A program made the position numbers and the translations under genes. A DNA stretch of 30,230 nt, from positions 1 to 30,230 of the forward strand of contig JBDRFG010000090.1 of assembly GCA_043819135.1 (NCBI GenBank), in the 5' to 3' direction. Under the pieces are notes generated by a model. That model worked only from the letters and a program-made list of their open reading frames with translations, ran no database searches and was not told where the DNA came from. The stretch comes from Candidatus Eiseniibacteriota bacterium. GTDB taxonomy: Bacteria; Joyebacterota; Joyebacteria; Joyebacterales; Joyebacteraceae. The first letter of the stretch is position 1. Each line of letters opens with the position of its first letter. Shown here piece by piece: positions 1 through 30,230 of the stretch.

Positions 1-129
1 CTTCCGTGTATGGTCCGCGGTCAGGCGTAAGAAGCGCCGATAGTCGTGTCGACTCAGTTGCGGTTCGGCGGGGCGAGGCGCCGGTCAGCAGGACACCAAT
101 AACAACGTTCGTGCATTGAATCCCATGAA

Positions 130-320
130 CCCTCGAGAGGAGGCGCCGGGTGATTGAGCAGAGACGACCGATACACTCGAGATCGCACCTCGAGGGCCCA
201 CCTTCGTAGCTAGTCCTTCTACTCAGCCAAGGTGTAAGCGTAACGGCCCCTCGTCAGTGCGGGGCCTGCAACTCGTTGCTGCCGATCTCGAGAGTGTATC
301 GGGTGACGGAGCACTCTGTC
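130..320 (+). promoter_or_regulatory. Structured 5' leader (candidate attenuator) upstream of the GNAT operon
   Basis: 168-185 (ccgatacactcgagatcg) pairs with 283-302 (cgatctcgagagtgtatcgg): 18 bp with a 2-nt bulge. The alternative pairing 147-156 with 169-179 is mutually exclusive with it. 130-137 (ccctcgag) pairs with 189-196 (ctcgaggg). Inner hairpins at 245-266 and 268-279. Confidence 0.5.
150..209 (+). CDS. Putative 19-aa leader peptide MIEQRRPIHSRSHLEGPPS
   Basis: SD GAGGAGG at 137-143, 6-nt spacer, GTG 150-152, TAG 207-209. Too short for the ORF track. Overlaps the 5' arm of the long inverted repeat. Confidence 0.45.
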   Translation: MIEQRRPIHSRSHLEGPPS

Positions 321-512
321 TTCCCGACGCACGGGCAGGCAGGACGGCGGGCAGGCTGGGTATTTCGAGCACTGCCCCCGCGGCAGGCAGACGGCCGAGC
401 CGACCGTCCGGACGCTGAAGGTAGATCGGTGCGAGGCGGAGCCGGCGAACATGACACTTGAACTCACGACTGAAGCGGGCGCCACGCCCTCGCGCGAGGG
501 GAAGAACAGAAC

Positions 513-698
513 ATGGAGTATCTGATCAGCGCACAGGACGAGAGCGACAGGCGGTACCAAGGCCTGCTCGACGTCTCGAACGCATCATGGCCGGACCCCG
601 AAAGGGCCGTTCTGGCAATCAGAGGAAGAAGCAAGAGTGTGAACGTGATACGCGTTCTCAACATCAAGATCAAGTTCGAGACCCAGCCTGCCCGCTAG
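513..698 (+). CDS. 61-aa GNAT-derived microprotein (N-terminus plus C-terminus of the downstream double-GNAT family)
   Basis: Residues 1-28 align without gaps to the start of 6412..7410 (13/28 identical, including SD..Y....DVSNA.WP). The C-terminal VLNIKIKFETQPAR matches GLNMQLGFEAQPAW (7/14). No acetyl-CoA motif. Confidence 0.6.
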   Translation: MEYLISAQDESDRRYQGLLDVSNASWPDPERAVLAIRGRSKSVNVIRVLNIKIKFETQPAR

Positions 699-736
699 GT
701 CAACCGAAAGGAACCGCGACGCGAGGATTGCTAATC

Positions 737-1711
737 ATGACGATACGACCGTTCAACTTCAGCGACACCGATTACCAGGCGCTAGCAGACATCTCAAACG
801 CCGTCTGGCCCGACAGGCCGAGCGTGCCGCAGGCCACCAAGGAGAACGACAAGCGGCGCGACCCGAAGTACTACTTCCAGCGCCTGGTCGTGGAGAGCGG
901 CGGCGGAGTAATCGCAAGCGCCATCTACGGCGAGTCCGACTGGACTCACGTGCCCGGGAAATTCTTCATCAGTGTGCAGGTCCACCCGGACCACCAGAGG
1001 AAGGGGACCGGGACGGCGCTCTACGACCACATCATGAAGGACCTGGCGGAGCGCGGTCCCACGATCTTCGAGTCCCATGCCCGGGAGGACAGGTCTGAGG
1101 GGATGAGCTTCCTGGAGAAGCGCGGGTACAAGAAGACTCTGCGCGACCAGGTATCAGAGCTGGCGGTCGCCGACTTCACACCGGAGCCGTTCGCCTGGAC
1201 CGCGGACCTTACGGAGAAGACCGGGGTCGAGATACGGACCGTGGCGGAGCTTACGGCCGACGGGGTCGACTGGAAGCGTGACGTGTGGGAGCTCGAGTAC
1301 GAGCTGCTACAGGACGTTCCGACCGACGACCCGGTGACGAAGCAGCCGTTCGAGCGTTGGCTGGAATGGCTGACGCACCCGGCATATCTCCCGGAGGCGT
1401 TCTTCATTGCGATCAAGGACGGCAGGTTCGTCGGGATGACGAGCCTGTGGCAGTCCCTGGCCGAGAGGGACAAGCTCCACACGGAGCTGACGGCCGTCGT
1501 GAGGAGTCTGCGCCGGAAGGGGATAGCGACCGCGCTCAAGGTGCGCGCTATCGAGTTCGCGCGCGACCGCGGAGCCCGCGTTATCAGGACGGACAACGAG
1601 GAGAACAACCCGATGTACGACCTCAACGTCCGTCTCGGCTTCAGGCCCGTGCCGGCCTGGTGGACCTACAGGAAGGAACTCAATAATCCAAACGGAGACA
1701 CACGACCATGA
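737..1711 (+). CDS. Tandem (double-domain) GNAT N-acetyltransferase, paralog 1
   Basis: Start reassigned to ATG 737 (MTIRPF) by homology with paralogs. Motif A occurs twice: VHPDHQRKGTG and RRKGIA. C-terminal TDNEENNPMYDLN.RLGF. Confidence 0.92.
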   Translation: MTIRPFNFSDTDYQALADISNAVWPDRPSVPQATKENDKRRDPKYYFQRLVVESGGGVIASAIYGESDWTHVPGKFFISVQVHPDHQRKGTGTALYDHIMKDLAERGPTIFESHAREDRSEGMSFLEKRGYKKTLRDQVSELAVADFTPEPFAWTADLTEKTGVEIRTVAELTADGVDWKRDVWELEYELLQDVPTDDPVTKQPFERWLEWLTHPAYLPEAFFIAIKDGRFVGMTSLWQSLAERDKLHTELTAVVRSLRRKGIATALKVRAIEFARDRGARVIRTDNEENNPMYDLNVRLGFRPVPAWWTYRKELNNPNGDTRP

Positions 1712-2706
1712 TGACGATACGAAAGTTCAAGAAGATCGACGGCGACTACCGGGCAGTGCTCGACATATTGAATGCGCTGTGGCCGGACGAGAGGCAAGGA
1801 CTCTCCGAACTCAAGTACGAGGATGAAGCCCGCGACCCGAAGTACACGCATGAGCGGTACGTGGGGGAGGTGGACGGGAAGATCGTGGCGTCAGGCGTCT
1901 ACGCGCACTGCAACTGGAGCCACGTCCCGGGCAAGTACCTCGTGTCCGTCGATGTGCATCCTGACTACCAGAGACAGGGGCACGGTGGTCAGTTCTTCGA
2001 CTTCCTGATGGACGATCTCGGCAAGCGGGATGCCGACACGCTCGTCACCTGGACGCGCGATGACAAGCCCGACTATGCCAGCTTCATTACGAAGCGCGGG
2101 TTCGAATTCTCGATGCGCTACGCCGTGTCGCGGCTGGACGTCGAGGCGCTCGACCTGTCGGAGTTCGAATGGACGCCGGGCAAGATGAAGGAGCTCGGCG
2201 TGGAGATCCAGTGTCTGACGGAACTGGCCGAGATCGATCCGGAATGGAAGCGCGCATGGTACGACATCGCGTGGGAGCTCTTCCAGGATGTGCCGTCGGT
2301 CGACGAGGTCACGCGGCCCACGTTCGAGAACTGGTGCAAGCGATTCGAGAGCCCGGGCTACCGGATGAACCTTCACTGGTTCGCTCGTGACGGCGACCAG
2401 CTCGTGGGCTACACGGGCCTCTGGTTGTCCGAGGCCGACCCGGCGAAGATCTACACCGGTCTGACGGGTGTCGTGAGGAGCCACAGGCGGAAGGGAATCG
2501 CCACGGCGCTCAAGGTCCACGGGTTCTCACGCGCCAGGGAACTCGGCAAGAAGAGCATCGAGACGGACAACGAGGAGAAGAACCCGATGTTCGATCTCAA
2601 CATGCGGCTGGGCTTCAAGCCCGCTCCCGCGTGGACCGAGTACCGGCGCCCTTTCGCTGACGTGCCGGCCGAAAGCCAGGCCGTCGAGGCATCGGAGGGC
2701 GCATAG
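1708..2706 (+). CDS. Tandem GNAT N-acetyltransferase, paralog 2
   Basis: ATGA overlap with paralog 1. VHPDYQRQGHG and RRKGIATALK; TDNEEKNPMFDLN. Confidence 0.93.
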   Translation: MMTIRKFKKIDGDYRAVLDILNALWPDERQGLSELKYEDEARDPKYTHERYVGEVDGKIVASGVYAHCNWSHVPGKYLVSVDVHPDYQRQGHGGQFFDFLMDDLGKRDADTLVTWTRDDKPDYASFITKRGFEFSMRYAVSRLDVEALDLSEFEWTPGKMKELGVEIQCLTELAEIDPEWKRAWYDIAWELFQDVPSVDEVTRPTFENWCKRFESPGYRMNLHWFARDGDQLVGYTGLWLSEADPAKIYTGLTGVVRSHRRKGIATALKVHGFSRARELGKKSIETDNEEKNPMFDLNMRLGFKPAPAWTEYRRPFADVPAESQAVEASEGA

Positions 2707-2716
2707 AGGGAATACG

Positions 2717-3334
2717 ATGAAGCTGACGATGAGAGCGTACGAAGCGTCCGACTTCTGGAAGATTCGCGCGTTCCTGCGCGAGACCTTCCTCCTGAACGGT
2801 CGAGAGGAGACGAACTGGCAGGCGTACAGGTTCGAGTACTGGGTGTGGCACGGCGTCGCGAACCTCGACCAGGGTCCCTTGGAGGAGAAGGTCTTCCTCT
2901 GGGAGACGCCGGACGGCGCACTCGCCACGGTGCTCAACGCCGAGGGTAAGGGCGACAACAGGGCGGACGTCACCTGGTACCGTAGCATCCAGAAGGCGCC
3001 GCTCTACCGCCGCGACCTTGACATCGTCGCGGTCGCGCCTGACGGAGCGGTTGCATCGTTCTGCACTATCTGGTTCGATGACATCACGCTGACCGCCGCC
3101 TGCGAGCCCGTGGCCACGTCGCCCGCCCACCAGAGGAAGGGCCTCGCAAGGGCCTGCATCCACGAGGGTCTCAGGCGCGCGAAGGAGATGGGCGCGACCC
3201 TCGGGTTCGTCGGTTCGGGCGAAGAGGGTGCCCACCGGTGCTACGCTTCGGCGGGTTTCAAGGACTACAGTATCTCGAGGCAATGGGTCAAGGAGGTCCA
3301 GGATGCGCCAGGGGTTCGCAATCAGGCCGTTTGA
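2717..3334 (+). CDS. GNAT N-acetyltransferase of a different family, probably internally deleted
   Basis: SD GAGGG. One motif A (PVATSPAHQRKGLA) and a C-terminal YASAGF. Lacks TDNEENNPM. 3' end overlaps the next gene by 32 nt. Confidence 0.85.
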   Translation: MKLTMRAYEASDFWKIRAFLRETFLLNGREETNWQAYRFEYWVWHGVANLDQGPLEEKVFLWETPDGALATVLNAEGKGDNRADVTWYRSIQKAPLYRRDLDIVAVAPDGAVASFCTIWFDDITLTAACEPVATSPAHQRKGLARACIHEGLRRAKEMGATLGFVGSGEEGAHRCYASAGFKDYSISRQWVKEVQDAPGVRNQAV

Positions 3335-4280
3335 TGGTTCCGACGAGGACTACGAGGCCATCGTGGATGTCTGGAACGCCGCCTTTCCGGACGAGATCAC
3401 GAACGCGGAGACGCGGCGCCATCACGACGAGCACCTCCAGACGCAGTTCCTCTTCGAGCGGCTCATCGGCGAGATAGATGGGACGCCCGTCCTCAACGCG
3501 TACTACGGCGAGGACGAGTGGAGCCACTTCCCGGGCAAGTACAGGCTGGGCATTCAGGTCGTTCCAGAGTACCGCCGCATGGGGTTTGGGCGTGCCACGT
3601 ACGACTACATCTGGGACCGGATCAAGGACCGCAACCCGAAGCCGAAGGCTCTTGCAACCTACGCGCGCGAGGACGATCCCGACAGCATGCGTTTCGTCGA
3701 GAAGCGCGGGTTCAAGGTGGTGCAGCGCAACCAGTTCTCGAAGCTGGACGTGCGGTCGTTTGATCCGTCGCCCTTCGAAGGAACGCTCAAGCGTGTCGAT
3801 GAGTCCGAGGTGGACGTCCGCTCGTTCGGAGATCTGATGGCCGAGGATCCCGACGCGTTAAGAAAGGCCTACGAGGCCGGCTGGGAGTTTCTTCAGGATG
3901 TGCCGTTCCCGGACCCCATCCAGAAGATGCCTTTCGAGCAGTACATGGCCGAAGTAGAGGGGCCGTGGGGAATGCCGAAGTCGTGGTTCATCGCCGTCGA
4001 CCAGGGCCGTTACGTCGGGATGTCGCAGCTCTGGCTCATCCCGGCACAGCCGAGGCGCCTTCAGACCGGACTCACAGGCGTCTCGCGGACACACAGGCGC
4101 AGAGGTATCGCCACCGCGCTCAAGGTGCGGACGATATCGGGCGCCAGGGAGTCGGGCTTCGTGTCGATACGGACGGACAACGAGGAGAACAACCCGATGT
4201 ACTTCCTCAACGTCAAGCTGGGCTTCAAGCCGATACCTTCCTGGCTCGCGTACAAGAACGAGCTCAAGAAGAGGGACTGA
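3303..4280 (+). CDS. Tandem GNAT N-acetyltransferase, paralog 3
   Basis: SD AAGGAGG before ATG 3303 (MRQGFAIRPF). VVPEYRRMGFG and RRRGIATALK; TDNEENNPM. Confidence 0.92.
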   Translation: MRQGFAIRPFDGSDEDYEAIVDVWNAAFPDEITNAETRRHHDEHLQTQFLFERLIGEIDGTPVLNAYYGEDEWSHFPGKYRLGIQVVPEYRRMGFGRATYDYIWDRIKDRNPKPKALATYAREDDPDSMRFVEKRGFKVVQRNQFSKLDVRSFDPSPFEGTLKRVDESEVDVRSFGDLMAEDPDALRKAYEAGWEFLQDVPFPDPIQKMPFEQYMAEVEGPWGMPKSWFIAVDQGRYVGMSQLWLIPAQPRRLQTGLTGVSRTHRRRGIATALKVRTISGARESGFVSIRTDNEENNPMYFLNVKLGFKPIPSWLAYKNELKKRD

Positions 4281-4321
4281 CACCGACCCGCGGTTGGCGG
4301 GCGCCCCGCATCGGAGGATCG

Positions 4322-5359
4322 ATGAGCGCCACGAGAGGCCCGAAGGGGCTCACGATACGACCGTTCGACGGCAGCGACGCCGACTACGAGGCCACGGCCG
4401 CCATATGGACGGCCAACTGGCCGGACGAACCGAGTTCTCAGGAGGGCACGCGCTACGCCGACGCGACCCGCGAGAAGAAGTACTTCTTTCAGCGCTGGAT
4501 GGTAGAACTCGACGGAGAGATCGTGGCGACCGCCATTGCCAGCGAGCCGGAGTGGTGCTACGGGCCGGGGAAGTACGACATCCAGGTCCGCGTGCTGCCC
4601 GAGTTCCAGAAACGGGGTATCGGCGGAACGCTCTACGCTTACGTGATGGACCGCCTGAACGAACTGGAGCACAAGCCCGCCAACCTGCACGCCGACGCGC
4701 GTGAGGACCAGCCGCACTCCGTCAAGTTCCTGACGGACCGTGGGTTCGAGCAGAAGCAGCGGCAGCAGGTCTCGAGGCTGGACGTCGCCTCCTTCGACGC
4801 AGCGCCGTTCGCGGGGAGCATCAAGCGTTTCGAGGAGTCCGGCCTGACGATGAAGACTCTCGAGGAACTCGAGGCGGAGGACCCGGAGGGGAGACGCAAG
4901 GCATACGAGAAGTATGTGGAGCTATTCCAGGACGTGCCCATCTTCGAGGACCGCATCGAGATCTCATACGAGATGTTCGAGAGGGAGCTGGGGGCACCGA
5001 ACCGAATCCCGGGCGCGATTACCCTCGTGTTCGACGGTGATGAGATAGTCGGGACGACGAGTCTCTGGAAGCGTCTCGCCGACCCCGGGAACCTGGGCAC
5101 CGGTCTCACGGCGGTCGCGCGCAGTCACAGGCGCAGGGGCATCGCCACTGCGCTCAAGGTAGGAGCCATCGAGTTTGCGCGGAGCCTCGGCACGAGAGTC
5201 ATACAGACAGACAATGAGGAGAACAACCCGATGTACGACCTGAACGTGCGGCTCGGGTTCAGGCCGGTCCCGGCGTGGCTCATCTTCCAGAAGCTGCAGG
5301 GCGAGATGGCCGAAGCGGCCGGCTCGGATGCCGGTGTCGCCGCAGAGGAGACCAGTTGA
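4322..5359 (+). CDS. Tandem GNAT N-acetyltransferase, paralog 4
   Basis: SD GGAGG before ATG 4322. VLPEFQKRGIG and RRRGIATALK; TDNEENNPM. Confidence 0.92.
   Translation: MSATRGPKGLTIRPFDGSDADYEATAAIWTANWPDEPSSQEGTRYADATREKKYFFQRWMVELDGEIVATAIASEPEWCYGPGKYDIQVRVLPEFQKRGIGGTLYAYVMDRLNELEHKPANLHADAREDQPHSVKFLTDRGFEQKQRQQVSRLDVASFDAAPFAGSIKRFEESGLTMKTLEELEAEDPEGRRKAYEKYVELFQDVPIFEDRIEISYEMFERELGAPNRIPGAITLVFDGDEIVGTTSLWKRLADPGNLGTGLTAVARSHRRRGIATALKVGAIEFARSLGTRVIQTDNEENNPMYDLNVRLGFRPVPAWLIFQKLQGEMAEAAGSDAGVAAEETS
4375..4425 (+). repeat. 51-nt direct repeat, copy A (copy B at 5388-5438)
   Basis: 49/51 identical to 5388-5438. A second pair, 5216-5266 vs 6223-6273, is 50/51 identical. Confidence 0.9.
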
Positions 5360-6363
5360 AGCTGCGCATACGACCGATGAGCGAGTCCGACGCCGACTAC
5401 GCGGCCACGGCCGACATATGGACGGCCAACTGGCCGGAGTACCCGAAGACGGCGGAGATGTACCGCTACTCCGCCGAGACGCGCGACCCAATGAGCATCC
5501 TGGGACGACTCGTCGCGGAGGACGGCGACGGCATCGTGGCGACCGGGTACTTCCGCGAGGAGTCCGACAACGTGGCAGAGGGCAAATTCCTATTGTACAC
5601 GCAGGTTCATCCCGACCACCACGGCGTGGGCATCGGCGGCGCGCTCTTCGACGACCTGCTCGAGCACCTCGAGGTGCACTCTCCTAAGATCCTCTCGTCG
5701 TTCACGCGCGAGGACCACGAGGCCGGCGTCGCATTTCTCGAGAAGCGCGGGTTCCGTGTCGCCATGAAGGAACAGGATTCGGAGCTGGACCTCTCGACGT
5801 TCGACCCCGCGAAGTTCGTGGGTGTCGTCGAGAAGGTCCGCGAGTCGGGCATCGAGATTCTGCCGGCCTCCGAGCTTGCGAAGCGCGACCCGGGCTGGAT
5901 GACGAGGGCGTGGGAGCTCCACGGCGAGATCATCCCGGACGTGCCGGATGACGACGTGCTTACGAACGTGCCGTACGAGCAGTTCGATAAGAGTTTCAAG
6001 CACCCGGACTTCATTCCGGAAGGCTACTTCCTCGCGCTGGACGGTGACCGCTACGTCGGCATGAGCAGCGTCTGGAACAGGCGCGTCAAGAAGGGCGAGG
6101 TCTACACGCGGCTCACCGGCGTCGTCAGGAGCCACCGAAGACGCGGCATCGCGACCGCCCTCAAGATCCGCGCCCAGGAGTTCGCCAAGTCGATGGGCGC
6201 GCGTGTGGTCGTGACCGACAACGAGGAGAACAACCCGATGTACGACCTGAACGTGCAGCTCGGGTTCAGGCCGACGAAGGCCTGGCTCCAGTTCAGGAAG
6301 GAACTTGGTGCGACAAGGGACTCCGGCGCGACAGGAGGTCCCGGCCCGACCACTGACGAATAG
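5356..6363 (+). CDS. Tandem GNAT N-acetyltransferase, paralog 5
   Basis: SD GAGGAG at 5345-5350. TTG start overlaps the upstream TGA (TTGA). VHPDHHGVGIG and RRRGIATALK; TDNEENNPM. Confidence 0.92.
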   Translation: MKLRIRPMSESDADYAATADIWTANWPEYPKTAEMYRYSAETRDPMSILGRLVAEDGDGIVATGYFREESDNVAEGKFLLYTQVHPDHHGVGIGGALFDDLLEHLEVHSPKILSSFTREDHEAGVAFLEKRGFRVAMKEQDSELDLSTFDPAKFVGVVEKVRESGIEILPASELAKRDPGWMTRAWELHGEIIPDVPDDDVLTNVPYEQFDKSFKHPDFIPEGYFLALDGDRYVGMSSVWNRRVKKGEVYTRLTGVVRSHRRRGIATALKIRAQEFAKSMGARVVVTDNEENNPMYDLNVQLGFRPTKAWLQFRKELGATRDSGATGGPGPTTDE

Positions 6364-6411
6364 CACACACACGTCGCGCGTAGTTAAGGCGTGGCGTCGG
6401 AGGACAGCACA

Positions 6412-7410
6412 GTGACATTCAAGATACGACCATTCGACAAGTCCGACGAGGACTACCGGGCGGCGGTCGACGTGTCAAACGCCAACTGGCCGGAAGAGCT
6501 TGCCGCGCCGGAGAGCTGGCAACACCGAGACAAGCACCGCGACGAGAAGTACCTGTTCGGGCGCGTTGTGGGGGAGGTGGACGGCAAGGTAGCCGCATAC
6601 TCGAGCTACGGCGAGAGCTCCTGGGCCCACGTCGCCGGCAAGTATTTCATCCACATCGAGGTGCACCCGGACCACCAGCGGAACGGTTACGGTGCGGCCA
6701 TCTACGATCACGTCACGGGACTCCTGGCTGAGCGCGACCCGCTCTTTTTCACTGCCGACACTCGCGAGGACAAGCCGGACTTCATCCGCTTCCTGACGAA
6801 GCACGGATTCGAGCAGACCATGCGCTATCCGGTGTCGCACCTGAACCCTCAGACCTTCGACTTCTCGAAGTTCGACGGCGTCGAGGGGCGCGTGAAGGAG
6901 CATGGCATCGAGATAGTCAACGTGCCCGACCTGCCCGCGCGCGACCCCGACTGGAAGCGGAACTGGTACGAGCTCGAGCAAGAGTGCTGGATGGACGTGC
7001 CGCTTCCCGAGCCGCCGACCAGGGGCAGCTACGAGGAATTCGAGTCGCGCTTCGATTCACCCAACTACGACGCGAGGGCGCACTTCATCGCCATCGACGG
7101 CGACCGCTACGTGGGAATGACCGGTTTCTGGACGTCGCCGGTCGAGAAGCACAAACTCTATACCGGACTGACCGGCGTGATCAGAAGCCACAGGCGGAAA
7201 GGCATTGCCACCGCACTCAAGGTCAGCGGCGCCAGGTACGCGCGCGACTACGGGGCGACCATCGTCGAGACCGACAATGAGGAGAACAACCCGATGTTCG
7301 GCCTCAACATGCAGCTGGGGTTCGAGGCGCAGCCCGCGTGGATCGACTTCCGGAAGGTGCTGAGGGAGCCGCGCGAGGGCGAGACGATCCCGGAGGTCAA
7401 GGAGCGTTAA
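6412..7410 (+). CDS. Tandem GNAT N-acetyltransferase, paralog 6
   Basis: SD GGAGGA at 6399-6404 and GTG 6412 (MTFKIRPF); alternative start 6391. VHPDHQRNGYG and RRKGIATALK; TDNEENNPM. Confidence 0.92.
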   Translation: MTFKIRPFDKSDEDYRAAVDVSNANWPEELAAPESWQHRDKHRDEKYLFGRVVGEVDGKVAAYSSYGESSWAHVAGKYFIHIEVHPDHQRNGYGAAIYDHVTGLLAERDPLFFTADTREDKPDFIRFLTKHGFEQTMRYPVSHLNPQTFDFSKFDGVEGRVKEHGIEIVNVPDLPARDPDWKRNWYELEQECWMDVPLPEPPTRGSYEEFESRFDSPNYDARAHFIAIDGDRYVGMTGFWTSPVEKHKLYTGLTGVIRSHRRKGIATALKVSGARYARDYGATIVETDNEENNPMFGLNMQLGFEAQPAWIDFRKVLREPREGETIPEVKER

Positions 7411-7432
7411 CCTGTCAGGGAGGAAGGACGTC

Positions 7433-7828
7433 ATGCGGATGCAGAAACACGTCACACTGCTGGGAGTGCTCTTCATCGCCTACCACGTTCTGGGGCTCAT
7501 CGTCGGCATCTTCATAATGGCGTTGCTGTCGACCATCGGTTGTCTGACACACGACCCGCAGGCCGTTGCCATTCTGACCACCATCGGAGTTGGCATCGGC
7601 ATGTTTCTGGTCGTCCTGTCGGTCCCGGGGCTCATCGCCGGCATCGGGCTTCTGAGGCGCAAGAGCTGGTCGCGCATCCTCTCACTCATCGTGGGCGCGT
7701 TCGATCTCATCGACATCCCGTTCGGCACCGCGCTCGGCGCCTACAGCTTCTGGGTCCTGCTGCAGGACGACACGCTGCAGGTCTTCGGCCAGGGCGGTGT
7801 CAAGGTGGGCGGGGGCTGCTCGGGATAG
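7433..7828 (+). CDS. Small integral membrane protein (about 3-4 TM), unknown function
   Basis: SD GGAGGA. Long hydrophobic segments, GLLRRKSWSRIL loop and a PFGTALG motif. Confidence 0.8.
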   Translation: MRMQKHVTLLGVLFIAYHVLGLIVGIFIMALLSTIGCLTHDPQAVAILTTIGVGIGMFLVVLSVPGLIAGIGLLRRKSWSRILSLIVGAFDLIDIPFGTALGAYSFWVLLQDDTLQVFGQGGVKVGGGCSG

Positions 7829-7867
7829 GACGACTCGGCCCGGCGAGAGCCGGCACCAGGGGGATCC

Positions 7868-8347
7868 ATGGCTGTGACGTTCCACCCATCCAGGGAGGCC
7901 ATCGAGCTTGCCCTCAAGAGCATGAAGGAAGCCGGACTCGTGCACCCCGACGCGGCGTTCAACGAGGACGCGCCCGACGGTCTGCGCGGAGAGGTCACGT
8001 ATCGCGACCCGCACTTCTCCTACAGGCTCGGAAGGACGTCGCTCGAGAGCAGGATCGTCGACTCCGCGCTCGAACTCCTTAAGAGAGAAGGGCACGTGCC
8101 CGTCTCCGCCGACTACGACCGACAGGCGATGGAGAAGCACCGTGCCGAACTCAAGGAGGAGTTCGAGGGTCCGTTCGACTTCGTACGCCTGCCCGAGGGA
8201 GCGTGGGTCATCGCCCACGACAACCTCGACTGGACCGCTCAGAAGCAGATGGCGCCATACCTCGAGTTTGTACGCGACGAGGCGCACTTCAGCGAGAGCA
8301 TCTGCTTCGATATTGACGATTGCGGAATGGAGTTGTCCATCAAGTAG
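7868..8347 (+). CDS. Hypothetical protein (159 aa, acidic)
   Basis: SD-like AGGGGGA. GC3-biased codons. Followed by a terminator-like hairpin. Confidence 0.7.
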   Translation: MAVTFHPSREAIELALKSMKEAGLVHPDAAFNEDAPDGLRGEVTYRDPHFSYRLGRTSLESRIVDSALELLKREGHVPVSADYDRQAMEKHRAELKEEFEGPFDFVRLPEGAWVIAHDNLDWTAQKQMAPYLEFVRDEAHFSESICFDIDDCGMELSIK

Positions 8348-8380
8348 CGTCCCGGTCCAGGCACTGCCTGAGCCCGCCTG

Positions 8381-8406
8381 AGCGGCCCCTCCGGGGGCCG
8401 CTTTCC
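8381..8406 (+). terminator. Probable intrinsic terminator
   Basis: agcggcccc-tccg-ggggccgct 9-bp stem followed by a short pyrimidine tract, after the 7868..8347 stop. Confidence 0.55.
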
Positions 8407-8507
8407 ATGTTCAACCGTCCACGTGCGGGCGGAGTCAAAGCTTACGGTGAGAGCGTTTTGACCCTGCATCGGGACCGGGACAGACCCCCAAGCTTGCGGC
8501 ACCCCGA

Positions 8508-8568
8508 GAGGTCCAACGCAGGGAATACAGGGCGGACGCGGCGCGGGAGCCGCGTCCCCCTGGACCTC
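8508..8568 (+). promoter_or_regulatory. Nested stem-loop upstream of the 8602 uORF
   Basis: gaggtcca (8508-8515) pairs with tggacctc (8561-8568), enclosing ggacgcggc (8534-8542) paired with gccgcgtcc (8549-8557). Confidence 0.4.
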
Positions 8569-8601
8569 AGAAAGAACACGGGAGACAAGGAGACCGGACT
8601 G

Positions 8602-8697
8602 ATGGTATTCGGAACGAGAATGAGAAGTCTGCGGAGGCGACTGGGTACGTTCGCCTTCACGGCGTTGGCGCTGTTGCTGCTCACCTGTGTGAACTAG
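8602..8697 (+). CDS. 31-aa signal-peptide-like small protein MVFGTRMRSLRRRLGTFAFTALALLLLTCVN
   Basis: SD AAGGAG before ATG 8602. Basic n-region plus hydrophobic h-region. Shares RM.SL.RRLG, in register from the start Met, with the next gene. Confidence 0.55.
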   Translation: MVFGTRMRSLRRRLGTFAFTALALLLLTCVN

Positions 8698-8726
8698 ATC
8701 CACCTACCACGCTGCAGGTTGCCAGT

Positions 8727-8762
8727 ACGGGTGCCCGCCGGCTAGTCCTGGCGGGCGCCCGT
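8727..8762 (+). promoter_or_regulatory. Strong hairpin between the uORF and the S41 peptidase RBS
   Basis: acgggtgcccgcc / ggcgggcgcccgt 13-bp stem (one G-U). No U-tract. Ends about 8 nt before the SD. Confidence 0.45.
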
Positions 8763-8781
8763 CTGCGTGAAGGGGGGAGAG

Positions 8782-10161
8782 ATGAGACGGAGTGACAGGA
8801 TGATGTCGTTGAAGCGGCGTCTGGGGCTCGCGGTGCTCCTGACGCTGTTTGTTCTTCTGGCGACGACGCAGTGCTTCGCACAGACGCGCGTGGTCGTCGG
8901 CCAGGACGAGTCGAAGCCAGCAAGTGCCGAGTTCAAGGCGGCCGCGGTAGACTCCATCAGCTGGGCGCTCAACAAGACGTATGTCTTCGAGGACGTCGCC
9001 AGGGACATGGAGAAGCTCCTGCGCCGCAAGCTCAAGAACGGCGACTACGACGAGTTCGCGACCATCCAGGACTTTGCGCGTCAACTGACCGATGACATGC
9101 AGGAAGTCAGCGGCGACCGGCACCTCGGCGTGCGCTTCATGAGCGACGAGGCCGTTGCGGAGGCCGCGGCCGGCGACGAGGACCCTGAGGTCGCCCATAA
9201 GATGGCCTTCGAGCGCGGCAGTAAGCAGAACTTCCAGTTCAAGGAACTCGAGATCCTCGACGGCAACGTAGGCTATCTCAAGCTCAACGGCTTCAACGAC
9301 ACGTCGCTCTCGGGCCCGACCGCCGTGGCCGCGATGAACTTCCTCGCGCACACCGACGCCCTCATCATCGATCTGACGGAGAACGGCGGCGGCAGCCCTT
9401 CCCTCATACAGACCCTCATGGGCTACCTTCTGGACGACTCGACGCACCTGAACAGCTTCTACATCCGCGACGGCGATTCCCTGCGGCAGTTCTGGTCGGC
9501 GCCCTACGTGCCCGGCCCGAAGATGGTGGACACGGAGCTGTACGTTCTCACGAGCAGCCACACGTTCTCCGCGGCCGAGGAGTTCACCTACAACGTGAAG
9601 AACCTGAAGCGCGGGACGGTAGTCGGTGAGACAACCGGCGGAGGCGCGCATCCCGTCACGTCATACGTCATCGACGACATGAACCTGCTGGTCCGCGTGT
9701 CGTTCGGGCGCGCCATCAACCCCATCTCCGGCACGAACTGGGAAGGGACCGGCGTAGCGCCCGACATCGAGGTTCCGGCCGACCAGGCGTTCGACGTCGC
9801 CTACCTCGACGCCTTGAGCACGCTACGCGAGCGGGACATGAGCGACGAAGAGGCATTCCCGCTCGACTGGGCCATAGCGGGGCTCGACTCGAAGCTGAAC
9901 CTGGTTGAGGTGGACGCAGCGACTCTCGAATCCTATGCTGGTGACTACGGTCCCCGTCATCTCCGAGTAAAGGACGGCAATCTGTTCTACAACCGCGACG
10001 AGCGTGACCCGATCGTCGCGACGCCGATGACCGAGGCCATGTTCAGTTTCGACGCGGTGCCGTACTTCCGACTGGAGGTCGTGCTGGGTGACGACGGAGC
10101 GCCCGTCAAGATAGTCAGGCACTACGACAACGGCCACACGGACGAGAACCCGAGGGACTGA
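8782..10161 (+). CDS. Secreted S41 family peptidase (IRBP/CtpA-like)
   Basis: Signal peptide; GNVGYLKL, IIDLTENGGG, TFSAAEEF (catalytic Ser region), GETTGGGAHP, WEGTGVAPD. ATG 8782 follows a G-rich SD. Confidence 0.9.
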   Translation: MRRSDRMMSLKRRLGLAVLLTLFVLLATTQCFAQTRVVVGQDESKPASAEFKAAAVDSISWALNKTYVFEDVARDMEKLLRRKLKNGDYDEFATIQDFARQLTDDMQEVSGDRHLGVRFMSDEAVAEAAAGDEDPEVAHKMAFERGSKQNFQFKELEILDGNVGYLKLNGFNDTSLSGPTAVAAMNFLAHTDALIIDLTENGGGSPSLIQTLMGYLLDDSTHLNSFYIRDGDSLRQFWSAPYVPGPKMVDTELYVLTSSHTFSAAEEFTYNVKNLKRGTVVGETTGGGAHPVTSYVIDDMNLLVRVSFGRAINPISGTNWEGTGVAPDIEVPADQAFDVAYLDALSTLRERDMSDEEAFPLDWAIAGLDSKLNLVEVDAATLESYAGDYGPRHLRVKDGNLFYNRDERDPIVATPMTEAMFSFDAVPYFRLEVVLGDDGAPVKIVRHYDNGHTDENPRD

Positions 10162-10227
10162 TTCCGAATCCGATATACGAGCGGGCCCGGAGGGGCCCGA
10201 CTGACGACCGAGGCAAGGGGAGGGAGT

Positions 10228-13200
10228 ATGTTGGAGAGGCGACCGAGCGTTCCAATCGCAATTGGGATCGCACTTGTTCTGTTCGCATCGGCGGCGACGG
10301 CAGCGACGCCGCACGCCGGAATGCTGCGCTACCCGGACGTCAGCGAGACACACATCGTGTTCCGCTACGCCAACGATATCTGGACCGTGCCGAAGGAGGG
10401 TGGAGTGGCGGCGCCGCTCGCGAGCCCCGTGGGCAACGAGTCGCTCCCCAGATTCAGCCCCGACGGCGAGACCATCGCCTTCATGGCGAACTACGACGGC
10501 AACTACGACATCTACACCATTCCGGCGGAGGGCGGCACGCCGTACCGCGTGACGCACCATCCGAACTCCGAGCGGCCTGTCGACTGGACGCCGGACGGCG
10601 AGATCATCTTCTGGGCGTTCGGCATGAGCGACCACGCGCAGACGGTCCAGCTATACACCGTCCCGCCCGAGGGGGGGCCTCCCGAGCAGCTCCCGGTGCC
10701 CTACGGCTGGAACGCGTCCATCAGCGACGACGGGAAGTGGCTCGCCTACAACCCGTTCTCCAGCGACTACTCCACGTGGAAGCGCTACCGCGGGGGACGC
10801 GCGGCCGACATATGGCTCTTCAACCTGCGCGACCACTCGTCGAAGAAGATCACCGACTGGGAGGGCGCCGACACGTTCCCGATGTGGCACGGCGACAGCC
10901 TCTACTACGTATCCGACGCGGGTCCCGCGCACCGGCTGAACGTCTGGGTCTACGACACCAAGACCGAGCACAGCCGCCAGATCACGAAGCACCGCGACTA
11001 CGACGTCAAGTGGGCGTCCATCGGCCCCGACGCGATCGTCTACCAGTACGGTGCTGAGCTCCGCCTGCTCGACCTCGAGAGCGAGCGCTCGACCAAGGTG
11101 GACGTGAGAGTACCCGGTGACCACACCAAGGTGCGGCCGCAGCTCTTCGACGAAGCGGACCAGACTCATGGGGGCGGCATATCTGCGACCGGCAAACGCG
11201 CGGTCGTCAATGCGCGAGGTGACATCTGGACCATTCCGGCCGAGAACGGGATGCCCAGGGGCGTAACTCGCACCGACGATTCCATCGAGCGGAACCCGAC
11301 GTGGAGTCCGGACGGGAAATGGATCGCCTACACATCCGACGAGTCGGGCGAGTACGAGATCTACATCGCGCAGTCCGACGGCCGGGGCGAGACGAAGAAG
11401 CTCACCAACCGCAAGGGGAGCTACATCGAGGAGCTCACGTGGTCTCCCGACTCGGAGAAGCTGGCGTTCTTCGACAGCAGCGGCACTCTATACATACTCG
11501 AGGTCGAGTCGAAGGACGTCAAGAAGGTCTACAAGCGGGCGACCGGCGGCCGCGGTGTCAGCGTCAGCTGGTCGCACGACTCGAACTGGCTGACCTTCGC
11601 CGACCGCCCGACGATGCGGGAGGCCTGCTCCGCCGTCTTCCTGTACATCCTCGACGAGGACAAGCTCACGCAGGTGACCAGCACCATGTTCAACGACACC
11701 TGGCCGACCTTCGACCGCGCCGGCGACTTCCTCTACTACGCCAGTATGCAGGACTACACTTCATTCACCTCCGGCGACAATTTCGACACGTGGGTCTACG
11801 ACCAGACCGACCGCCTGTTGGCCGTACCGCTCCGCGAGGACGTCGAGTGGCCTCTCGTCCCCGAGAGCGACGAGGAGGAGTGGGACGACGAGGACGCCGA
11901 GGACGAGGACGGCGATGACGAGGGAGACGAAGAAGGCGAAGAGGGTGATGAGGACGCCAAGGACGACGCCGACGAGGACGGAGACGGCGACGCCGAGGAT
12001 GAAGACGGCGACGAGGACGCCGACGACGAAGACGAAGAGCCACTCGTCATCGATCTCGAGGGCTTCGAGCAGCGGGCTGTGCTCCTGCCCGTCGAGCGGG
12101 GCGGCTTCTACAATCTGGCCGTGAACCACGAGGGCAAGCTGCTCTGCCTGCGCCGCTCGGACGACGAGGCGGGCACGCTCCAGCTCGTCGACATCACGGA
12201 CGACGAGGAGATGGAGAAGACGGTGCTCACGGGCGTCGCGGGCTTCGACCTCTCTGGTGACGGCGAGAAGGTGCTCGCCGCGAACGAGTCGGGAGCACTC
12301 GCCATAGTCGATGCGGCGGCCGACCAGAGCTGGGACGAGATGCTCTCGACGGCCGGGATGGTGGTCGAAATAGACCCGAAGGTCGAGTGGATGGCGACGC
12401 TGCGCGACGCCTGGCGAATCATGCGCGACTTCTTCTACGACCCCGGCATGCACGGTGTGGACTGGGAGGGCGTGAGGAAGCAGTACGAGCCGATGGTCGA
12501 GGGCTGCGCGTCGCGGTCCGATCTCTCGTTCGTGATAGGCGAGATGATCGCCGAGCTCAACGTCGGACACGCCTACTACATGGGCGGCGAGAGCGATGAC
12601 ACGCCGGCCAGCGTCTCCGTCGGCATGCTCGGATGCGACTTCGAGCTCGACCACGGTGCGTACAAGGTGTCGAAGATCTACCAGGGCGGGCCGTGGGACT
12701 CGGACGCGAGGGGGCCCCTGAGCCAGCCGGGCATCGACGTCAGCGAGGGCGACTATATCCTCGAGGTGAACGGGGTGCCGGTCGACGCGGACAAGGACCC
12801 GTGGGCCGCCTTCCAGGGCCTCGCCGGCATGGAAGTGACGCTGACGGTCAACGAGGAGTCCTCGATCACCGACAGCGTGCGTCACGTGGTCGTCGAGCCC
12901 GTCGGGTCCGAAGGAGACCTCCGCTACCGCGCGTGGGTCGAGAAGAACCGCGCCTACGTCGAGGAGAAGTCCGGGGGCAGGGTCGGGTACATCTACGTCC
13001 CGGACACAGCCGCGGACGGACGCAACAACATCGCACGCCAGTTCGGGGGGCAGATGCACATGGATGCCCTCATCATCGACGAGCGCTGGAACGGCGGCGG
13101 CTGGTCGCCCGAGCGCTTCGTTGAGCTGTTCGACCGCCACCACGGCAGCTACTGGGCCGTGCGCGAAGTAGACGAGGGCGAGCCGGAGCCAGGGGTGGGG

Positions 13201-13608
13201 CACTATGGCCCCAAGTGCATGCTGATCAACGAGTCTGCAGGGTCCGGCGGTGACTCGTTCCCGTTCTGGTTCAGGGAGAGGGGAGTGGGCCCGCTCATCG
13301 GTACGCGGACCTGGGGCGGTCTGGTCGGACTGTCCGGCAACCCGCCTCTGGCGGATGGCGGTTACATGAGCGTGCCGCGCTTCGCGTTCTACAACAAGGA
13401 CGGGACGTGGGGCGTCGAGGGACACGGTGTCGACCCGGACATCGAGGTGGTCGACGACCCGGCCCTCATGGTTGACGGGGGAGACCCCCAGCTCGACAAG
13501 GCCATCGAGGTCATGCTGGACGAGATAGAGAAGAACCCGTTCGTTCGGGTGCCGAAGCCCGAGTACCCGAACCGCAGCGGGATGGGGATACGTCCCGAGG
13601 ACAAGTAG
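10228..13608 (+). CDS. Secreted tricorn-like protease (S41B) with beta-propeller (PD40-like) repeats and PDZ domain
   Basis: Signal peptide; repeated FSPDG/WSPDG; ELNVGHAY (His), IIDERWNGGG, AGSGGD (Ser), GTRTWGG, VEGHGVDPDIEV. Confidence 0.95.
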   Translation: MLERRPSVPIAIGIALVLFASAATAATPHAGMLRYPDVSETHIVFRYANDIWTVPKEGGVAAPLASPVGNESLPRFSPDGETIAFMANYDGNYDIYTIPAEGGTPYRVTHHPNSERPVDWTPDGEIIFWAFGMSDHAQTVQLYTVPPEGGPPEQLPVPYGWNASISDDGKWLAYNPFSSDYSTWKRYRGGRAADIWLFNLRDHSSKKITDWEGADTFPMWHGDSLYYVSDAGPAHRLNVWVYDTKTEHSRQITKHRDYDVKWASIGPDAIVYQYGAELRLLDLESERSTKVDVRVPGDHTKVRPQLFDEADQTHGGGISATGKRAVVNARGDIWTIPAENGMPRGVTRTDDSIERNPTWSPDGKWIAYTSDESGEYEIYIAQSDGRGETKKLTNRKGSYIEELTWSPDSEKLAFFDSSGTLYILEVESKDVKKVYKRATGGRGVSVSWSHDSNWLTFADRPTMREACSAVFLYILDEDKLTQVTSTMFNDTWPTFDRAGDFLYYASMQDYTSFTSGDNFDTWVYDQTDRLLAVPLREDVEWPLVPESDEEEWDDEDAEDEDGDDEGDEEGEEGDEDAKDDADEDGDGDAEDEDGDEDADDEDEEPLVIDLEGFEQRAVLLPVERGGFYNLAVNHEGKLLCLRRSDDEAGTLQLVDITDDEEMEKTVLTGVAGFDLSGDGEKVLAANESGALAIVDAAADQSWDEMLSTAGMVVEIDPKVEWMATLRDAWRIMRDFFYDPGMHGVDWEGVRKQYEPMVEGCASRSDLSFVIGEMIAELNVGHAYYMGGESDDTPASVSVGMLGCDFELDHGAYKVSKIYQGGPWDSDARGPLSQPGIDVSEGDYILEVNGVPVDADKDPWAAFQGLAGMEVTLTVNEESSITDSVRHVVVEPVGSEGDLRYRAWVEKNRAYVEEKSGGRVGYIYVPDTAADGRNNIARQFGGQMHMDALIIDERWNGGGWSPERFVELFDRHHGSYWAVREVDEGEPEPGVGHYGPKCMLINESAGSGGDSFPFWFRERGVGPLIGTRTWGGLVGLSGNPPLADGGYMSVPRFAFYNKDGTWGVEGHGVDPDIEVVDDPALMVDGGDPQLDKAIEVMLDEIEKNPFVRVPKPEYPNRSGMGIRPEDK
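11863..12039 (+). repeat. Low-complexity Asp/Glu tract inside the tricorn protease
   Basis: 59 codons, 44 of them D or E, with a single basic residue. Confidence 0.9.
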
Positions 13609-13650
13609 GCCTTGGCCTCATCGCGCTACGGCGCACATTAGTCCTTGGGC

Positions 13651-13690
13651 GAAGAGAGGGGCGGGCCGTTTGGCCCGCCCCTCTTCACTT
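13651..13690. terminator. Terminator between the convergent tricorn and C1A genes (probably bidirectional)
   Basis: agaggggcgggcc-gttt-ggcccgcccctct, a perfect 13-bp stem. Confidence 0.75.
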
Positions 13691-13719
13691 GTCTGGAGGC
13701 CGGTCGTCGCTCGTGACGG

Positions 13720-16212
13720 CTACCTCACCAGCACGAGCTTACCCGTCGCCGCTTCGCCGCCCGCCGTGACTCGCACGAAGTAGACGCCCGACGCCACGTC
13801 GTCCCCGTTGGCGTTCTTCCCGTCCCAGGCCCTCTCGTTCCTGCCCGCCGCGCACCTTTGCGCCGGCAGCCTCTTCACGAGACGTCCCGCCACGTTGTAG
13901 ACAGTCACGGTAGCGCTGCCATCCTCCGGCAGCATGAACGCTATCGTGGTCTCGCTGCGGAAGGGGTTCGGCCACGCCGGGTTCAGTCTCAGCTTGGCCA
14001 CGGGTTCTTCGATGTCCGGTGGGACGAGGTCGTAGGCCGATATCTCGACGTCGTCGATGTTCCAGCCGCAGTAGTGGGCCGTCAGATCCGTTTCGCCCAT
14101 GGTCCAGCGAACGCAGACCGCCTCTTCGCCGTCCGCGATGTCCGACACGTCGAGTTCGACCAGGGTCCACTCGTCGTCCGTCACCTCGTCCTCGTGGGTC
14201 CACACTGTCGTCCAGTTCTCGCCGTCCGCGCTCACGCTGACCAGGGCTTTGTCGTAGCGCTCCACCTCGACACCCAGCCAACGCCAGAAGCTCAGCTGCG
14301 TCAGCACGAACCCGGAGCAGTCGATCGGCCCCGTCGTCAGGTGCTCCTCGGACATCCCGTCGGGGTAGTCGCCGCTCAGGTTGTATCCGTAGACGAAGTC
14401 GCCCGTGTGCCCGCTCGTCGGGTCCGGTCCTCCGTTCTGTCCGCCCCCGCCGGTGGGCTGGCCGAACGCCCACAGCCCCTCGTGGGTCCAGCCGGGGTCC
14501 TCGTCGAACATCCACTGGTAACGGGATACCCGTCCTCCGACCGCGAGAGTGACCTCCCGGAACACGTCGCCCAGGTACTCAGATCCGGTCTCGAAGACCA
14601 CGCGGGCCCGGTGCACGCCTGGCCCGAGCTCGGCGGCGGCATTGTTCACCGTCACCGTGACCGTCACCGGGACGTCCACCTGGAGCGTGCCGTGCGCGTC
14701 TCCCACTATCGTGAGCCAGCTGACCGGCGGGTCGACGCTGACGTTGTACGCTACATCCTCCGCACCGTGGTACACGAACTCGTAGCGCGTGCTGTCGGGG
14801 GAGAAGGGGCCGCCGACCGGTCCCAGTGAATGGATGCCCTCGGTCGGGTCGAGCAGCAGGGAGAGGCCGTCCGTCAGGGCCTTGATGCAGAAGTTGGCGT
14901 CGGGGTCGTAGTCGGTCAAGTCGAGCCACGAGCCGCCGTCCCTGTAGTAGCTCTCCCCTGGGCCGGCGGACGAGTGGACGATGGCGCGATAGCTGGCGCC
15001 CAGGAGCACGTTGACCTCGCTGGTCGTGTCGTACGGCTGCCCGCCGCGTGAGAGCATCAAAGAGACCGCGAAGCGCTCGCCCGCGGAGAACGCGACCGGT
15101 GTCGCGAGGTCCACCGTGTGGAGTCCCTTGCGCTCGAACGTCCCTGTTACGGAGGCCAGTTCGTTGGGCAGCGCGGTTCCGGCGAACGCCGGGTGGATTC
15201 CCACCGTGTAGTCTACTGAGTCGGCGGCTGTGTAGAAGCTCACCGCGCGCACCATCTCATCTCCGGTCATGGTGAACACGTTGACCGCCTCGTACGCGCC
15301 CTCCAACGTGTCGCGCCAGCCGTGGTAGTCGTGATAGTAGACGTGCTCGTAGCCCATGAGTTCCACGTTCCGGAACGAGACGGCGCCCATCTGGGGCTCC
15401 TTGCACGCGTACTTGTCGTAGTACGAGATCCAGAAGTAGCCCTGGCTTCCCCAGTCGTCGCCCCAGCTGTTCTTGACGAGCCACGCGCCGACGTGCGGGG
15501 CGTGACTGGGCTTGCTGTCGTCCCATCCGACTATCGACACGGCGTGGTTGGGTTCGAGTGAAGACCCGGGCGGCTGGTAGTGCACGCCGTCCTCGAGGAA
15601 CATCTCGTCGGAGTGGAGACAGGTTGCGACGATACCGTGGTCGATCACGGACTGCTTGACGACGTCTATGGCCGACAGGTCCTCGCGCGCCGTCAGCCAC
15701 ACGATGTCGCGCGGGTAGTAGACGTGGTAGCTGGAAGAGGTTCTGCCGGGAGGGAAGTTGTACTCCTGGCCGTCGGAGTTCCGGACGGAGCCGTCGCCGC
15801 GCGACGTGTAGGCCGAGGTCATCAGGTAGTCGCCGCCGGCGTGGACATCCACGCCGTCCGACGGGTTGTTGGGATTGTTCTCGTCCTCGTTGAACTCCGT
15901 GTTGAACCCGTTCCACCAGTCGAGATGATACTCGGCCAGGTCGGGTTCCCCGTCCTCGCCGTTCGCCTCCCAGGAGCCAGACATAAGGAGATTGCTCTCC
16001 ATGGCCGCCATGGCCGCGTGCGTCCAGCACGTGCCCCCGCTCTGCTCCTTGACGCTGGTGACGTAATCCTCGCCGCCGACGTTCCGGAGGTCGAACGAAC
16101 TGGGGAGCTGGGCAGAGGCGGTTCCGGCGCAGAGCGAGACCGCGACCGCGAACGTCGCCGCAGTCAGTGCCGCCCGTGTGCGCGGGCTGAGCGTGTTGAG
16201 CCTGTGTCTCAT
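13720..16212 (-). CDS. Secreted C1A (papain-like) cysteine protease with lectin-like and Ig/BACON-like modules and a C-terminal FlgD-Ig/T9SS-like domain
   Basis: Start ATG 16212 (SD GAGGA); signal peptide ending ASA-Q; LPSSFDLR, QSGGTCW (Cys), NHAVSIVGW (His), KNSWG (Asn); C-terminal PNPF...YNVAGRLV...WDG...SGVYFVR. Confidence 0.92.
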   Translation of the reverse strand: MRHRLNTLSPRTRAALTAATFAVAVSLCAGTASAQLPSSFDLRNVGGEDYVTSVKEQSGGTCWTHAAMAAMESNLLMSGSWEANGEDGEPDLAEYHLDWWNGFNTEFNEDENNPNNPSDGVDVHAGGDYLMTSAYTSRGDGSVRNSDGQEYNFPPGRTSSSYHVYYPRDIVWLTAREDLSAIDVVKQSVIDHGIVATCLHSDEMFLEDGVHYQPPGSSLEPNHAVSIVGWDDSKPSHAPHVGAWLVKNSWGDDWGSQGYFWISYYDKYACKEPQMGAVSFRNVELMGYEHVYYHDYHGWRDTLEGAYEAVNVFTMTGDEMVRAVSFYTAADSVDYTVGIHPAFAGTALPNELASVTGTFERKGLHTVDLATPVAFSAGERFAVSLMLSRGGQPYDTTSEVNVLLGASYRAIVHSSAGPGESYYRDGGSWLDLTDYDPDANFCIKALTDGLSLLLDPTEGIHSLGPVGGPFSPDSTRYEFVYHGAEDVAYNVSVDPPVSWLTIVGDAHGTLQVDVPVTVTVTVNNAAAELGPGVHRARVVFETGSEYLGDVFREVTLAVGGRVSRYQWMFDEDPGWTHEGLWAFGQPTGGGGQNGGPDPTSGHTGDFVYGYNLSGDYPDGMSEEHLTTGPIDCSGFVLTQLSFWRWLGVEVERYDKALVSVSADGENWTTVWTHEDEVTDDEWTLVELDVSDIADGEEAVCVRWTMGETDLTAHYCGWNIDDVEISAYDLVPPDIEEPVAKLRLNPAWPNPFRSETTIAFMLPEDGSATVTVYNVAGRLVKRLPAQRCAAGRNERAWDGKNANGDDVASGVYFVRVTAGGEAATGKLVLVR

Positions 16213-16526
16213 CTGGAGTCCTCGCGTCGATGCATGAGGTACGTGTGTCGGTAATCGCTGTCTTGGATTCGGCCCCGCGAGAACTGCTGACGGGACCGCC
16301 AGGAGGGTGCCTCTGTGTGTGAGTCCGGTTACCGACAATCTACCACACCCGCGACGTTCCGGCAAGTCGGCCGAAGGCGCGCTCGGCGGGCCGACACGCG
16401 CAGCGCGCGGCCGCACGCGGCATGTGGACGACCCGTCCCTCCGTCTTCCTGAATGTGCTACTCTCTCTGACACGAGAGCTGCGGGAAGGTGTAACCGCGG
16501 CAGGATGCACCGGGGAGGTCAATGGC

Positions 16527-17219
16527 ATGACCAGCAAGGAGATCGTCGCCAGACTCAGGAAGCTCGCGGACCCGAAGAGGGCCGAGGGGATGTACATGTA
16601 CGGCATCAATGCGGAGAAGACCTTCGGCGTGCCGGTGCCGATGCTGAGGGCCATTGCGAAGGAGGCCGGCAGGGACCGCAAGCTCGCGGCCGAGCTCTGG
16701 AAGTCGGGGATCCACGAGGCGCGCATCATCGCCCCGCTCGTGGAAGAGCCGGACCGCGTCACGGAGAAGCAGATGGAGCGCTGGGTGCGCGACTTCGATT
16801 CGTGGGACATCTGCGACCTGTGCTGCAACAACCTCTTCTGGAAGACCGCTTTCGCGCACGACAGGGCCGCCGAGTGGAGCAAGCGCGACGAGGAGTTCGT
16901 CAGGCGGGCCGGGTTCGTGATGATGGCGGTGCTGGCCGTTCACGACAAGGCGGCGCCCGACTCGCGGTTCACGCCGTACCTCGCTGCGATCCGGCGCGCC
17001 TCCACCGACGAGCGCAACTTCGTCAAGAAGGCCGTCAACTGGGCCTTGAGGCAGATAGGGAAGCGTACTCCGGCGCTGAACAGACGGGCCATCGCCACCG
17101 CGGAGAAGATCGCAGGGCTTGATTCGAAAGCCGCGCGATGGATCGCCTCCGACGCTCTGAGAGAGCTCCGGAGCGAAAAGGTCCAGGAACGGCTGCGCCG
17201 CAAGGCCACGAAGGAGTGA
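16527..17219 (+). CDS. DNA alkylation repair protein (AlkD-like HEAT-repeat family)
   Basis: SD GGGGAGG and ATG 16527. FDSWDICD, EEFVRRAG, DERNFVKKAVNWALRQIGKR. Confidence 0.88.
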   Translation: MTSKEIVARLRKLADPKRAEGMYMYGINAEKTFGVPVPMLRAIAKEAGRDRKLAAELWKSGIHEARIIAPLVEEPDRVTEKQMERWVRDFDSWDICDLCCNNLFWKTAFAHDRAAEWSKRDEEFVRRAGFVMMAVLAVHDKAAPDSRFTPYLAAIRRASTDERNFVKKAVNWALRQIGKRTPALNRRAIATAEKIAGLDSKAARWIASDALRELRSEKVQERLRRKATKE

Positions 17220-17285
17220 TGTTCGTGTATACTATGAGCGTGACTACCTCACCTTAGACCCTGCAACTTCAACTGGAGGACGCCA

Positions 17286-17876
17286 GTGTTTCACCATATC
17301 CCTGATGAGGTACTCGCCCGCATGCGAGAGCTGGAACGGATGGATGCGACCGAACGACGAGAGGGCACCACCGCCCTCGAACGCCTGAGACAGGTTCCCT
17401 CTTGTACCGGCCGTCTCCTGACACTCATCGCGGCGTCCGCGCCCGAGGGCGCGTTCATCGAGATAGGCACGAGCGGCGGCTACTCGGGGCTCTGGATATC
17501 TCTGGCCTGCCGCGCGCGCGGGCGCAGGCTCACGACCTTCGAGGCCGCCGAAGCGAAGGTCGCGGTCGCGACGGAGACGTTCCGGAAGGCGGGCGTCGAT
17601 GATATCGTCACGATCGTCTCCGGAGACGCCAGGGACCACCTCGGCGAGCAGAGCGGGGTATCGTTCTGTTTTCTCGACGCTGACAAGAAGTTATACGAGG
17701 AGTGCTACGAGGCCGTGCTTCCCAACATGGTGAGTGGTGGGCTTCTGGTAGCCGACAACGTCATCAGCCACGCGGGGGACCTGTCAGGGTTCATGGACCG
17801 CGCCGAGAGCGACGAGCGGATGGACACGATGGTCGTGCCGGTGGGAGAGGGAGTACTGCTGGCGCGGAGGGTCTGA
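17286..17876 (+). CDS. SAM-dependent O-methyltransferase (CCoAOMT/COMT-like)
   Basis: SD GGAGGA and GTG start. IEIGTSGGYS, FLDADK, GGLLVADNV. Confidence 0.9.
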   Translation: MFHHIPDEVLARMRELERMDATERREGTTALERLRQVPSCTGRLLTLIAASAPEGAFIEIGTSGGYSGLWISLACRARGRRLTTFEAAEAKVAVATETFRKAGVDDIVTIVSGDARDHLGEQSGVSFCFLDADKKLYEECYEAVLPNMVSGGLLVADNVISHAGDLSGFMDRAESDERMDTMVVPVGEGVLLARRV

Positions 17877-17890
17877 AACGGAGGAACGGA

Positions 17891-18463
17891 GTGAAGGTCA
17901 CAGCGTTCAACGGTAGCCCGAGAGCGGACGGCAACACGTTCCACATGATCCGCCACGTCTTCACCGCCCTGGAGAGCGAGGGCATTGAGACCGAACTCTT
18001 CCAGTTGGGTGGCAGGAGCATCCGGGGGTGCGCCGCCTGCTTCGGGTGCGCCAGGAACAAGGACGGGCGCTGCGCGGTGGACGACGTCGTGAACGAGTGC
18101 ATCGAGAAGATCGTGGGATCGGACGGCATCATCCTGGCGTCGCCCACGTACTTCGCCGACGTCACCTCCGAGATGAAGGCGCTCATCGACCGGGCGGGCA
18201 TGGTCGCGCGCGTGAACGGGCACATGTTCAAGCGGAAGGCCGGAGCGGCCGTCGTCGCGGTCAGGAGGGCGGGAAGCATCCACGTGTTCGATTCGATCAA
18301 CCACTTCTTCCTCATCGGGCAGATGATCGTGCCCGGGTCCATCTACTGGAACATGGGGCTGGGCCAGAAGAAGGGGGACGTCGAGGGGGACGTCGAGGGC
18401 ATCGACACGATGAAGGCGTTGGGCGAGAACATGGCTTGGCTTATCAAGAAGACTCACGGGTAG
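17891..18463 (+). CDS. Flavodoxin-family iron-sulfur flavoprotein (FMN reductase fold)
   Basis: SD GGAGGA and GTG 17891. NGSPRADGNT, CAACFGC-x7-C cluster motif, ASPTYF, MKALIDR. Confidence 0.9.
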   Translation: MKVTAFNGSPRADGNTFHMIRHVFTALESEGIETELFQLGGRSIRGCAACFGCARNKDGRCAVDDVVNECIEKIVGSDGIILASPTYFADVTSEMKALIDRAGMVARVNGHMFKRKAGAAVVAVRRAGSIHVFDSINHFFLIGQMIVPGSIYWNMGLGQKKGDVEGDVEGIDTMKALGENMAWLIKKTHG

Positions 18464-18481
18464 GGAGACGCGGGTAGCCAC

Positions 18482-18907
18482 ATGATACGGATTACGCGCT
18501 TCATCGTAATAGACGAGGACGAGCTGAGCGAGGTGTTCGTACGCGCGTCCGGGCCGGGCGGTCAGAACGTCAACAAGGTCTCGACGGCCGTGCAACTCAG
18601 GTTCGACGTCGCGAGCTCCCCGTCGCTGCCCGATGACGTTCGCGAGCGCCTCATCCGTCTCGCCGGCAGCCGCATGACGGACGGCGGCGAGCTTGTCATC
18701 GACGCCAGGCAGTTCCGGACGCAGCTCAAGAACAGGCAGGACGCGCGCCAGCGGCTGATAGAACTCATTCGCGCGGCGGCGGTCAGGCCGAAGCCGCGCA
18801 GGCGCACGAAGCCGACGCGCGCCTCGAAGGAGAGGCGTCTCGAGGGCAAGCGCTACAGGGGACAGACGAAGAAGCGGAGGAATCGTGTTCGATCTTCCGA
18901 CGAGTAG
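18482..18907 (+). CDS. arfB: Alternative ribosome rescue peptidyl-tRNA hydrolase ArfB (YaeJ)
   Basis: RASGPGGQNVNKVSTAV (GGQ), RTQLKNRQDA, basic tail RRRTKPTRASKERRLEGKR. Confidence 0.96.
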   Translation: MIRITRFIVIDEDELSEVFVRASGPGGQNVNKVSTAVQLRFDVASSPSLPDDVRERLIRLAGSRMTDGGELVIDARQFRTQLKNRQDARQRLIELIRAAAVRPKPRRRTKPTRASKERRLEGKRYRGQTKKRRNRVRSSDE

Positions 18908-19181
18908 CGCCGGCGCGATGGAGTTCCCGATCGAGGGCACGCTGGACCTGCACACGTTCAGGCCCGACGACGTCAAGGACCTCGTACCCGAGTACATTCG
19001 TGAGTGCCGCAGTCGCGGCATTCTCGAGGTGAAGATAGTCCACGGCAAGGGCACGGGGACGCTCATGCGCATCGTGCACTCGATACTCGACCGGCTGCCC
19101 GAGGTGGACTCCTACGCCGGAGCGGGCAGTGCCTGAGGAAGCTCTGGCGCGACGGTCGTCGCGCTGAAGCCGCTGGAGTAG
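18885..19181 (+). CDS. Small Smr-domain protein with in-frame TGA at 19134-19136 (recoded or pseudogene)
   Basis: LDLHTF and IVHGKGTGTL motifs. The terminal Smr motif G..GAT.V.L (GSSGATVVALKPLE) lies in frame after the TGA and ends at TAG 19179-19181. Start is GTG 18885 (SD GGAGG) or ATG 18918. Confidence 0.8.
19141..19170 (+). promoter_or_regulatory. SECIS-like / readthrough hairpin just 3' of the in-frame UGA
   Basis: ggcgcgac-GGTC-gtcgcgct upper stem plus gct/agc lower stem. 17 nt separate the UGA from the loop. Confidence 0.35.
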
Positions 19182-19245
19182 ACAAAGGTCCGCGCTCCCT
19201 CCGGGCGCGCGGACGAACGGCCCGCACCTCTCCCAGGTGGAACAC

Positions 19246-20268
19246 ATGATCGGAACTCCGGACACGAAGGTCCTCGTTCTCTTCTGCGGCGGCACGCTCG
19301 TCATGGAGGAGGACGAGCGCGGTAGCCTCCTGACGCCGGCTCTGGACAGGGCGATCGAGAACCTCCTCAGCATGGAGACTCGCCTCGGTGAGCTCGCGAA
19401 CATCGAGGTCGCCTACATCGACAACATCGACAGCAGCAACATCCGGCCCGAGCACTGGGACCACGTTGCGGACGTGATCGGGGAGAACTATGCCGAGCAC
19501 GACGGGTTCGTCGTCACGCACGGCACCGACACGATGGCGTACACGGCGAGCGCACTGTCGTTCGTGCTGGGAGGCCTGGGCAAGCCGGTCGTGTTCACCG
19601 GGTCGCAGATACCGGGCACACGGATCGAGTCCGACGCCCGCAGGAACTTCGTCAACGCCGTCCGCGTAGCGACGATGGACCTTTCGGGTGTCCTCATAGT
19701 GTTCGACAGGAAGATAGTCCTCGGTGCGCGCGCCACGAAGTTCTCCGAGTCGAGGCTCGACGCGTTCACGACGGTCAACGGCGGGATGGTAGGGGACATC
19801 CGGGTCGACGTCCGGCTGGGCGAGCACACCTCCCGGGGAGACGGGCCGCTGGACGTCCAGACGGGCTTCGAAGAGAACGTCGCGATCGTAACGCTCGTTC
19901 CCGGAATGCCGCCGGCCGTTCTGCTGAACATCGTGGAGAGCGGCATCAGAGGACTCATTCTACGAGGGTTCGGGACGGGCAACGTCGCATACGACTACCA
20001 CGACGCGATAGAAGGGGCGGCGAAACTCAACATACCGGTTGTGGTGACCACGCAGTGTCTGCAGGGCGCGACGATGATGCATCTGTACGACCTGGGTGCG
20101 AAGCTGCTCGATCTCGGCGCCATCCAGGCGTACGACATGAGCATCGAGAGCACCGTGACGAAGCTCATGTGGGCCCTGAAGCGCGCCGACTCCGTGGACG
20201 CAGTGCGCGCTATCATGCACACGAACTTCTGCGGTGAGATATGCGTTCCCGGATCGGCCGGGGCGTAG
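19246..20268 (+). CDS. ansA: L-asparaginase, type I (cytoplasmic)
   Basis: GGTL and HGTDTMAY catalytic Thr motifs, KPVVFTGSQ, GFGTGN, DMSIESTVTKLMW. No signal peptide. Alternative start GTG 19237. Confidence 0.88.
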   Translation: MIGTPDTKVLVLFCGGTLVMEEDERGSLLTPALDRAIENLLSMETRLGELANIEVAYIDNIDSSNIRPEHWDHVADVIGENYAEHDGFVVTHGTDTMAYTASALSFVLGGLGKPVVFTGSQIPGTRIESDARRNFVNAVRVATMDLSGVLIVFDRKIVLGARATKFSESRLDAFTTVNGGMVGDIRVDVRLGEHTSRGDGPLDVQTGFEENVAIVTLVPGMPPAVLLNIVESGIRGLILRGFGTGNVAYDYHDAIEGAAKLNIPVVVTTQCLQGATMMHLYDLGAKLLDLGAIQAYDMSIESTVTKLMWALKRADSVDAVRAIMHTNFCGEICVPGSAGA

Positions 20269-20292
20269 ACCGACAAGGGCGGAGAAGCCGAA

Positions 20293-21018
20293 ATGAAGAA
20301 GCACCAGGACGCGTTCGGCCGCGAGATCTACGACTACTTCAACCACGGCACAGGGCGTGAGATAGTCGAGCGCGACGACGGACTCATCGACATCTCGAGC
20401 GGACCGGCCGCGTACTTCACGGAGTACAAAGACTGGGGGCCGCACCTCAGGAAGGCCATCGGTTACGCGCGCGGCAGGGTGCTCGACGTCGGGTGCGGCG
20501 CGGGCAGGCATTCCCTGTATCTTCAGAAGAAGGGCCACGACGTTCTGGGGATCGACGTGTCGCCGCTGGCGGTCAAAGTCACGAGGCTCAGGGGCGTCAG
20601 AGAGGCCCGGGTAATGCCAGTCACGAAGGTGACCTCCAGGCTCGGGACGTTCGATACCGTCCTGATGTTCGGCAACAACTTCGGCCTGTTCGAGAGCCGG
20701 AAGCGCGCAACGTGGCTGCTCGGCAGGTTCAGAACGGTCACAAGCGGGGACGCGCGTATCATCGTCGAGAGCTGTGACCCCTACCGCACGACCGACCGCT
20801 TCCACCTCGACTACCACAAACTCAACCGAAGGCGCGGCAGGATGCCCGGGCAGACCCGCCTGCGCGTGCGGTACAGAACCTACGCAACGCCCTGGTTCGA
20901 CTACCTGCTCGCGTCGCCGGACGAGATGAAGGAACTCGTCGATGGAACCGGCTGGAAGGTCACCAGGGTGTTTAGGTCCAGGGGGCCCGCCTACTCGGCC
21001 GTCATCGAGCGGGTTTGA
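20293..21018 (+). CDS. Class I SAM-dependent methyltransferase
   Basis: VLDVGCGAGRH, GIDVS, FDTVLMFGNNFG. Confidence 0.88.
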   Translation: MKKHQDAFGREIYDYFNHGTGREIVERDDGLIDISSGPAAYFTEYKDWGPHLRKAIGYARGRVLDVGCGAGRHSLYLQKKGHDVLGIDVSPLAVKVTRLRGVREARVMPVTKVTSRLGTFDTVLMFGNNFGLFESRKRATWLLGRFRTVTSGDARIIVESCDPYRTTDRFHLDYHKLNRRRGRMPGQTRLRVRYRTYATPWFDYLLASPDEMKELVDGTGWKVTRVFRSRGPAYSAVIERV

Positions 21019-21090
21019 GACGGAGGGGCCGAGCGGCCCGCAGGCGGAGCGACGCAGCGGTGTGGTCAGGCGACTTCCACGGAGGAGAAC

Positions 21091-22158
21091 ATGCGTAGAG
21101 ACCTTGCCGGCCGAGTACTTGCGGCTGGGCAGACGGCCCGCAACTTCCAGCGGCTTGTCGCGGCGGAACTCAGCTGGCACGTTCGAATTCCGCTGGGCAA
21201 GCGGCTTTTCGGGTGGAGGCACGGCTTCACGAGCCGGTACACGGTCCGCTTCGACCTTACGCCCGAGAACGTCGACGACTTTGTCAGCGACTACGCCCGC
21301 TACATCAGAACGCCGAGGATCAACGGGCCGTTCGCGCCCGCGCTCCTCAACAAGCTGGTCTTCTCGCGTATCGTTGCCAGCCACGGCGGGTCGGTGCCCG
21401 AGTACTACTGCCACGCGGGTAAGCGCGGTCTCATCGCGATCGGAGACCGCCACGACATGCGCGACGCGGACGGCGTGGCGGCGGCCTGCATGACGGGCGA
21501 GCGGTTCATCGTCAAGCCTTGCGGCGGGGGCGGAGGCGTGGGCGTCGCCGTCATCTCTTCGCGCGACGGGAGGCTGACCATCAACGACAGCGCCGTCGAC
21601 GACGCCGAGTTCCGGACATTCATAGGTAGCCTGGATAATGCCCTCGTCTGCGAGTTCATCGTGCAGGACGAGTATGCCTCCGGGATATTTCCGCATTCGA
21701 CCAACTCCATTCGTGTGATCTCCATGTGGGACTACGAGAAGAACACGCCGTTTCTCGCTTTCGCCGGACACAGGTTCGGGCGAACGTCGTCGATCCCCGT
21801 AGACAACATGTCGCAGGGCGGCATGGCCGCGCAGGTCAGGATCGATTCGGGAGAGTTGAGGTCGGCCATCTACTCGAGGGGTTCGGTGGAACTGGTGTGG
21901 TACGACGAGCACCCCGACACGGGGGCGACGATCAAGGGTGTCCGCGTTCCACACTGGGAAGACGTGAAGGCGGGGCTCCTGGAATTGGCCGGGCGGATGT
22001 CGTACATCCCGTACATTGGATGGGACATCGTCGTGACCAGGGACGGATTCTGCGTGATAGAGGGGAACAACTATCCCCACCTCGGTCACCAGCTCTTCGA
22101 GCCGCTGCTCAAGGACCCACGCGTTCGGGCGTTCTACGAGAGACACGAGGTAATCTGA
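21091..22158 (+). CDS. ATP-grasp protein (sugar-transfer-associated ATP-grasp-like family)
   Basis: NKLVF, FIVKPCGGGGGVGV, EFIVQ, STNSIRV, VDNMSQGG, HPDTG, IGWDIVVT, IEGN. Confidence 0.82.
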   Translation: MRRDLAGRVLAAGQTARNFQRLVAAELSWHVRIPLGKRLFGWRHGFTSRYTVRFDLTPENVDDFVSDYARYIRTPRINGPFAPALLNKLVFSRIVASHGGSVPEYYCHAGKRGLIAIGDRHDMRDADGVAAACMTGERFIVKPCGGGGGVGVAVISSRDGRLTINDSAVDDAEFRTFIGSLDNALVCEFIVQDEYASGIFPHSTNSIRVISMWDYEKNTPFLAFAGHRFGRTSSIPVDNMSQGGMAAQVRIDSGELRSAIYSRGSVELVWYDEHPDTGATIKGVRVPHWEDVKAGLLELAGRMSYIPYIGWDIVVTRDGFCVIEGNNYPHLGHQLFEPLLKDPRVRAFYERHEVI

Positions 22159-22191
22159 CGACGGGCGGGTCTGCACCCGAGGGAGATACGA

Positions 22192-24660
22192 ATGACCGGA
22201 CTCGCACACCGACGCTGCGGACTTGCCGCGCTTGCCGTTCTGGTTCTGCTCACGCCCGCCGCCCCTCCGGCCCGCGGGTCGACCGACCCCGTCTATCGCG
22301 TACCTGACCAGGCCCTCGTCGACATCATCGACACGCCGAAGACGCCCCAGCTCAGCATCAGCCCGACGCGGGAGTGGGGCGTCCTGATATCGCGGCCCGG
22401 CTACCCGTCGATAGCCGAGCTGTCCGAGCCCGAACTCAAACTGGCCGGCCGCCGCATCAAACCCGGCAGCTACTCGCCAAGCCGCGTGTGGCCCGACAAC
22501 AAGCTCGAGTTCGTTCGCATCGAGGACCTCGAGCTGCGGCCGGTAGCGGGCCTTCCGGAGAGCCCGAGGATATCGAACGCCCGCTGGTCGCCGGACGGGG
22601 ATCGCCTCGCGTTCACGAACACGACGCCGGACGGCGTGGAGCTGTGGGTGGCGGAGGTGGAGACGGGAGATGCGCGGCGGTTGACGGACCCAGTAGTCAG
22701 CCTGACAGCGGGTGCGTCGCCGTCGTGGCTTCGCGACAGCCAGCGCCTCGTCTGCTGTCTGGTCGAGACGGGGGAGGACCACGGGGCTGCGCCCGAGGCT
22801 CCTCGCGTTCCCGAGGGCCCCATAGTCCAGGAGAGCATCGGCGCCGAGGCACCGGGCAGGACCTATCAGGACCTCCTGAAGAACCCGCACGACGAGAAGC
22901 TGTTCGACAGGTACTTCACGTCGCAGCCGGCGATCGTCGGGACGGACGGGCACGTCCTGCCCATCGGAGACCCGGGCATCATCTGGGGCATCAACCCGTC
23001 GCCCGATGGTCAGTACCTGCTCGTTCAGTCGCTACACAGACCCTACTCCTACGCTGCGCCCGCCCACCGTTTTCCGTTGCTGATCGAGGTCTGGGATCTC
23101 GAGGGGAACGTCGTGCACACGGTGTTCGACCACCCGCTGCGCGAGGAGATCCCCATCAAACGCGGCAGCACCTACACGGGACCGAGGAGCGTCAGCTGGC
23201 GCGCGGACGAACCGGCGACGCTCTGCTGGGCCGAGGCGCTGGACGGTGGAGACGCGGGCGTCGAGGCCGAGTATCGAGACCGGCTCTACACGCTCGCCGC
23301 GCCGTTCGACGCGGAACCGGTCCCGCTCATAACGCTCGAGCTCCGATACTCCGAGACCATGTGGGGCCACGACGGGCTGGCCATCGTCGAGGAGTGCTGG
23401 TGGGCCGATCGCACGATCCGCTGGTGGAAGGTGGCGCCCGGATCCCCCGACACCGAGCCCGAGCTTCTGAAGGACTATCTGCTGCAGGACGGATACAGCG
23501 ATCCCGGTGTCCCGACGATGACGCCGAACGAGTACGGCCGCTACGTGCTCCTGACGGCGGACGATGCCCACACCGTCTTTCTGGTCGGCGACGGCGCCTC
23601 GCCCGAGGGCGATCGCCCCTTCCTCGACGCGTTCGATACCTATCACAAAGAGACCGCGCGCCTCTTTCGCTCGGAGGCGCCTTACCACGAGCGCCCCGTG
23701 CTGGTGTTGAACAAGGAGGCTCGCTACGTCATAACGCAGCGCGAGTCGGTCGATGAAGTTCCCAACTACTTCATGCGCGACCTCGCGGACGGGACGCTCC
23801 GGCAGTTGACCTTCTTCCCGCATCCGACGCCGCAGCTGGCCGGCATACAGAAGGAACTCATCCGCTACAAGCGCGAGGACGGCCTGGACCTGACGGCGAC
23901 GCTCTTCACGCCGGCGGGCCACGACCCCGGGAGGGACGGCCCGCTTCCCATGCTCATGTGGGCGTACCCGAGAGAGTTCAAGAGCGCCGACTCCGCGGGG
24001 CAGGTCGACGACTCCCCGTACCGGTTCGACTGGATAGGGTGGTGGTCGCCCGCGCTGTGGCTCACACAGGGCTACGCCGTGCTGGACGGTCCGACGATGC
24101 CCATCATAGGGGAGGGCGACGCTGAGCCGAACGACTCCTACGTCGAGCAACTGGTCGCGAGCGCGCAGGCGGCCGTCGACGAGGTCGTCAGGAGAGGTGT
24201 CGCCGACAGGCACCGCATCGCGATAGGCGGCCACTCTTACGGCGCGTTCATGGCGGCGAACCTACTGGCGCACTCTGACCTCTTCGCCGCCGGTCTGGCG
24301 CGGACCGGCGCCTACAACCGGACGCTGACCCCGTTCGGGTTCCAGGCGGAGGACCGTTCGTTGTGGGAAGCGCCCGAGGTCTACTTTGAGATGTCGCCCT
24401 TCATGCACGCGGACAAGATCAAGGAGCCCATCCTTCTCGTCCACGGCCAGGAGGACAGCAACCCGGGAACGTTCCCGATGCAGAGCGAACGCTTCTACAG
24501 CGCGCTCAAGGGGCACGGCGCCACGGTCAGGCTCGTCATGTTCCCGCACGAGAGCCACAGCTACCGAGCGCGCGAGTCTCTGCTGCACCTCCTGTGGGAG
24601 ACCCAGGAGTGGCTGGACACATACGTGAAGAACGCTCCGGCGCAACCAGGGAGGGAGTAG
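22192..24660 (+). CDS. Secreted S9 family peptidase (glutamyl endopeptidase-like prolyl oligopeptidase family)
   Basis: Signal peptide; WAYPREF, GGHSYGAFM (Ser), GAYNRTLTPFGFQ, HGQEDSNPGT (Asp), PHESHSY (His). Confidence 0.95.
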   Translation: MTGLAHRRCGLAALAVLVLLTPAAPPARGSTDPVYRVPDQALVDIIDTPKTPQLSISPTREWGVLISRPGYPSIAELSEPELKLAGRRIKPGSYSPSRVWPDNKLEFVRIEDLELRPVAGLPESPRISNARWSPDGDRLAFTNTTPDGVELWVAEVETGDARRLTDPVVSLTAGASPSWLRDSQRLVCCLVETGEDHGAAPEAPRVPEGPIVQESIGAEAPGRTYQDLLKNPHDEKLFDRYFTSQPAIVGTDGHVLPIGDPGIIWGINPSPDGQYLLVQSLHRPYSYAAPAHRFPLLIEVWDLEGNVVHTVFDHPLREEIPIKRGSTYTGPRSVSWRADEPATLCWAEALDGGDAGVEAEYRDRLYTLAAPFDAEPVPLITLELRYSETMWGHDGLAIVEECWWADRTIRWWKVAPGSPDTEPELLKDYLLQDGYSDPGVPTMTPNEYGRYVLLTADDAHTVFLVGDGASPEGDRPFLDAFDTYHKETARLFRSEAPYHERPVLVLNKEARYVITQRESVDEVPNYFMRDLADGTLRQLTFFPHPTPQLAGIQKELIRYKREDGLDLTATLFTPAGHDPGRDGPLPMLMWAYPREFKSADSAGQVDDSPYRFDWIGWWSPALWLTQGYAVLDGPTMPIIGEGDAEPNDSYVEQLVASAQAAVDEVVRRGVADRHRIAIGGHSYGAFMAANLLAHSDLFAAGLARTGAYNRTLTPFGFQAEDRSLWEAPEVYFEMSPFMHADKIKEPILLVHGQEDSNPGTFPMQSERFYSALKGHGATVRLVMFPHESHSYRARESLLHLLWETQEWLDTYVKNAPAQPGRE

Positions 24661-24788
24661 TGACAGACGCAGCTCTGCAGGCAAGCGTTCTCGATAGCGA
24701 GGAGAAGCGTATCTACATGCGCGCCGTTCGGGACGAATCGGGAGAACTCGTCGGTTACTACGAGCGATACGAGCGTAACGCCGCGTAG
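24660..24788 (+). CDS. 42-aa small protein, apparent N+C remnant of a small PAS-like protein
   Basis: SD GGAGGGAG; GTG overlaps the S9 stop. MTDAALQASVLDS followed by EEKRIYMRAVRDESGELVGYYERYE; the last part resembles the terminal beta-hairpin of PAS/PAC domains (VRD..G...G). Confidence 0.5.
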   Translation: MTDAALQASVLDSEEKRIYMRAVRDESGELVGYYERYERNAA

Positions 24789-24846
24789 GGGAGATTCCCC
24801 GCGCGGCCCTGTCCGGTCCGTCCGGACAGACGGAAGGAGGACGAAC

Positions 24847-26148
24847 ATGGGGACGACCACGTCGCGCGGAGCGGTCATGCTGATCGCGCTTGTCACGCTG
24901 GCGTTGCCCACTACGGCAAGCTGTGGTTGCTGTAAGCCGGCGCCCGCGGGGAAGACCGGGGGCACGAAGAATGAGGTCGTGGTCGAGGTGACTGACGAGG
25001 ACGTCGAGGCGCTGGTCGACGGCGGCAACAACTTCGCGTTCGACCTCTATGCCAGGCTGGCAGGAGACGGCAATCTCTTCTTCTCGCCCTACAGCATCTC
25101 AACGGCGCTCGCCATGACGGCGGCGGGTGCGCGCGGCAACACCGAGCACGAGATGGCGACCACCCTGTGCTTCCCGAACGCCAAGGACAAGCCATCGCCC
25201 GCCGGCCGCGAACGCATCGCTGCCTCGTTCGCGTCCCTACAGGACGGCCTGACCGCTTCACCCGAGACGCGCGGCTACGAACTCAACATCGCCAACAGCC
25301 TCTGGGGACAGGAGAGTTACCCGTTCAGGGAATCCTACATCAAGCTCGTGGCGACCTATTTCGGGGGCGGATTCAACCCCGCGGACTTCCAGCAGAACGC
25401 GGAGGCCGAGCGAGTCAGAATCAACAAGTGGGTGGAGGGGGAGACGCGCGAGAAGATCAAGGATCTCATCCCCCCGGGCGGCGTGGACCCCGCTACCACG
25501 CTCGTGCTGACGAACGCCGTCTACTTCAAGGGCCAGTGGCTGTCCAGGTTCGATGAAGAGAGAACCAGCGATGCCACCTTCCACGGGACTCGCGGGGATG
25601 CGACCGTCCCGATGATGTACCAGAAGGGAAACTTCCAGTACTTAGAGAACGAGGACGTTCAGGTGCTCGAGATGCCCTACCGCGGGGAGGAGATCTCGAT
25701 GCTGGTCGTCCTGCCCAGGCCCGAGAGCCTCGTCAACCTCAGGGTCATCGAGAGTCGCCTGACGGCGCAGGTGCTATCCGGCTGGTTGGGACAGATCAGG
25801 GAGAAGGAGCTCAAGGTCTACTTCCCGAGGTTCGAGATGACCTGGGGCACCGAGGACATCTCCGGCTACCTGGCCGCCCTCGGGATACACGATGCGTTCA
25901 GTTCCAGTGCGGACTTCTCCGGCATGTCCGACCTCAAGGACCTCTTCATCGCCTCGGTCTTTCACAAGGCCTTCGTCGCCGTCAACGAGGAGGGCACGGA
26001 GGCCGCGGCGGCGACGGCCGTCGTGATGCGTCTGACGATCGAGCAGCACGAGACGGTGTTCAGGGCCGACCACCCGTTCCTGTTCGTCATACGCGACGAC
26101 GCCACGGGCAGCATCCTGTTCATGGGACGCGTCGCGGACCTCGGGTAG
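24847..26148 (+). CDS. Serpin (serine protease inhibitor), exported, possible lipoprotein
   Basis: SD AAGGAGG; FFSPYSISTALAM, NAVYFKGQW, hinge EEGTEAAAAT, FRADHPFLF, ILFMGRV. Cys-rich end of the signal region (ASCGCC). Confidence 0.96.
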   Translation: MGTTTSRGAVMLIALVTLALPTTASCGCCKPAPAGKTGGTKNEVVVEVTDEDVEALVDGGNNFAFDLYARLAGDGNLFFSPYSISTALAMTAAGARGNTEHEMATTLCFPNAKDKPSPAGRERIAASFASLQDGLTASPETRGYELNIANSLWGQESYPFRESYIKLVATYFGGGFNPADFQQNAEAERVRINKWVEGETREKIKDLIPPGGVDPATTLVLTNAVYFKGQWLSRFDEERTSDATFHGTRGDATVPMMYQKGNFQYLENEDVQVLEMPYRGEEISMLVVLPRPESLVNLRVIESRLTAQVLSGWLGQIREKELKVYFPRFEMTWGTEDISGYLAALGIHDAFSSSADFSGMSDLKDLFIASVFHKAFVAVNEEGTEAAAATAVVMRLTIEQHETVFRADHPFLFVIRDDATGSILFMGRVADLG

Positions 26149-26205
26149 CCGGCCGCCGCGCGTTCGCGACCGAACGATTCACAAGCAGCGGGGGAGCACG
26201 ACCGG

Positions 26206-26913
26206 ATGGCTCGAGAGCGTTCCCGGTTGAGCAGATTCAGGCGTCGGATCACGCGCTCAGACGCGTTCGTGGGTTTTCTCACGTTCGTGGCGAGCGTCGT
26301 CATCCGCGCGTACGCGCGGACCCTCCGAATAGAGAAGGACATCCACCCCGACGTGGCCGCGCTCGACCCCGCGAAGGTCCTGTACGCGTTCTGGCACGGC
26401 CGTCAATTCCTTCTGGCCCCGTCTTTCCGCCACCAGAACGTGGCGGTCATGACCGACCTCTCCTGGGCGGGCAGGATACAGGCGGGCATCATGACCAGGC
26501 TGGACTACCCGGTCGTCAGGGGCTCGAGCAGGCGCCGGGCGGCCCAGGCTCTGGCGGAGATGAAGCGGGTCCTGGAGTCCGGATGCTCCGCGGCGTTCGC
26601 GGTCGACGGTCCCAGCGGCCCCGCGTGCAAATCGAAGCCGGGCATACTCTACCTGGCGCGCAAGCTCGGCTATCCGATAGTGCCGGTCGCCACGACCTCG
26701 CGCCCGTCATGGAGGATCAGGAGCACGTGGTGCCTCTACATGATGCCGGCACCGTTCTCCCGGGGTCTCGTGGTGATGGGGAGGCCGATCGCCGCGGCCG
26801 CCGACGGCACGCTCGAGGCGGAAGAACTGGACGAGATACTCACGGAGCTGACAAGAGCGGCGGACGAGCGGATCGGACCTCGGACAGACGCGGAGCAGGG
26901 CAAGCGGGCCTGA
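26206..26913 (+). CDS. DUF374 lysophospholipid acyltransferase family protein
   Basis: YAFWHGR, VRGSS, AVDGPSGP, KPGILYLA, PAPFSR. Confidence 0.85.
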   Translation: MARERSRLSRFRRRITRSDAFVGFLTFVASVVIRAYARTLRIEKDIHPDVAALDPAKVLYAFWHGRQFLLAPSFRHQNVAVMTDLSWAGRIQAGIMTRLDYPVVRGSSRRRAAQALAEMKRVLESGCSAAFAVDGPSGPACKSKPGILYLARKLGYPIVPVATTSRPSWRIRSTWCLYMMPAPFSRGLVVMGRPIAAAADGTLEAEELDEILTELTRAADERIGPRTDAEQGKRA

Positions 26914-26978
26914 CCGTCGCGGAAACCGCCGCAGGCAAGCGGGTGTGACAGCTCCGGAAACAGCAGCAGGGGGACAGC

Positions 26979-27377
26979 ATGGCCGACAAGATCGTCAGGA
27001 CGGACGACGAGTGGAAGAAGCTCCTGACGGAGGATCAGTACAGGGTTCTCCGCGAGAAGGGAACGGAGTCGCCGAACTCAGGGAAGTACTACCAGTTCAG
27101 CAGGCCCGGCGTGTTCCTGTGCTCCGCCTGCGGCAACAAGCTCTTCAGTTCGGAAGCCAAGTTCGAGTCCGGGACGGGATGGCCGAGCTTCTGGGGGGCG
27201 GTGTCTCGTGACAGTCTGGAGACCGCGCCGGACCATTCCTCAGGCAGGGAGCGGACGGAGGTTCTCTGCGCGAGGTGCGGCGGGCATCTGGGCCACGTGT
27301 TCGCGGACGGGCCGGTCCCGACGGGCATGCGGTACTGCATCAACTCGGTGTCTCTGGAGTTCAAAGAAGAGGAGTAG
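26979..27377 (+). CDS. msrB: Peptide-methionine (R)-S-oxide reductase MsrB
   Basis: VLREKGTE, CSAC and CARC zinc pairs, SGTGWPSF, HLGHVF.DGP, RYCINS. Confidence 0.97.
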   Translation: MADKIVRTDDEWKKLLTEDQYRVLREKGTESPNSGKYYQFSRPGVFLCSACGNKLFSSEAKFESGTGWPSFWGAVSRDSLETAPDHSSGRERTEVLCARCGGHLGHVFADGPVPTGMRYCINSVSLEFKEEE

Positions 27378-27453
27378 AGGGCAGGACAGGGCGAACGCGG
27401 CGGAGGGCTCCGCCGAACCGCTCGCCGGCGGGCTCGGCCGGACAGCGTCCTCG

Positions 27454-28869
27454 CTAGCTGTCGGGCAGCTTCGGCCTCACGATGACGACCTTCTCCCGCG
27501 CGACGACGGCCAGACCAGGCTTGCCGCCGCGCGCCTTTCTTACATGCCGCTTCTCGGTGTAGCAGACGGATACCTTCGAGGACTTGCCGGCCTTGCTGTG
27601 GAACGCCGCGATGGCGGCGGCCTCGAGAATGGCCTGCCGGTCAGGCTCGGCCTTGTGCCCCGACTTCCTAAGTACGACGTGCGAGCCGGCCACCTGTCTC
27701 GCGTGGAACCACAGGTCGTCAGACTTCGCCATCTTGTGGGTCAGGAGGTCGTTGTCGTTATTCGACTTCCCGACCAGGACCTCCCAGCCCCCCGATATCC
27801 GGTACGTGCGGAACCGGACGCGCTCCTTCGGCACCTTCCTGTCCGAGACCTTCGGCGGAGCCCGCAGAAAACGCTCCTCGATGGCGACGATCTCGTCGGC
27901 CGATGCGGTGGCCAGGCGGTCGGCCGCTTCAAGGAACTCCGCGGCCTTTCCCTCGAGTTCTCCCATGCGCGAGGGCGCTCGTTCGCCTCTTCGCTCGGCC
28001 TTGCGCGCGCGCCGGAAGAACGCCTCCGCATTCTGCCGCGGCCCGAGCGTTGGATCCAGCTCGATCACGACGGGCGTCGATCCGTCGTAGTCAGTGAGCG
28101 TGTGACTTCTCGCTCCCCGGGCGATCTCGGCCTGGTGCATCAGCAACAGCTGTCCCATGTGCCGGTACCGGGTGGCGTTCTCCGAGTCGTCTATCTCGAC
28201 CTGGACCTTGTCCATGGCCCGGCGCGTTCTCTTCAGGCACCGCTCGATGACCTTCTCGACCGCCTCGCGTCGTCGTGCGAGGTCGAGTTCCGGCCACAGC
28301 TCGGTGAACATGAAGCAGGCGGCGGCGTTCAGGGTCTCGAAACCGCGCGTCTCCTCCGCCGGCTCGTTGCGGTTCTCGGAAGACAACCTGGCGTGCAGGC
28401 GTCCGCGCTCATCGTGCCATCTGGCGACCGTGGGGGCGGAGGCCCCGACCTCGGGCGCGACGGGATCGTGAGCGCGTCTCGCGTCGGACAGCACCAGAGA
28501 GGGGCTGCGGCCGAGGTCGATGGTCAGCCACCTCTCGATCGTGCGTCCCACCTGGCTGGTCCATTGGAGATGCGCGACCGCCCCGGGCCTGTCCTCAAGC
28601 TGCGCCAACGACACGAGAACGGAGCCGCGCAGCTGCGAGACGAAGGGCGGCGCCGGGGCGTGACCCGGTCCCGGGGCCGGCCCCGGCCCGTCGAGAAGGA
28701 AGAGGATGGGCAGAGCCTTCATCGTGACGGCGCCAAGGAACACGCGCCGCTCGGACGCGAGTTCCAGCAGCAGGCAGTCGGCGCCGTGGGCCACGACGTC
28801 AGCCACCCTGGCCCCGGCCACGCGCGGGGCTATCTCGGCGATGAGTCTTCGAGCCGTCGTGGTATCCAA
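27454..28869 (-). CDS. rqcH: RqcH/NFACT (FbpA family) ribosome quality control protein, shortened
   Basis: Likely TTG start at 28869 (SD AGGAG; MDTTTARRLIAEI). Coiled-coil region with LDPTLGPRQNAEAFFRRARK. NFACT-R domain VGKSNNDNDLL, WFHARQVAGSHV, AAFHSK, KPG. Confidence 0.85.
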   Translation of the reverse strand: MDTTTARRLIAEIAPRVAGARVADVVAHGADCLLLELASERRVFLGAVTMKALPILFLLDGPGPAPGPGHAPAPPFVSQLRGSVLVSLAQLEDRPGAVAHLQWTSQVGRTIERWLTIDLGRSPSLVLSDARRAHDPVAPEVGASAPTVARWHDERGRLHARLSSENRNEPAEETRGFETLNAAACFMFTELWPELDLARRREAVEKVIERCLKRTRRAMDKVQVEIDDSENATRYRHMGQLLLMHQAEIARGARSHTLTDYDGSTPVVIELDPTLGPRQNAEAFFRRARKAERRGERAPSRMGELEGKAAEFLEAADRLATASADEIVAIEERFLRAPPKVSDRKVPKERVRFRTYRISGGWEVLVGKSNNDNDLLTHKMAKSDDLWFHARQVAGSHVVLRKSGHKAEPDRQAILEAAAIAAFHSKAGKSSKVSVCYTEKRHVRKARGGKPGLAVVAREKVVIVRPKLPDS

Positions 28870-29045
28870 GCGCAGCTCCTGGAGGTGCGAACCGACCCGC
28901 ACGCCGCTGCCGTCGCGGACGAGAGCGTTGGTTCTGAATGAGGCTACAGTCTACGGCAGGGGAACGCCGCAGTCCAGAGACAGGGCCGGCGATGGTCGGC
29001 GTGGTCCCACAATCGCCCGAAACCGCCCGAAATCTCCGGATTACG

Positions 29046-29074
29046 TTGACCGGCCCGGACTCAGGAAGTATAGT
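29046..29074 (+). promoter_or_regulatory. Sigma70-type promoter of the yicC operon
   Basis: TTGACC (29046-29051), 17 nt, TATAGT (29069-29074), 37 nt before the start codon. Confidence 0.75.
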
Positions 29075-29111
29075 ACCAGTTTACTATGATACCTGGGAAG
29101 GAGGGACACCT

Positions 29112-29987
29112 GTGCTCAGAAGCATGACCGGCTACGGTTGCTCGGAGAGGGCAGGCGATGACCAGCGCATCAGGGTAGAGATGCGATCAGTCAACCAGCG
29201 CTTCCTCGACGTGCAGATCAAGGCCCCACGCACGATGCTCCAGGTCGAGGACAGGATCCGCAAACTTGTCGAGTCCGTTCTGGCCCGAGGCCGCGTTACG
29301 GTCTACATTGAGTGGAAGAGCGCCGCGGACGAGATCCCGACGGTGAACATACCCGCAGCGCACGAGCTCATCAGGCAGCTCAGGCTGCTGGGCGACGAGC
29401 TCTCCATACCCGGCGAGATCGACCTCTCCGTCGTCACGCAGTTTCCCCAGATCTTCGAGCAGGGCTCGGACGTGCCTGGAGCCGACGAGGTGTGGTCGTC
29501 CCTGGGGCCCGTATTGTCCGAAGCTCTGGATGGGCTCGTTGCCATGCGCGACGCCGAGGGGACGGAACTCAAGGCGGAACTCGAGGGAAGGCTCAACGCC
29601 ATAGAAGGTATCGTATCAACGCTGGTCGAATCATCTCCCGGAGCAGCGGCCGCAGCGAAGGAACGCCTCACCGCGAGGATCGCGGCGCTCCTGGACGGCT
29701 CCGTACCCATCGATGAGACGCGTCTGGCTCAGGAGGTCGCCGTCGCGGCAGAGCGCGCGGACTTCACAGAGGAGACCGTCAGGCTCGGCGCGCACGTCTC
29801 GCAGTCGCGCGAGTGCCTGAGCGCCGACGAGCCCGTCGGCAAGCGGTTCAACTTCCTCGTGCAGGAGATGCTGAGAGAGGCGAACACCATCGGGTCGAAG
29901 GGCGGCGACATCGGCGTCACCGGCCCAGTGCTGTCGCTCAAGGAAGAAATCGAGAAGCTCCGCGAGCAGGTCCAGAACGTTGAGTAG
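29112..29987 (+). CDS. yicC: YicC/YloC family endoribonuclease
   Basis: GTG 29112 (MLRSMTGYG), RSVNQRFLD, RGRV, DFTEETVRL, GKRFNFLVQEMLREANTIGSK, EKLREQVQNVE. Confidence 0.95.
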   Translation: MLRSMTGYGCSERAGDDQRIRVEMRSVNQRFLDVQIKAPRTMLQVEDRIRKLVESVLARGRVTVYIEWKSAADEIPTVNIPAAHELIRQLRLLGDELSIPGEIDLSVVTQFPQIFEQGSDVPGADEVWSSLGPVLSEALDGLVAMRDAEGTELKAELEGRLNAIEGIVSTLVESSPGAAAAAKERLTARIAALLDGSVPIDETRLAQEVAVAAERADFTEETVRLGAHVSQSRECLSADEPVGKRFNFLVQEMLREANTIGSKGGDIGVTGPVLSLKEEIEKLREQVQNVE

Positions 29988-29999
29988 GGAGGCCGGGGG

Positions 30000-30230
30000 T
30001 TGAACAATCCTCTCCTGAACATCGGCTTCGGCAACGTGGTGGCGGCGGAACGCGTCGTGGCCATCATTACGCCGGGCTCGGCGCCGGTTAAGCGGCTCAA
30101 GGACCACGCGCGCGACACGGGGAAGCTCGTTGACGCGACGCAGGGCCGGAGAACCCGCGCCGTTATCGTCACTGACAGCGATCACGTCATTCTGTCCGCC
30201 GTCGCGGCCGAGACCATCACTTCGAGGCTC
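30000..30230 (+). CDS. remA: RemA / DUF370 family protein (runs off the window end)
   Basis: SD GGGAGG and TTG 30000: [22 protein letters not shown]...SAPVKRL...[25 protein letters not shown]. Usual position after yicC/yloC. Absent from the ORF track. Confidence 0.92.

Follow-up and report, generated by a model that had tools for sequence, protein, structure and literature searches.

The 30,230-nucleotide stretch of DNA analysed here (the window) carries an operon-like row of six tandem GNAT acetyltransferases resembling Orf14 and MAB_4324c, preceded by a leader whose upstream open reading frame (uORF) likely serves as a ribosome-stalling attenuator. The enzymes likely acetylate amine-bearing translation inhibitors, with substrates predicted to differ from paralog to paralog; we put the probability of this reading as a whole at about one half. 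Because the leader is likely a stalling attenuator, the enzymes would likely be made under translation stress. The initial annotation had proposed a co-regulated, diversified acylation battery with a built-in regulator, headed by a GNAT-derived microprotein. Synteny, ortholog clades and the conserved uORF leader support a leader-controlled battery, but a regulatory microprotein at its head is not supported.

The tandem GNAT array and its flanks

Each of the six paralogs (Table 1) contains two PF00583 stretches in Pfam, and the predicted structure of GNAT-1 is a tandem GNAT (pLDDT 86.7). Their pairwise identity is 38–48%. The lengths and double-domain layout described at the outset are correct, as is the near-invariant C-terminal signature TDNEE(N/K)NPM..LN..LGF, which occurs with a C-terminal RR(K/R)GIA in 6/6 paralogs; motif A, however, is fully intact only in the C-domain and varies in the N-domain (VHPDHHGVGIG in paralog 5). 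Identity between paralogs is 0.35 over residues 146–245 and 0.41 in the N-domain, against 0.63 on the C-terminal CoA side; as judged from these alignments, divergence is concentrated on the putative acceptor side, in agreement with the substrate-side divergence first described. Orthologs, in contrast, are 0.79–0.88 identical, versus 0.35–0.63 between paralogs by region. The tight coupling of the genes is also evident in the sequence, with ATGA at 1708–1711, TTGA at 5356–5359 and a 32-nt overlap at 3303–3334. No further copies of the family lie outside the array in the window's genome.

Such a row might instead be the debris of neutral duplication or a product of assembly, with the leader incidental. 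This account draws some support from several deletions seen in the assemblies of the window's genome and its congeners. The same gene order nevertheless runs along a single contig in G001 and recurs, in pieces, in the six remaining genomes of the genus, which rules out an assembly artefact. Moreover, the paralogs fall into seven ortholog clades with support of 1.0 each, 15 positions are fixed inside yet differ between paralogs, the omega of GNAT-1 is ~0.26, and the leader is retained across seven genera. Synteny and selection thus largely refute this account already, and we regard it as scarcely credible.

Table 1. Features of the leader, the array and adjoining genes (positions in the window)
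Feature	Position	Strand	Remarks
Decayed sigma-70 promoter site	65..94	+	TCGGCG...CAGGAC here; TTGACG-18-TAGCAT in G001, G003, G004 (alignment)
uORF ribosome-binding site, GAGGAGG	137..143	+	Near-invariant in 21 aligned leaders
19-codon uORF, MIEQRRPIHSRSHLEGPPS, predicted ribosome sensor	150..209	+	GTG 150 to TAG 209
Long-range 18-bp helix, 5' arm, within uORF	168..185	+	Duplex with 283–302, -29.3 kcal/mol; 0/200 shuffles as good
Conserved core, GCACCTCGAG	185..194	+	Two predicted alternative partners: binding site of the uORF itself, CTCG 273–276
Leader inner GC hairpin	245..266	+	Hairpin at same place in other genera, sequence differs
Long-range helix, 3' arm	283..302	+	Genus-matched arms rank 12 of 5040 permutations (7 genera)
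Distal hairpin without U-tract	315..344	+	Compensatory changes at three pairs (six genus members)
122-aa hydrophobic ORF, 3' remnant	374..525	+	5' half and ribosome-binding site lost to a 232-bp deletion at 373/374
61-aa paralog with internal deletion (N- and C-termini of the family joined), without CoA-binding motif	513..698	+	hhalign, shuffles, relatives
Tandem GNAT 1	737..1711	+	324 aa; Pfam, structure model, Foldseek
Tandem GNAT 2	1708..2706	+	332 aa; ATGA coupling to GNAT 1
Non-family GNAT	2717..3334	+	205 aa; in-frame loss of 115 aa at 2952/2953 (G001: 320 aa)
Tandem GNAT 3	3303..4280	+	325 aa
Tandem GNAT 4	4322..5359	+	345 aa; extra paralog 3' of it in relatives (~1,017 bp absent here)
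Tandem GNAT 5	5356..6363	+	335 aa; TTG start overlaps preceding stop
Tandem GNAT 6	6412..7410	+	332 aa
131-aa membrane protein, likely co-transcribed	7433..7828	+	3' of array in 6/6 genus relatives with fetched 3' end
159-aa ORF	7868..8347	+	~408-bp deletion vs four relatives

The window's copy of the locus is eroded: it lacks the promoter consensus, the first gene and one of the paralogs, and some of its control is likely lost as well. The 122-aa ORF, which has no Pfam match, is intact in G001, G003, G004, G005 and G006 and shortened in frame in G002. The seventh GNAT is indeed of another family, as first described, but it is not by origin a 205-aa single GNAT, being a tandem GNAT in G001 that has undergone a 345-bp in-frame deletion here. 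In three low-depth DNA contig sets, none of the pieces listed spans a deletion junction. Downstream, the 131-aa membrane protein has a sub-threshold Pfam match only, and a GC hairpin with a short U-run lies at ~8380–8403, 3' of the 159-aa ORF. In the window's genus the array is followed by S41 and tricorn-like peptidases, which are not beside the arrays of the sister genera g3 and g5. None of nine proteins matches a PADLOC anti-phage profile.

A conserved uORF leader with two alternative cargoes

The leader is present in 25 of 31 genomes of the phylum. In all 25 it contains a uORF with its own ribosome-binding site and a conserved frame, 19 codons long in 22, 18 in two and 25 in one, and a CCTCG core at an identical offset. 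Codons 2–12 diverge across these leaders, from seven genera, while frame and length persist; within the genus, the uORF shows almost no synonymous change and its amino-acid changes are concentrated in codons 3–5, a pattern which argues that the constraint acts on the RNA. The arms of the long-range helix covary: mean duplex energy is -24.6 kcal/mol for own-genus arms versus -15.5 for cross-genus arms (three genera), covariation per sequence being modest, with the own partner best in 11/25 leaders and the genera not independent. Folding energy is unremarkable (z -1.12, 15/100 shuffles as good; core z -0.48), and the case for the leader therefore rests on conservation. The structured leader with a uORF proposed initially is accordingly upheld by its conserved uORF and helices but not by folding energy itself, and the relevant uORF is the one at 150–209; an alternative start, the ATG at 125, was rejected, as it opens only 10 codons and has no binding site. 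A promoter pattern, TTGAC-N16-19-TANNNT, lies 73–137 nt upstream in 21/25 leaders, the window's not among them, and a scan-tool search near the window's leader found neither a sigma-70 consensus nor a terminator. Against Rfam, window positions 1–9000 gave two chance snoRNA matches (E up to 1) and nothing at eight leader loci reached a gathering score; no tRNA or tmRNA was found.

Folding predicts two mutually exclusive helices, a binding-site helix and the long-range helix, both involving the uORF. In the absence of a ribosome, the core would pair with the binding site of the uORF itself; a ribosome held at codons 1–4 would let it pair with the distal arm instead and so, in the intact genus leaders, free the next ribosome-binding site, which would shut again once the ribosome reached codon 14. 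In all six intact genus leaders the next site is predicted to be at least 3 kcal/mol easier to open with a ribosome at codon 1–4 than at codon 14. A binding-site switch is predicted in 9/25 leaders: in 0/9 of g3 and g5, in 3/9 before rsgA, and not in the window. No U-tract terminator occurs in leaders of this lineage, so the predicted model does not account for the output in g3 and g5. The logic may be that of ermC and toiL, perhaps with Rho polarity in addition (the genome has a Rho-like gene), and the signal would be stalling brought on by drugs or stress, with little dependence on which peptide the uORF encodes.

The cargo of the leader is either the GNAT array (three genera, 16 leaders) or an extra rsgA paralog (four genera, nine leaders). 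A model built from GNAT-array leaders alone, and then run on the phylum's genomes, located the leader 5' of a second rsgA in nine genomes, that is, in 9/9 genomes with that paralog, and the second rsgA occurs in 0/19 genomes of the three array genera. Three of the listed model matches at E 0.017 or worse, L160, L163 and L164, were examined and lack the leader core. A cargo-blind pattern scan of metagenomes returned eight matches, comprising three GNAT arrays, three rsgA loci and two that were cut off; one of the three rsgA loci, L195, has an intrinsic terminator that, by prediction, a ribosome on codon 1 would open (0.93 to 0.02). GNAT-family copies in g4 and g7 have no such leader. A single origin of the GNAT cargo was unsupported: a quick SecA tree, with G018 left out, placed g1 with the rsgA-cargo genera g4 and g7, apart from g3 and g5, and gave three cargo changes, one of them due to a misplaced G022 row.

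Because the same leader heads an extra rsgA, the cue is better taken as translation stress than as a call for general peptide or amino-acid acylation. In the latter account, the second option of the initial annotation, the leader would sense a metabolite or amino-acid shortage and the acyl acceptors of the GNATs would be amino acids, peptides or polyamines in a peptide fermenter, as might suit the peptidases 3' of the array in the window's genus, the C45/AAT hydrolase 3' of the GNATs in some Chloroflexota, and Orf14, a biosynthetic enzyme candidate (PMC8788787). Yet the 25 uORFs hold no control-codon run or conserved set, the feature of amino-acid biosynthetic attenuators, the peptidases are missing beside the g3 and g5 arrays, and an rsgA cargo is unsuited to a metabolite regulon; we consider this account quite unlikely.

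The translation-stress reading places the leader near known switches. The ermC leader is of the type in which a leader peptide attenuates a translation-stress gene. In Listeria, rli80-hflXr has a short uORF with its own binding site and exclusive helices controlling a spare ribosome GTPase paralog, hflXr (PMC6310831), and in Escherichia coli toiL-topAI-yjhQP has a leader peptide whose exclusive helices control the next binding site (PMC12121999). The phylum leader differs from all three in sequence and in its GNAT-array or rsgA cargo, and it has no Rfam match, no U-tract terminator in this lineage and no RLR or other +X+ motif, a feature of macrolide-sensing leaders, conserved among the 25 uORF peptides. 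The initial view that no described system has this architecture therefore needs qualifying: uORF attenuators over stress or resistance genes are a known architecture, whereas searches of the open-access literature did not turn up this leader family, its cargo or the array.

The 61-aa ORF

The ORF between the leader and GNAT-1 was originally read as a miniature GNAT and as a regulatory microprotein heading the array. It corresponds to family positions about 2–29(43) joined to 285–309 (hhalign 90% over residues 5–32; the C-terminal part outscores 500/500 shuffles against the family profile), and both motif A copies and the middle, with the central sheet, are lost; it matches nothing in Pfam or NCBIfam. 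It is thus an internally deleted paralog rather than a miniature of the enzyme.

The idea of a working microprotein that regulates the GNATs by binding them finds some support in an open frame 82–92% identical in four relatives (five genomes in all), a purine-rich binding site of its own, and an omega of 0.40–0.43 (13 synonymous versus 18 non-synonymous changes; p 0.011–0.018) when transition bias is ignored. With the observed transition bias, however, omega becomes 0.57 (p 0.09), so that purifying selection, as estimated from these alignments, appears borderline. Among eight genomes of the genus the ORF is intact in five, shortened in one (G004, by 10 aa), frameshifted in one (G002, with an overlap between the stop of the remnant and the start of GNAT-1) and unassembled in one; it is restricted to the window's genus and missing before the g3 and g5 arrays, though the leader is kept there. 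In-frame deletions like the one that formed it recur throughout the locus. Complex prediction with GNAT-1 gave no answer (score 0.00), and the best ESM Atlas value was 0.86, at the level of a lead. A microprotein regulator is therefore probably not real, and a binding role is improbable; the ORF is most likely a deletion remnant retained as a translated spacer, and the likely regulator is the leader.

Probable substrates and wider meaning

The array GNATs have the features of tandem-repeat GNATs of the Orf14/MAB_4324c/3TT2 type, with two domains per ~320–345 aa chain and Foldseek TM scores of 0.70–0.75, at no more than 20% identity to solved relatives. The best fold match is 3TT2, a Sphaerobacter GNAT (TM 0.75), followed by the tandem GNAT MAB_4324c of Mycobacterium abscessus (PDB 7Q3A; TM 0.70, 20% identity); equally good folds acetylate glucosamine, a mycothiol precursor or proteins. 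By sequence the best match is Orf14 (PDB 2WPW/2WPX; E 2.4e-12), from the clavulanic acid cluster, which shares the C-terminal T-N-x-x-N-x-PM-x-x-x-N-x-x-LGF, and MAB_4324c was not among the matches of that search. Orf14 differs in its ~20% identity and in sitting in a biosynthetic cluster, of which there is none at the window locus. Its C-domain has been proposed as catalytic (PMC8788787), in agreement with the conservation pattern of the array GNATs, whose C-terminal domain would likewise be the catalytic one: across 180 family members the C-domain acetyl-CoA motifs retain R259 (100%), R260 (98%), G262 (97%), N287 (98%), N291 (97%) and N297 (98%). MshD (TIGR03448) and Eis have a tandem or repeated GNAT fold in common with the array enzymes, but Eis is a longer chain with a TM of about 0.5, and the array GNATs score 16–20 bits against the TIGR03448 cut-off of 163. 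Some databases automatically label relatives of the family as mycothiol synthase. No NCBIfam cut-off was reached, and all matches to aminoglycoside acetyltransferase families (AAC, Eis, SAT) fell far below the curated cut-offs.

The substrates of the array enzymes may be small amines, for example aminoglycoside- or peptide-type antibiotics. MAB_4324c is a direct target of WhiB7, in the ribosome-antibiotic regulon, and acetylates amikacin mildly, and its deletion gave no amikacin phenotype, nor did that of three other WhiB7 acetyltransferases tested; it differs from the array in being a single gene under a transcription factor, and the available part of that report describes no cis leader or array (PMC10727445). 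In actinomycetes, the WblC/WhiB7 regulon brings a spare rsgA together with numerous GNATs in a single response to translation stress, with the Streptomyces coelicolor rsgA paralog SCO6149 (68-fold) and 16 GNATs activated by WblC under tetracycline (PMC7157823); there the signal is relayed by a transcription factor, whereas the phylum leader sits in cis, directly before either cargo.

In an alternative, the ribosome-sensing leader is the same and the targets of the GNATs belong to the translation machinery itself (ribosomal proteins, factors, aminoacyl-tRNA or released peptides), which would be repaired or remodelled in parallel to the spare RsgA. The other cargo is a 30S assembly GTPase, GNAT-1 gives a weak RimI-profile match (E 4.5e-9, below cut-off), and GNATs appear in the list by Lee et al. 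of genes with a predicted part in modifying or protecting that machinery (PMC7157823). Nevertheless, the family ranges from 1 to 7 copies and has expanded separately in several lineages, which would suit many small ligands better than few fixed targets, and the nearest folds of known substrate mostly act on small molecules. We regard modification of the machinery as unlikely and favour acetylation of translation inhibitors.

The tandem-GNAT family is large, with 447 proteins at E 1e-30 or better among 8,000 scored candidates. In other phyla, 13/48 family loci are headed by a uORF followed by a U-tract terminator, unrelated to the phylum leader, and 35/48 have no such leader. Co-transcriptional folding formed an antiterminator in 10/13; at equilibrium, 3/14 terminator-type leaders switch and 11/14 do not. 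The C45/AAT hydrolase lies 3' of the GNATs in some Chloroflexota. We tentatively suggest, at somewhat less than even odds, that the leader family, so far undescribed, works as a transferable switch for translation stress that has been exchanged between a spare RsgA and a growing tandem-GNAT battery, and that the GNAT family represents an unrecognised class of inducible broad-panel antibiotic- (or ribosome-) modifying enzymes of sediment bacteria, brought repeatedly under unrelated attenuators in different phyla. The leader offers a functional handle on two orphans, an unannotated tandem-GNAT family and the spare rsgA copies, and these copies, antibiotic-induced in Streptomyces, gain a candidate cis switch. 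The seven fixed paralogs form a ready-made panel for substrate discovery. If the enzymes do modify translation inhibitors, they would widen the environmental resistome and hint at unknown natural antibiotics in sediments.

Array of tandem acetyltransferases

The window is one entire contig of 30,230 bp from a genome of 2.7 Mb with 64% GC, and our comparison set comprised 31 genomes of its phylum, which fall into eight genera (g1-g8, with the window in g1) of a single family. The six tandem GNATs of the window are 38-48% identical to each other, and re-inspection of the sequence bore out the motifs and tightly coupled gene junctions that the initial annotation had described. At a threshold of E 1e-60, the GNAT family was found in 22 of the 31 genomes, with up to seven copies per genome in g1, three in five of the six g3 genomes (two in the sixth), four in four of the five g5 genomes (three in the fifth), one each in g4 and g7, and none in g2, g6, or g8. 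Both a paralog phylogeny and AlphaFold modeling had been proposed at the outset. A FastTree phylogeny of 180 full-length members resolves the seven g1 array positions as seven clades, each with support of 1.0. Orthologs share an identity of 0.79-0.88; between paralogs it reaches 0.63 in the C-terminal, CoA-side part and 0.35 on the acceptor side, and 15 positions are fixed within paralogs and differ between them, a pattern that would fit substrate diversification. The array is real, old, conserved, and under selection.

The AlphaFold model of GNAT-1, the first paralog (pLDDT 86.7), matches the folds of 3TT2, MAB_4324c, MshD, a glucosamine acetyltransferase, and Orf14, with TM values of 0.70-0.77 at identities of 20% or less. 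Orf14 is also the top sequence match of the GNAT family (E 2.4e-12), and in a profile search none of the array GNATs reached a curated family cut-off. According to a review, the C-domain of Orf14 is proposed to be catalytic and the reaction of the enzyme is unproven (PMC8788787).

Beyond the bacterial family, 48 loci, mostly from Chloroflexota and four of them from one genome, were among the best 75 loci kept from 348 matching stretches. At least two full-length members are present in 23 of these 48 fetched loci (maximum seven), and in the FastTree phylogeny the outside arrays are mostly separate expansions. One Chloroflexota genome (loci L097, L115, and L116) carries at least nine family members scattered among single GNATs and methyltransferases, a setting resembling a modification or resistance island.

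Features of the leader and array locus in the window; deletions were called against G001, a relative in g1, from assembled contigs
Feature	Position	Strand	Remark
uORF ribosome-binding site	137-143	+	precedes 19-codon ORF
uORF, 19 codons	150-209	+	same layout, different peptides, before g3 and g5 arrays
Tandem GNATs, six	737-1711, 1708-2706, 3303-4280, 4322-5359, 5356-6363, 6412-7410	+	
Deletion, 232 bp	373/374		removes binding site and 5' half of 122-aa hydrophobic ORF
Deletion, 345 bp	2952/2953, inside seventh GNAT (another GNAT family)		320 aa in G001
Deletion, ~1,017 bp			one paralog gone from window
Deletion, ~408 bp	inside ORF at 7868		

Judged by these deletions, the window's copy of the array is evidently eroded; the truncated hydrophobic ORF is the first gene in relatives. 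Other g1 genomes also carry deletions at the locus, but different ones, and deletions around it look unusually frequent in g1. G005 holds two differing versions of the array start, one of which fuses parts of GNAT-3, and the S41 peptidase gene is mostly missing in G005 and G006, observations that come from loci L033:84-491, L048:2-477, and L032:4762-4929. Downstream of the array in g1 come this gene and one encoding a tricorn-like protease (8767-13608 in the window), and a tricorn-like gene also lies near family copies in two g4 genomes.

The initial annotation had placed a regulatory 61-aa microprotein at the head of the array. The leader-headed array tells more than that description suggested, but does so through its RNA leader and not through the microprotein. 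The N terminus of the 61-aa ORF matches that of the GNAT family (hhalign 90%) and its C-terminal part matches the family C terminus weakly (2.6 bits, a score higher than that of any of 500 shuffles), and it is a paralog that lacks ~250 residues and the two copies of motif A. Five of the eight g1 genomes carry it intact, G004 has a version 10 aa shorter, G002 has a frameshifted one, and in G007 it is unassembled; neither g3 nor g5 has it. Its distinct changes (13 synonymous and 18 nonsynonymous) give an omega of 0.43 (p 0.018) if transition bias is ignored and of 0.57 (p 0.09) once the observed bias is included. In G002, the stop of the remnant overlaps the GNAT-1 start, a hint that an unbroken chain of translation counts for more than the peptide itself. 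A regulatory role for this ORF is conceivable but unsupported.

The leader and its predicted switch

Within g1, synonymous change in the uORF is near zero and replacements are concentrated at codons 3-5, which argues for selection on both the RNA and the reading frame. A duplex of -29.3 kcal/mol is predicted between 168-185, in the uORF, and the distal arm at 283-302, a value matched by none of 200 shuffles. When the two arms were permuted among seven genera, the genus-matched assignment came 12th of 5040, though the leader's own distal arm is the best partner in only 11 of 25 leader sequences. RNA folding with a masked ribosome footprint gave a predicted three-way switch. In a short transcript, the conserved CCTCG core would pair with the uORF's own binding site, and a ribosome occupying codons 1-4 would leave the core paired with the distal arm. 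In all six intact g1 leaders, the next binding site is predicted to open at least 3 kcal/mol more easily with the ribosome at codons 1-4 than at codon 14. The same opening is predicted in three of nine rsgA leaders (see next section), and it was not seen in the other six, in nine g3/g5 leaders, or in the window, where the switched site has been deleted. The ermC leader is one comparison for this logic. No U-tract terminator was found in the leaders of this lineage, and the genome has a gene that, from its motif, we take to be Rho-like, so that Rho polarity, as in toiL, is a possible output.

Of the 25 leaders, 21 have a TTGAC-N16-19-TANNNT promoter 73-137 nt upstream, and the four without it are those of the window, G002, G005, and G006. 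Window positions 1-141 are identical to the end of another contig from this genome, C41. On C41 are the MFS and DUF4342 genes, which in G001 occupy the region upstream in the same orientation. The two contigs therefore join, and read-through from the C41 genes into the leader is possible.

Distribution and cargo of the leader

A covariance model built from 16 array leaders was searched over the 31 genomes. It recovered its 16 training sites, as any such model must, and nine new leaders (E 8e-14 to 0.013). In each of the nine, a binding site and an 18-19-codon ORF are present, the CCTCG core keeps its offset, and the leader stands before a gene for the GTPase RsgA. This rsgA is a second copy, at least 61% identical to the query copy, compared with 41-45% for the near-universal copy. 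The nine genomes that have it belong to g4, g6, g7, and g8, and all 19 genomes of g1, g3, and g5 lack it. Two leaders were found in none of the 31 genomes. No leader was found in six: G007, G041, and G043 are array genomes with array starts apparently unassembled, and G008, G016, and G023 are also without the second rsgA. An exact-pattern scan of metagenomes gave eight matches, three before GNAT arrays, three before rsgA, and two cut off (cargo called by TIGR00157 for L195 and by eye for the other five). Because the GNAT-cargo genera are not one clade in a quick SecA tree, the cargo appears to have changed more than once or to have moved laterally. Taken alone, the leader quite probably behaves as a leader-peptide attenuator of the kind that controls translation-stress genes.

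At locus L195 (minus strand, 2501-2571), the same core pattern lies ahead of a different RsgA subfamily, together with a U-tract terminator that pairs through its stem with the uORF; this suggests that the leader family extends past this phylum. At L199:2501-5071, in a lineage not among the 31 genomes, a leader variant (VFVNNVAILARPHLVSPVR) stands ahead of at least three family GNATs. The contig of locus L235 (G022:C203) is probably contamination, since the top-scoring SecA of G022 clusters with g6, not g5, and this genome holds further SecA pieces. The window's genome has a second, distant rsgA-like gene (C79:3150-4700, 38% identical to the query) with no leader match; a similar repeat ending GTTAGGC lies on either side, and by eye the gene looks like an integron cassette.

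Unrelated leaders and the proposed function

A further search covered up to 1.1 kb upstream, at GNAT-family loci only. Among the 48 outside loci, 13 combine a binding site with a U-tract terminator and a uORF of 20-31 codons that is unrelated in sequence, and these elements precede either the GNAT gene itself or a HAD gene that comes before it. In folding, 10 of the 13 form a co-transcriptional antiterminator that weakens or vanishes with a ribosome at the stop; under equilibrium folding, only 3 of 14 terminator-type leaders switch. A separate leader family (L080:6988, L084:7029, L091:286, L103:5809, L108:6963, and L117:159) has a 28-31-codon uORF with TTGACATAA at the stop, followed by two tandem U-tract terminators, and its cargo is a HAD hydrolase, tandem GNAT(s), and often a C45/AAT hydrolase. 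A third type, from Chloroflexota (L096:7138, L099:4419, L106:7787, L126:6801, L127:7521, and L102:775), has a 20-27-codon uORF and a GCCACGG/CCGTGGC terminator directly before arrays of two to seven GNATs.

Among known systems, hflXr, a spare ribosome GTPase, is under a uORF attenuator (PMC6310831), and toiL senses several antibiotic classes by means of a helix that includes the next binding site (PMC12121999). In Streptomyces coelicolor, WblC activates an rsgA paralog (68-fold) and 16 GNATs (PMC7157823). MAB_4324c is a direct WhiB7 target (37.5-fold) that mildly acetylates amikacin and whose deletion is without phenotype (PMC10727445). The available text of a paper on a related seep phylum, whose identity with this lineage is not implied, does not mention GNATs (PMC11323493). 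No description of the leader or the array was found in open-access papers, and no Rfam match was obtained. Among single functions for these acetyltransferases, the likeliest is to inactivate translation inhibitors, and for the whole chain, in which a ribosome-stalling leader would control such GNATs, we estimate a probability of about 0.5.

Follow-up and report, generated by a model that had tools for sequence, protein, structure and literature searches.

In bacteria, shortened copies of larger proteins are known from the H-NS family, whose truncated members are paralogs that antagonize the full-length protein and retain a known oligomerization domain. The leader peptides and upstream ORFs of bacterial operons are short ORFs that lie directly upstream of the genes they control. 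In eukaryotes, microProteins are small single-domain proteins derived from larger relatives, which they modulate by binding, according to a published account (PMC9638782). The origins of bacterial small proteins and of lineage-restricted genes are mostly unknown. At the locus described here, the parent family adjoins the small gene, and the birth event appears to be readable as one internal deletion.

The window, that is, the whole stretch of 30,230 nucleotides analysed, is an entire contig of a metagenome-assembled genome (MAG) of a Candidatus Eiseniibacteriota bacterium, whose assembly comprises 174 contigs with 92% completeness and 1.5% contamination; all genomes compared with it are likewise MAGs. 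On its plus strand, at 513-698, lies a 61-codon gene for a small protein, recognized by its ORF call, by its orthologs, and by purifying selection confined to its own frame. Judging from sequence comparison, it is very probably a real coding gene derived from a GNAT, the acetyltransferase family encoded immediately downstream. In the literature on Eisenbacteria acetyltransferases and on small proteins from deleted paralogs, as far as its text is available, nothing on this peptide family was found.

The small gene and its product

The small ORF starts with ATG at 513 and stops with TAG at 696-698, exactly where a preliminary description, made from the letters of the window alone, had placed a 61-aa ORF. 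Its product of 61 amino acids has a mass of 7.0 kDa and a pI of 9.4, the N-terminal half being acidic (pI 4.05) and the C-terminal half basic (pI 12.0). A purine-rich stretch at 496-504 on the plus strand, read from the sequence, ends 8 nt before the ATG and may act as a Shine-Dalgarno site; the block from this stretch into the small ORF is nearly invariant across 9 sequences. Past the stop codon, 18 nt at 699-716 on the plus strand are invariant in six genomes of the genus and, read in frame, resemble the tail of a GNAT (..RKE..). The contig end lies 512 nt from the start of the small ORF.

The 61-aa peptide matches no family in Pfam at E up to 0.1 and none in NCBIfam, and its best score in the ESM Atlas, 0.86, falls below the useful range. 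Modelled alone, it forms three helices with low confidence (pLDDT 49.7), a result that would fit folding on a partner. Contigs of relatives from run X20 cover 543-802; this run is metatranscriptomic by guess only, and the coverage is not counted as transcription. Read-through or fusion of the small ORF with the following gene, G1, is ruled out, as in-frame stops come after the TAG; the frame of G1 is continuous with the upstream sequence in this genome only, through a 1-nt difference in the spacer.

The downstream GNAT array

The array at 737-7410 comprises six tandem GNATs and one single GNAT, arranged head to tail on one strand, the plus strand, with starts and stops that are tightly packed or overlapping. 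G1 (737-1711), assigned by Pfam and 324 amino acids long, begins 38 nt downstream of the small ORF, and G2 (1708-2706) overlaps it in an ATGA at 1708-1711. The single-domain GNAT (2717-3334) comes next, followed by the tandem GNATs G3 (3303-4280), G4 (about 4322-5359), G5 (about 5356-6363), and G6 (6391-7410). The six tandem-GNAT paralogs are 44-48% identical and each contain two Acetyltransf_1 stretches in Pfam; the names of array relatives, 'mycothiol synthase' or 'GNAT family', come from automatic annotation only. The AF2 model of G1 (pLDDT 94.6) has its nearest solved folds in MAB_4324 (7q3a), a Sphaerobacter GNAT (3tt2), and the clavulanic-acid tandem GNAT (2wpw), with the glucosamine N-acetyltransferase of C. 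acetobutylicum (5kf1) and the mycothiol synthase MshD (1ozp) as further near folds.

The association with the small ORF is constant: in 9/9 loci with downstream sequence, the next gene is a G1-type GNAT, 38 to about 75 nt away. In one genome of the genus, G004, the G1 ortholog (L007, G004:C104, about 1728-2757) is broken up into two ORFs, 73 and 264 codons long, and the GNAT after it has the look of a fused or shortened gene; the broken G1 may reflect real decay or an error of MAG assembly.

Further along the window, a tricorn-type protease homolog of 1126 aa at 10228-13608 (PD40 repeats, Tricorn C1 and PDZ, Peptidase_S41) contains a long insert, about 70 residues, that is acidic and rich in D/E. 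At 24847-26148, the window encodes a full-length bacterial serpin (Pfam Serpin, E 1.5e-115) whose neighbourhood is rich in proteases: 8767-10161 codes for a Peptidase_S41 protein, and 13720-16473 for a papain-family protease carrying a Por secretion tail.

Distribution and conservation

A peptide search of 41 genomes finds the small ORF full-length and stop-free in the same genus only, where it is present in five of the seven other species, all of them Candidatus Eisenbacteria MAGs. The peptide is 92% identical in G003, 89% in G001, and 82% in both G005 and G006. In G004, which has lost 10 codons in frame, identity is 90% in the genome search and 75% over all 61 positions by tblastn. A DNA search of 8 genomes of the genus agrees with the peptide search and finds that G002 keeps the two flanks only; there the ORF continues for about 19 homologous codons before it enters the spacer. 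In G007 (95% complete), the small ORF was not found by DNA or profile search. With codons 19-61 gone in G002 and no match in G007, the small gene is apparently dispensable in some lineages.

Among all 31 genomes of the order, which consists of one family with 8 genera, a profile search likewise returns the full ORF in this genus only, and every other match is the N-terminus of a long GNAT ORF. A full-length GNAT or frameshifted remnants at this locus in relatives had been proposed as signs of a merely decaying copy; the relatives carry neither, the one caveat being a truncated remnant in G002.

Beyond these genomes, the small ORF occurs on 4 metagenome contigs, in one of which it is cut by the contig end. 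A set of 5.8 billion proteins yields 38 cluster representatives, 37 besides this one, with identities of 69-93%; 33/38 are exactly 61 aa long, the others measuring 59, 59, 59, 57, and 51 aa; such protein sets contain intact called ORFs only, and the uniformity of length is partly ascertainment. The unbiased sample is the genus, with 5 species that have the ORF, 1 with a truncated form, and 1 in which it was not found. The alignment of representatives contains 21 invariant columns, clustered at residues 9-24 and 45-61. An exhaustive profile search of 1.84 billion representatives gives 5 matches at E up to 0.001. Three of these are 61-aa proteins, two of them 56% and 49% identical to this peptide, and the 61-aa length together with 16 invariant residues is kept even at about 50% identity. 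The other two matches are long proteins: in P0162, a protein of 2552 aa, three stretches match peptide residues 1-31; P0163, a repetitive 905-aa protein, was taken as spurious.

Descent from tandem GNATs

The segment at 519-596 on the plus strand, encoding peptide residues 3-28, is homologous to the tandem-GNAT N-terminus, which comprises strand beta1 and helix alpha1. The N-terminus of the peptide matches G1 at 67% over 18 aa and G6 at 36% over 45 aa (tblastn, E 4e-7). When the peptide-family profile is compared by hhalign with a profile of 75 GNATs, peptide residues 2-44 fall on the very start of the GNATs with 95% probability and E 3.4e-8. P0160, a divergent member of the peptide family, aligns with a full-length GNAT of another genus Met1 on Met1, at 43% over 37 aa (BLASTP, E 1e-10). 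By these three measures, the N-terminal alignment to the downstream GNATs that the preliminary description had drawn lies well above chance. The GNAT aligned with P0160 is a 403-aa tandem GNAT (L045, G022:C29, 436-1647, minus strand), whose first 37 residues are the best outgroup match to the peptide family and whose C-terminal tail contains a threefold repeat of about 13 residues.

The remainder of the peptide, residues 30-61 encoded at 600-695 on the plus strand, weakly resembles the C-terminus of the GNATs (beta5, the TDNEENNPM loop, alpha4, and the start of beta6 in domain 2), with a gapless match of 32% over 38 aa at E 0.009. By hhalign, peptide residues 34-61 align with G1 281-308 at P 0.0085. 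The corresponding claim of a C-terminal alignment is suggestive only by these values, though it is gapless and colinear through the stop: peptide 30-61 pairs with G1 277-308, the alignment ends where the GNATs end, and the similarity runs past the stop codon into the spacer. Read from the alignments, this part of the peptide matches five invariant or near-invariant GNAT positions (G1 N291, L296, N297, P306, and A307), and the family-invariant G301 and W308 are replaced.

Because the C-terminal likeness is gapless and runs through the stop, one deletion of about 250 residues (G1 27-276) would suffice to explain the small ORF, and a second is unneeded. Two deletions amounting to about 270 residues had been proposed; a single loss of about 250 codons is enough, although a route through two deletions could have led to the same product. 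Similarly, the TDNEENNPM signature had been thought deleted, and on the C-terminal alignment this stretch has instead been overwritten. The junction of the deletion can be placed no more exactly than peptide residues 28-34.

Motif A for acetyl-CoA binding has the form R/Q-x-x-G-x-G/A. Nothing in the 61 residues corresponds to the two motif A stretches of G1 (about residues 86-95 and 259-267), in agreement with the earlier statement that all catalytic motifs are lacking. Judged by its sequence, the peptide cannot be an acetyltransferase, and with no match to a GNAT profile it is best regarded as a descendant of the GNAT family, not a member of it. What the peptide retains belongs, in the G1 model, to the core of the fold: beta1/alpha1 of domain 1 (E2-5, H10-23) and beta5-alpha4 of domain 2 (E282-286, H294-300), ahead of a strand at E303-314. 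The preliminary description had suggested that a C-terminal strand packing onto the N-terminal domain could make the peptide a dominant-negative or assembly partner, a mechanism that must be regarded as hypothetical.

Two other resemblances were considered and set aside. Translated on the minus strand, 544-591 looks like GNAT motif A (E 4e-4 to 0.06, six paralogs); as these bases show far stronger homology on the plus strand, the likeness was judged a compositional chance of arginine-rich antisense frames. Derivation of the N-terminal half from the 'LYTGLTGV' region of domain 2 gives P 0.015-0.024, much weaker than the N-terminal match.

Selection on the reading frame

Pairwise substitution rates were estimated by the Nei-Gojobori method among the six orthologs of the genus. 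For the small ORF, dN is 0.02-0.08 and dS 0.03-0.23, with omega of 0.11-0.64 in 14/15 pairs (mostly 0.26-0.46) and of 1.74 in one pair that has only 7 differences. G1, compared in five of the same genomes, with G004 left out for its broken copy, gives dN of 0.08-0.16, dS of 0.32-0.55, and omega of 0.24-0.30. Nucleotide differences amount to 4-18 per 153-183 nt in the small ORF versus 111-174 per about 900-970 nt in G1.

Changes were also counted on a tree of 10 sequences drawn from six genomes and four contigs, from which G002 was left out as truncated and in which G004 is without 10 codons and one contig without the first 13. Parsimony assigns 35 synonymous (S) and 39 nonsynonymous (N) changes, against an expectation of 75% N (binomial p 2.4e-5), corresponding to an omega of about 0.37. 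Averaging over multi-hit paths gives an N fraction of 0.55 versus a simulated mean of 0.75 (sd 0.05), and 0/1000 neutral simulations, which place the observed number of changes at random (n=1000), reach a value as low. The preliminary description had named dN/dS as a check between a working microprotein and a decayed paralog, for which it should be about 1; the observed value favours the working microprotein, and, given the same 61-codon ORF in relatives, decay is rejected.

Since 107/1000 neutral simulations stay stop-free, an open frame alone is weak evidence. The other five frames carry no coding signature, each having an N excess or p of 0.027 or more, with stop-creating changes; frame +2, though free of stops in all 9 sequences, counts S 12 and N 62. 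The coding signature is carried by the fast-evolving middle of the small ORF, codons 24-47 (582-653, plus strand), with S 27, N 20, an omega of about 0.25, a binomial p of 3e-6, and 0/1000 neutral simulations as low. Translation is thus implied by the middle third, as far as substitution patterns can tell. Codons 1-23 (S 5, N 11, omega about 0.68) and codons 48-61 (S 3, N 8, omega about 0.95) are not significant, and both ends pooled give S 8, N 19, and an omega of about 0.8. The conservation at these two ends could be at the level of nucleotides and not of protein.

Frozen synonymous sites at both ends

Per codon, changes are about 2.6-fold rarer at the two ends of the small ORF than in its middle. 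Two blocks of nucleotides are nearly invariant, one that begins about 25 nt upstream of the ATG and extends through codon 23, and one that spans codon 48 to 18 nt past the stop; in window coordinates, synonymous sites are almost invariant across 9-10 sequences at 495-585 and 640-716. Among codons whose amino acid is invariant, synonymous variation is seen in 3/24 at the ORF ends versus 83/148 in G1 of the same 7 genomes (Fisher p 1e-4, with the split between ends and middle chosen after seeing the data).

Several possible sources of this constraint were searched for. Rfam has no match at the small ORF. RNAalifold predicts 71 pairs, nearly all invariant, of which 2 show compensatory change, both upstream of the ORF, and its covariation term is +0.33. 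Fold z-scores of -1.36, -0.74, -0.63, and +0.09 indicate ordinary folding energies, and a duplex between the 5' and 3' ends is no better than shuffles (241/300 as good). No sigma-70 promoter-like or terminator-like site occurs in 1-1000, and none of the other five frames offers a second coding frame that would explain the frozen ends. The ORF ends seem to carry some further nucleotide-level constraint, for which no RNA structure, promoter, or second frame accounts.

The upstream ORF and its deletion

In relatives, a 122-codon ORF lies directly upstream, and its TGA overlaps the start of the small ORF by 13 nt. Since the small ORF's start overlaps this stop, translational coupling of the small ORF to the upstream ORF is likely in these relatives. 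In the product, a hydrophobic N-terminal half precedes a basic tail; read by eye, the hydrophobic half looks like two putative transmembrane stretches, and neither Pfam nor NCBIfam has a family for it. The upstream ORF is matched in 7/31 genomes of the family, all in genus g1, five times in full length and partially in G002 and in the genome of the window (G000).

In the window, a remnant of the 3' third of the upstream ORF occupies 376-525 on the plus strand, where 376-522 matches residues 74-122 of the relatives' protein and TGA stands at 523-525. Alignment with relatives locates at 373/374 the joint of a deletion of about 232 bp that is specific to this genome and has cost the upstream ORF its ribosome site, its start, and about 73 codons; the missing sequence, which includes the hydrophobic N-terminal segments, is present in five genomes of the same genus. 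Among contigs from four runs, no independent contig bridges the joint, and loose ends at 370 and 377 come from other organisms, in which the stretch is undeleted. In G002, which by G1 sequence is nearest to this genome, the upstream ORF carries another deletion, and that one is in frame. With distinct deletions in these two genomes, the upstream ORF would seem to be in decay within this sub-lineage, and this genome has lost what was probably the source of coupled translation.

Competing explanations

Slightly favoured over doubt is the reading of the small ORF as a selectively maintained small-protein gene born from the collapse of a GNAT, with a product that would be a non-catalytic partner of GNATs and with ends that would also hold a nucleotide-level signal. 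According to the mechanism proposed, one tandem-GNAT copy would have lost its middle, about 250 codons, by a single in-frame deletion, and its opening ~28 residues (beta1/alpha1) would have been fused to its closing ~32 (beta5-alpha4 of domain 2). The product would be a translated peptide of 7.0 kDa, acidic in its N-terminal half, basic in its C-terminal half, and devoid of catalysis. It may act on or with the neighbouring tandem GNATs in the manner of a microProtein, and both ORF ends may additionally hold a nucleotide-level signal that serves expression of the small gene or of G1. Taken by itself, a role of the peptide as non-catalytic partner or modulator of its parental tandem GNATs is a doubtful proposition, which we infer from family and position. 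A more far-reaching version, that of a bacterial microProtein in which a collapsed GNAT core has been exapted, putatively binds and tunes the six downstream GNATs, and carries at its ends a non-coding layer controlling expression of the array, must be called unlikely.

The frozen ends raise the alternative of a cis-acting device, in which translation of the small ORF, coupled upstream and ending 38 nt before G1, would set expression of the array and the peptide would be secondary; the idea is compatible with a peptide function, and as the primary explanation it has a small chance of being right. The position of the small ORF and its overlap with the upstream ORF, the near-invariant nucleotides at both ends and in the flanks, the scarcity of synonymous variation at the ends relative to G1, and the low confidence with which the peptide folds all agree with such a device. 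It is opposed by the purifying selection on amino acids in codons 24-47 and by the retention of length and of 16 invariant residues at about 50% identity, and the searches for a terminator- or promoter-like site, an Rfam match, covariation, or a notable fold z-score (-1.36 to +0.09) returned nothing in its favour. The overlap of 13 nt also invites the idea that the peptide and the upstream 122-codon ORF, membrane-like by eye, form a two-gene module of their own that stands beside the GNAT array by chance. Both the upstream ORF and the full-length peptide are confined to genus g1, and G002 combines in-frame damage of the upstream ORF with a truncated peptide gene. Nevertheless, the peptide ORF of the window is intact, with only conservative private changes, even though the upstream ORF there is missing its start and about 73 codons, and both the descent of the peptide from GNATs and the G1-type GNAT that follows in 9/9 loci make the module rather improbable.

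That the small ORF is a neutral, decaying remnant of a paralog, with its frame open by chance, is what a fragment of the neighbouring family stripped of every catalytic motif would at first suggest, and truncation of the ORF in G002, the 107/1000 neutral simulations that stay stop-free, and GC-rich DNA that keeps other frames open (frame +2 in all 9 sequences) are in keeping with it. However, the small ORF diverges less than the intact G1, its N fraction of 0.55 against the expected 0.75 is matched by 0/1000 simulations, and both the 61-aa length and the in-frame nature of the indel persist over about 50% divergence, which leaves a neutral remnant very improbable.

Comparison with known systems

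If the favoured reading of a maintained gene born from a collapsed GNAT is right, the small ORF would be a clear and datable case of a bacterial small-protein gene born by the collapse of an enzyme paralog, and it would offer a handle on an uncharacterized array of six tandem-GNAT genes in an uncultured phylum. With synonymous sites frozen at either end, the small ORF would also represent a compact case of overlapping coding and non-coding constraint.

Like the leader peptides of operons, the small ORF is short, co-oriented, and located upstream of its possible targets, with conserved nucleotides around its start and stop; unlike them, its amino acids are under selection, its length is fixed at 61 codons, and no attenuator or terminator structure was found. 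Like the truncated H-NS-type paralogs, it is a shortened version of a resident family that persists as a gene of its own, whereas the part that those paralogs retain is a known oligomerization domain. Relative to the tandem GNATs themselves, the peptide is without about 250 residues, including both acetyl-CoA motifs, but its first ~28 residues are homologous to the beta1/alpha1 start and its last ~32 are colinear with the end of the family.

The eukaryotic microProteins keep a defined interaction domain whose binding has been demonstrated, whereas the peptide keeps pieces of a fold core, is known from sequence alone, and belongs to a bacterial host. In common with them, it is small, comes from a multi-domain family, lacks a functional domain, and is encoded beside its likely targets. 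It is a small relative of a 324-aa tandem GNAT, has no catalytic motif, and appears to be kept by selection at the protein level; if it acts on its parent enzymes, the idea of the microProtein, so far eukaryotic, would extend to bacteria.
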